From Octopus sinensis (Eukaryota): a stretch of DNA of 64,000 bases. Below the pieces are notes generated by a model. That model did no database searches. It was not told the origin of the DNA and was given only the letters and a program-made list of their open reading frames with translations. Location: the NCBI RefSeq assembly GCF_006345805.1, contig NC_043000.1:52390001-52454000 (forward strand), read 5' to 3'. Shown here in pieces: positions 1 through 64,000 of this stretch (within the stretch, counting starts at the first letter, position 1; each line of letters begins with the position of its first letter). The position numbers were made by a program, and so were the translations under genes.

Positions 1-1619
1 AAGTGTTAAGAATCGGAAAAAAATGATTAGAATACAAAATGACCTTAAAATTCAGATTGCAGCAATACACAAAAGACTAATATAATATGATGTTTTATCT
101 AGATTTTGTTTGCTAATAGCATTTTCTGATATCTGATGCCTATTACATCATTAATTCGTTTAGGCTGTACCGACTTCATTTCGTTAATAAATCTTCTGAT
201 CTCTGTTTATATTACGTTGTGACCCCAAAATACTACATGTTCTGTTGAATATTTATTAGACTAGCAAACCATTCTATTAACATCTCTAGGTGAGGTTTAT
301 AAGTTCACAAATTAACCATAGTTTACAAAAAGAAAAAGAGAAAGAAACTGGATATTTTATAAATTAACTTGTATACGGTAATGTGCAGTACATTAGTTCC
401 ACGGAATACAATAGTTTTCATATACGCATATATATCTATATATCAAACATTTCACACACATATACATACTCACTCATGCACATTAACACATCTATTGAAT
501 ATCATTTATATGAATTTACGAGTGGACATATGGTTGTGTAATTATACTTTAGCTTGAATAGGAAAATATGATATTTATACAAAATATTCATACTCAAATA
601 CATATTTGCAGATTTTTAGCAAACACATAGAAAAATAAATACCCTACATCTCAATTTTCTCCCTAGTCTTCTAGCATAAACTGTTGTATGCGTATATAAA
701 TGAATGCTTATCCATTCTGGTTGTTGTACTCGCCTCTTTAAGCTATTAAATTTATTCCATTCAAAATAAATTCGACTTCTGAATGTCTTTATTTTCTCCT
801 CGAGTTTTATTTTCAAAGACATAGTTGAATAGGTTTCTATTCCATGCATACATATAACAACATTAATCATGTTCCGAACATGTAAGTATTTGTATTTGTT
901 TCCTTTCGTCTTAATTACATATTTCTTTACATCTTAATTACTGAATTTCAGGAAACTAATTATTTACATTGGTATTTATCCCAAATATTTCCAATTGACT
1001 GATCTCCCTATGTTTCGGCTAATCTGGCAAGTTAAAAAGTAATCTCTGTTATTTATAATATTTATAATGTTGTTTACAAATGAATGTATTTAAGTCAATA
1101 AGTTAATATGAATATATTAATATTCTTAAATGCATGTAGAGACACACTTACGATTTCACTCAATTATGTGCACAGGTTTTGGAATATATGCACTGCCACC
1201 TTCATAAAGATATAATAATACACATTAAGTACTTCCTTTCTCCCACATCCCTCTCCTCATACCCTCCATCTCTCTCTACCTCGCTTCCTCCGATCTGTCC
1301 TTCCCTCTCTCTCTCCCTCTCTCTCTCTATATATATATACATATATATAAATACATATACATGTGAGTGTGTGGGTGTGTGTGTACCTATATGTTGGTGT
1401 GCGTTTCCTGAACAGTGATCTGTTTTACCGATACATATATTTGCGAATACCTGTAACATGCAACAGCATGCGCGTACAAACATTCATGCATATGCATGTA
1501 TGCATGTATACACATACACACACACATACGCACACACACACGCACACACATTTACATATTTAATTTTTTTGATTTTTCTAGTTTCAGCTAATGAGCTGTG
1601 GCCATGCTGGGGCACCGCC

Positions 1620-1766
<147 letters not shown>

Positions 1767-3949
1767 TCTATACATATGCGCACATACATATGCATTTATA
1801 TGTAAACTTAACCATGAATATTTCACGAAATCTAAATCAATTTAAAATATCTATTATGTTGATTGTAATTATGAAGTTTGCAAATCAAAATTGATAATTT
1901 CATAATTATTTCATTAAATGAATTAATTTAAAATTACATATCTCCCACGCACAAGTTTTGGTAAATATTCAATTTACATGGAAAATGTTTCCGTTTAGCC
2001 AATAAAAATTTCTTTGAAAGCAGAATAACTGTTTTGTCTAAGTCTTAGTGAACATCTTTATGCCATTTACTATACTCAGAAGGTGGAATATAGCTAATCA
2101 TTCCATAATATGTCTTCATGAAAACAGCAATTACTATACAATTCAAGAATTACTATTACAGCAAGCAGCGTATCAGTGCCTAGCCCGCAAGAATTTCCGT
2201 TATGCTTTAGAAATATATGAAATGAAATATTAAAAATTCATGGCATTTGGAAGTTGTGTTTCATATAATTACTGTCTCAAAGAGAAATGATTATCATTAA
2301 TTTATTCTCCAATTTATTCCTGGGACCGTATGTAAATTTGGAACAGCGCCAGAACAAATATAAACGAACACCAAGTTCAGTAATTGTTTTCTATTATTGA
2401 GCCATAAACTTCAATAGCCTTAAAAAATTACACGAAAAATACCAGGGAAACTATATTGTATAAGAAATATAAAGATACATATGAAATATTAATCATACAT
2501 TCAAGGATCGTTGTATAACCGCTGAGCTGTTCCACGTTTTACGAGCAGGCAAGAAATGACTTTATGATAGACCTGTTCGGAAATAAGGCTCTCTCAAATC
2601 ACACGTGATAAACAAAAACAGGACACATAATATGGTATAATATTATGTGCACTATAATTGAAGGTAAACAGAGTGGATTATTGCACCTACAATGTTTTTG
2701 ATCATTTATACAAAAGGCATTGCGCTTTTGCAATAGAATAATCTCAATTAGGCTGGCCTAAGCACAAGCAACAACTTTCTTTTAAGAAAGCAAATTAGCC
2801 TTTTCTTCAGTCCAATAAATGTGAATCAAACTTGCAGCTTCCACCAGTTTTATGCAATAAAATAGGTTTTTAATTTGTGTTAGGTCTATATTGAAGCCTT
2901 GAAAATATCATTGTACTTCTTTGCAGTCTTAGATATTCTTAATATAAAGCAAAAAATCTCGTCTAAAGCAAAAAATCTCGTTTAAATTTTTGTATTATAC
3001 TACATCTATTTAATAATTAGGTTGTTTTGAAATGTAAACGGATAAAAAACTGGGTAACTGGTCAAATATCTGGCGGTGTGTAACTTGGCTGACTCATAAA
3101 AGAGAGGTAAGGGAAATAGATGGTGAGAGAGCTTTTATATGCTTAATTCGATCTGCATAAATTAGAAAACTATACTCCGTAAACTCATACTCTATTTTCA
3201 TTCCAAAAAAAAAAAAGACTAAAAAAAATAACTCACATTAGATAAATATACAGTCCTAGTTAAATGTCATAAATGTCATAATGATCGGATGGGAAGAACT
3301 TGATTGTTTATCATCATAGGTCTATGGCATGGGATATATTTTTATGTTGAAACATACCAATTCCAGGTAATTATCACACATATCTCTTAAATGGCTTTGT
3401 GCAATAACTTAAATTTGGAGTCACAGATTAAAAAAAGAATCGCTACTGTGAAGATGAGCAAAGCAGTTAGCAATAGCTACCTGCGTTAAATTATCTACTG
3501 AACTTCACTTGATAAATGAGATGTTAACAGCTCTTGTATAGTGTTTTTGAGAAATGCGTGTTTTAGTGTTACTAGCCCCTAGGCAACTTATATCTCGCCC
3601 AAATATTTCCAATGCTTTTGGTGAACGTTATAGTGTAAGAGCCAAATCGCAAGAAATTGAGAAAATCCAGTGTATTAGAATTCAATGGGTCCAGATTTTA
3701 CTTCTAAATGAAAAATTTGCCGCTTTGAAGTGAAATTAATCATTTCAAAACTCGAGCTACCTATTTCAAAGGGACAATAAGGATTTCAGAGTATAATTAA
3801 CATAAAGAATGCTGATTTAACAGAAATAAACGTAAAAAATACCTAATATCACTTCTACACTATATAAATTTGCCCAGTAAATATTACCTTTTCATCATTG
3901 GAGACCCCCACCACCAAAAAAAGCATTGCCTTGTGGAGCTTTAGTGAAA

Positions 3950-4570
3950 ACCAATCGACTCCACTAGTATTTATTTTTCTTTAAGCCTGTAAGTTATCCC
4001 ATCGGTCTCTTTGTTCAAACCACTAAATTGTGGGGATATATACACACCAACACCGGTATGAAACCGTGACTGGTGGACAAACACACAATGACACCCATAT
4101 ACATATACATACGTACGTACATAAATACATGCGTACATACATACATACTTATGAGGGAGTGGTAAAAAGTTCCTGACTTAGGGTAAAAGAAAATAAAAGA
4201 GGGTCAGTTAATTATGATTTTGTTCAACATATTCCGCCCTCAGATTCACACTTCAAATAGCGGTCCTTCATTTCTTTCTAAGCCCTGCAAAGACCACGGA
4301 AGATTAGGCCTCTAAACAGGCCTTTCGCGTAACTATTAAAGCCAGGAGATTCTCAGTACCCCGTCGCACACACATACACAGACACACACACACACACACA
4401 AACACAATCGACGGGCTTCTTTCATTTTCCGTCAGGCAAAAGCACTCACAAACCTTGGTTGGCCCGGGGATATAGACTATAACAGGAGACGCTTACCTAA
4501 TGTGCCACTCAGTGGGACTGAAAACAGAACTGTGTGGTTGGCAAGCAATAATCTTCACACTCACTCGCAC
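3950..4570 (-). mobile_element. Degenerate tRNA-derived SINE family A copy, split by a mariner MITE
   Basis: 3950-4100 and 4400-4570 match the two halves of the intact copy at 31467-31892 (e.g. atcggtctctt..., gacgggcttctttc..., agtgggactgaa...). Confidence 0.8.
4150..4368. mobile_element. Short mariner-type MITE (~220 bp)
   Basis: Degenerate TIRs tgagggagtggtaaaaagttcctgactt vs (rc) cgacggggtactgagaatctcctggctt, 18/28 matches. It sits in the TA/CA tract of the SINE. Confidence 0.6.
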
Positions 4571-7500
4571 CTTGGAGTATTGATAATATATGCATGATTG
4601 CATTACCGTTATATAAACAGCTCTAAAACAAACGTAAATCGCATTTAAACGAAGACCATGCGATGGATTAGCTAGTGCCTCTGAACCTCTTTACTTGCTA
4701 TCTGCTCACTACTTCTAACGTCATTTCCATTCTCCATGTGGATGGGAAGCACCAGTATCTTGCAGGGAATATTGAATATTTAGTATGGATTTTATGGCGG
4801 CTATATCATGGCTAAATACTCTGGCAGACGTTTCAAAACAATTATGAATATCTTGACAGGATCGTGTTTATATTAGAGAATATAAAAACAATAAAAGAAA
4901 AGAAATGAAAAAAGAAAACACTGCTTAGCGCATAAATAGTGAAGTCAGTTTTAATTTTGTTTAAATGTAATATGCTTCCGTAGAAATGTTTATCTCACTT
5001 TGAATTACTTTGCTCTTACTAAGAATTAGAAATAATTAACCACATTGCTATTGTTGTTAAGATCCAATCAGTACTGATTAGGTAGTCCTTAGCCTTAGTA
5101 ATCTTGTCTTATCTTTAGACACATATTGTCTAGGTTTACATTATTCCTTGTAATATTCCCTTTCAAGGTGGTAGGATATAATGTTTAGACATTCGTTCAG
5201 CTACTGATACTTTCATGTCTTGCGACCAAATAGGATCACTTTTGTCGATCCATAGAGTGGATTTAGCACATGGTGAGATATATTCCAATTTACTTCCGTA
5301 ATTAATACCATGATTGTCTTTGTTGAAGCTTAATCCTGGTCATAGCTGATTGATCAAACTAATATCGTTTCAAACCATGGTTACCTTCCCATTTTGCATA
5401 GTAAAGATTATCCCACGAATTCTTCCGTTTATTTTTTTTTACAGATAGCTTATAGTTATTTCACTGTTATTTCTATACTTTTTCTGTCTCATAAAGTGAC
5501 CACCAAAAGACTCCTTCGCTAGCTCGACACTATAAATGTTGCGTAGAAAGGTACCTTCATTTCAAAATCCAATTTCAGTTTTCTAGCCAAAGGTGATCAA
5601 AGCAAAATTAATTTCACCTAGACAAATATAGATATTTGATATGAATTTCGTAGACTAATATGCTCCTTAGTTTTAAATGTTGTCTCACTTGCTTCTCATC
5701 ATCGTTAAGGATTATTCTTTTCTTATGAGTGTAATTGAAGTGAATGAGCGTCGATTATCGTTCACTAGATTAAATATAACAGCTTTTACTTAAAAATTTA
5801 ATATCACATAAATACATCTGGGAATCAACATTATGAATTAGTTTGAAGTACGTTTTCCTTCATAGAAATATGTTTTCCAATATCGATACCATGTTTTATG
5901 TTAAAACACAATGAATTGCACATCTATTCCTGTGCTGAGAGAGATCATGTAGAAGAGAGAGAGAGAGAGGTGTGCGTGCATGTGTGTGTGTGTGTGTGAA
6001 ATATGTATCGAGAGAGTGCGTGAGTGAGAGAGAAAAAGAGAGATTCATTAAACTGACATAACCTTTGCTTGGGATAAAGTCTATTTCGCTGTCAGAACTT
6101 CCACGAAATTTCCTTCAAAATAGAGAAGTGTTAATGAAATCTTACGAACATGTGATAAACAATGTCTCCGTAAACGTTTTTCGACTAAAGCATTTTACAT
6201 ATAATATACTGAATAATAAAAAAACTAAATGTGTCTATAATTAAGTTTACAATTTATATAACAATATAAATGAATATTCAGATATTTGAAAATTATTACC
6301 TGAAGGATAATTTTATAATGGCTGCTATAAAACCTCTATACCATATGCGGATAATAATTTTCTGACAATTACTTAGACAACTATGTCTACAAAAAAGTAA
6401 GCGCAATTTTTGAAACAGTAGAAACATCAATAAAAACAAAACAAAACAATTTGTATCTTATCAAATATTCAGCCCATTGGTACTAATAGAAAATAAATAA
6501 ATTGTTTTTAAACACGAGCTATATTGATAATCCTATCATCAACCCTTCACGTTTTGCTTGAAACTTCGAAGCTTATCTCCTCCAATGTCCTTACATATAT
6601 TTGAATCTTTATAATAAAGAATTATATTTCTCTAAAAACCTAAATGGTAGATCGTATTTCATCGAAGAGTGTTGTCTTTATATATTATGTTAATTTTATA
6701 TGTACTAGTAAATTTGAAATGATGCACTGTTATATTTAACACATGGCATTACAGAGATATTAGTGCGAACAGAACAATAAATAACTGGCAAAATTTACAG
6801 ACTACACGATACTTTGTAGGAATTAATAAATTCAACCAAGTTTAAATGTATGTAAAAAGAAATAAGTATTGTTTAAGCCTCAAAGAGAATGTGAAATTAG
6901 GTTCTAATAAGAATTGAAACTATCTCTCTTTAAAAGAGGTTTCTACACCAGGATACAACAGAAGTACATTTTCTGACTGTTATAAAGAACGCATGTTAAT
7001 ATCCATTGCAGCAATCAAATACTTTCGAGCAACATTGAACGAAGGTTTAAGTAAAGCAATATTAAACAAATGAAATAGTTGATTGATGTAAATACAACAA
7101 AAATATTTTTTAACGATTACTTCCAGATATATTTCTAATCGTAGAAATATTTCTTTCCGATTATCTACGAGGTCAACACTAGTAGTACAGACTTGTGTTT
7201 AAAAGAATTGCAGTCATCAGTATCCAGTCGTTCTTTATGATTATGGCGAACCTATGACTATATTATCTAATGCATCATTTGTATTTTCATGTAAGTAGTA
7301 CATAATTTAAGTGAAACATCGTTGCTATAACTACCAATCAGTGTTACAAATTACGATCGCTTTCGTTGGCTCTATACTATGGCGGTTGACATTTAGTACC
7401 AGATTAAACTCGACCGAACAGTTTGAAGTGGATTGCATGTATTATCGCTAATCTAATGCGTCCTAACCGCGATCACCTTATCATATTTATAAATGGATTA

Positions 7501-8237
7501 ATAGTTTCTATCACATATCCTTCATTGTGTACTATCCAGTTTGAAGAGATTGGCTTACTACTTCTGCTAGATTGAGCGAGTGATCGTGCTGAGGTTACAA
7601 TTGCTAATGGAGGTAAAACATGGTTTCCATACAGCAATAATATATTACATGTGAGTCAAAAATTGCTTCAAATGGATATTGAACCTAGGTTTCGATTTAG
7701 ATAAATGTGGAACCTAACTAAACTATTCATGAAATATTGAGCCATCTTGAAGAATAATATATCAGGTTCGCTGGTGTTGCGGATCTCATTCAGAGTATTA
7801 GGGCTTCTTAAGTGTCATAAATATGCTTGGGCATTGCTGAACCAAGATAAGTAGCGACCTTCAATAATAATATTTTCAGTTAGTTTGTCGCAAAGAATTG
7901 TACAATTTACATTCCGATGTTAATTGTACTTATCATTTCACGGTGTTCGATGTCAAATTTGTTTTTCATCTCTCTGCGGTGGATAAATATAATACCAGTC
8001 AAGTAATGGGATCGACAGCATCACTTTCTTCAGAATTACTGGCTTTGCGGCTTAATCAGAAACAATTATTTCTAGATAGTTTAGCAGGTGAAATCCATTG
8101 GAACAACAGACAGCATGCATTATTCTGATCTTCCTGTCTCTTTGTGCATTGACTTAAATTCCCACTTAGGTCTATTTTGCCTTTCATACTTTCGGAATTG
8201 ACGAATAACGTACAATTACAATACCGGAGCATCCTTG

Positions 8238-8271
<34 letters not shown>

Positions 8272-9179
8272 CATCTCTCTCTCTCTCCCGCTTGCACATC
8301 GTAGACTACATGGACGCCTAAAACAAGTACCGTGCATACTACAGAGTCGTATTTGTTTGCGAGTGACAGCTGTAGATGTAGTTTAGGTATTAATTCGTCA
8401 CTGTATAGATCTGTCCATATATTTGCACCCTGTTACTGCTGAGAAAATTGGAGTATTTTTCTGAATTTATTTTGTGCTATAAAAGCCTAGTGTTAAGGCT
8501 TAATGTCAACACAAAGTTAGCGTTAACGGTTACTGTCAACACCAAAATTGCTTAATATAGGGAAAATTACAGTGATATTACTGAATTGATTTCAACTCTT
8601 AATCCTATTGGGTGGATATAAATATTGGCAGGTGCAATAACCCATTTGTGGCTTCATCTATTTCGCAAGTTATGTAGATATTCGAATACCTAAGGCTTTA
8701 CATTCTTCATTAAACACTAACATTAGAAATATGCTAGATTTGCATTACTCTTGGCCTAACATTCTTATCCGAAAGTAATTTGTTTTCGGTAAGCGATTTT
8801 CATTTTACTGTTTACCGAAGTCTTACATTCGCCAATTAAAAGTTCACGAGGCTGGTTTGTAACTCGGCTATAATCTGATAAAAGACAAACTTCTTTATTT
8901 TGTCCTACGTGACTGAAATGAATTAAAGAAAAGTTTGAAGTGGATTACGTGTGTTATCGCTCATAGTAAAATAAGATAATAGAAATGGAGAATCATTATT
9001 GTACGAACATATCTACTATAATGAAAAATTGTTTCATTAATTCTACGCAGCAAATTTGTAATGGAGAAGTAAAACCGACAGATAGACCTCAGGTTGTATT
9101 TGTCTCTTAATAGTTTAGTCCGGCGTGTTGATTGACAATGTGGCATTAATAATGCCTCTGAGATATGCATAGTCAAAGT

Positions 9180-9410
9180 AGTTCATGTTTGTCTAGAAGT
9201 CGATGGCTGAAGAAAAACATGAGTAGGTAGGGAATTCTAGAAGACTTACTCTTTGGGTAAGGAAAATTGAAAAATGTGTTTGGTGCAAGGCTTGCATGAT
9301 TATAGGCACTTGAGTCGGTGGGATGAATGTCGATGACATGAAATAAATCAACCTTGTGATACAAAGCCCAATATAGTGAACTGTAGAAAAGAGGCAGGGT
9401 GCGGCCCATA
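9180..9410 (-). mobile_element. Possible very degenerate 3' fragment of a LINE ORF2
   Basis: Minus-strand translation gives LPLFYSSLY..., weakly like the SLFYRYY region near the C-terminus of CR1/Jockey-type ORF2. No catalytic motif is visible. Confidence 0.25.
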
Positions 9411-10109
9411 AGATGAAGTTGATTGGTTTGTTGATGAGTAACCTATTGCTTCACATTTGAGAGGTATTTATAATAAACTTCTACTTTTATCAAAAACGGT
9501 AACAAAGACCTCGTTTGTAGCGGATTTTATCATATTAGAAGGACGAAGCTAAATAATATGAGCTAGCTAATTTCCAGACAGAGATATTTGTAAAAACCAC
9601 TATAATTGAATATGTGTAGACATGTTTAAATATGAATTCCAGCTTAATGAATAATATATTCCAAAGTTTTGGAAATGGTGAGAACTAATAATATATGCAT
9701 TAGGGAAATATTACTTACAGTGTAAAGAAAAGAAACTAAATTTATTCTGATCGATTCACTATTGATTTGTAATTAGGTCCGTACTCATTGACATACTGGT
9801 GCTTGAAGTTATTAATACATTCTTCACATAATATTATAGGTACGGTAAGAAAGGATAAATTTTAATAGAAAAAGGCTGCAGAAAGTTTATGTAAAATGGT
9901 GTAATGAATTTATTAGCAGACTTTAATGTAAGTTATTTTGTCTGCTGCCTACGCATGCAAAATTCATCTTACTCATATTTATTTATACATAGGTGATAAA
10001 ATATTCTATTTTTATGCAATTTTTCATTGAGTGATACATACAGCTGTATATATAATACAACTGTATAATATATACTGATATTCTGGTGTCAGATTCATTA
10101 AAATAATTT

Positions 10110-10633
10110 TCTTGTAGGTTTTTCTATATGATTTATATTCGACAGATATTTGTCCTCATTTTGTTTGTTGTTAACAGATGTCTTCGGGAAATTTCGAACC
10201 TGGGTTCTCATTCCTAAGATATTTTTCGTTATTATTATTATTGTTATTGTTCAGGTCACTGCTTGGAATCGAACTCGGAATCTTGGAGTCAGTAGCCCGC
10301 GCTCTTAACCACTACGCTATATGTCCGAGGGCAATTATCGAGTGAATTTTAGGACTTATAAATCTAATATTTTTCTATCCTTCCTTAATACCGGTTCCCA
10401 TATGCTTAAGGAAGGATGGAAAATACTGGTTCCCATAGAAAGGAAGGATAGAAAAATATTAGATTTATAAACCCAAAAATTCACTCCATAATTGCCCACG
10501 GGCATATGGCGTAGTAGTTAGGAGCGCGGGCTACTAACCCCAAGATTCCGAGTTCCAAGCAGTTACCTTAAAATCATCAACAACAATAATAATGATGACT
10601 ACCTTAGGAATGAGAATCCAGGTTCCAAATTTC
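10110..10633. mobile_element. Fold-back pair of tRNA-headed repeats
   Basis: Inverted arms 10188-10386 and 10440-10633. The minus-strand arm has an A box (TAGCGTAGTGG) and B box (GAGTTCGATTCC). The plus-strand arm has a damaged B box. Confidence 0.85.
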
Positions 10634-10642
10634 ACTATGACG

Positions 10643-10677
<35 letters not shown>

Positions 10678-10680
<3 letters not shown>

Positions 10681-11254
10681 GCGGTCTGATCAATAAATAT
10701 CCCAACTGTTGCAAAAGTAAGGAAGGAAAGTGTATAGCGTGTTATCGTCGCTTTGATCATGATACAGAAAGTTAAGCAGAGAATCTGCATTAAATTTTGC
10801 GAAAAGCTTGGCGATACCTGTTCAGAGCATATGTAAGGTTTTCAAAACGTTTTCATCGTTTTCGAGACAATCAAAGAGATCTTATACAACTGAAATCCAA
10901 GTTTCAACTAAAGGCAGTTTGGCACAAACGTTACAGACACGCCATCGTGGAAACATCTCAATCACACATACGCTTGTGTGCGGCCCATACACTCCACTCC
11001 ATATATTTTCTGCAAGTTTGCATAGGCGCCTGAGCAGGTATCGCCATGACAAGTTTTTTTCTGTCCTGGTCAATGCGAAGTCACACGCTACACACCTTTC
11101 CAAGTACTGCTGTAAATAGCGGAAGTGAGTTAGAACGTTAAACTTAGTGTGCATGCACAAGTTCAAGGTCAGTTTGCACCCACCAAATTTATTCTGAGGG
11201 CTTTAGCTTCGGTTCTATGGCAACGGACCTGATACTTATTGATCAGTCCTCGTA
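10678..11254. mobile_element. Mariner-derived MITE with long inverted arms
   Basis: TIRs tacgcggtctgatcaataaatatc / (rc) tacgaggactgatcaataagtatc with TA flanks. From 10759 it reads MIQKVKQRICIKFCEKLG, a mariner transposase N-terminus. Confidence 0.9.
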
Positions 11255-11264
11255 TATGTGTGTG

Positions 11265-11480
11265 TCTTTGTGTCTGTGTTTGTTCCCACTCCCTCATCGC
11301 TTGACGAACAGTTTTGGTGTGTTTACGTCCTCGTAACTTTACGGTTTAGCACTGAGACCGATAGGAGAAGTACTAGGCTTTAGAAAATAAGTAAATGGTG
11401 TCACTTTTATTGATTAAAACTATTCAATGCGCTACACCTGCATGGGAGCGGCCAAATGACCGAAACACGTAAAATATAAA
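11265..11480 (+). mobile_element. 3' half of SINE family A
   Basis: Matches the reverse complement of 31467-31680 (tgtttacgtcc.cgtaact, gagaccgatag, aagtactaggctt). Confidence 0.8.
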
Positions 11481-12789
11481 AGAATATCGACACATCTACG
11501 TACAACCCCAGTAAACTGCTGTTGCTAGTTGGTATCATTAGGTTGTAGCCTACATGATAAAATAGCTTTTATGTATGTACTGAAAAAACGTTTACTCAGA
11601 TATATATATATATATATATATATACGTGTGTGTGTGTGTGTGTGTGTGTAGGTGTGCATATGTTTTCGATGTATGTAAGCGTACATACACACACATATAC
11701 ATATAAACATATATAAATATATATGTATATATATATATATGTATGTATACACACACACACAAACACTCACACGCACGCTCACACACACACATACACACAC
11801 AAACACACACACACATACGCACACAAACACACACTCACATACACCTACATACATATCCACACACACACATATGTTTGATATAATATTTTGAGCAGTAAAA
11901 CATACTTAAATATCTGTAGCTGCTGAAATTAAATTACATTGAATATATAATTACTCCAGGTGCTGGGCGTCAAGATCATTACAAACGCTTGGAGGTATTC
12001 CTGTCTTAAGCAAAGTAACAATTATGTATGTGTTATGCTTTGAGATTTCTTTAACTTCTTAATGTAGTTCAACACAGTCACTAACGAAGTGCAAAGTCTT
12101 TTTGAGTTAACACTATTTCGGGCTTGTAAATATATGTTTGAGCTGGTGTGTGTATTATGTAGATGTGCGCTCCTTCACTTATATTCTGTGTGAAGATGTC
12201 TCTCTAGTGCTCAGATCTTTGTGCATTTCTGTGTTTGTGCCTTTCTGTATGTGTGCATGTGCATCATCACTTTATTATATATGTGCCTTCGCAGAAGCAC
12301 AAAACAAAATTGTGCAAATATGTATATAAAAGATCTCAGATGAAGAATGTTTGAAATATCAAATTTTCCCTCTGTCTTAGTTAGATTAAAATTGAAGATG
12401 CGAGTCAGTTTCTATTACTTTTTCTTAGCAAATCCCAGCATTTCCAAGTTTTTGTGTAAATCCGTAGTTTCCTGCACTCGTTTTCCTGAACTTTTGATGG
12501 TCCGTTCACACCCGCTAGACAGCGACCTGATCCACAGAACAATCTTAGGTCTATTGTGTTTTACTTATGATTGCCGTTTTTATTGATTATTTCACCAGGA
12601 CGTGTGACGGAAGATCTTTGACTAAGACACTAACGTGATAATAATAAAACTGAAGTGATGACCAAATATATAGTATGTGTTTGTTTAATTGGGAAAATAT
12701 GACCATGACCTAGTATAACAATATAGAAAATATAAATTTATTAAAAAATAGCTTACAAGAAGATAGATATTCATCGGATTTTAGCAATT

Positions 12790-14130
12790 TTGAATGCTAT
12801 GACTGACATCAACGAATCATTTCACTCCATCTACGATAATTATAGTTGTTGCCCATGGTGTTTTTACTGGATTATTTCGCCAATATTACTGTTTTTAAAG
12901 TTGTAATTATAATCTTGCTCTGGCATGCTTTTGATGCATCTATCATGGTAACCCTTCCTCCGGATAGCACTGTAAATGTATTTTTGTAACTATACCATAT
13001 CTCAAGCATTGGTAATATCTTGTAAACATTTTGGAGCAGCTACTGATATTGTAGGTGATATCTTCCACACAAGTATACTATAACCCCCATTTTTTATTAC
13101 ACCCCAGATGTTTGGTGGCTTTGTTGTCTCTCTTGTTTATCTGGTATTTAGAAACTGTCTCTGTACGTGGATAGTGAAAGCCTGTACTCTTTCTGACAAT
13201 GTTACAGTCATTCTCTAACATGCAAGATTTGTTCCTTGATTTGTAATTGATTTCCCTTCAAGTTTCTCTTTAGATTGGTCAATCCAGTTTCGTATAGATC
13301 ACGTGAGACTGTTGTACACTAAGATATATATGTTCAGGAGTTCTTTCCCTACTCCGAAGACGTTGTTGCTCTAACTTCTGAGTACGCAGGTAATGTACTT
13401 TCCTTTTCTTTGTTTGTTTATTTGTTTCTTTCTTTCTGTCTTTAGTCTCCACTAGTTGTTTTCTGAGTGAGACAATACAATACTGAAATGCCGTTTGGAT
13501 TGACCTTATGCCATTACCACCATCTCTTCTCACATCGATCTTTTCAGTGTCTTCGTTGATTTTGATGTTGCCAGTGGTGGTCAATATGTTTGTAATTTCG
13601 AAGTCTAGACTGCGGATCTCATCATATCTTCATTGTAATATATCAAATGTTGGTACAGGCTCTGTTGCTACAAAAGCTTTAATAGAAGACAGATCTGTCT
13701 AATAATTGTATTCTTTGGTTTCTACCATTTTACTCTTAGCACTAACATATACAACATCTTAATCAATTCCATAATACTTTTAGTATTCCTCATTAGAAAC
13801 GGGGGAGGTAGATACACGCCACTGGTGTTAAGGCTCTCTGACTGTTTGACAAACTTTTTGTGGTTGACAATCAAGTATGAGCATTAACTTGCCTGAACTC
13901 CATCCCTGTATCCAGTGAGAATGTTGTGACAAGTTCGTATAAATTTTTTCCCGTAACGAAGTTCATCAGTTGCCACTCGTTGATTGTATTTTCTCTCAGT
14001 TTGCGTCGGGATCGTTCTTTCATTATGTCTGCTGCAGCCAAGGTAGCATAACGTATAAGGCGGGGATACGCCCTAGGAAGTCCCTTTTTCTTGAGAAAAG
14101 ACATAACTGACATTATATTAACGATCCTAC
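12790..14130 (-). pseudogene. Decayed RLE-type non-LTR retrotransposon (R4/Dong- or NeSL-like): RT C-terminus, thumb, CCHC and endonuclease remnants
   Basis: Fragments ELVTTFSLDTGMEFRQ (cf. FS.DIGM.FG..KC), KIDVRRDGGNGIRSI (cf. RLYLPRKEGGRGL) and EDITYNISSCSKM (zinc finger). Many stops and frameshifts. The clade assignment is from motif recall. Confidence 0.65.
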
Positions 14131-14357
14131 AAATATCACTTCTTTGCAGTTAAATTCAGTTTCTTATCTTCATTAGAAGTCAGTTTATTCCCACTTCAAG
14201 AAAAGTTAATTTAAAAATGGCAGGTCTTCGTTTTCTATGTTATTTAAAATAAATATATGTTTATACACCGAAAAATCCATACATACATATATACATAAAC
14301 ACACATACACACACAGAGATACAGAGACACACAGAAAACACACAGATACACACAGAC

Positions 14358-14389
<32 letters not shown>

Positions 14390-15589
14390 GCATGCGCATA
14401 CAAACACACGCACACAGACACTACATATTTTAATGCATTTTTTTATACAATATGCATACAGATGTGCATGTAAACAAGGATGACCGTAACTTTTTAAGTA
14501 AATACGTCAATCATATGCATTAAAGGCACGTTAACATCAGTACAAAGTCCTTTATTTTGAGATCGTATCAATTCAATAAATTGCTTCGATTATCATTTGT
14601 ATTTGAAAATTCATAATATGAGGCCTTTCTACGTCAAAGTATACAAAGCGTGAAAAGTCCTTAGTTAACACGAATCCATTGCAGTAGAATTTACCAATAT
14701 ATGGTCACATTAAAACAACAAACAAGCTTACACCAGTACTTGGACGGGTTTGTTTTTACCACAGTCCATGTGTAATTTCTTTCATATCAATAATCTCCTG
14801 ATAATTCACATATGGTATTCCAGCATTGGGAGCTAATTCAATCCGCTTTCAGAAAGTTCACAGCTTCTTAAGGCCAATTATATGGCAGCTGTTCAGCATG
14901 CAAACGTACTCCTACAACGACCGTTGTTTCCAGTGATTAAGACCATTTATTTGGATTACTCATGCCCATGTCGTTACTTGATTCGGATAAAATTACAGTT
15001 TCAATCAATAATTTCCCTAGTGACATCATAACATTAAATGGATTGTTCCTTTGTGCTTACACGTAAACACGAACTGAAAGGTCGTATACAGTAATATTGT
15101 AAAAGATTAGAAATCCTTAAGACTATATTGCTCTATTTTACTGTGTCTTTTAACCAATTTGATTCTCTAAAGTAAAACGCTCGAGCTTATAGAAAATGCA
15201 ACAGTGATACATATTTCATAATACTCAAGAAATGTGTATTATGAAAATATTTATTCTAAAATCTTGTCAAAAGACGACAAATAGAACATCTAACGTAAAT
15301 TATATCCCAATGTTACTAAAAGACGGACGCAATGGTTCATAAGAAAAGAGTGGTATGTGTTTGTATTGTTTTGCGAGAATTTTTAATCTCTAACACTGAG
15401 CACACCTCCGCAAATCCGTGTATGCATACATACATGCATGCATACATACTTACGCACATGCGTACGTGCATACACACATACATACGTACGTACATGCATA
15501 CTTACAATTTGTAAGAGTTGGGTTTCCTCAGTTTCCTATACTGTACATAAATATAAATATAAACACACATGCACATGCATAAATACATG

Positions 15590-15649
15590 CATATGTATAT
15601 ATATGTATATATATATATGTGTATGTATATATATATATACATATGTGTG

Positions 15650-15726
<77 letters not shown>

Positions 15727-15784
15727 ATATATATATATATAAATATAATATATATATATATATATATAAATATAATATATATAT

Positions 15785-15816
<32 letters not shown>

Positions 15817-15832
15817 AATATATATACATACA

Positions 15833-15870
<38 letters not shown>

Positions 15871-15880
15871 TATATATATA

Positions 15881-15952
<72 letters not shown>
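15590..15952. repeat. Long imperfect (TA)n microsatellite (~360 bp)
   Basis: Direct reading. Source of several YI-repeat pseudo-ORFs. Confidence 0.97.
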
Positions 15953-15954
<2 letters not shown>

Positions 15955-17011
15955 CGTTATAAATTAGAACAAACAGTAAAAGTTTGCCATTATTATACTC
16001 GGAGTCTCCAATGTGTGTATGTGTGTGTGTATGCATGTGTGTATGCTTGTGTGTGTCGCATTGTTCTTACCAGCAGTATGACTTTTGTCTTAGCTCCATT
16101 CTTCACCCCTTGGATCCGAAAATTCAGTACAGTTCCTCCATCTCTCTGGATTTGTGCGTTTCTTGTTGTTGTTGTTGTTGTTATGATTGCCATCGTTGTC
16201 ACCGCCGCTACCCTACATAAAGGGCATGGATACAAACAGCATAAGAAGCGAAACCATATGATCATTCCGAAATACAATAATATGCATATACTGCATAAAT
16301 ATAAAAATTATGCATTTTTAGCGACCCTACTGATGATCTACACTAATTTATCTGGTCATTTATAGCGAGTATAGAGTTAATTAATTTTTATTTACTCTTG
16401 TGCCTATTAGCAACGTACCTTAAGAATTCCTTTTTTCGTGTTTGGGTTTTAATTGCCCTTTTCAGCATGTAAAAATTCCTGTCAGGTGTCTCTTCTACGT
16501 GTGTAAATATTTATACACTCTTAAATAAATACCCCACACATACACATATATAGATATATATGTGTACACAGGCACATACTTTTAATCGCACCCATGTTTA
16601 TTTCCTTGGCGTTCCTTCACCCCTTAATAAATTATCGCGTTCAGTGTAGTTTGTTGCAGATCATTGTCTGTTTATTCATTGATATTCTGAAGTTTTCTTG
16701 TTGATATACGATAAACATCACTGTTTATATGCTCTTCTGTTTAGATTATGTTTTGTTTGGAATATTTCACTGATGTGTTACTTTGTTTCAGTAAAATAAT
16801 TGTTTGCTTAATCCTCCTGAGAAACAAAGGCACACAGTATTGCGTATACAGAATATAAGCACATACATGACAGACACGCATGAGTGCATATTCCAAGGTA
16901 TTGGTAGGCACTTATATAGAAAAACACAGACTCACATATGTGACATAATTTCTATCCAAGCAAACATTGCTGTCACTACAACTGTAAATACAAACGGATT
17001 TGTAAATTCCA

Positions 17012-17059
<48 letters not shown>

Positions 17060-17290
17060 TATATACGTGTGTGTGTGTGTGTGTGTGTATCTTCGTTAAA
17101 AGATCATAAATCAGACAAAGAGCATACCCTATAGAATATTACAGCGGTCGTTTATTTTTGTATGTGTAAAGTAACAGTCTTAGAAAGAAAAAAACACTGG
17201 CTTCATATCTCGCGTGAACTAGACATATCTTCAGTTTCTCTAAACGAAAACTGTTCTCTGCAAAGATTCTTTTTTTTAAATCACTAGAAC

Positions 17291-17638
17291 GCTGATATTT
17301 GCGACCTTATAGGGTTTTATAATCCTGGACACCCTGGGTAATAAATTCCCCTCTTTCCACTTCGACTTCTATGCAGATGATGCCTTAGCAATCTCCAGAG
17401 GCGCTGACGGCCATATAATAGATAGGCTTAGAATAGACATCATACACACCCTCAACATCTCTGGCCTTAAAATCACCATAGCGACTAACCTCACCATGGT
17501 GAATTTTTTGGATGTCACGCTTGATTTAGTTAGTGGCACCTACAGACCATACCACAAACCGAATGATAAGCTATCATACATTAATGCAACATCCTGCCAC
17601 CCACCCATAGTGTTCAAAAACCTAATAAAACGGATTTA
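17291..17638 (+). pseudogene. Penelope-like reverse transcriptase fragment
   Basis: With one frameshift it reads ADICDLIGFY/ILDTLGNKFPSFHFDFYADDALAI...ITIATNLTMVNFLDVTLDLVSGTYRPYHKPNDKLSYINATSCHPPIVFKN. This contains the YADD motif and the PLE-type FLDVTLDL...YxKPN...HPP thumb. Confidence 0.88.
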
Positions 17639-18476
17639 CATATGAGCATTTTGGATATGTGCGATGCCCATACATGATTTGGACTAGGAGATTTTATATG
17701 ATATCAGAGTAGTGACACACAGAATGCAGAATTAATGAGAAATTACCTCTTCATTTACTAAGTTATTTGAATGTAGTTTCCGGTAAATATTCAACTAATG
17801 CAAAGTGAATTTCTCTCACCGGGTTTTGAACAAGCTCTTTTCGTATATAAAGGTTCTTTGGGTATTTTGTTCCGAACATATTTCTCTATCAATTACTAAA
17901 TTTTCATCCCATAATTTTATATAATTACCTTTTCTATTCAAATATGTGCAACTATTTTTGACATAGATATCGTAGTTCTCATTAGTATTTTCTGATGTTC
18001 TTACACTATGAGATTCAGTTTCTGCTCTATTTGACATTCTGTATCGGCACCAGATATAATAGATGCAATGTATATATTGTAGTCAAATTTTTATAGGTAT
18101 AACATGAGTTTACGAACATTTAGTATAAGTTTCGCTTTCGAATATATTTCTACTGTTACATTTGCAGTAAATTTTCTGAACTTCTCCAATGTTTTCATAC
18201 AATCTCTTGCAATAAGATGTATATCATTTCCTCGAGCTTTATTTTCTGCTTTGAAATAACTACGGCTTTTTAATGAGAAAATCACTGTAAGAGGTGAAAG
18301 TAGTAACAATACTAAGTAGCATTTTTTAAGACCACTTCACTGTTATCAGCTGTCTGTCTACTTCTAATTTCGAGCATTCGTCAATATTATGGGTCTTGAA
18401 AGACAGTTGCTATACATACATATACATATACACACATATATATTTATATATCTACATACATACTTACATATATATA

Positions 18477-18684
18477 TACTCTTTACTCTTTTACTTGTTT
18501 CAGTCTTTTAAATGCGGCCATGCTGGAATACCACCTTTAATCGAGAAACCGACCCCGGAAGTTATTCTATCGGTCTCTTTTGCCAACCGCTAAGTAACGA
18601 AGACATAAACACGCCAGCACATCGGTTGACAAGCCATGCTATGGGGACAAACACAGACACACAAACACACACACGCATATATAT

Positions 18685-18722
<38 letters not shown>

Positions 18723-18872
18723 CGACGAGCTTCTTTCAGTTCCGTCAACCAAAGGCTTTGGTCGACCCGAGGCTATAGTAGAATACACTTGCCCAAGGTG
18801 CCACACAGTGGGACTGAACCCGGAACCATGTGGTTGGTAAACAAGCTATGTACCACACACCCACTCCTGTGC
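18477..18872 (-). mobile_element. SINE family A, near full length
   Basis: Collinear with 31467-31892, with a tRNA-like head, an internal (TA)n and a TACTCTTT tail. Confidence 0.92.
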
Positions 18873-18891
18873 TATATATAAATTATATAAT

Positions 18892-18987
<96 letters not shown>

Positions 18988-19019
18988 TATATATATATAC
19001 ATACATATACACAAACATA

Positions 19020-19331
19020 TATATATATAATATTGATAAAAACGGTAAGATAACGAAAAAGATACATCGATAATGTAAATAGAGGAATTTATCTGTAAAG
19101 GTAATATGTGACAATAATTAGCCATAATAAAACTCAGAGATTCGGATGCGAGGTGGAAATTCACGCCGCCATCTCTCAGTTATCCGGCCATCGGAACAAC
19201 GCTATGAAAAGCGACTGCATTTTTCATACCGTTGTTCCGATGCCGGATAACTGAAGAGATGGCGGCGTGAATTTCCACTTCGGCATCCGAATCTCGGAGT
19301 TTTATTATGACTACCAAATTATTGTCACATA
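19020..19331. mobile_element. PLE-type terminal repeat folded back on itself
   Basis: Palindrome 19105-19331 with a ~9-nt centre. 19020-19115 is related to 38595-38690. A degenerate hammerhead lies in each arm. Confidence 0.7.
19245..19306 (+). ncRNA. Degenerate type I hammerhead motif
   Basis: ataa-CTGAAGA-gatg...catc-c-GAAT-ctcggag-TT-ttat. A15.1 is changed to T and stem II is out of register by one base. Confidence 0.45.
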
Positions 19332-19343
19332 GGACATTCACAT

Positions 19344-19384
<41 letters not shown>

Positions 19385-19547
19385 ATATTATATATATATA
19401 TATATTATATATATATAATATTATATATATATATATATAATTATATATATATTATATATATATATAAAAATTAGGGTAGAAAATGATATTAGTCAATTAA
19501 AACCAGTGGTCTAGCACATTAAAAGAATCCGAAGATTAAAATATTAT

Positions 19548-19795
19548 ATAACCAATTAAGGACTGAACACGAAAAGGTGGACATCAACATGCTAGATATA
19601 GACGTCAAATCGCCATTCTCCACAAGGATTATGTTCTCAATAAAAATAAAATTCAGCACGACCTAAATTCATCCATTGCTTTAGGTCGTGCTGATTTTAT
19701 TTTATTTTTGAGAACATAATCCTTGTGGAGAATGGCGATTTGACGTCTATATCTAGCATGTTGACTGAACCTTTTCGTGTTCAGTCCTTAATTGG

Positions 19796-19799
<4 letters not shown>
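19548..19799. repeat. Imperfect palindrome with ~120-bp arms
   Basis: aattaaggactgaacacgaaaagg...agcacgacctaaa is mirrored by tttaggtcgtgctg...cttttcgtgttcagtccttaatt. Confidence 0.9.
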
Positions 19800-19825
<26 letters not shown>

Positions 19826-19829
<4 letters not shown>

Positions 19830-20484
19830 TGAGGGTGTCTAAAAGACACCAACATGCCGAAATAGCAGTCGAAACTCCGACTATAAAACCATGTTAAATG
19901 TTCATATCGCACCATGAGGTAAATACCTTTGTAAGGTATTTCTTTCATGCTGGCCACTTGATAATTTCGACACTTAAATATCGATATTATCCTCATATAT
20001 AAATTTATATAATTCGTTATTATATTCACTGCGGTGCTTATTTTAACCATGTCGTACTTATGCGGTGATTTGGCGGGCGATTCAAACTGGCTGTGTCCAT
20101 ACGTGCATATGATGTATGTGCGACGCTCGTATATGTAAGATATCGTTTGCTGTGCATATATGTATCTGTATTTATGTACCCTTGATATATTCAATTATGA
20201 CGGTAAAGCTTATCTAAAGCAGAACCAGAAATCCTTGGATCTTGAATTATTCAATAATTTTTGCTTGTATGTTTCGTCCCTCCGCTTTACCTCATGGTGC
20301 GATATGAACATTTAACATGGTTTTATAGTCAGAGTTTCGACTGCTATTTCGGCATGTTGGTGTCTTTTAGACACCCTCATTTTTAATTGTTAAAAATTTT
20401 TTTACCTTTGTAGGGTATTTCTTTCATGCTGGCCACTTGATAATTTCGGCACTTAAATATCGATATTATCCTCATATATAAATT

Positions 20485-20490
<6 letters not shown>
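19826..20490. mobile_element. PLE-type end with mixed inverted and direct repeats
   Basis: Inverted pair 19826-19924 / 20286-20388, direct pair ~19921-20010 / ~20400-20488, and a relic hammerhead at 20189-20247. Confidence 0.7.
20189..20247 (+). ncRNA. Relic type I hammerhead (core lacks G5)
   Basis: attcaa-TTATGA-c.ggt...acc.a-GAAA-tcc.tt.gga-TC-ttgaat. Stems I (6 bp) and III (4 bp) are intact. Confidence 0.5.
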
Positions 20491-20522
<32 letters not shown>

Positions 20523-21674
20523 AACATACATATACACATGCACCCTATTTAGGAAAACGCAGTAAACTTGCAAATACAAACACGAGAAAAAGTGTTTATT
20601 TTAAAGCGGTTATATATATAACGGTTGTCTAATATTATTACTGTATATTGAAAGTAGATGCCCAAATATTCCTATTTTCAAATCTACAGTAAAACTATTA
20701 AGGACTATTTTATGGTTTATATACGGTCGCAAAACATTTAATATTTAATTATTCGGTAGTTACACAATTGAATGATACGCATACAGCATGAACATGATAA
20801 AGATTAAAATTAAAAATGCGAATTTGCTAAGAGAGTAACAATATTAAAAGTTATTTGGAGGATAGATATCGCTTTCTCTCCTTCACTTCTTTTGGTATAA
20901 ATATGAACGTATATGTATATGTATTCAAACTGAAAATTGTTATGTAAACGCTGAACATATCGTTGGCGTTTATTTGACTCTGGCTGAATGAGATATGCGA
21001 AATTATTATTCGATGCAAAGTAAACAGAACTGCATAATTTTAGGCTTCTACTCGGATTAAAATACTATGTAATCGCTCGGTAACTGTTGGTTCAGCAGCA
21101 ATATTTGTAGTTTATGATTGCAGAAGGAACATCCCTGAATTTCAATTAATTTATGGTATGGCAATAAAAGATAATATTGATATATTTCAGAAACACAAAT
21201 TTTGCAAGTATATCTACCTTAAAATATCTGTTTAGCACAGTCGACGTTATACTATTTATTATTAAACTTTCTGAATTTAGCTTGTCCAATTTTAGTCAGT
21301 AAAATCTGTCCATCCTCTAGTTGAAGGTTGACGGTTTGAAATAAACTGGTGCTGCGTGTATCTTAATTTGAATGGGTGCAGAGATTAGCGGCGTTGATCT
21401 TTGAATACAAAATGACGGTTCTCAAAAAATATATGGGGTGGGGGTTGATTACGCCCATGGATGAAGTTTTAGCTGGTTGCAGATGCAAATGTGTTAAATG
21501 TTAATAACTGACTTTGGTACTAACGTTACTAAATATATCTCTATAATTGTAATCAATGGGAAAGTGGTCTTATATCAAAATTAAATAAAATACATGAGGT
21601 TGAAGAAACATTGATGCACCTTAATATTTTCCCTTTCAATTTCATAATCTGACCGCAGGGCATCTTTATATATA

Positions 21675-21729
<55 letters not shown>

Positions 21730-22165
21730 TGTGCGTGTGTGTGTGTGTGTGTGTTATATGCGTGTATGTGTGTGTACACAGATATATGAAAATAAAGATG
21801 ACCAGAATATGAGGCCTGGAAGCAAACACTTCGTATAATAATAGGTATTTTGTGTTACAATTAAAATATACAGAAACAAATAACCAAAGCACAACAGATT
21901 ACAGATTTCCATAGCTAGTTAAAAGAGCTTTACTGAACACTGTACATTTATTATGTAATGTACTTATCTAAAACTCGTACTTATTTCAACATGGTGTCCT
22001 GAAAGCACAAAATAAACGAAAAATATTGAAATATTAAAATATCGATATTCAGTTTTGTTTTCGTCCAAATTAATTATGACTCTTAATAACTAAGACTAAC
22101 AATTTAACATTTGGTCGACAGTGAACACATTATCTTAAACAGATTTTTTTATTGAAAATCTTTGG

Positions 22166-22598
22166 ATCTTTTCGGTTTGAACGGCAGTCTTTTTCTAGCG
22201 GTGTCATATGAAATTGCCACCCATAATTATAACCCTAGAATCGATCTATTACATTTCAATCTCTTTTAGGGTTAGGGTTAGTTAGGGTTAGTTAGGGTAA
22301 GGGGTGGGTGAAAGGTATCTTTTTTTCTTTACAAACGTAAATAAACCCAATCAGTTTCTTAAACGAGGGACATATTCACACGGCACAGAATGCGTTTTAA
22401 CTCAAAAGACGTCATTGATTGGTTGAAATTGCAGACATTGAAGACAAAAAACAACAAATATCTTACAAACTATAGAATTTTCTCAATAAAGGCGAGAGAA
22501 AAAGATGTTTTATAAACACATTCTACCAGTATACGAAGTTTAAAATTTTTTAATTACCTAGAAATTATGTTAAAAACTGCCGTTCAAACTGAAAAGAT
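22166..22598. mobile_element. TIR element (MITE-like) with an internal telomere-type repeat
   Basis: TIRs atcttttcggtttgaacggcagt / actgccgttcaaactgaaaagat (22/23 match). TTAGGG/TTAG array at 22266-22297. No clear TSD. Confidence 0.85.
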
Positions 22599-22759
22599 GC
22601 AATCTTTGAGAGATTTCACTCATTTATATATCTTTTCTAATAATTATTTGTTATTTTAAGGCGACAATCCATTGGACACTTTCTCATCCGAAAAATATAA
22701 AGATAATAATTATGATACAAGTAGATGTGTTCATATTTTTAGGAATGATGTAATAGAAG

Positions 22760-22985
22760 TTTTAATAACGGTTTCAACTTTTGGCCAGAGAACAGCAATT
22801 TTAGCGGAGTGGATAGCCGTTTACATCAGCTATGTGCTCAAGTAATACTATATTATGGTCCTCGAAAGAATAACATATTAAGTTGACATTGGTGGAATTT
22901 TAAACTCAGAAAGTAAACAACCCAAATTAATGCCAAAAAGCATTTTTGTTCCACGCGATAACGATTCAACCAGCTTAACCGTGTA
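22760..22985 (-). mobile_element. Degenerate SINE family B copy
   Basis: Shares the core block (gttgac.tt.g.ggaattt.aactcagaa) seen in the same or opposite orientation at 7940-8070, 8165-8215, 25580-25630, 42400-42560 and 61965-62058. Confidence 0.55.
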
Positions 22986-23494
22986 GACCTTTACCATAAT
23001 TGAAGAAATTAAAAGAATACGTATGCAGGCAGACGCAGATACACATAAATATAAATAAATATGTATATATCCAATTTTTCAATAAAATTCATGCAAAGTT
23101 TAACTAATTAATTATAAAGAAGAACTTCATTATTTTTGATGACTCGTGTTTGGATGATTTAAAATGCTTTCAGAGGATAAATGCAAATAATATTAACTCG
23201 GAATTACAAGGGCATTGAACTATTTTCCTACAGACGCTAGATTCAATATATCTCCAGGCACATTTGCTTATATAATTGCAAGTAGGTCAACAAACGCTAG
23301 TTGATCAACACGTACATTCGATGTCCATTAATTGATCTGAAATAATTTGCAAAATGCTTCATATTTACATTAGAGTTTAGATTAAAATCATAGATACACA
23401 CAACACGCACACACACACAAATGCACGCTCACACACACATACGTTCACACACTCATTTCTACATACAAATAAATAAATAAATAAATAAATATAC

Positions 23495-23529
<35 letters not shown>

Positions 23530-23536
23530 CATACAT

Positions 23537-23567
<31 letters not shown>

Positions 23568-25330
23568 CACGGAGGCTACGCCCATGCATTAGGCATGTGA
23601 CCCCCTGTAAGCATATGTCTATACAATTGCATATATTTATACGCATATATGCATATTTATGTAGATATAAAATGTATGTAGATGTGTATGTACGTATACA
23701 CACTCACACGCACACACACAAACACACACATATATATTTATACATATGTACACATATTGATATACATACATGCATATACATACAGACATACGTACACAGA
23801 CACACACCCATATATATACAAACACGCACACACAATTTCTCCACGTGTTTGTGTATTTTCATAGTTAAATGCGCGTGTTTTTGTATGTGTGTCACTTAGC
23901 ATGCGTGAATGTGTGTGTGTTGTTTATATCGACGTTTCATGCTACAATATAATTAAATTAACACATCACTGTTATATAAAGTAATTGCAGATAGATGATT
24001 TTAGAACGCTATTTAAAAAATAAAACTTCCACTTTATTGCTTCTCCTTTTCACACACGATTTCTAGTCGAGGTGATATTTCGTTGAGGTGTGATATTCGT
24101 AATACCGATATGTATGTACTCATACTTGTCAGCATTTCTTAGCTCTTTAAATTTTAAAACATTATTTTGGTTTTGCATCTCATTCATAAAATGTATTATG
24201 TAGTAGGCACTCTTAAAAGAAATTGTAGAAAATTGAAAGAGTAAGTTAAGATATCATCATACATTTTAACTCACATTTTGCCTCATATCTAAATAATACA
24301 GAATTGCTCTCCAGCACTTCATATTTCTATACATTTTCTCATCGTGAAATTTCGTATCCATTAAATCAAATTGTTAATATTTACATATAAGAAAAATGCG
24401 AATCTGCCAGAAGGGAACATAATTGCTGATGCAGTGAGCAAGGCGATAAATATTTATTTACGTCCGTCAATGGGGACAGATATTATTAACAAGAATCCAT
24501 TGTCTGGTAGATTCAATTGATTTCACCATTCGTTTACAGCTTGCTGACTTTGCATGGTTACAGGATATCAATATACTACCTTTTATTAGTGCAGCGTACT
24601 AACAGAAAGGTAAAGTTTAGGCCTAACTGTCTAGAAATACTTATTCAATTACCTTTACACACATTGTTCAAACACCATCGTAGTTAATTATTCCGTACAT
24701 AACAAAAATTAAAGAACATTAAACTCATTGCTTAACGTCTGTCGGTATATGTATAGTATTGTGTGAAAGGACAATTCATAGCTGCCTTATATACCAATAT
24801 TAGCATACTTTTATATACTTGAACATAAACCAGACACAATTTTTAGCTTCAGCCAACTATATTATATGTTCAAATACCACCGTGATTGACTGTTTCTTTT
24901 AAAGAAGCCTATTCAATTGATTATAGCAACTTAGCACAATGTGCAATGTGAGTATTTGAAGAATGTATAAAGAACATTAGTTCTTTATATCCTCCTTGGT
25001 TATTGTATTAAGTAGTTATTGGAATTAAATATTTTACAGTTCATTGTTTTATGGTCATCATTGCCATAATTTCCTCTTATCTCAATGTTGACCTAAATAT
25101 GGAAACTCTATGCAGTTGCCCCGTCTTTGCTCTTTTTTTCTAGAACTAGCGCCCAAATTCTACTCACCTGACACATGGAGAATATATAAATACTTTGTAC
25201 TAGAAGCACTCTTCTTAGAAAGGAGTGCTACTTACACTTGGAAGACTTCTGACTTCAATCTACACAACTGTGGCTGGTTTAGAGCTGCGCAATCATTTTC
25301 AGAACAAGAGGGAAGTGAACAATGAATATA

Positions 25331-25401
25331 ATACTATAAGCCTCGGGCTAACCAAAGCCTTATGACTGGATTTGGTAGAGGGAAACTGAAAGAATCCCGC
25401 C

Positions 25402-25491
<90 letters not shown>

Positions 25492-25520
25492 TTGTGCCTG
25501 TGTTTGCTCCCCCGCAAACA
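25331..25520 (+). mobile_element. SINE family A middle fragment with (TA)n
   Basis: tactataagcctcgggctaaccaaagcctt...ggaaactgaaagaatcccgccgtatata matches family A. Confidence 0.85.
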
Positions 25521-27484
25521 GGTAAAAGAGTACATAATGTTTTTGAGCAATTCATATTAAAAACATGTATATTCTACGATTTAAGTAAATATTTGCTAGC
25601 GTACGAGAAGCGTTGACTTCAGCCTTCATCCTTTCAGGGCTGATAAAATACGCTCAAGACATGCGATGAAGCCTATTCTATGACTGATCTTAAGTGTAAG
25701 TGTGTGTAAATGTGTTTGTGTGATACTCTCATATTGAAATTGCTATACAAAATGTACTTTACCTTAATTGTACATACAATATTTTAAATCATAAAACAGC
25801 ATTGCTAAACATATATATGACAACCAACTGAAAACTAATCATGATTTGAAAAGAGAAACCATCTATAACATGTCCAGAATATATATTGCTCACTCGATAC
25901 ACCCTCGTTCTTGGGAGTACATTTTCGATAAATAAAAGGATTTTAAAATGTTTGTACATATTGTAAATATCGTCTCATATGACCATCGATTATTATTTAT
26001 TATTTTAACTAAAACCTTATACTACCATTAGTCGATCTAACTATTCTTGTTCTATTTATGACCTACAACAAGTTTAAATAAACTAGGAAGGAACGAATTG
26101 GAAAATTCGGTCTTCGAATCACGTAAAAAGTTCAAATTTTTGAGAGAATTTACAAATATTAGTGCTAGAAAAATCAGTAATGCGTGGATGATAAGAAATA
26201 ATAGAAAAAAAATATCTCAATAATATTGATGTTCCGATTGCTGTAGTGGTGAGTTGGGCTGAATACAGTAGGAAAGTAGCAATTAGCGACAAGCGTATCC
26301 TTTACTGTGAAGATGGAATCTATAGCATAAATAACAACAATACTTGATGGGAAATGTCTGAATAAACAGTTTTAATTGTTAAAATTACTGAGCTTGCCTA
26401 TATGATTTTCCATAGAATTAGAACTAACATCAATGAATGCACAAAATCCACATAATTACCAAATACATAAATTTGTGCAAAATTCATTTATTTTACGTCA
26501 CTAATACACGAAGAATACTTATCAATATGAGAGTTGCACTGTCCTATATTCGGTGTCATTGCTACTAACAGGCTAGGAAAATATAAATAAAATTACCGAA
26601 TGTCAAGGAATTGTAGTTTTGATACTCGCTTGTGTTAAAGGAAATATCAAAAATTAAACTACATTTTCTGCCTAACCAACACGTTTTCTAGCCCTGATAT
26701 TTCATTGTGATAAAATACTGTTAATGATGAAAAGTAACAAGTCTCTCCGAAATACAAGAAGCAAATGGGGCAACTTGAAACATCTAGTCCCTTCGAACAC
26801 CTACTTAATATCGAATTTATTTCAACCAATGTGAATTTATCTAAAAGCGATAGATAGACATGAAATCATTATACTTTTTCTACTGGTGTTATCAATGTTC
26901 AATATTCTACAATACTTATTATAGAATGATAAGTAACATTTTATAGAGATATTTGACATCTATAATGCAGTTTATATGTCATAAATAAACAGTTTTTGTT
27001 AGTTTGTGTAAGAAATTAGAAGTAATAGATAAAATGGCAACGATATACCTAGAACATTCGAAATGTAATGTTGATTCATTTTACAGCCTGATGTACTGCA
27101 AGATAAGGCTGTATCTACGTAAATATGTTGCACATTTGAACAGACTACCGCAGTCATGATATTATCTAATAAATCTTTACATTTATCCGATTCTGATATC
27201 TAATTAACGCTTTTGTTTTTGATAAAACTGGTCATGCAAGTACCTGACAAATAGGAAATGGCTCTTAATTGAATCTTATTGTTTCTTTATGAAGATAAAT
27301 ACCATTAACAATTTTTACGACTGAATAGCTACGGATATTTGAATCAATAGAGACTATTTTTGTTCGAGTCGGTGAAAACATATATAAGCAATTAAAATGA
27401 TGTGAATTACAATAATTGAAATATTAGCTTCTCTTCAGAGATTTCAATCAATTTTAAGATGTGTCTCTCCCCCCAACACTCTAA

Positions 27485-27583
<99 letters not shown>
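27485..27583. repeat. (TATC)n microsatellite
   Basis: Direct reading. Confidence 0.97.
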
Positions 27584-29099
27584 CCCCCTCTCTCTCTATC
27601 TATCTACCTGTCAGTCTGTCTGTGTCGGATTGTCTGTCTGTCTACTGTGTATCTTTCCCACTGTTTTCAAGCCGATAAAATGTGATTACAGTAAATGTCT
27701 TAGAAAAGCAAACCGTATTACATATAAATGTAACTCAAAATATTATTCTAAGTTGCATCTTTTTAGAAATTATGTTACTTTCAATTTATAACAAGAAATA
27801 TCTCATTCGTATCCTTTTATTGAAAGTGGCAGATTTAGTGGACCATATTACAAAATATGTTATCAAAGACGCGTCTTTGATTGCTGTTTTACTTTAACAG
27901 TGCTCTAAATTCTGTTTTGTAGCAAATGTTGAGTGACGATATGGACGGAAGCAACAGATTCAATGCACTTTTGTTCATCTACCTACGCTGTTGTTAATGT
28001 TGGATTATCTCCTATTATCTTTAAAAAATATCCATTCAGGCATCTAACAATGTATTTTAAAATCATAAAAAAATATAGATATCAGCTGTATTCAATATAA
28101 CCACTAATGAACTGTAATTCCAATTCTAAGGAATGGTTTTATATACAGGCTATAAAATCAAATATATCTAAAAAAATGTGTCCATATTAAGCAATAGCGA
28201 ATATAATTGATGCGTACAATGGTGGAAAATATTCAACTTTAATAAATAATCTGCTACGGTCACAAGCAATATCAATTAAAATCACTTGTGCAAGCTAACA
28301 ATCTGTTCTATTATCACAAAAGGATGTTACTTTTCTTTTCAGCAGTGCATTGTATCTTTAAATTGTTCCTATTGACCGCGCGCTGAAATGGTTGAGATTT
28401 TAATGCTTTTGCTATGGGCGAAAATAATCAGATACGATATACATTCAAGAATGATCATTAGTCTCTCGTTCTCGTGTCGATGTTGTCACCCACCATTAAC
28501 TGACATTTGAACCGTAGTAAATGATGCGGAAAGGAGGTTATCACGAATCCTCTATAGTTTAAAATTGGAGAACTTGAGAAGTTTTAACAAGAAATAAGTT
28601 TCTTTAACAGAAATATTTTTATTTGCATATATCATGGAATAACATATGAATTTTCTTCCCTCGTCATATGAAAATAACTCTTCGGGTATTATAAAATTAG
28701 AAGGAAAAAAATGATCTCAAAGTTCTCTATATTCAATAAGTTGCTATGGAAATCATCAATAATAATCCAACTTTATTAACCAAAGATGAAGGAATGGTAT
28801 TTCTACGGTGACAGTATTATACGTAAGGTAACTTAATTTAAAAAAACTTTTTATTGTAGCCTTTATAGACATGTTAGAATCTTCCATATGGAGTCATTCC
28901 TTTCAATATTTTGGTTTAAAAAAAGGTCACGGAAGATCACTTTCTATGCAGCTGCTATTATTGATCTTGTTCACTTTATGTCATAAACAATTTAATTCTA
29001 CTGAAGTATATATTGAGAACCAAGTAATAGTATAGTACTGTATTTCTTGAAAGTACGTTTTATTGTGTTATATAAGTTTTGATATACAGCATTCAATAA

Positions 29100-29185
29100 C
29101 CATCACCAGCACAACCACCACCACCACCACTACCATCCCATCACCACCACCACCACCACCACCACCAACACCAACACCACTACCA
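29100..29185. repeat. Imperfect (ACC)n trinucleotide repeat
   Basis: Direct reading. It produces the poly-Thr/Pro pseudo-ORF. Confidence 0.93.
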
Positions 29186-29859
29186 GAACAGTACGCTTGT
29201 CTTCAGCCTATAGAATATTTGACTAATAACTGCTACGACATCTGAAAATATATCAGAATGTTTCTTTCATTTAACTTACTATTTTCAGATTATTTTTATT
29301 CGTGAATTTCCTTGTTATATAATATATTTGATATATAAACGTCACTGTTGCAGAATTAAAAAGAAATTTGTTCCGTATACACATAACTCGTGGTGGACTG
29401 ATGTAGCACAAACCTTCAAGCATTGCTTGAAGCAGAACCAATGCTCCAATAGAATTACAGAACTGACGGATACTTCTAGAAATATTTTCCTGGGATATAG
29501 AAGAAATATAATATTGATAATTTTGATTGTCAGATAAATTTTAATCTACAGCATATCTAGGATGATAATTGTTTAAAGCACGAAGTTACATCTAGATGGT
29601 GGCAAATCTGAGGAGGATATGTTACTTGAGTACTTTAGATTACAATATACAAGGTAGGATACAATATAGATGAGCGCAGGAGGCGATGCGAATATAGAGA
29701 AATGACATTCAAAATAGAGTATAGAAATAGCATTTCCATAGGCGTACAGTCAGTGGCGCTTCCACCGCAGGCTTTTTTAGGTGCGATTTAGAGTTTTTCG
29801 TACAAAGGTTTTCTATATTAGCAGTAATGCAATCACGCATATATTAGCAATGCACGCAC

Positions 29860-30160
29860 TAAGGCGTGGGTGTATGGTAAGAATTTTGCTTTCCAAACAC
29901 ATGTTTCTGGGTTCAGTCCCAATGCATGATACTTTGGACAATTGTCTTTTACTGTAGTCTCAGGTGAACCACAGCCTTTTGAGTAGGTTTGGTAGATTTG
30001 GTGTTTATATTTGTGTTTGTGTTGACAACCAGTGTTGGTATGTTTTCTTTTCACATTCCGTAACGTAACGCTTCGGCACAAGAAAGCAACATAATAACTA
30101 CTGAGTTTTAAAAGAATATGTACTATGGTCGGTTTATTCGAATAAAAAATAAAGAAGTCT
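29860..30160 (+). mobile_element. Old SINE family A copy
   Basis: gggtgtatggtaagaattttgct...gggttcagtcccaatgc matches the family A head; the 3' half is also recognisable. Confidence 0.75.
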
Positions 30161-30699
30161 TCAAGACATAATATACTGCTAATAATGGTTACATAAGCTT
30201 AGAGCAGACCAATAACTGAGCAGAGCCGTAATGTTTTGTTTTGTCTCTGAAAAGAGGTTCACATTTTCATAATACAATTTTTACGATATATATTTATATA
30301 TATAATTAATATAAATAGCTAAGCACAATGCGATACAATAACGGGACAATTTAATCGTTACTAACTGTGACTAAAGGTGTCGAGGCACCTACATTGCAAG
30401 AATTAAGAGTTGAAATACACCTGAAGCTTTAGGAAGAGCGCAGATATATGCTGACAGGGGAGTCAACCGCCCCATGTTGACTCGAAAATCCTGAGACTAG
30501 ACGTCTAGTTTCGTATATTCCGTAGATCTCTAGTGAGGACTACTCGATCGGCACACTGTGTGCGTGTGGGTGGGTGTTAGTATATATGGGTTTGAGAGTG
30601 TGTGGGTTCAGGCTATGAGAGATAATGATCGTATTGTAGCAAGGGCAATAATTGTCTCTTTCCAAGAAAACGTGTTACATTCATGTAGTTCTTTTGAGT

Positions 30700-31450
30700 T
30701 CTATTGGGTCAAGTATGAACTCGCGCTAAGTTTCAACATTCTAGCGCAATTCCGCTGTTTACAGCAGTGTTTGAAAAGAAGGTGTGTAGCGTGTGATCAT
30801 CGCAGTTACCATGACAGATACAGTTGAGCAGAGAATCTGCATCAAATTCTGGCAAACGCTCAGAGGTCTATTGCAAAGTTTTCAAAATTTTCCATCGTTC
30901 TCGAGACAATCAAACAGATTATGTGCAACTAAAACCCGAGTAGCATTTTGGTCAGCTGCAAGCTGTTTTGGCACAAATTTGGCACATAGGCGTCTCACAC
31001 TCGAATCTTCAGTGATAATGGACTAGACTATAAGTAATCTGCACATCCTCTAATACCTGCACGCACATCTGCGATGTTTTTCTCAGTTCTGCTGGCTGCA
31101 GAACGTTCAATATCGACGTTTTTTCGGCCTTCTTGGAAACGTCTGAACCACTTGAACATTTGTGTGCGGGTCCAAAACTCCTCTCCAATCACTTGCTTTA
31201 ACTTTGCGTAGCCGTCTGATCAGGTATCGCCATGACAGCAGCTTTCTCTGTCATGGTCAATGCGACGATCACACGTTACACTCCTTCTTCCGAAGCACTA
31301 CCTTAAACAGCGAAAGTGAGAAAGAGCATTAAATCTTAGTGGGCATGCAGAGCACTGCTCATGGTCAATCTTTGCCATGCGACTTTACTCTGCGTGCCTT
31401 AGATTTATTACTATGGCAACAGTCCGGATACTTATTGATCAGTCCTTGTA
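30700..31450. mobile_element. Second mariner-derived long-arm MITE, same family as 10678-11254
   Basis: Reads MTDTVEQRICIKFW at ~30810. The right TIR ggatacttattgatcagtccttgta ends at 31450; the left TIR is not found. Confidence 0.85.
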
Positions 31451-31466
31451 TATATATATATATATA

Positions 31467-31677
31467 TACTCTTTTACTCTTTTACTTGTTTCAGTCATTT
31501 GACTGCGGCCCTCCTGGAGCACCGCCTTTAGTCGAGCAAATCGACCCCGGGACTTATTCTTTGTAAGCCCAGTACTTATTCTATCGGTCTCTTTTGCCGA
31601 ACCGCTAAGTGACGGGGACGTAAACACACCAGCATCGGTTGTCAAGCAATGCTAGGGGGACAAACACAGACACACAA

Positions 31678-31726
<49 letters not shown>

Positions 31727-31892
31727 TACGACAGGCTTCTTTCCGTTTCCGTCTACCAAATCCACTCACAAGGCATTGGTCAGCCCGGGGCTATAGCAGA
31801 AGACACTCGCCCGAGGTGCCACGCAGTGGGACTGAACCCGGAACCATGTGGTTGGTTAGCAAGCTACTTACCACACAGCCACTCCTGCGCCT
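31467..31892 (-). mobile_element. SINE family A, most intact copy
   Basis: Minus strand: head aggcgcaggagtggctgtgtggtaagtagc...gggttcagtccc (A/B-box-like), internal (TA)n/(TG)n and a 3' (AAAGAGTA)n tail. Flanked by (TA)n on both sides. Confidence 0.95.
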
Positions 31893-31953
31893 ATATATAT
31901 ATATATTTGATTAAGGAGAGAGACGGAAGGTGGAAGGTAAGAGAATGTTTATT

Positions 31954-32800
31954 AATCACTAAAATCGTGTCAACCCATATAGCAACGATGTGATAACGGA
32001 CAAGTGGGTTAGTAGTATCCGGCAGCATTGATGAGTCTCTTCAGGTGATTACAAGATGCAACTCGTGAAAATAACGTCTGTTTCGGAAGATAACTCCTCG
32101 CCTTGTGTATACAAAAGCAGCAAATTTAAAGATACACCTTCATTTTTATATAAAATCAGTAATAAATAACAGATCTACAAAGTAACAAATACAGTGTAAG
32201 AATTATTAAATATAACAGAATTATTAAATATAACCTGTTAACAGGTATGGATGTATAAACGCCCTCCCTTAGGTTGTATGGCACACGTTCACTCGCTCGT
32301 ACAAACATTCACGAAGTTAGCATATGCAAATGCATGATTTGGCCCACAAATCTTCACACATGAATTAAATACATAACTACTCAGTGTTTATAAGACTGGG
32401 GAAGTTAGAGTTAAATTCAATACATCCATACCTTAAGGTAAATTATGATTATTAACTTGGTTGACAGTTACTCAAATTCATTCCCAATGCATTATGCGAA
32501 AGTGTATTTATAAGCTTGTAAGCATCTTGAGAGTCTTTCAGAAATTCTATTAATGATCTTCTCATTAGTCCAGCAAATAGACAGGGATTCCTCCGAGCAG
32601 AGTCTCCAAGAAAGAATATTATATTGTTGTGCGTGCCTTATTATGAACCAAGTTAGATTATAATTTTATCTTTCCCACTCAGTATCAGTCAAAGATGTTG
32701 AATGCCTCTCGTTGATTTTCTTGAAGATGGCGACATAAATGCGATAACGATTCTTGAATGATTCAACCGTTGTCCAGTGTAAACGCACATTCTCTCTTTG
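31954..32800 (-). pseudogene. Penelope-like 3' fragment: GIY-YIG C-terminal half, 3' UTR and relic hammerhead
   Basis: 32500-32790 (one frameshift) reads VYTGQTVESFKNRY...HSTSLTDTEW...LTWFII...LCSEE...NRISERLSRC. The hammerhead relic is at 31954-32050. Confidence 0.75.
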
Positions 32801-32805
32801 TTTGT

Positions 32806-32849
<44 letters not shown>

Positions 32850-33062
32850 TATTATTTAAGTAGATAAATGAATTATCTTATTACGGATAATTCGAAAGAT
32901 AACCGATACCTGGGTAGCAAACTCACAACAGAAAGAACACGGTTGGAGTTACGACCATAGGGCATATACTCCGTGCCTTAGTGCGGAAATCTGAAGTTTA
33001 ATTTAATATAAGTATAGGAAAGAATGGAGCTGAACGAAGATTTAACAAAATTCCTTTATTTT

Positions 33063-33148
33063 ATTTTCGACATATGTTTCGAAGTCTGCAAAATTCCTAA
33101 TTCCGAATGAATAAGGAGTCCATTATGCAGCTTTTTCTTCAGGAAAAT
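33063..33148 (-). ncRNA. Type I hammerhead, antisense twin of 34237-34322
   Basis: attttc-CTGAAGA-aaaagctgca...tgcagacttc-GAAA-catatg-TC-gaaaat. Position 10.1 is A, which breaks the G10.1-C11.1 pair. Confidence 0.75.
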
Positions 33149-33432
33149 CCAGGAACTTCTTTCGCCAACAAAATGCACAACAAGTTTTTAGATGACTGCT
33201 CTCGAGGAGCCCATAGCGATAATGATAAATAGTGTCTATTTATTGGGGTGACGTCAGATTGGTTGAATGTAGGAGAAACTGGCAGTTACTAGAGTTCTAG
33301 GGTTCAATCGAGGTTAGAGGAGGAAGGTAAAAGAATATTAAGGTGAGGGAATGCATTCTGTTTGACTGGTGTTTATATTTGATTTATTTTATGAATGAGT
33401 GCTCGTATGTGTGAGTGTGTATACTTGCCTTA

Positions 33433-33467
<35 letters not shown>

Positions 33468-34121
33468 TGTGAATGTGTGATTGTGTGTGTAGAAGGCTGA
33501 CAGAAAATTAACAGTCAGGATGTGAAAGAACTGTGTCTGTGTGTTCGAATGTGTCAACTTAAGAGGGAGTGGGCATAAAGAGCCCACAATAGTAGTGACA
33601 AGAGATGAGGGGACTACTGGAATTGGTAGCAGCTCTTAGAAATTATGAGAAAATCTTATAAACTAAAGGGATGAGATATCACAATTTAATTTTGTAGGAA
33701 ATCCAGGGGTTATCTATATTAGACTTCATTGGTATGAGTGAAAGGTATGCTTTTTCCAGTGTAAGCATCTGAAAGATCTCTCGACAATCGAGTTTATTAC
33801 TTGGCATCGGGCAAACAGAATATGAAAGAGTTCGGAATTACAGAGGGCACATATTTTTCTGCCCTTATCAAACGGTAAGGACACCGACAATATTGACCAT
33901 TCCAGCGTAAAAGTTGAAATTGCGTTCTTCAAACGCCAGACTAATTTGCTTAGCCCCGTGGTGTGCTGTTTACTCTTATCTCTAAACGTGGAAAAAATGG
34001 TTGGAGACTCTTGTGGCTAATTTAGAAGAGGTTGCACCAATATAGAGGTAGACATCGATTCCTCCTCCAGCCTCGATTGAACCCTTGAACTCTAGAAACT
34101 GCCAGTTTCTCCTACATTCAA

Positions 34122-34148
34122 CCAATCTGACGTCACCCCCTATAAATA
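34122..34148 (+). promoter_or_regulatory. CCAAT box, perfect CRE and TATA-like cluster in the pseudo-LTR
   Basis: CCAAT 34122-34126, TGACGTCA 34128-34135 and TATAAATA 34141-34148, about 95 bp upstream of the hammerhead core. Function untested. Confidence 0.45.
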
Positions 34149-34236
34149 GACACTATTTATCATTATCGCTATGGGCTCCTCGAGAGCAGTCATCTAAAAA
34201 CTTGTTGTGCATTTTGTTGGCGAAAGAAGTTCCTGG

Positions 34237-34322
34237 ATTTTCCTGAAGAGAAAGCTGCATAATGAACTCCTTATTCATTCGGAATTAGGAATTTTGCAGA
34301 CTTCGAAACATATGTCGAAAAT
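34237..34322 (+). ncRNA. Type I hammerhead ribozyme motif with fully canonical core
   Basis: Stem I attttc/gaaaat; CTGAAGA 34243-34249; stem II gaa..ctgca/tgcag..ttc with G10.1-C11.1; GAAA 34305-34308; palindromic stem III acatatgt; GUC triplet with predicted cleavage after 34316. Confidence 0.85.
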
Positions 34323-34749
34323 AAAATAAAGGAATTTTGTTAAATCTTCGCTCAGCTCCATTCTTTCCTATACTTATATATATATATATATATATATACA
34401 AGATTCATACTCATACAGTGATTCATGAATGGGCATTTGGATTTTTCTCTGCATGAACATTTATTTGATATGCTTATGTGGCATACGCTACATTTCTTTT
34501 AAAGAGATGCGTATTGTAATCATCTATATCGTCAAATACTCCTGAACCAGTAGTTAAGTATCCCATTCTTGAGGTATCGGTGCTAGATGAGACGAAATAA
34601 TTGTAGTGAATAATAAGCATTCTCGTATCTTACATCTTTCGGAACCTGTGGAATTGTGCTTTACTGGTAAGCTACCCGCCATATATCATATTTATTGTTT
34701 AATCTAATATACCTATATATATAGGCTTTCTGTCTGTCACTGTCAGTCT

Positions 34750-34758
34750 ATCTCTCTC

Positions 34759-34839
<81 letters not shown>

Positions 34840-34892
34840 GTATGTATGTATGTATGTATGTATGTATGTATGTATGTATGTATGTATGTATG

Positions 34893-34940
<48 letters not shown>
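34750..34940. repeat. Compound (TATC)n-(TATG)n-(TATC)n microsatellite
   Basis: Direct reading. Confidence 0.97.
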
Positions 34941-34942
<2 letters not shown>

Positions 34943-35541
34943 CAGGGTGTCCCAAAGGTCACTAATGGGTTTCAGTTTTTAATAACTTTCTTAAATTTAC
35001 AAATAAATGCATGAAATGTTGATACAATATAAAGGACATAATGGAAATTAATATATGCACAAGTCAACTTTTGCAACATATGAAAAATTGCATCGCTTAA
35101 ATGGTTGCCTTTTCGGCTTCGCACGCCCGTGTTCTTTCCAAAACTTGCATCATAACACGCTCAAAAGATTCAGACACCACTTCTCTGATTTCTCTACAGA
35201 TGTTTTCCTTCAGTTGCATCAGAATCCCCGGTTTGACGATGCAAACCCTCTCCACAAAAAAAAAAAAGAAAATCCGCGCTAGTGATGTCGGGGGAAGGTG
35301 AAGGTCAGTTGACATTGCCGTAGCGGGAGATTATACTCTCTTCCAAAGTACTGCCGTAGCAACTGCATTGTTTCTTTTGCAGTATGAGAAGTTGCCCCTC
35401 TTGCTGGAACCATGTGTTATGGTGTAAGTTTTGGAAATGGCATGGGTGTACGAAACCGAAATGGCTGCCATTTGAGCGATGTCCTTTTTAATATGTGCTG
35501 TAGTACAGTTTCAAACATTGTCTGGTGTATATTGATTCCAA

Positions 35542-35550
<9 letters not shown>
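34941..35550 (-). pseudogene. 3' part of a rosa/maT-like (Tc1/mariner superfamily) transposon with right TIR
   Basis: TIR tacagggtgtcccaaaggtcact at 34941. Translation includes WFQQEGATSHT..ETMQLLRQYFG and QLKENICREIREV. Confidence 0.75.
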
Positions 35551-35584
<34 letters not shown>

Positions 35585-35841
35585 CTACAATTACTACTAC
35601 TTCCTGTCCTGCCAACATGCTGAATTAAACCACACAACACATGCTCTTAATCCCTTTGGATCTTAATACCTCAAGGTAATTTTCGTGAACAATCATAAAA
35701 CTCATGATACACAACGAACTCACAATGTATCGGAGTACTTATTTTTTAATTTTTGTACATTTTTATCATTATTCTTTTGCAAAAAACAATGCAATTTTCT
35801 TTTTCCCCTTTCTAATTTAAAAAAAAAATTTTAAAACATAA

Positions 35842-35884
35842 TTATTCTTGACAAGTCATACAATGACGAAAACCGGTTGAATAA
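35842..35884 (+). ncRNA. Minimal type I hammerhead motif with U3:A8 core
   Basis: ttattc-TTGACAA-gtcat.aca.atgac-GAAA(A)-ccgg-TT-gaataa. Stems I (6 bp) and II (5 bp) are perfect; there is one extra A before stem III. Confidence 0.6.
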
Positions 35885-36003
35885 ATATATATTATATATT
35901 TTATCAATTCTCATTTTACTAAAATTTTCTTTCATTTGAGCATTCTGCATTTAAAAAAAATGTTTTCCTTACTTATATATATATATATAATATATTATAT
36001 ATA

Positions 36004-36042
<39 letters not shown>

Positions 36043-36215
36043 TATATATATGTATATGTATATATAAATGTTTTTTTACATACATATGTATATAATATAT
36101 AATATACATATACATATATATGTATAAATATATATATATTATTATGTATACACATTTATCCATATATATATATATATATTTACATATATACATACATATC
36201 TATATATACATATTA

Positions 36216-37246
36216 TATTGTGTCAGCCCATAATTAACGTGGATAGCATTTGAAAGAGATGGAAAGAGGTGGAAATCCGTTGGTGCCGAATCAGGAGAGT
36301 ACGGTGGGTGTGGCAGCACTTCCCATATTGGCGATATCAGGGCGGGCGTTGTCGTGCAGCTGAAGAACTCCATGCTGACGATTAGGTGTTTTCTCTTGAA
36401 TAGCCGTGTTGCGTCGTTCCATCTATTGAACATAGAGTTCCGCGTTGACCGTTTGGTTCCGTTTAAGCAATTCTTAATGGATAATCCATTCCCAGTTCCA
36501 CCATGCGCACAACATCGTTTTACGCGGATGAAGATCTTGTTTCACATTTTTTACGCCGCTTCATATTGATGTACACGCACCATTTTCCGTTGCCAGTAAC
36601 GATGCGGTAAAGGATTTGATGCTTGTGTCGATGATTTGAGCAGTGACGAGCAAGCAAACCAGTGGAGATAACGTCTCGTTGATTTTCGTTGTTGTCACTT
36701 AAAGCATGCGGAACCCATGCTCCATACTTCTGAACCTTTTCTATCGAGTGAAGATGCTTCTCTATAGCAGTGTGGGAGCATTCCATTTTCTCTACTTGTT
36801 CTCTTGTCGTTTGACAAGAATTTTCGTGCAAAAGGTGATTTAATCGCTCTTTATTGAACTCAACTGGATGGCCAGAACGAGGTGCGTCTTTGAGGTCAAA
36901 ATCTCTATTTTTGAACTTGGCGTACCAATCACGAGCCGTTTTTTCAGCTATGGCATCCTCTCCATACACAGTACAAATGTCGCTAGCAGCATTTGCGGCT
37001 TCAGAACCTTGATTAAAAGTGAAAAAAAGGAGGTGTCGAAAATGCTTGTTTTTCTTAACTTGTCATTCCATTTTAATGATTTGAAAATAAACAAAAATTT
37101 GCTAAAATTAACTAGTGGAAACGCAAAATAGATTCCAAAATGATTCTAAAATAGAATTTTCGAAAAAAATATATTCCAAAATTTAAAAGCGCAATAAATT
37201 CCAAAATTTAAAAAATACGGCAGGAACATAGTTGGCAACCCAATAT
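36216..37246 (-). pseudogene. Mariner transposon (DD34D type), internally deleted
   Basis: ATG at 37071 (ME*QVKKNKHFRHLL); motifs WVPHAL, IVTGNGKW and PHPPYSPD; left TIR tattgggttgccaactatgttc ends at 37246. Confidence 0.92.
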
Positions 37247-37249
37247 GAT

Positions 37250-38372
37250 ATACTTTCCTTCATTTTCTACGATACTCTATAATCTGTCTGGTAGACTTGC
37301 AAGACACCACTTCCAAAGTTCATTTCTCTGTGACGAAAAATAATTCTGCAGTACTGTTCTGACCTCTCTACAGAATTCAGGTTTTTGCAAGACTGCAGAA
37401 TAAATGATAATCAGAATATGTAATGTCCCATTCAAACTGTTCCAGCCTTTGGAATGTCATCTTCACTGTATGTGGCTGAGCATTATCTTGATGGAAGAAT
37501 ACCTTTCGTCTTGAAACCAAAGATGGTCGTTTTTATTCTAATGCTGACTTAAGCCGCTCAAGCTGCTCGCAGTAGATCTCATTTGTTATCGTTTTGTTTT
37601 GGGTTTAAAATGTCAAAGTGGGCTAAACATTTCATATCCCACTAAACAGTTAAGAACACTTTGCATGGGTGAAGACCTTCTTTACCGTGAGTGCCAATGT
37701 TTCTCCTTTCCCTAACCACTGTCTTCTGCGCTTGACATTTTTATAGAAAACCCATTGCTCGTCACCAGTAACTCTTCGGTACAAGAAAGAGTCATTAGTG
37801 AGACCTGAGTACATATTCACTCTATGCGCGCGATTAGATACAGAAAGTTTGCGAGGAACCAATTTGCTGACTTTTCCCATGGCACGCAGGTGTCGATGAA
37901 TGGTTGAATAACCAAATCCAAGCTTCTCTGCAAGTTCCTCAACAGTTACGATAGGATTTTTCTCCAATATGGTTTGCAGAATGCCCTCCTCCAGTTCTGC
38001 ATATCTTTCAAGGCGTGGCTCGTCTTCTAAGCTGTAGTTTCCGGCTCAGAATTTCTGGAATTACCATTGATACTGGCTTACGCTTATGGTCTGATCCCCA
38101 TATACTACATTAAGATTCCCCGCACTTTCCGTTGCGTTTTTGCCTCAGTTGAACTCATAAAACAAAATATTCCGACTATGCTCAATCCTCACTTCCATTC
38201 CAGCTTCGAAAAGATAACTGCTAAAATCGGACTGCACCCTTCAAGACTTGCAATAAGGTCAAGATAAAATACTACCTGCTTTTAAGTTGATATAGGTAGT
38301 TTAGCCCGTTCCTCTCCGTCTTTTATTTCCTGGAATTGACAAAACAGCATTATTTACGGGATTACCCAATAT
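37250..38372 (-). pseudogene. Second mariner transposon of a different family, abutting the first
   Basis: ATG at 38198 (MEVRIEHSRNILFYEFN); motifs LVPRKL, RVTGDEQW, FHQDNAQPH and SDYHLF; left TIR tattgggtaatcccgtaaataatg. Confidence 0.9.
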
Positions 38373-38517
38373 ATAGGCAACACCAGAATTAAGATAACAA
38401 ATGATAAAACCAAAACAGTCAAATGGACGTACACATAAAATGTATTAGTTTGACACCCATGTATGTATATATGCATAAACATATATCTGTTTAGTAAATA
38501 TATAATGAATAAATAAA

Positions 38518-38556
<39 letters not shown>

Positions 38557-38594
38557 GCATATGTATATAAATATATGTATATATATATATATAA

Positions 38595-38926
38595 TTGATA
38601 AAAACGGTATAATAAACAAAAGAAAGAAAGAGACCTCGATATTATGTAAATAGAGGAAATTATCTGTAAATGTAATATGTGACAATTATTCAAGTAGCCA
38701 AGGTAACACTCCGAATAATTGTCACATATTGCATTTATACACACACACACTATATATGTATATATATATACATGTATGTAATATTATATATGTGTGTGTG
38801 TGTATGTATATATATATATACATGCATATGTATGTATACATATATATATGTATATATATACATATATATACACACACACGCACATATATATATATATATA
38901 TATATAATATATATATATTATATATA

Positions 38927-38968
<42 letters not shown>

Positions 38969-39715
38969 ATATAAACTTATAAACACGGACAGAATAAAAA
39001 ATTATAATGCCAAATATGCCGAAAATAAAAAATCGTCAATAACCGTATAATTTATCACTATAGTGTTTATAGTGATAAATTATACGGTTATTGACGATTT
39101 TTCTATTTTCGGCATATTTGGCATTACATTTTTTTTCTTCTGCCCTTGTTTATAAGTTGTCTATAAATTTAACCGTTAAAGGTATTTTTTAATATGCTGG
39201 CCATTGATAGAATTTTTTCCGGAAAAATTTTATCCTATATTTGATGTAAATTTAATAGTGTTCACTTCCGGATTCTCTCACTCTATGAGAGTTCTCAGTC
39301 CGATCGCACGTGCCTTGAGGTGTGCTGGAGAATTTCTACTTTGGATATTTTTGGGGTACTTAAATGTGGTCATGACTTAGTGTTTGCTTTTTCCATGGGT
39401 ATAAGTAAGTATTTCATTTAATTCTTACTGTATTTATCGCTGACGAGGTGAAAACTCTTGTGAATTAACTCTGAAATTGGGACCGATACGATAATAACGG
39501 AATTTTTTAGAAATTTCTGTCGGCTTACTTCGAAACGCATGCTTATAGTGATAAATTATATGGTTATTGACGATTTGTCTTTTTACGGCATATTTGGAAT
39601 TAGAACTTTTTTTTCCTGCCCTTGTTATAAATGTAACCGTTAAAGGTAATTTTTAATATGCTGGCCATTGATAGAATTTTTTTCGGAAAGTTTTATCCTA
39701 TATTAGATGTATATC
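38595..39715. mobile_element. Cluster of PLE-type terminal repeats
   Basis: Hairpin 38667-38737, palindrome 38974-39158, direct repeat of ~39068-39250 at ~39543-39710, and a hammerhead motif at 39434-39494. Confidence 0.7.
39434..39494 (+). ncRNA. Type I hammerhead motif with canonical core but weak stem II
   Basis: ttatcg-CTGACGA-(26 nt, poor pairing)-GAAA-ttgg.ga.ccga-TA-cgataa. Confidence 0.5.
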
Positions 39716-39749
39716 TATACCTATATATATATATATACATATATATATA

Positions 39750-39962
39750 TACAGCACGGACTTACAGCACGGACTTTGTCAGTGAACAGGTCGCGGATTT
39801 TAGCGACGAAAATATTTTGACAAATTAAACTTAAATGTTGGAGTGAATCGAACGGCTTTTGTGTGTTTCTTAAATGGCTTATAAACACCTTCCACGCTGC
39901 AATTGTTTTCGTTTCAGCACACGATCTCAGATCAAATACTTGCTATGCGAGTACATCTCCGT

Positions 39963-39963
<1 letters not shown>
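39750..39963 (+). mobile_element. ~200-bp hammerhead-bearing repeat (G3:C8 family), single-arm copy
   Basis: Collinear with 45640-45840. Begins with a 13-bp tandem duplication tacagcacggact and ends gtacatctccgtaa before (TA)n. Confidence 0.85.
39775..39824 (+). ncRNA. Hammerhead-fold motif with G3:C8 variant core
   Basis: tttgtca-GTGAACA-g-gtcgc.ggatttta.gcgac-GAAA-atat-TT-tgacaaa. Confidence 0.65.
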
Positions 39964-40015
<52 letters not shown>

Positions 40016-40020
40016 GTATA

Positions 40021-40105
<85 letters not shown>

Positions 40106-40130
40106 TATATATATATATTATATATATATA

Positions 40131-41438
40131 TACTACATATGGGGAAAATATGTGTGTGTGTTTTGTGGCGTTGTTAGCTAACTCCTCTTACATCGTTTTA
40201 TTGATTTTGATGAAACTTGACACTTTAGTTGAATGTGTGTATGGACACCTCGGAACATACTTAGATTGTTGAAAAAATCGATAACACGTCCCATGGAAAT
40301 GATAGTTATATTTACTTCAGACAACTAATTTTTTAAATATCGAAGGGAAATAACCCATACCACCTGCATAATATTTTTTTAAACACTCAAGGGAAATAAT
40401 CCGTAACACCTGTACTTACAGTTGATAGTTTTTAGTGAAGCTATGAATATTTGATTCTCACGATCAGCCGACCTAATTCTGCATTTCACCACCCACAATT
40501 TGGAAATGCACTTTCTTGATATATGTACATTTTCAATGGCCATAAATCCGATAATACCGCATGTTTTGATTCGAGAACGTTTTTAAAAAGTGTGTCCCAA
40601 AACAATGAACTCATATTTTGAATGCTTAAAATTCTTTAAAAATGAAACCAAACCTCTACACCACATTCCGCTTGGACATCCCGTATCACTTCTATTTATT
40701 TTAAAAATCATAATATATTTATTGCTTATTTACAGTTCATAGAACATGTTCATGAAACTAATTGAGCCATCGAATTTTAAAATATTTTGCAGGTTTCATT
40801 ATTTATGTTCCATTACTTTGAATATTGATTTTTTTGTTCGTCCAATTTCTAATTTTTGCAGACAATATGACTTTCTTTTACTTTATTTGACACGTGAGTA
40901 GAAATCTTGTTTCATACTTAGTTTGTTGAAATAAATCGATAATAGGACCCTTCCAACGGATCCTACTATCTACTACGTGCAGTTTTTAGCGATGCCATCA
41001 ATATTTGAACTGCTAAACATTATTATTGCACTTTTTAAATTTGAATCTCTTCATACATTTCTATACATACATCCTTTTTTGAATATCGATTACTCCGATA
41101 ATTCTGCATTTTAATAGTTACAGTTTCTCCATGACAGTAGATAATTTTTTCCACATGTAAGCATAGTGTGCATTCAATCCTCGACTGCCAAATTTCACTT
41201 AACACTTCAACGGCGCTTTTCTCACGGTAAAACAATAGATTTTCTATGAACAACAACCTCTCTCGCCAACCTCCAGCAATTTCTCCCTCCTCCAGCTGGC
41301 AGTGTTTGTTTTTACTTTTTTGTGACGGAAAATACACCTTTTGTGGCAATTATAAGGAAATTGCTTTCTTATATCAGAGTAATAAGGCGTTCTAATAGAA
41401 AATCTTTACTCCTGGGAATTACCGGGTACACCAGCTGG
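40131..41438 (+). mobile_element. Probable non-autonomous Helitron-like element
   Basis: 5' region has aactcctc...gattttgatgaaacttg; internal duplicated motifs (aagggaaataa; catacttag.ttgttgaaa); 3' end ccgggtacaccagCTGG resembles a rolling-circle terminus. No TIR or TSD. Assignment is from recalled motifs. Confidence 0.45.
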
Positions 41439-41499
<61 letters not shown>

Positions 41500-41513
<14 letters not shown>

Positions 41514-41899
41514 TGTGAAATAGAAAGATGAATAATCTTGTAGTAGATTAATCAAAAGTTTAACCGATACCTTAGTAGCAAAAATCACAGCAGTAAACAG
41601 CACGTTGGAGGTACAACCATATGGTGTTGCAACCGTGCGTTGGTGCGGATAATTGAAATTAAAATATTATTGGTGAATTGAAGAAATGGAGCTGAACGCA
41701 GATTGAACAGAAATCGTTTTATTTCATTCTACACGTGTTTCGAAAGGCACAATTTACCAAAATCCGATTGAATAATGGGACCATATTGTGTCCCATTATT
41801 CAATCGGATTTTGGTAAATTGTGCCTTTCGAAACACGTGTAGAATGAAATAAAACGATTTCTGTTCAATCTGCGTTCAGCTCCATTTCTTCAATTCACC
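41500..41899 (-). mobile_element. PLE 3' end with perfect 110-bp fold-back
   Basis: Same family as 32830-33150 and 46010-46300. Arms 41672-41781 / 41790-41899 are identical by eye. Confidence 0.88.
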
Positions 41900-41930
<31 letters not shown>

Positions 41931-42933
41931 TTATATATATATATATATAAATGCACACACATACACATATATATGCATATACATGTATGTATATATATGT
42001 ATGTAGATATGTAAACACACACGTTCGCGCGCGCGCACACACACACATATATATATATATAAATATCACTGCAATGTTCGAGTGTGAAAATGGGGGATAG
42101 AGAGAAAGAGAAAGAGAGAGAGAGAGTAAGAGAGAGATTTTAACCTTTTGATTGTAATCAATTAAAGCTTGTGTGATGAATTTTACTTAGATAACAAAGC
42201 ATTAACCAGGAACTTAACATTTACAGTATCATATTTAAAAGCATTTTCCCTGAACTATTTATCTCTATTTTACTGACATGAAAACCTTCCATGAAGAAGA
42301 AAATAAGTCTGCGCTGTTATTACATAGGTAGTATCGTGTACGACATTTCATCTATTGTAATGAACACTCTTCTGCTGTAACCTAATAGATTATCGATTTC
42401 TACCCATAGGAAAAGCTTTAAAATTTCAGGGGATTAATTCTTGCACGTGGAATAGTTAATTTATCTCTCATACCCGGTGAGATGAAAGGCAAGGTCAATT
42501 CTAGTGATATTGGAATTAAGCAAATTATAATGGAATGGAATAAAATATTCTAATGCTTCTTTATAAAATGGATCTCTTCATTCTTACAAGAAAAAGTAAA
42601 ACTTGTCTGTTTTTGGTGATTTGGCGCATGGTGAATATATCAATGCGTACGGTAAAGTAATAAATGCACTTTCTTGTCGATAAGTAATTGAAATGAACAA
42701 ACATCGCGTAATAATTGAAAGCTACTCTCGATCACGTGTACCGTGGAATATTTTTTATGTAGTACAATGTTTCCCAGGATGATATAATAGGCTTTCTAAC
42801 ATGAGTACACGAGTGTGAATTTGGTCGTGAGCATTGGATCGTAACATCTTAATATTAATAACAGCATATTAAAACATAAAGTTTTCTGTTGATAGTGTAT
42901 ATTACGTATTAAAATAATGTTTTATATTATAAG

Positions 42934-43317
42934 TGTGGAGGCGCAATGGCCCAGTGGTTAGGGCAGCGGACTCGCGGTCATAGGATCGCGGTTTCGATTC
43001 CCAGACCGGGCGTTGTGAGTGTTTATTGAACGAAAACACCTAAAGCTCCACGAGGCTCCGGTAGGGGATGGTGGTGATCCCTGCTGTACTCTTTGACCAC
43101 AACTTTCTCTTACTTCCTGTTTCTGTTGTACCTATATTTCAAAGGGCCGGCCTTGTCAATCTCTGTGTCACGCTGAATATACTCGAGAACTACGTTAAGG
43201 GTACACGTGTCTGTGGAGTGCTCAGCCACTTACACGTTAATTTCACGAGCAGGCTGTTCCGTTGATTCGGATCAACCGGAACCCTCGTCGTCGTAACCGA
43301 CGGAGTGCTTCCATCCA
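42934..43317 (+). mobile_element. Young full-length tRNA-derived SINE family C (resembles octopus OR-type SINEs)
   Basis: A box TGGCCCAGTGG, B box GGTTTCGATTCC, perfect 11-bp TSD tatattataag (42923-42933, 43318-43328). An older fragment lies at 43845-43940. Confidence 0.95.
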
Positions 43318-45302
43318 TATATTATAAGCATAGCGGATTACATTTTGAAATAATGATGTAACGGATTAAAACAATTCTAATATTTAACTAGCTCTTTATC
43401 TATGTATCGCAAAAAAGCTCCAGCAAATTTGAACTCAGAGAGTGAAAGAAATCCCATAAGCTATTTTGCCTTGACCCCTACCGGTTCTACTATTCCATTG
43501 CTTTCCGTGAGGGTATGGCAGTTACAACTACTTTTCTTGCAGCATATTCAAGAAAATAAAAATAAACTACTTAAGTTATATCTAGAAGTGAAGCTCATCC
43601 TCAAACGGCCAAGTATTTAATCAGCTTTCAACAGCATATTTATGTCTTAAAATATATGATCTTGATGTATGTTATTAAAAAGGAAAAATTAAAATTTATT
43701 TATAAAACACATTTATCAAGAATGTAATTATTGTTTCCGCCGTCTAAATACTCACACTATTATTTCTCCAATATTTAAATTGGGAAGACATTTCATACTT
43801 GATAATTAATTTTCGACTCTATTTTGAATTAACAAAAGCAGCAATTCAAAAGGCCAGACATGTCATTCACATTCATGCTGATTCTCCCTGAACATTAAGT
43901 TAACTGTACACCTGTCTGTGTAATACTCTGTCACTTACTATTAAGAACAGCTATTATTTATGACTATGAGCATTAATAAGATATCAATGAACGCAAAGCA
44001 TTCAACGATGCAGTATGTTCCTAGTAAGTTCAAGGTACGTTATATATATTGTTGCAGCGCAGTATGCTCCAGTTATGTTGATTATATTTGTCTCTTGCGT
44101 ACTTAGTCTTCATACTGCTGAAGCATTAAACCGATCACACTACAAACCAGTTTGCCAGTTCATTTCAAATTCAATATTATCAAATATATAATCATGTTCT
44201 ACTTGAGAGTTTGTATTTTAGGGCAATAAACATCTTTGTGGTATTTCCTGACGCTGGATTTGCTTTTCAGACTGCCGATAAATTAGGCCGAATAATATAA
44301 ATATTAAGGCGGAAATCTACTGAAAATTGCATTTTATAAGGAATAACTTAATCACCGTATGTTCACAGAAACTATTGTGATATAACATGTTCTGAGTAGT
44401 TTACGTTTAGAAGCAATACAAAATCAAATATCGCATTTGTACATGCAAGAATCTTATACGCCTACCTAGTATTTAGCATCTATACCATAACATATGAGAG
44501 AATGTTCATTTATTATGGAGTAACTGCTGTCATACAAGATAACATTAACTGCTCCTTCCATATGGTTATATATATAGTATTGCTACTTCCACTGCCGATT
44601 TCAAGTAACTGTTGATTTCAAGATAAGGTTAATCATAAAGCCTTATCCCGATCTTTTAATTATTTCGGCTTACATCTTTATATTAGAAAGTACCAACTGT
44701 CAAATACACTAAGGTTTATTTTCACTCAAACATATGTTAAATATATAGTTACATGATTTATCGTGTGGATAGTATAATATTTTTTCGAGAAAGGAATTAA
44801 AACTTAATTTTTGAATTAATATTACATAACTAGTTCCCATTCCAGCAAGCATTTGTTTAAATTAGATCTGCCGTCAGACAATATTATTTGTAGAATATAT
44901 TATTAGAAATGTAATTACAGATCGTGTAATGTCTATAATGTCCTCATCATATTTAGTTAATAGATACACATACACACACGCACATACACACAAACACACA
45001 CACACAAACACACATACAAACAAAACAGGCTCCCATATCCATACACCCAACTATTTACGAGCGGAACCTTCAGCAAAGCTGCGGAATGTTTTATGGTTAC
45101 TGCTCTAAGACTGTTCATAGTCTCGGTTACATATTTACAAGGCTGGTGCTCTGTATAAGAGACAATTATCAAAAAATAGGTATGTAGAAAGGTTACTAAA
45201 TGCCTTTTGTTATTTTCTATGAAAGTGCTACTTCACATCACCTTATTCTTCAGAGCTGAAATTTTTGGTAATATACAAATCCACAATGACCTACGCTCTA
45301 AA

Positions 45303-45475
45303 TGTCCAGGCTTGGTTGTGTGGTAAGAAACTTGTTTCCCAACCACATGGTTGGGGTTTAGTCCTACTGCGTGGTACTTTAAGCAACTGACTTTCCCTAT
45401 AGCCTCGGTCCGACCAAAACCATATGAGTGGATATGGTAGAGGAAAACTGAAGGAAGCCCGTCGTATATATATGT
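45303..45475 (+). mobile_element. 5' half of SINE family A
   Basis: ggttgtgtggtaagaaacttg...ggaagcccgtcgtatata. It ends at the (TA)n where the palindromic element begins. Confidence 0.88.
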
Positions 45476-45576
45476 ATATATATATATATATATAACAATT
45501 GCAGCGTGGAAGGTGTTTATAAGCCATTTAAGAAACACACAAAAACCGTTAAATTCACTTCAATATTTAAATTTAA

Positions 45577-45627
45577 TTTGTCAAAATATTTTCGTCGCTT
45601 TGAGACCGCGACCTGTTCACTGACAAA
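45577..45627 (-). ncRNA. G3:C8 hammerhead-fold motif, minus arm
   Basis: Exact reverse complement of 45650-45700. Confidence 0.65.
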
Positions 45628-45649
45628 ATTCTGAGATGCAGCACAGAAT

Positions 45650-45700
45650 TTTGTCAGTGAACAGGTCGCGGTCTCAAAGCGACGAAAATATTTTGACAAA
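45650..45700 (+). ncRNA. G3:C8 hammerhead-fold motif, plus arm
   Basis: tttgtca-GTGAACA-g-gtcgc.ggtctcaaa.gcgac-GAAA-atat-TT-tgacaaa. Stem I 7 bp, stem II 5 bp, palindromic stem III aatatt. Confidence 0.65.
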
Positions 45701-45838
45701 TTAAATTTAAATGTTGAAGTGAATTTAACGGTTTTTGTGTGTTTCTTAAATTGCTTATAAACACCTTCCACGCTGCAATTGTTTTCGTTCCAGCACCTGA
45801 TCTCAGATCAGGTCACTTGCTTTGCAAGTACATCTCCG

Positions 45839-45947
<109 letters not shown>

Positions 45948-45948
45948 T

Positions 45949-45980
<32 letters not shown>

Positions 45981-46009
45981 ATAGATAGTTAGATAGATAG
46001 ATGTGTGTA

Positions 46010-46830
46010 TTTTCCCTTGTTAAAAATTAACACGGAAAAATAGATACTTACCAGGGTAGCAAAAAATCACACAAGTAAAAAGGTTGTAACTCCTTGTTTT
46101 TAAAGGTAGAAACTTCGGGTTTACGTTAAATTTTTGCATAATGTATAAATAAATAAATGGAGTTTAACGCAGGTGTAATTCAAATACTTTTACTTCCGAC
46201 ACATGTTTCGAAGATATCACTGATATTATTCCAAAGGAATAAAATGGTGTAAAACAATGTAATCTTCTCTTCAGCGAAGTGAAGAAATGAAATTCCTCAA
46301 TAAGACATTTTAACAGAAAATGATGGATATGTATGGTGATTAACTGAACGCTATTAATATTCTTTGAAAAAAACGTTATATGATATAACGTCAGATGTAG
46401 CCTATAGAAAGAGGAGGGATAAATTAAAGAAAAGCTAAATAAATTAGAAGTATATGACTATATGTATATTAAATAAAACCTTATATACTAGGAAAAAATA
46501 TTTTTAGTAATTGTGAAATATGAAAAAAATTTATGTTTAAATTATATATAATGATAGAGATGACTTATATGAACTAAAGGCGTGTTTTTGCCGATGTTTA
46601 CATCGGTGTGCACGCTTTATAACCGTTTTTACTAGTGGATTTTTAGAAAAAATAATGAAAAATAGTTCAGAATTAAAGAGAAGACAGAATTCTTTGCCTT
46701 TGTCATAAGGTATTGAGATTGAGAGAATCAACCAATCTAAATTAAACTGCTTATTGTGGTTTTTTAAATCCGAAATTAATTTACTCAGCCCTGTATTGAT
46801 ACGTTTATTCCTGTCCCTAACTGCCAAGTA
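46010..46830 (-). pseudogene. Penelope-like 3' fragment (endonuclease C-terminus, 3' UTR, hammerhead)
   Basis: ORF 46537-46827 NTGLSKLISDLKN...LDWLIL...PYDKGKEFCLLFNSE...RCKH is homologous to 33726-33960. Confidence 0.85.
46192..46280 (-). ncRNA. Type I hammerhead motif with canonical core
   Basis: acttcg-CTGAAGA-gaagat...atcttc-GAAA-catgtg-TC-ggaagt. Only the stem I pair next to the core is a G.G mismatch. Confidence 0.75.
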
Positions 46831-46849
46831 ATGGTTAGAAATCCTTTTG

Positions 46850-47323
46850 AAAGGGATCTAAAAGACCGCAATAAACTGTTTCTGTCAGCTCGCCGCCTCT
46901 TTCTCTAAAAGATTGCCTCAGCAACTGTGTTGTTTCTCTTTCGGTTTGAGAAGTTGCCACATCTTGCTAGAATCACATATTGGGCCTGTTATGAAGAGTC
47001 CTCGATCGTGGACCTGTACAGCTCACCAGTCACAGTGACAGCATTCCCATCATCATACACAAAGAAATAAGGCCGATTATCCCAACCACCGTAATTGCAC
47101 TCCGTACTCAACACTTTATGGAATGATATTCTCTTCGGTGGTTTCTGGGTTTGAATAAGTGATTTTGATAGAACAATTTCACCACTTGGGTGCATTGCGC
47201 GGTGTCATATTTTCCATAATTAATTTGTAAGATCTAGTCCATAAAATTCCTGAAAAGAAAGAAAATGTAAAAACAAAATAAAAGGATTATCAAATATTGA
47301 AACCCCTCAGTGACTTTTCGGCC

Positions 47324-47331
<8 letters not shown>
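46850..47331 (-). pseudogene. rosa/maT-like transposon fragment with left TIR
   Basis: PYFFVYDDGNAVTVTGELYRSTI and WF*QDVATS. TIR (rc) tagggtggccgaaaagtcact resembles the one at 34941. Confidence 0.75.
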
Positions 47332-47364
<33 letters not shown>

Positions 47365-47647
47365 ATTATTTGAGGGAATAAAATCCAAACTTACAAGGAA
47401 AAAAATTCAATTTAGAAATACTAAATCAAATTTCACACAGTATGATATATATATAGAAAATTAGAAAAAAAACACCTTTTATCTATTATATACGTTTTTA
47501 TAATTTTTTGCATTTTACTTAATCTTTGATATTTTATTGTTATTTCAATTTTAAGTTTTCTATTATATGTAAGTTTCTAGATGGTGTAATTTAATTGATC
47601 ATTTTGAATTGATAAAAGGTAGTTTGTTTTTAATTATATATATATAT

Positions 47648-48530
47648 ATGCGTGACACATTTCTCATTATTCTGACGAGGTCTTCCATCAAAATATTGAA
47701 TTTGGCATTGTCCGTAATGGCTGAGTTCCGGTGGATCAAGTGTTTTGAGGCCATAGGTTTGGCATAGTATGAATGAAGGATTTGGGTTTTACTATTCACA
47801 ATTTCTAGCCAGAGTTCTGTGTCTAGTACTGGTAGTCTATGGTTGGGGTGTTTAGTGGGGTAGTCTATTGAGACCTTAATATTCTGGTGGATGGAGTTAG
47901 CTATTTGCTGGATGCTCTCCATAGTATTAGTTTCTATTACTATACCAACGTTACTCTCTTGTGATGGTGCCTTTACCACTATGTTGATATCATCGACATA
48001 GCGAGAGTACATGTTTACGAGTATGGAGTTCTGTGTTAGGCGTTCTATAAGCCTTCTGTCCCACCATACCATGAAAAGGTTGGCCACATCACCAGCGATA
48101 CTAACGCCGATGGCTGCCCCCTCGTCCTGGGCATATATTTTATTATTAAACTTAAACGTGTGGCCTTTTAGGGTAACTCTTATACTAGCTCCTAGTGCAT
48201 GTGCGATCATTTACTTTACCTGATGGACATTTGGGGGGCTCCGTATGGCTCTGGTCCATCCGCGACATCTTTCTATATGTGTCTTCCTAGCCATAGAAGT
48301 AATTATGGGCGGTCTACCTCTTAAACATCTACTGGGGCAGAAACTACTAAGATTATGCTTATCTAAGTATTCATTATTACATGTCAGTCTAAGTAGGAGG
48401 CCCAGTTCTTCTGTGTTGACATTACGGAACTCCACCTGGCTCTCGTTGATCATCTCCACGCACTTCCCCACCGCAAAATCTACGTCGACCGATGGGTATA
48501 GGGATACCACATCCATGCTACCCACCATAC
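47648..48530 (-). pseudogene. Inverted 5' segment of a Penelope element: RT palm to thumb
   Basis: GSMDVVSLYPSV, GAAIGVSIAGDVANLFM, YSRYVDDI and LPVLDTELW, with one frameshift near 48211. Confidence 0.95.
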
Positions 48531-49809
48531 ATAAAATATATGCCAAGGACGAGGGGGCAGCCATCGGCGTTAGTATCGCTGGTGATGTGGCCAACCTTTT
48601 CATGGTATGGTGGGACAGAAGGCTTATAGAACGCCTAACACAGAACTCTATACTCGTAAACATGTACTCTCGCTATGTTGATGATATCAACATAGTGGTA
48701 AAGGCACCACCACAAGAGAGTAATGTTGATATAGTAATAGAAACTAATACTATGGAGAGCATCCAGCAAATAGGTAACTCCATCCACCAGAGTATTAAGG
48801 TCACAATAGACTACCCCACTAAACACCCCAACCATAGACTACCAGCACTAGGCACTGAACTCTGGCTAGAAATTGTGAATAATAAAACCCAAATCCTTCA
48901 TTCATACTATGCCAAACCTATGGCCTCATAACACTTGATCCACCGGAACTCAACCATTGCGGACAATGCCAAATTCAATATTTTGATAGCAGACCTCGTC
49001 AGAATAATGAGAAATGTGTCACGCATGTGCGAGCCCACAGAGTTAAAGAGACACATACAATATTTCATTCACTGCATGCAGTTCTCAGGTTACAGCCATA
49101 AAGAAAGGATGAGAGTATACAAAGGAGCCATGAAGAAATTAGATAATATATTATCTAATGATAGGAATGGGATTGCCCACTCTATAGGAACAAGTCATGG
49201 AACACTATAGAAAGGACAAAAAAGAAAATAGGGAAGGCCAACTCTTGGTGTGATAGCCATAAATACCAGAGTGACATGTTCGTTGACACCACCCCTGGAG
49301 GTGAACTGGCGTACCGCTTTAGAAGGACCATAGACAAACTTAAGCTAAGAATTAAGGTTGTTGAAAAGCCAGGCAACCCTATCAAATCTATAATTGGTAG
49401 AACATATCCTTTTAGTAGAACCCCCTGTACGGATAAGTACTGTACTGTATGTAGATTTAGCCCACAAACAAACTGTAAAGCCAGAAATGTAGTCTATAGT
49501 ATAAGATGTATAGAGGGACGATGCAGTAACAAGACAACGACATACGAAGGGGAAACGGCAAGAAGCATAGGAGAGCGGGTAAATGGCCATTGGAGACAAC
49601 TCAAGGAAGGTAAAAGCTCACCGATTCTGTACCAACACGCCGAACAGGAACACGGGGGATCAATCAATAACATAGAAATTAAAATATTGTCCACACATAG
49701 AACAGATGCAACAATTAGACAAATTACAGAAGCTACACACATGATAGAAAATAAACCTAGCCTGAATAGAAAACTACAATGGAGCACTAGCACACACCAC
49801 AACATATGA
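48531..49809 (+). pseudogene. Penelope element ORF 3' part: RT (YVDD), thumb and GIY-YIG endonuclease
   Basis: YSRYVDDI; CKARNVVYSIRC...C...TYEGETARSIGERVNGH; RQITEATHMIENKPSLN. Stop at 48929-48931 plus frameshifts. Confidence 0.96.
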
Positions 49810-49867
49810 CGATAGAGGATCCCGAAAACATAATAAATACACAGATAAATAAACAAATAGAAATAAA

Positions 49868-49911
<44 letters not shown>

Positions 49912-50179
49912 CGATTCGATTTATTATTATTATTACTTGTATTGTTGTTATACATACATACATACATACAAGCATACGTAATGATAATAATAAGTGGATG
50001 TAAACACATGAACGTATATAAACAGAATATACAAATATACAGGCATCCCCCCACATACACACTAAATAAACATAGACGCACATAGAGATATAAGCATGCG
50101 CAAATGAAGACGTACAATAGAAATACAAAATGGCTGACGGTTAGTAAGGAGAGACACGAATAAGAAACAAGAAAACAAA

Positions 50180-50225
50180 GGACCACTGATGCGGTCACAG
50201 AAGTGTGACGAAAGAACTCTGGCCG
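50180..50225 (+). ncRNA. Degenerate hammerhead in the 3' UTR of the Penelope element
   Basis: ggacca-CTGATGC-g-gtcac.agaagt.gtgac-GAAA-gaac-TC-tggcc. A9 is changed to C and stem I has a mismatch. Confidence 0.6.
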
Positions 50226-50499
50226 AAATAAGATTAAGATTAATGTAAAAAATAAATAACACTGATGCAAAATAACACCAAATATATAGTGCGTGTGTTT
50301 TTATTGGCTAAACTGGCAATATGACCATTCCGAAATATAACAATATCTGTTTCAACACACGACTTCACATAAAAAATCTTGCACAACAAATATTTAAACG
50401 TATATATATATATATTATATATATATATATATAATATATATATAATATATATATATATATATGTACATTTATATCTATATCCTTCTTCTATCGCTCTCT

Positions 50500-50536
<37 letters not shown>

Positions 50537-50569
50537 GTATATATATATAGTTATTTTATTAAAAGTTAT

Positions 50570-51355
50570 TTTATTCCACACGGGTAGAAATATCGAGGAA
50601 ATAGAAGTTGAAAATGCACTGAGAATAGTTAAAACATTTTTTATTAAAATAAGTAAAACTTTAATCGGTTTCACAGTTTAAACTGATTTTCAGAAGGTTC
50701 AAAAAGAAAAATGTGGCTTATGTCTCAGCTGTCTTGCTTCTGACTAGTTTTTGAAGCTGGCCGTATCTTTATAGTGAGTTCATGGCTCAAATTAGTATAT
50801 GCTTTGAATAGGATTTGATTCATAAACGATAGCCCCATGACTGGTCTTAGACATTTTTGTACGTTTTCTGTCAAGTGTTTCTGTGAACTGTAGCAGGAAC
50901 GTAGTGGGAACGTACGAACATAACAGGAAGCGTACAAAAATTTATAAAATAATCTTGCATTTATTCTCTACAAACAATTGACAGAAAACATTCAGAACAC
51001 TGATTGTTTGGATATGTTCAGTCGACCGTGTCAGGCTTAACTTACGACGCAAAACATTGTCACTTAATACTAACAGACGAACGTACCGAGGAATCTACAA
51101 AAAATTCCAAGACAAGTTATGTAACCATCCTCCACCAATCAAATCCTATTCAAAACATATACTAATTTTACCAATTACCTCCCTATAAAATTAAGGCAAG
51201 CTTCAGACACTAGTCAGAAGCAAGACAGATGCAACATAATCCATATCTTTCTATTTGAACTATTTGAAATCATTGTAAAGTGTGAAACCAGTTAAAATTT
51301 TAAATATATAAAAAAATATTCTATTCGCATTTCATTTTCAACTTCTATTTTTCAT
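50570..51355. mobile_element. Two diverged PLE-type ends in inverted orientation
   Basis: ~50570-50850 vs ~51135-51350 share aatcaaatcctattcaaa..catatactaattt and actagtcagaagcaagacag. A relic hammerhead (CTGAAAA...GAAAccgaTT) lies at 50656-50699 on the minus strand. Confidence 0.65.
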
Positions 51356-51585
51356 ATATATATATATATATATATATATGTGTATAAACAGGTGGTGTAA
51401 TTGCCTTACGGGACTGTCACGTTATGTTGACAGTATACAACCTCTCTATCGCTCCACCACCGCTCATGTCTCTTTGACACATTTATAAATTCAATATTTC
51501 TAATTACGGTGACCACTGAATAGATTACACTGTAAACATATATATTTGCGAAGGCTAGGCATGTATCTCAACTAGCAGGGCTCGC

Positions 51586-53274
51586 GGAAGTGTTTGTGTT
51601 GGTTTGTCGGTTTGCGGTTGTGAGTTGGATTTTGCTGATTATTGTTGTTGAAAACTGTTGCGTCGTGTTGAACCCTATAATTGTTGAATTCTTTGTTGGG
51701 TATGCAAGACCAAACTTATGCGGGAGCAGCAGGCAAGGGCCTGGCTGCGAACGAATTACAGTTGGAAGAAATAAATATCGAGAAGGAAAATTTGAGGAAA
51801 TACTACGACAGTTTCAAGAAGGAAGGATACTGTCTGAGGGTTACACCACCTGAAGATGTGAAAGAAGCGGAGAAAAAATCATAACATACAGAACTTGGAA
51901 TGTGGTCTCAAAGAGAATAGAAGTAGCAGAGGTGGAAGAGATTGAGAAATGTCTACAGGAAATTAAAGGAAGAACTACCTTCTACAATAAAGGTAGAAAA
52001 TACGCTACGGTAGACGTTCATTTTGAAAATGAAGACGAAGCGAAGAAGAACCCAACGACAGTGTTGAGATCGGAAAAATGGTTTCTACTTCCCAATTATT
52101 GTGGAAAAGAGCAGTGAAAATACGAATAAGCAAAATATCACCGGAGCTTGATACAGAAAGAATAGTAGCTGCAATAATATACAATAGCAAAGAGAGCGTG
52201 GACATTCTTAAGGGGGAAAAATCGAAAGAAATAAACTGGTGGGGTTATGCGGTGCAAGCTTCAGTCCACATAACCATGCCATATTTGTATAACATGTCAG
52301 ATTTGTCCCGGAGGAGTTGGTGTTCCCCGACGTGACACGACTGAGAGTCGTGGTGGAGGGGAGATCTCCAGTGTGTTATAAATGTAAGAGCAGAGGGCAC
52401 ATGCAGGATGTGTGTCCTCAAAGAGAAATACAAGAGAAGAGGATAACACTGGAGGAAGGAATGGAGTCTTTGACTGAGGAGTTAGAAAAGGAGAATGTGG
52501 AATTGCATTCGGAAGAGGAAATCGTGAGAACAGATACTGCGGAAAGTGGCGATGAGTTAGTGAAGGAGAAAGAAAAGTAAAGAGCAGAAGAAAAAGAGGA
52601 TAGAAAGCGAACAAGGGTGGAATCACCACCCAAAGACCAAAAAAGGGAAAAACTAAAGAGAAGTCTGCCGACGAGACAGAGGTGGGGACACACGAAGGGA
52701 GAGATACAGCAACTAAAGTGAGTGAAGGTTCAACGTGGGATGAAACGAAAGAATGGTCAACAAAAGTGGAAGAATGTCTGAAAACATGCAAGGAAGGAGG
52801 AAGACCCAAAGGAAAAAAACTCAAAGCTGTAATGTTGTACAAAAAGGATAATGAAATTGAGAAAAAATTAGCGATAATGAAAAATCTAACGAGAGTGAAA
52901 TTGAACCCGAGGATAAACGATAACCAAATAAAGGCTGCAATTGTGTATAAAGAGACGGTAAATAAATTAATAAATTTGTTTACAAATACAGCTGTGTGCC
53001 TAGCGCACTACGTTCGATATGACAGTTTGCCCGGCGTTATAGAACAGGATGAATTACTCGTTTACATTACTGACGAATTACTCTAGATAGTACAACTGTA
53101 ATTGTAAATGAAACTGCGAGCTTTGGGGGGCTCGTAAGCCATTTCATTTAATTCATTATTAATATTTCAGTTCATATCATCCTTTCTGTATTTTTGTTAT
53201 ATGTACCCCATGTCCTGTATTGTATTGTTATGTCCCCTCTTCATTCAGGCCATTGTGCCTATAATAAATATTTT
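51586..53274 (+). mobile_element. ORF1-only (HAL1-like) non-LTR element, L1/Tx1 type
   Basis: 16-bp flanking duplication aactagcagg[g/a]ctcgc (51570-51585, 53275-53290), GT-rich 5' UTR, ~190-bp 3' UTR with AATAAA at 53263-53268, and no RT or endonuclease. Confidence 0.75.
51702..53086 (+). pseudogene. L1/Tx1-like ORF1 nucleic-acid-binding protein (~460 aa before decay)
   Basis: N-terminal TYAGAA; RNP1-like KYATVDVHFENEDEAKK; KIRISKISPE; LRVVVEGRSPV-CYKCKSRGHMQDVC (CX2CX4HX4C at 52374-52415); charged C-terminal half. At least 4 frameshifts. Confidence 0.85.
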
Positions 53275-53293
53275 AACTAGCAGGACTCGCTAT

Positions 53294-53338
53294 CCTGGAC
53301 TGATGACGGGTAAGACCCAGAAACATGCATTCTTCAGG
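53294..53338 (+). ncRNA. Type I hammerhead ribozyme motif
   Basis: cctgga-CTGATGA-c.gggt.aag.accc.a-GAAA-c.atgcat-TC-ttcagg, with predicted cleavage after 53332. Stem I extends via aggactcgc/gtgaatcct beyond an internal loop. Confidence 0.8.
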
Positions 53339-54759
53339 TGTGAATCCTAGCAGGTGGGCGTGCTTGCATCCCCTTCGCAAATATAAGGACACAGGTAATG
53401 TGTCAAAGCCGACAGGAAGCGTCGATGCTTCCTAGGGCTAAATTGCGTTGGTGTAATTCCCTTACGGGACTGTCACGTTATGTTGACAGTATACAACCAC
53501 TCTATTGCTCCACCACCGCCCATGTCTCTTTGAGACATTTAGAAATTCAATATTTCTAATATATATATGTAGATATATACACACAAACACACGCTCATAC
53601 ACACGTACACTATATTTATATATAACCCTTACACAAACACACTCTTCTGTATGTAGAACCAAAAAAGGACTCACTGGTGTTTATCACACAATGCTTAATG
53701 TTAATAGGAAAGCACTGCAAATGTAAGATGTATAACGGAAACGTGTACCTTGAATAACTGTAATTTTTGGTAGCATGGTTACAATACTGATGCTGTATCT
53801 AGAAGAGAATGCAATGATTTAGAGGAGAATAAAAGCCTACAACAAAGCTATTTGATCAATAGTTATATTCTTGATGTGTCCTCCACATACATATAATCTA
53901 ACAAAATAATGGATGTCAGAAATAAGCATAAACGAAAACAAGTTGAGATATTTTGTGTATAACAAAATTTCATACACAATTCTGTTTCAGAAATGTGAAA
54001 GGAAGCACATGCTTGATGGGATTTGATTCAATGTGCTCCTCCAAATCCATTCAATTGCACTACATTATATTGATGTAAGAACTATATAGTATCTCTTTTT
54101 CGCTCAAAGCCATTCAACAGAATGCTTGGAAAGCCTAGTTTAACGTTTAAGATGCAGTAAATTCCTTGACACATATTATCGACAACAAGCACATGAAAAG
54201 TAAATAAGTATATTCCTAACTTTGAGGTATATATCATTTAATTCAGTTCCCTTCCTTTTTTATAACAATATTAGTATATAATATATAATATTCAAGCCAA
54301 TTGTTCCTGCTAAAAGTCTGAAATGTACGTAGTTTTGAAGTAAAAATACACACTACTTGTAAATACTCCTGTTGTGAATGGTAAGAAACCCTCAAGAGAA
54401 CTGAACAACAGAAGGTCTTCAGAGACGAAACCCACCCGAGGCAAATGTTTTGGTCCTTAAATCCTTACACGGTAAGGGGTGGGACTGCATCCAGTTTATG
54501 ACACACACGTACTCTATTGCTAACACTTTTAACCATTTGCATATCAAAAGCGTGCATTTAAACCGCTTCGTGTTTTATCTGCTTGTAACTCCTCTCAGTT
54601 GACTCAGCTTCCAACCTCATCTTTAAAGAAGTAATAACGTTTGTTGTCATGATAGCGATGAAACACCAACGCTATCACAATGTCTCACTCAGGTTTTATT
54701 TCTCTAGACATTAAAATACGAAAAGATATTGCCTTCAAACAGTATGGAGGTCGTTGTGT

Positions 54760-56520
54760 TCCTCCTCAACCAGATCAAACCGGAAACATTAACCTTTTCT
54801 CTGATATTGCCGTTAGGGCTTTCGTCCTGTTCTTCTCAGAGACGAACCTAATCATAGTTGCCACAAAACCTCCGGATCCAATTTCTATGGCGAGATCCTT
54901 GATTCGGACGGTGGTTATTGGCCAGAATGGCATATTCTTCGGTCATGAATACGTTTGCTTCTTCTATTCAATTTTTTAAAAGCACGGTGAATTCAATGAA
55001 ACTCATTTGCATTGATCAACTGGAATGGTGTATGGTTTCCCGCCTCAAACTTCACCTCCTGATGGTTTCTGATTGTCTTTTGATCTTGGAAAGTCTGCTG
55101 AACACTCCAGATCCTCCGCACCACCATGCCCTGTATGGTATAGTTCCGCCTTGACATGATTTGCTGCCTCCTCCCATGTAGAATATTGTTAGAGTTTCTG
55201 TTTTTACTATTGCCTCCATATCACGTGTACGCTCTGTTCAGCACCTGCTTTTACTTCTAGGTTTTATTCGATGGCAGGACATTATAGGGTCCAGTAGTCC
55301 CGATGGGCTTGCTGTTCTACCTTCCAGATTATTATGGCATAAGAAAAATCAGATTTCTCCTCTGATTATCTGCCGTAAAATCAGATCTTTCTTCAGCTTT
55401 CCCTTGGCTTCTGATTACCATTCCATTTGGTTTCAGTATGTCTCATTATGATCAGAGAAATAATTATTTCTCCGAAAGGTTTCCATTAGGCGTGTAAAAA
55501 AAGGAAGAGAATGCCTTACGGCTTTGTCTTTCGCTTCCTAAAGAATGGTTTAGTGTTTTGCTTTACCGACTTTGTATTCCTCAACTATGGACTTGAGATG
55601 TATCTCCAGCTTTGCAGAGCAACAATTAGAGTGCAATATCGGCAAGGCCGGCTGGAACACTAAGCAACTTCCTTACACTTTCTGATTTTGACTTCCATAT
55701 CTTCCACTTTGTTAGTAGTAACATACTAAATCAGCAGAGGCTAGAAAATCTTTGGGATTAAACTTGAACTGCAAACACCAAACCTTGTGTTTGCCAGAGT
55801 GGCCACACTATTCTATAACCTTACGAATACTTTCCGCTATTTTGGGGCTTCGGTTCCCTTTTTCGTATCTTTCAGGGGTCGTCATATAATCTTCATATAA
55901 CCTTCTGAAGCTTTGTCTGATTTCTCAGCCATTTTGGTGATATTGTGATTGGGAGCGTTGAACACGATTGGTTCCGCTTATCGTGGAAAGGAATGTGGTG
56001 TTGTCTATGAAGGCTGTTAGAGGTGGTTTCCAAAATATCTCCTCTCCTCTCCATGTTCTGTTGGAGCTGACCATCACTTTGCTGCCCTCAAGACGTCCTC
56101 TGTTGCCAACATAAACATACAAGGGAGTACACGCTCCATTGCTATGTTTACAGCCAAGTTGATTCTGGCGGCTGTTACTCTTTGGGGGAGAATAGCATAG
56201 TGAAACCACGAAAATAACTTTCCAATTTTTCTCGATTGTCTTTGGAGTAGTTGAATCAGTATGTGTGTGACCAAATCGTAGGCATTCTTCAGATCGAACC
56301 ATACGACATAAATATTTCTCTTTTCTGCTCGAGCTCTTTCAGTTGCCTCTCAGAACATTGAGACATGTTCTACACAATACGACACTCCCACGATGCCTTC
56401 CTTCTGAACTGACATATTCAAATACTTATCGCCGACATAACAGAAACAATTTTTCTTTTGAATTAAAAGTGATATTGATCTGCTCTCATTAATCGGTCGC
56501 TGATCTTCAAGTTCTTCCAT
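54760..56520 (-). pseudogene. Decayed HERO-like RLE non-LTR retrotransposon (RT to C-terminal endonuclease)
   Basis: RSISLL, SVQKEGIVGVSYCVEH, VVWFDLKNAYDLVTH, KPPLTAFIDNTT, SGKHKVW, LKSIVEEYKVGK, FIEFTV and IEIGSGGFVA. Many stops. Confidence 0.8.
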
Positions 56521-57741
56521 TTTGACCCTATCATTTCATTCGATTTCCTACGGTTTTATTACAATATTAGTTTATGATCTTTTAGCCGATTAGTTTATAA
56601 TCTTTTAGCTGAATTGTACGCAGTTTGTACAAAATACACACCGCCTGTAAATACTGCTACCATGTTATTAAGCTCGTGCCATTGTATATAATCATAATTA
56701 TTTTCATTCATATTTTACCATTTCTTTAATCCATACACCGACGTCTTAAACAGACAAAAGTAATGTCCTATTTTTATTATTTCACTTTCCATATCCATCA
56801 TCGTTACTACATTCACTGGATCACCTGACAAATGTTAACTGAAACAGTGAAGTCCGCTTATTGTACCAAAATATGATACGATATTATAACTCCTTTATTT
56901 ACACCAAATCCCAGTTCAACGACAGCTACACAGAGAACATACGACTTCATGATGGTTAAACTTATTTATTTCACTTTACAATCCCCGTATATTCAGCGAT
57001 TACTGCATCAAGACCCCAAGTATTTCACTCACACTTGCACTCTGACAGTACACCTGCGTAAAGTACAAATAAAAGAGCCGATTCATGTTGCTACAATTGC
57101 TTCAAATATCAGTCAGATCTCCTTCAAAGGAAACTGTGACATATTGTACTAGGAAACTCATATTTATCACTTCAATGTCTATAAAGAAGCGAGGAATATC
57201 TTCGTGCATCATACAGATTCCAAGTTCTTCATCTTATTAATCGCATCACACTCGCGAATAGAATAGCTAACACCTAAGTAAAAATACATTTTGATTTGTA
57301 ATAAGCCTCCATACAGAGAAAAGGAAGCAAGTTCATCCTTCAGCTCAGCACTGCACCTTCATGAGATTTTTTCCATTACATTTTGCTCAACACCCAGTGT
57401 ACGCAGTCGCCTAGTCCCGACAATTATTCCAACACTTTAACAAAGCTACTATTTCGACAAAGTCACTTCTGGTACACAAACCAGTATTCTACAGGTCTAA
57501 ATTACCTCATCACGAACGTTTGAATAGAACTCAGATACTACAAAGCTTAGCATTGCCGAAGGCGTTTATATGTAGGATTCGACTATACACCCCTTATATT
57601 TTGAATTCAATCCTGGCAAGGACAACTTTGCTCTCCCTTTTTTCTTGGAGTGTCGATAAAGTAAAGACCACTCAAATGCTGAAGTCGGTTTCATTCTATA
57701 TAAAACTAGGACAATCAACTGTTCAGCAAATATTTACTCAC

Positions 57742-57786
57742 CAACTTGTTTGCTGCATTATTGAGTTCTGCTTCTCCTCGTTTCAT
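57742..57786 (-). CDS. Candidate isolated 45-nt exon (MKRGEAELNNAANKL)
   Basis: Acceptor tttcttacag, donor gtgagt, length divisible by 3, only one frame open. No partner exons identified. Confidence 0.35.
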
Positions 57787-58387
57787 CTGTAAGAAATATA
57801 TCAGACACGTTATTGTGTATAACCATACAATGAAGTCCAAGGGAGAGACCAGGCAAACACACACGTTTCTTTTATGGATCTTGCACTAAATAAACCTTTT
57901 CCAAATCAATCCTGTTCAGAATTGCAGCTGCCTTGAATTTTGTAACGATACTATAGATGTTTATGATTCAGATTGCTTCTATAAATATCGAATGCAGACA
58001 ACCATTAACAATGATAGCTTTATAGATCAAGAAATATACATTTATTCAGTGTGCATTAACTTTTTTTAATTCCCTGATGACTATTTCGGCAGGTGCAGTA
58101 GTTAATTTTCACCGAAGACATTAGTAATACCAAAAATATGTTCAGAATTATTTCTAATACATGACGAAAAGATTTCACAAAAGTCTAACACATACTCTTT
58201 TTACTCATCGTATATTTAACTTTAGTTAGCTTAGGATTTAATGATGGTTGTAAAAATGTTTAACACTAACTTGCGTAATATTTAGTTATATTAATCTCAT
58301 GCTTGCATTCATCTAAAATAAAAAAAATAGTCACATCTTCCATCTGAGTGTATGTTCTTTATATACATACATACAAACACGCACACA

Positions 58388-58458
<71 letters not shown>

Positions 58459-60559
58459 ATATATATATGTATGTATACGTATATATTCTAATGAGGTTTA
58501 TAATTCGTATCTATAAAAATATCTAATTAGTCCCGATTTGACATTTTATGATACATATCTTTCGCGTACCGTGACCTCAAGGTTAATGGTTTATTAGTAA
58601 TATATCTTATAATGGACATTTATAGATTATTGACATTTGATATAATCTAATTTTCAATGCTACTAACGAACAGAAACAAGAAGATTTCAGAATGGTTGTA
58701 ATAATCCTTCCTTTCATTTGTGCTTTAATATTAAGGAAATATGGTTAGCCTATTATCTAAAGTGTTTTTGAGAGAGAGTATTAATAATAATATAGAATGA
58801 ATATTAAAAAGCTAATTTTGTATCGGAAAACTGTTCAATACTTTTCAATCAGTCTGACGTATTTCATGTATTTATTCTTTCAAAGAAGGGACGGTGAAAA
58901 TAATGTTCGAACCAGGGATTATTTGCAGATCGAAATCAAGTATTTTAGTACTCCGTTAATGTTCGCAACATGTGGCTTTGAGATATATGAATTAATCAAT
59001 ACTATAATGTGTAAAAAGTGAATTGATTATAAAAAAAATAATATATCGTAAAGTATAGCTCAAGCTCATAACAAATCAACTGTGGTACCTTGCTTCTTTT
59101 TTGTAGTTTGTAGTTATTTGCTTAGATTTAGTCAAATACGTTACCTAGGAAAGATAGACGCTAACTGCAACATATTTTATTCTCAGTAAAATATTTGCGA
59201 TAATTCAAAGTAAACAAATATATCGTTTCAAATTAAGAATACGTGTTCTATAGTACTCAAGCTGAATCCTGGGTGAATTAAATACACTTAATTTTAACGG
59301 TACTTTTGTTAGTATTTATACAAGATTCGGAAATGTCAAGTGTCGTCATTTGTTCTGTACATTTCTTCCTTCTTTCTTTCATTAACTTGTATAATCTATT
59401 TAAAATCTATTTTCCATTTATAAAGATCAGTAATTAAATAGTGAGTTTTATGTAAACGGCTATATAGTGACTTGAACAATTTCGATTTGCTTTATTAATG
59501 TATTTATACTCTTAACTCTAAAGCGAATCCATGCAATAAAGGCAATAAATCTCATGTGCATTATATACATCCTATTTTAAAATAATATTTCTACAGGTAA
59601 TTTCTATTTGAGTGTTCTATTACCCATGTAATCTTCAGTTGGCAGTAATTTAGTTGTGTATTAAATGCTGAAGCATGGTAATAGCTTTTATTATAAGGTG
59701 TCACACTCTTGATTAAAATGCTGTGCTTCTGTAAACAGTCAATATTATCGCAGTGACGTTACACATTTAATGACACTAAACAGACTCTCATTTTACTCAA
59801 TAATTGCAAAAGAAGAGTTTTAAACATAGAGATCAGAGTCGATAATCTTTGAACACCAAGATTTGATATTATTATTACATGCCCGTTTTTGATTCCCCAT
59901 ATCAACGTAAATGACTGGTTCTTCTGTTTTAGATATGTAAACGTCAGTCTACAATAGAGGACGTACACGGAGTTACTGTATCTGTTTCTGACAGTTAAGA
60001 TAATAGAACCGATTTAAGTATAACTTCTCAAGATGAAACACAGTACCATGAATTAATAAAAACCTAAACACCTAGAGAATATGAATGTTGAGCTCTTGGA
60101 CGTCTAATAAACTAAAGTATTGATTCAAAACTTTGGTAATTTGATCCTTGATCCAATTGTTAAATAGTTATCAGTTGGAGTTGATGTGTTCGACTTCTCA
60201 TCGCCTCCCAATATGTAGCCGTATAACAAAACTAGAAATCAATATATAAATATATAGTATTGAAATAGATGATACTGGTGCCTAGCTTTAGATAGATTCA
60301 ACAACCTGATTAGTAAATAAACATAGTAGAATCAATGCATTTTTTGAACTTCATTACTAAATTTCGAATCTTTGGAGAGAAGGAAGGGCTATCGAAGACG
60401 GGAAGTTTTCGACATCTTTACTGAATGGAACATAGCAACACGTCAAATAAACTTTGTTCTACTTTCCTGCTTCCGTCATTTGCCAAACTATGTTCAATTA
60501 CAAAGCGAACCCATTAACATAATTATAAATTTGAAATAGAAATACAAAAAGCTTATGCA

Positions 60560-60735
60560 CTAGCAAGTGTGGTATTGTGGTAAGAATTTCGTCTCGCAAT
60601 CACATGGCGCCAGGCTCAGTCCCGCTGCGTGGTGACCTGAGCAAATGTGTTTCTACTATAACCTGAGGACGATCAAACCCTTGTAAATGCAGTTGATAGA
60701 CAGAAACTGAAAGAAGCCTATCATGTATATATATA
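60560..60735 (+). mobile_element. 5' half of SINE family A; its 3' half resumes at ~63085-63190
   Basis: gtgtggtattgtggtaagaattt...gaaactgaaagaagcctatc matches the head; tgtttacgtcttctgtaacttagcggttcggc at ~63120 matches the 3' half. Confidence 0.8.
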
Positions 60736-60737
60736 TA

Positions 60738-62711
60738 CAGTACTGAAAACATTATATATTTTGCTCCTTTGGTTATTGAAATGAGACAAATAAGTTTAAA
60801 TCATATGAATTTTCACAGTAACTACTGTACATTCTCTGACTTTGATTTTGGCTGCGGCTTATACGGTTTCTCGTGATATCTGGCAATAATAAGCTTCTGT
60901 TGTGTGACAACACTAAATCGCATTAAGCAACTCAGCTGCTTCAACCCACATAGTCGAGTAGTGGCCGGTGTAGGGTGCTTGTTTGTGTTCTAATGACTTT
61001 TTAGTTACTCCGTGTTGTATTAGTTACAAATTAATGTACTAAGTTGCACATAAAGTATAACGTAGTATTTCAATTCCAGGTCGAGATGGGTGAACTACGA
61101 GATCTTAGTCCCCATAAAACTGGACAAATAGAAGTGTATTTGAGGGATGCCCAATTTAAACAGAGAGAAATTGCAAAGAAACTAAATGTTTCAACTCAGA
61201 CAATTAGTGCAATTAAGGAATAAATGGATAAGAACGCGGATTTGATGGCAAAAATGGTTGGTAACTGTGGTAGGAAACGAGTAACAACTCCTAGGATTGA
61301 TAGAAAAATTAAAAAATTTCTCTCAACAATAGAAGAGCATCTTGTAATAAGAATTCCTGCGAATTAATGGAACAGAACATCATTGTGCCTCGAAGAACAT
61401 TTAACAATATACTTTTGAAAGGTGGATTACACGCATATCGTCCAAGGAAAAAAAGAATATGCATGGGCTAAAAATCATATTGCATGGTCTTCTGAGCAAT
61501 GGGAGCAGGTAGGGCTATCTAAAATAGTAGATTAGGGTTTGCTTATATTATATCCATGATAAAATATGATATTATTGATAAAATAAGATGTTGTCATTTC
61601 AGTTATCAAACCAGCTTTATAAAGGATTATTTAAAAATAGCTGTTAAATATTGATTGTCATAGACTGAAACAATAAGTTATTCTAGATGTATTATTAATC
61701 AAATATGGTTTTCAATTGTTGCAGGGGGTGCTTTCGGGTGAATCTACCATATCAGTGCTTGATGATCGGGTACAAAGCGTACAAAGCGTGAGAAGGACGC
61801 TTGGTGAAGAATTTCGTCCGGATTGTCTTCAAAAAACACTAAACTTTTCACATTTTACCTGCACTTTCCATAGTCTCTGTAATTCAATGGCTAGGCCCTG
61901 GTATTTTGCTATGTTTTTCTATACCTTACTACATTATGTTTTTCATTATTTTGGGATTGCAAATAAAATAAATACCAGTTGAGCATTAGGTTCGATGTAA
62001 TTGACTCATCGCCTCCTCCAAAATGGCTGCCTTTGTGGCACAATTTGAAACCATTATTATTATTTTCATATACACACTATAGATTAGACTGCTGCAAAAG
62101 TAAAATTCCTAACATCGGGCTACAACAAGCAGACTTAGATGCCAAGAACCTCCTAAGTATTCTGGTTTGGGAGACCCTTTCTGCCCTTGGAACTTGCCAC
62201 CTGAAGATAATAAACCAAGAGAGCTACAGAGAGGTACTTAGAAGTAGACTAATGCCACAAGTACGGGAATAGTATGGAGACAGGTCTTGGATATTCTAAC
62301 AGGACTCGGCATCATGCCATACATTAAAATCGGTATAGACATGGCTCGCCGAAAATGCCGTTAACGTACATTCATGGCCTGGAAATTCACATGGTATGAG
62401 TCCAATTGACAGCCTATAGTCTCTGTTGAAATATGAAATACATCAATCCTCTATCACAACCAAATGCTTCCTTATTGAGCACCTTATATACGTTTGGTTC
62501 CATTCGGACAGAATCAAGGATTTGTGCAGAATACTAGTTCATGGCATGCTTTGACGTGTAGAAGCCCTTAATTCTGCTATAGGAGGACAAACTGACTACT
62601 GTAATACTGGTTCTGCATAAATAATAGGAAATACATAAATGTACTAAATTTTACCCCTATATATCGAAATATCAAAACTTTCAAAAATCCATAATAATGA
62701 TTCCAGTACTG
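60738..62711 (+). mobile_element. Tc1-family transposon with both TIRs and TA TSD; transposase pseudogene with an intron
   Basis: TIRs cagtactgaaaacattat / (rc) cagtactggaatcattat. ATG at 61086; GRKRVTTPRIDR; QWEQ|intron 61509-61724|GVLSGES (from VxFSDES); SILVW; F*QDSASCH; WPGNS; GGQTDY at ~62600. Confidence 0.93.
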
Positions 62712-62844
62712 TATATATAAATATATATTGAAAAATAAAAAGATTATATTGTGAATAATATAGAAGATATTTGGCAATTGCCAAAAAGACCCCAAACACT
62801 GACATACTTTCTCTGTCTCTCACACAGACACACACGTATGTGTA

Positions 62845-62887
<43 letters not shown>

Positions 62888-62922
62888 GTATATATATATA
62901 TATGTATATATATATATGTATA

Positions 62923-62969
<47 letters not shown>

Positions 62970-63016
62970 GTATGTATGTATATCTATCTATCTATATATC
63001 TATCTATCTATCTACG

Positions 63017-63045
<29 letters not shown>
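62845..63045. repeat. Imperfect (TA)n microsatellite
   Basis: Direct reading. Confidence 0.95.
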
Positions 63046-63048
<3 letters not shown>

Positions 63049-64000
63049 CGTGTGTGTGTGAGAGAGAGAGAAAGTATGCGTGTGTGTCTCCTCTCCACCG
63101 CCTCACAATCGCTGCTTCTTTGTTTACGTCTTCTGTAACTTAGCGGTTCGGCAATAGAAATATTTGAGATTTAAAATATGCTTGGGGTCTTTGAAAATGG
63201 TTTGTAAGCAATTGCCAAATATCTTCCAATTCTTTTTATTTTTCAAACAAAAGTATCTTTGATTGTGTGCCAAATACATCTTCCTTATTAAAACTTATCA
63301 AATGTATTGGTAAAAGTCTGAAACTAGTTTATGAACATCTTTTGTAACTGGTTCTCTTCCTGCATTTTGTTGACCAGCTGTTTTTGTCATAGTGTTTTGA
63401 TCTTTTCTTTAATTTTAGATGACCATCTCAAGCACTTAATATCCACTTTTGTTGCTGCTATAAGAAAGTCTAAGATCTAATTAATAACATTTCTAATTCC
63501 TGTAGGTTGTAAACACGGAAAGGTATCATTTATTATCTAAAGATTTTCGAAAATATCTTTTTAAATATTACTCAAAATTATTTTCTTTTGATACTTCCAA
63601 ATATCAGGCGGTGCAAAAATGACTTTGAGTTAGCTTCTTATATTTTCTTATGATCATGCAAATTATTTCACATATCTCATTTTTCAACAAACACTGGTGA
63701 ATCTACTTTACCAATGTGGTTGTTTCTTATCCTTATTATTTATCTCATGTTTAACTGACTGCATATTCTGTATGCATACAATCCATTATATTTGACATTT
63801 CTTTGTTATACGACATCATATATGCTCGAAAAGCATTTTGAAACTGTTATTTGTATTCAAAGAAATGCCTAGGAGATAAGCTTCGATGGCATTATTATAT
63901 CTGATGAAACATGTTCCTTTTATGTGCCATTGAAAGTTAAAAGTAATATTTTCGAGTGTTATGTTGAATGCATTACACGTTGAAGTAACATGCATATGCT

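What the first reader, a model, noticed from the sequence alone, without database searches (positions are those of the whole stretch)
51393..53560. ORF1-only retroelement inserted with a 16-bp TSD into a hammerhead retrozyme-like unit
Seen: 112-bp direct repeats 2056 bp apart. Inside them a 1689-bp segment is bounded by a 15/16-identical 16-mer (51570, 53275). Removing the segment and one copy leaves a 351-bp repeat unit containing a type I hammerhead. The duplicated 16-mer is itself the 5' strand of the ribozyme's extended stem I. Established: metazoan non-LTR retrozymes are tandem units of a few hundred nt with type I hammerheads, and Tx1-clade LINEs are often sequence-specific for multicopy small-RNA genes or other repeats. 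Inference: either a Tx1-type family that targets retrozymes, or a composite element in which the ribozyme processes the 3' end of an ORF1 mRNA and the retrozyme route spreads protein cargo. I do not know of either being described.
Basis: partly seen in the sequence, partly recalled or inferred. Interest (0 to 1): 0.88.

Follow-up and report, generated by a model that had tools for sequence, protein, structure and literature searches.

The report
ORF1-only LINE inside a hammerhead repeat
A decayed jumping gene in an octopus genome that keeps only the first of a LINE's two genes sits, with a 16-base target duplication, just upstream of a hammerhead-ribozyme-like motif in a small structured repeat; a second, diverged example at the same spot in Octopus sinensis suggests this LINE lineage prefers that repeat as a landing site.

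Summary
There are 112-nt direct repeats 2056 bp apart, and a 1689-bp insert bounded by a 15/16 16-mer. Removing the insert and one 16-mer leaves a 351-bp unit.

The insert is a frameshifted member of an octopod family made of 5'UTR, ORF1 (alpha/beta modules, CCHC knuckle, C-terminal domain) and a conserved 3'UTR, with no ORF2. In Argonauta hians and Octopus sinensis the homologous ORF1 lies directly upstream of an ORF2 (APE, RT, zf-RVT; best solved match human L1 ORF2p). Those full-length LINEs share the 3' terminus, have 16-17-bp TSDs and insert target-specifically, as Tx1-type elements do. The insert is therefore a HAL1-like non-autonomous LINE derivative.

The host unit has a conserved folded RNA structure (16 compensatory pairs against its O. 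sinensis homologue). It also has a type-I hammerhead-like core, but Rfam does not recognise it and the window copy is defective.

O. sinensis locus L132 carries a diverged ORF1-only element at the homologous site of a homologous unit. ORF1-only copies at six other loci have unrelated flanks.

Best reading: target-preferring TPRT insertion. A co-mobilised composite is not supported. This is a new variant of a known kind.

The parts
51354..51392 (.). (TA)n-rich flank into which the whole unit is inserted. A similar ATATATATGTRKATA stretch follows the right end (53559-53585).
   Evidence: D3. The sequence is low-complexity, so it is only weak evidence for a TSD of the unit.
51393..51504 (+). Segment A: the first copy of the 112-nt direct repeat. 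It is read as the 3'-terminal part of a 5'-truncated unit copy placed ahead of a full unit (a partial tandem, pLTR-like).
   Evidence: D2, 95% to 53449-53560. Homologous to L132 5040-5175. Architecture as described for PLEs and retrozymes (PMC8557442).
51505..51585 (+). Segment B of the unit. Its 3' part is the 5' strand of the long helix that extends hammerhead helix I.
   Evidence: helices 1 and 3 carry 4 compensatory pairs each.
51570..51585 (+). 5' copy of the 16-bp target-site duplication, AACTAGCAGGGCTCGC.
   Evidence: (D8).
51586..53274 (+). ORF1-only LINE derivative (1689 bp): a GT-rich 5'UTR at 51586-51701, a broken ORF1 at 51702-53086, and a 3'UTR at 53087-53274.
51702..53086 (+). 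ORF1 pseudogene. It contains an N-terminal region, two alpha/beta (RRM-like) modules, a CCHC knuckle (CYKCKSRGHMQDVC, about 52377-52418), an E/K-rich linker and a conserved C-terminal domain. It is broken by at least 4 frameshifts (near 51885, 52105, 52305 and 52650-52700) and by in-frame stops at 51882 and 52578.
   Evidence: three-frame translation; zf-CCHC; 279 homologues; model.
53115..53136 (+). 3'UTR hairpin with a G-rich loop (CUGCGAGC-UUUGGGGG-GCUCG). It is conserved in ORF1-only copies and in the full-length Argonauta LINE.
   Evidence: (95% over 42 nt to L004 copy 2). By eye there are three compensatory pairs against the L005 copy.
53250..53274 (+). Family 3' terminus CCATTGTGCCTATAATAAATATTTT (AATAAA at 53263-53268), with no poly(A). 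Autonomous relatives carry the same motif.
53275..53290 (+). 3' copy of the TSD, AACTAGCAGGACTCGC.
53291..53448 (+). Segment C of the unit. It begins with the hammerhead-like motif and continues into conserved stem-loops.
53294..53338 (+). Type-I hammerhead-like motif. Its parts are: helix I 5' strand CCUGGA (53294-99); CUGAUGA (53300-06); helix II C-GGGU-AAG-ACCC-A (53307-19); GAAA (53320-23); a minimal helix III with loop CAUGCAU (53324-30); U16.1 and C17 (53331-32), with the predicted cleavage after 53332; helix I 3' strand UUCAGG (53333-38).
   Evidence: Homologous motifs in L132 at 4913 and 7120 have covarying helix I pairs. Not recognised by Rfam.
53449..53560 (+). Segment A': the second copy of the 112-nt repeat and the right end of the unit. 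It ends in a conserved hairpin, TTAGAAAT-tcaat-ATTTCTAA (53539-53559).
   Evidence: 22 of 23 nt identical to L132 5153-5175.

Best explanation
Two nested retroelements from an octopod genome.

(1) The host unit. A 351-nt structured, non-coding repeat with a type-I hammerhead-like motif is inserted in a TA-rich tract as a partial tandem of 1.32 units (A | B-HHR-C-A'). This is the architecture left by Penelope-like elements and their non-autonomous retrozymes.

(2) The insert. An ORF1-only, ORF2-less derivative of an L1-superfamily, Tx1-like LINE family later integrated by target-primed reverse transcription. It sits at the end of segment B, 9 nt upstream of the CUGAUGA box, and duplicated 16 bp of the strand that forms extended helix I.

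The element cannot move by itself. It keeps the family's 3'UTR hairpin and 3' terminus, so the inferred route is mobilisation in trans by the ORF2 protein of full-length relatives.

The lineage probably prefers this site in this repeat. The likely causes are a short nick-site motif (C/A[AG]CT) together with template RNAs that read a few bases into the unit and can anneal to a new copy of it.

The window copy is old and dead, with a broken ORF1 and a crippled ribozyme.

Shown: the anatomy, the TSD, family membership, absence of ORF2, the autonomous relatives, and the second case. Inferred: trans-mobilisation, target preference, and the mechanism of that preference.
For: Insertion:
- The 15/16 16-mer lies exactly at the ends of a segment whose 3' boundary is set independently by homology to L004.
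- The reconstructed empty site folds into a continuous long helix I, with z = -4.4.

LINE origin:
- The exhaustive search gave 279 homologues; those whose source names were looked up are mostly Octopus 'uncharacterized/CCHC' proteins.
- The ORF1 homologue is followed directly by ORF2 in Argonauta L001 and in O. sinensis L133 and L134.
- The Argonauta ORF2 has APE, RVT_1 and zf-RVT domains, and its best solved match is human L1 ORF2p at 4e-42.
- The full-length elements share the 3' end motif; the 3'UTR hairpin was seen in the Argonauta one.
- TSDs of full-length relatives are 16 bp in L001 and 17 bp in L133. The 68-bp ORF1-only fragment in L132 also has a 16-bp TSD.

ORF1-only as a family trait:
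- No ORF2 is found in the window or beside the copies in L004 (3 copies), L005 (2), L131 and L132.

Tx1-like behaviour of relatives:
- L133 holds tandem copies sandwiching a TSD at a recurring target, and L134 sits in (ATT)n.
- Kojima 2015 (PMC4494074) describes the same traits for Tx1: 16-bp TSDs, tandem insertions, and other transposons as targets.

Host unit:
- It is homologous to L132 over its whole length at 64% identity.
- The two-sequence consensus fold has 63 pairs, 16 of them compensatory and none broken. Slid controls give 0-5 compensatory pairs and about 40% pairing.
- The L132 monomer folds with z = -4.0.

Site preference:
- In L132 a diverged ORF1-only element (ORF1 about 40% identical) lies between ...CAACAGCTAGCGAGGCT and AGCTAGCAAAGA-CTGATGA, the homologous junction.
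- The loci are not orthologous: the flanks are unrelated and the architecture differs.
- The unit occurs nowhere else in 113 kb of octopod loci or in the rest of the window.
- A 68-bp 5'-truncated copy with its own 16-bp TSD carries the 12 nt AGCTAGCAAAGA at its 3' end. Template RNAs therefore extended into the unit.
Against: - Only two unit-associated copies are known, and one of them is the ascertained finding itself.
- ORF1-only copies at six other loci (L004, L005, L131, L126, L127, L135), the L132 short copy and the full-length Argonauta LINE lie in unrelated flanks or abut other copies. Any specificity is therefore partial or restricted to a subfamily.
- C/A[AG]CT occurs once in the window unit and three times in the L132 unit. 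The same-site coincidence is therefore less surprising than it first looks.
- The L132 duplication is short and imperfect (about 11-14 nt with 2-3 differences).
- Rfam does not recognise a hammerhead in either species.
- Tx1 clade membership was not tested by phylogeny.
- No autonomous partner of the window's own subfamily was seen. The closest full-length relatives have ORF1 only 33-35% identical.
Confidence: 0.55

Rival explanations
1. Composite mobile element. After one ancestral insertion, the unit plus ORF1 cargo (period 2056 bp here, 2207 bp in L132) spreads as one RNA by the retrozyme/PLE route. The hammerhead would cut the multimeric transcript and define the 3' end of the ORF1 RNA.
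For: In both loci the ORF1 element is flanked on both sides by unit sequence, so the whole reads as about 1.05-1.1 copies of a composite. L132 also has an inverted partial unit copy at its upstream end, as PLE insertions do. The TSD restores the helix I strand next to the ribozyme core in the window copy.
Against: - The window ORF1 is closer to copies with no unit around them (L004, 56-70% aa) than to the L132 ORF1 (36-46%). The L132 ORF1 is likewise closer to L004 and L131.
- The window TSD is 15/16 while the two units differ by 36%. The window insertion therefore post-dates the split of the unit lineages, and at least two separate insertions are needed anyway.
- The 68-bp retrocopy ends 12 nt into the unit, not at the ribozyme cleavage site.
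- Each locus has at most one intact-looking ribozyme flanking the cargo.
- No two composites with the same sequence and different flanks were seen.
Confidence: 0.15
2. No preference for the unit. These would be two unrelated chance insertions of a LINE family whose endonuclease only likes a short motif (C/A[AG]CT), which happens to occur at that spot in the unit.
For: Most family copies examined are not in the unit. The nick-site motif is shared with insertions in unrelated targets (L133) and is nearly unique within the unit. The window locus was picked because of this feature.
Against: The unit is rare in the DNA sampled: none in about 62 kb of the rest of the window or in about 100 kb of other loci. 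One of roughly nine independently sampled ORF1 loci lying in it by chance is therefore unlikely, by my rough estimate p about 0.03 before the same-site condition. A third RNA-derived copy carries unit sequence at its 3' end.
Confidence: 0.2
3. The host unit is not a hammerhead retrozyme. It would be some other structured non-autonomous repeat (for example a PLE- or LINE-dependent SINE-like element), and the CUGAUGA...GAAA motif would be non-catalytic.
For: Rfam finds no hammerhead in the window or in L132, even at E<=10. Helix III is minimal. Every copy seen has at least one defect: C.A at 10.1/11.1 and C.U at 15.2/16.2 in the window, A9C in L132 U1, and an A.C mismatch in helix II in both L132 copies. 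Other blocks of the unit, such as the terminal hairpin, are conserved at least as well as the core.
Against: The core boxes and the UC cleavage dinucleotide are conserved across 36% divergence. Helix I covaries (G-C/A-U and U-A/C-G). The L132 helix III is one pair capped by a palindromic CUAG tetraloop, the form described for amphibian dimer-acting hammerheads (PMC7229834). A relaxed descriptor has 0.007 expected hits per window. Unit size, GC content (39-45%) and tandem arrangement fit non-LTR retrozymes.
Confidence: 0.15

Closest known systems
Tx1L in Tx1D (Xenopus), and Tx1-Mar / SINEU in Mariner-N4_AMi (crocodilians): target-specific Tx1-clade LINEs that insert into another transposon (PMC4494074)
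   Same: A LINE lineage lands at one position of another mobile element. TSDs are 16 bp. Tandem insertions sandwich a TSD (seen in relative L133). Non-autonomous passengers share the target. Read-through or co-transcription with the target is proposed to aid targeting.
   Different: The target here is a hammerhead-bearing retrozyme-like RNA element, which the searches of the held library did not find described as a LINE target. The inserted element is ORF1-only. Specificity appears partial. Tx1 clade membership was not tested by phylogeny.
HAL1 (half-L1) of mammals: non-autonomous L1 derivatives that encode only ORF1p (PMC5753468)
   Same: ORF1 is retained and ORF2 is absent. It is a multi-copy family. 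The 3' end is shared with full-length relatives, and mobilisation in trans is presumed.
   Different: The lineage (octopod, Tx1-like) and the ORF1 type (alpha/beta modules + CCHC + C-terminal domain) are different. There is no poly(A), there is a stringent-type 3'UTR hairpin, and copies are often in head-to-tail arrays.
Metazoan non-LTR retrozymes (Cervera & de la Pena 2020, PMC7229834; Li et al. 2026 preprint, 10.64898/2026.07.22.740005)
   Same: A unit of about 350 nt, low GC content, tandem or partial-tandem copies, type-I hammerhead topology with a weak helix III and a palindromic loop, a highly structured RNA, and PLE-like insertion architecture.
   Different: Only 1.3-1.6 units per locus are seen here. 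The ribozyme is not recognised by Rfam and is defective in this copy. Activity and circular RNA are untested.
R2 and other LINEs that use a self-cleaving ribozyme on a co-transcript with their target (cited from my own knowledge and)
   Same: A target-specific LINE relies on transcription of its target, and a ribozyme lies next to the element boundary.
   Different: In R2 the HDV-like ribozyme belongs to the element and cuts its 5' end. Here the hammerhead belongs to the target and lies 3' of the element, and there is no evidence that it is used.

Membership tests
Metazoan non-LTR retrozyme | Short unit (about 170-400 bp) in tandem or partial-tandem copies, with low GC content | tested here: met
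   The window has a 351-bp unit in 1.32 copies at 45% GC. After removing the insert, L132 has a 341-343-bp unit in about 1.6 copies at 39% GC.
Metazoan non-LTR retrozyme | A type-I hammerhead ribozyme in each unit | tested here: inconclusive
   The core boxes, helices I and II and the UC site are in type-I order, helix I covaries between species, and the relaxed descriptor expects 0.007 hits per window. Against this, there is no Rfam hit at E<=10 in the window or in L132, and the window copy has mismatches at 10.1/11.1 and 15.2/16.2.
Metazoan non-LTR retrozyme | Self-cleavage, and monomeric circular RNA in vivo | not testable with these tools
   This needs in vitro transcription and cleavage assays and RNA-seq or northern data from octopus tissue.
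Metazoan non-LTR retrozyme | Highly base-paired (rod-like or branched) RNA | tested here: met
   Monomer MFE z = -4.4 (window) and -4.0 (L132). The consensus has 63 pairs, 16 of them compensatory, against 0-5 in slid controls. Caveat: the structure was derived from the same two sequences.
L1-superfamily / Tx1-clade LINE | ORF2 with an APE endonuclease and a reverse transcriptase | tested here: not met
   There is no ORF2 in the window element or anywhere in the window (tblastn). ORF2 is present directly after the homologous ORF1 in relatives L001, L133 and L134. The window element is therefore a derivative, not an autonomous member.
L1-superfamily / Tx1-clade LINE | RT phylogeny places the family within the Tx1 clade | not tested
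   No reference Tx1 sequences were available. The only indications are that human L1 ORF2p is the best solved match over the full length (4e-42) and that a zf-RVT domain is present.
L1-superfamily / Tx1-clade LINE | Target-sequence preference, with TSDs of about 16 bp and tandem insertions | tested here: met
   This is met for relatives. L133 copy 2 has a 17-bp TSD and a recurring target, L134 lies in (ATT)n, and L001 has a 16-bp TSD. For the window's own lineage there is a 16-bp TSD and two unit-associated loci, which is suggestive only.
HAL1-like ORF1-only non-autonomous LINE derivative | ORF1 retained, ORF2 missing, and the same structure in several copies | tested here: met
   The window, L004 (3 copies), L005 (2), L131 and L132 all have 5'UTR-ORF1-3'UTR and no ORF2 within 5-8 kb.
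HAL1-like ORF1-only non-autonomous LINE derivative | 3' end shared with an autonomous partner | tested here: inconclusive
   The terminal motif GCC..TGTG..AATAAA(G)A.. is shared with the full-length relatives, and the G-rich-loop hairpin with the Argonauta one. However, those relatives are distant (ORF1 26-35% identical), and no partner of the same subfamily was found.
Penelope-like element (as source of the ORF) | The ORF is linked to a PLE RT plus GIY-YIG endonuclease | tested here: not met
   The PLE fragment at 47599-49809 is separate and shares no sequence with the unit or the insert. The ORF's homologues sit upstream of APE-RT ORF2s.

The most novel reading that the evidence does not exclude
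A LINE lineage that lives inside retrozymes. It would home to the strand of helix I just upstream of the hammerhead, and its TSD would rebuild that strand so the ribozyme survives. It would be transcribed as a passenger of the highly expressed retrozyme, and the host's hammerhead would trim its 3' end. A further possibility is that it is copied onward as ORF1 cargo by the retrozyme/PLE machinery. Either way, two unrelated retrotransposition systems (L1-type TPRT and PLE/retrozyme) would be coupled through a ribozyme.
Probability: 0.15. Interest if true: 0.85.

Novelty: new variant of a known kind. Interest (0 to 1): 0.6.

Why it matters
Target-specific LINEs are known for rRNA, snRNA and tRNA genes, microsatellites and a few transposons. 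A hammerhead retrozyme as a preferred landing site would add a new class of target. It would also link the two least-understood animal retroelement systems, Tx1-like LINEs and the PLE/retrozyme system.

The finding also documents a cephalopod analogue of mammalian HAL1. This is a multi-copy ORF1-only family with a conserved 3'UTR hairpin, and it is currently annotated in Octopus genomes as dozens of 'uncharacterized CCHC proteins'.

In addition, it gives a structured, covarying hammerhead-like repeat in octopods that can be tested directly for self-cleavage and circular RNA.

If the association is merely two chance hits, the locus is an ordinary nested-repeat fossil.

Tried and rejected
- Rfam on the whole window (gathering score), and on 51200-53800 and L132 4500-7600 (E<=10): no hammerhead. 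The bare CTGANGA...GAAA pattern is common (8 found, 3 expected).
- The search for homologous proteins, three searches: none, none, and only 2 hits. The candidate lists were probably swamped by E/K-rich words. The exhaustive representative search was what opened the family.
- Pfam and the PDB sequence search on ORF1: only the zinc knuckle matched. The AF2 model with Foldseek gave only weak ferredoxin/RRM-like matches.
- Metagenome scan with CTGATGA-N11-15-GAAACATGCAT: at least 120 chance hits, none related to the unit.
- Exact look-up of the window's GIY-YIG ORF to identify the source record: not on record.
- tRNA/SINE head in the unit: none found.
- Processed pseudogene of a host gene: rejected. 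The ends, the 3'UTR hairpin and the ORF-only structure recur in many copies, and the ORF is a LINE ORF1.
- PLE-borne ORF1: rejected.
- Orthology or segmental duplication of the window and L132 loci: rejected. The flanks are unrelated, the architecture differs, and L132 lies inside a Wtap-domain gene.
- The nearby PLE as the source of the unit: no sequence similarity.
- MAFFT + RNAalifold on the 3'UTR hairpin gave a poor consensus. Single-sequence folds show the hairpin in 4 of 5 copies, with modest z-scores.


Full report
**1. Observation**

Segments 51393-51504 and 53449-53560 are direct repeats with 6 mismatches in 112, spaced 2056 bp apart. AACTAGCAGGGCTCGC (51570) and AACTAGCAGGACTCGC (53275) bracket 51586-53274, which is 1689 bp. 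Allowing up to 3 mismatches, this 16-mer occurs nowhere else on either strand of the window, nor in about 70 kb of other octopod DNA fetched by then. Removing the insert and one 16-mer leaves a 351-bp unit present in 1.32 copies (A-B-C-A'). Neither the unit nor the insert has another copy in the window.

**2. The insert is an ORF1-only LINE derivative**

The coding region (51702-53086) is split over three frames by at least four frameshifts, with in-frame stops at 51882 and 52578. Pfam sees only a weak CCHC knuckle.

An exhaustive HMMER search with the stitched core found 279 relatives. Those whose source names were looked up are mostly Octopus bimaculoides and O. sinensis proteins labelled 'uncharacterized' or 'CCHC-type domain-containing'. 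The window therefore comes from an octopod.

In Argonauta hians (L001) the homologous ORF1 overlaps the start of an ORF2 with APE, RVT_1 and zf-RVT domains. The best solved relative of that ORF2 is human LINE-1 ORF2p over its full length, at 4e-42. That 5438-bp element has a perfect 16-bp TSD. O. sinensis L133 and L134 also hold full-length ORF1+ORF2 copies.

By contrast, no ORF2 lies in the window or beside the copies in L004 (three copies), L005 (two), L131 or L132. These copies share the window element's layout and its ends. Homology of the window 3'UTR to L004 runs to ...GTGCCTRTAATAAAKATTT and stops at 53273/4. The element is therefore a member of a HAL1-like, ORF2-less family (HAL1: PMC5753468), not a one-off deletion.

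The 3' terminal motif is shared with the full-length LINEs, and a 3'UTR hairpin with a UUUGGGG-type loop with the Argonauta one. This fits mobilisation in trans by a 'stringent' RT. That last step is inference.

**3. The LINE group behaves like Tx1**

- L133 copy 2 is 5251 bp long and is flanked by a perfect 17-bp TSD. A variant of the same target sequence recurs beside the next copy.
- L134 sits in an (ATT)n tract.
- Head-to-tail junctions (3' end of one copy against the 5'UTR of the next) occur in L004, L005, L002 and L133.

Kojima 2015 (PMC4494074) describes exactly these traits for Tx1-clade elements. That paper also reports targeting of other transposons and proposes a role for co-transcribed target sequence. 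I did not test clade membership by phylogeny.

**4. The host unit**

The reconstructed empty site folds so that the end of B, including the 16-mer, pairs with the sequence just after the predicted ribozyme cleavage site. This forms a long helix I (z = -4.4).

The motif has CUGAUGA, a 4-bp helix II, GAAA, U16.1-C17 and helix I CCUGGA/UUCAGG in type-I order. A relaxed descriptor hits only this site in the window, against 0.007 expected.

Rfam nevertheless reports nothing, even at E<=10. The copy has a C.A mismatch at the base of helix II and a C.U mismatch at 15.2/16.2.

**5. The key new evidence: O. sinensis locus L132**

L132 contains a homologue of the unit at 64% identity over its whole length. 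The hammerhead-like motif there reads CCAGA-CUGAUG(C/A)-AGAGCAACUACCCU-GAAA-CUAG-UC|UCUGG.

- Helix I covaries with the window copy (G-C/A-U and U-A/C-G).
- Helix III is one pair capped by the palindromic tetraloop CUAG. This is the form reported for dimer-acting amphibian hammerheads (PMC7229834).
- The two monomers share a consensus fold of 63 pairs, 16 with compensatory changes and none broken. Slid controls give 0-5. The structure was derived from the same two sequences, so this leans in its favour.
- Rfam again finds no hammerhead.

I therefore call the unit retrozyme-like, with a hammerhead-like motif of unproven activity.

**6. The ORF1-only element in L132 sits at the homologous junction**

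In L132 an ORF1-only element (5255-7107, also decayed) sits at the junction homologous to the window's. The sequence runs ...CACCAACAGCTAGCGAGGCT | element | AGCTAGCAAAGA-CTGATGA. The window equivalent is ...CTCAACTAGCAGGGCTCGC | element | AACTAGCAGGACTCGC-TATCCTGGA-CTGATGA.

The two loci are not orthologous. Their flanks are unrelated, L132 lies in a Wtap-domain gene, and it has an extra truncated direct copy and an inverted partial copy of the unit. Such an arrangement is typical of PLE-type insertions (PMC8557442).

About 900 bp downstream, a 68-bp 5'-truncated copy has its own 16-bp TSD (CTTGAACTTGCACCAA). It ends in ...AATAAAGAATAA-AGCTAGCAAAGA. Its template RNA therefore carried 12 nt of unit sequence but not the ribozyme.

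**7. Weighing the readings**

Against a single co-amplified composite:
- The window ORF1 is closer to L004 copies that have no unit around them (56-70% aa) than to the L132 ORF1 (36-46%). The reverse comparison gives the same picture.
- The window TSD is 15/16 while the two units differ by 36%, so at least two separate insertions are required.
- The short retrocopy does not end at the ribozyme cleavage site.

Against strong specificity:
- Most other copies are in unrelated flanks.
- The window locus was chosen because of this feature.
- The nick-site context C/A[AG]CT is shared with L133. It occurs once in the window unit and three times in the L132 unit.

For a real preference:
- The unit is absent from the remaining roughly 62 kb of the window and from about 100 kb of other loci. 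One of about nine independently sampled ORF1 loci lying in it, at the same site, is unlikely by chance.
- RNAs carrying unit-derived 3' tails exist.

My estimates are about 0.55 for target-preferring insertion, 0.2 for coincidence and 0.15 for a composite. Separately, I put 0.15 on the unit not being a true hammerhead retrozyme.

**8. Comparison and novelty**

The locus works like Tx1L in Tx1D, or Tx1-Mar/SINEU in Mariner-N4_AMi, combined with a HAL1-like loss of ORF2. The kind is known. The target (a hammerhead retrozyme-like element) and the host lineage (cephalopods) are new as far as the held literature shows.

The window copy itself is a dead fossil. The interesting open question is whether the LINE exploits the retrozyme's transcription and ribozyme. 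Genome-wide tabulation, RNA-seq and cleavage assays can answer it.

**Limits**

No eukaryotic nucleotide database could be searched. Other copies were reached only through 12 protein-anchored look-ups, so counts are small and the species of the window is not identified.

Noticed in passing
window 47599-49809: A Penelope-like element fragment lies 1.6 kb upstream of the finding. There is an RT (YVDD) on the + strand at 48245-48931 with a GIY-YIG-type endonuclease ORF at 49276-49809. An inverted RT copy lies head-to-head on the - strand at 47599-48210. No hammerhead pattern was found in its tail, and it has no similarity to the unit.
   Followed up: partly
window 50688-50861 / 51096-51269: A 174-nt inverted repeat (79% complementary, 234 nt apart) looks like a MITE-type element. 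It lies between the PLE and the unit and is flanked by TA microsatellites.
   Followed up: no
window 36520-36969 (-): A mariner/Mos1-like transposase fragment (HTH_48, E = 1e-5).
   Followed up: no
L004 5965-10510; L005 4462-6516; L002 84-110; L133 1-10850: ORF1-only and full-length copies of this LINE group often lie head-to-tail, with the 3' end of one copy abutting the GT-rich 5'UTR of the next. In O. bimaculoides these arrays coincide with assembly gaps. In L133 a perfect 17-bp TSD (AACTGAATACTCGTCAT, at 4361 and 9629) is sandwiched between copies.
   Followed up: partly
window 53115-53136; L004 7086-7107 and 8605-8626; L005 5584-5608; L001 15094-15115: A 3'UTR hairpin with a conserved UUUG(N)GGGG loop is shared by the ORF1-only copies and the full-length Argonauta LINE. 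The stem sequence differs between the window-type and L005-type copies, with three compensatory pairs. It is a candidate RT recognition element.
   Followed up: partly
L132 7954-8053: A 68-bp 5'-truncated ORF1-element copy is flanked by a perfect 16-bp TSD (CTTGAACTTGCACCAA). It carries 12 nt of hammerhead-unit sequence as a 3' tail. There is a 2-nt microhomology (CT) at the junction.
   Followed up: yes
window 53539-53559 and 51483-51503; L132 5154-5174: A near-invariant hairpin, TTAGAAAT-TCAAT-ATTTCTAA, marks the end of segment A. The right end of the whole insertion in the window falls exactly after it. It is possibly the unit's defined 3' end for reverse transcription.
   Followed up: partly
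protein P0030 (O. bimaculoides A0A0L8I7X9, 1041 aa): This annotated protein fuses an ORF1-family N-terminus to WD40 repeats. It is either an exonised element or a gene-model artefact.
   Followed up: no
window 18483-18687, 31474-31702, 43125-43308: Short interspersed repeats are shared with O. bimaculoides L004 at 75-87% identity, which is consistent with an Octopus-like source genome.
   Followed up: no
L134 4720-4777 and 10346-10372: A full-length O. sinensis LINE of this group is inserted in an (ATT)n microsatellite, so another subfamily has a microsatellite target.
   Followed up: partly
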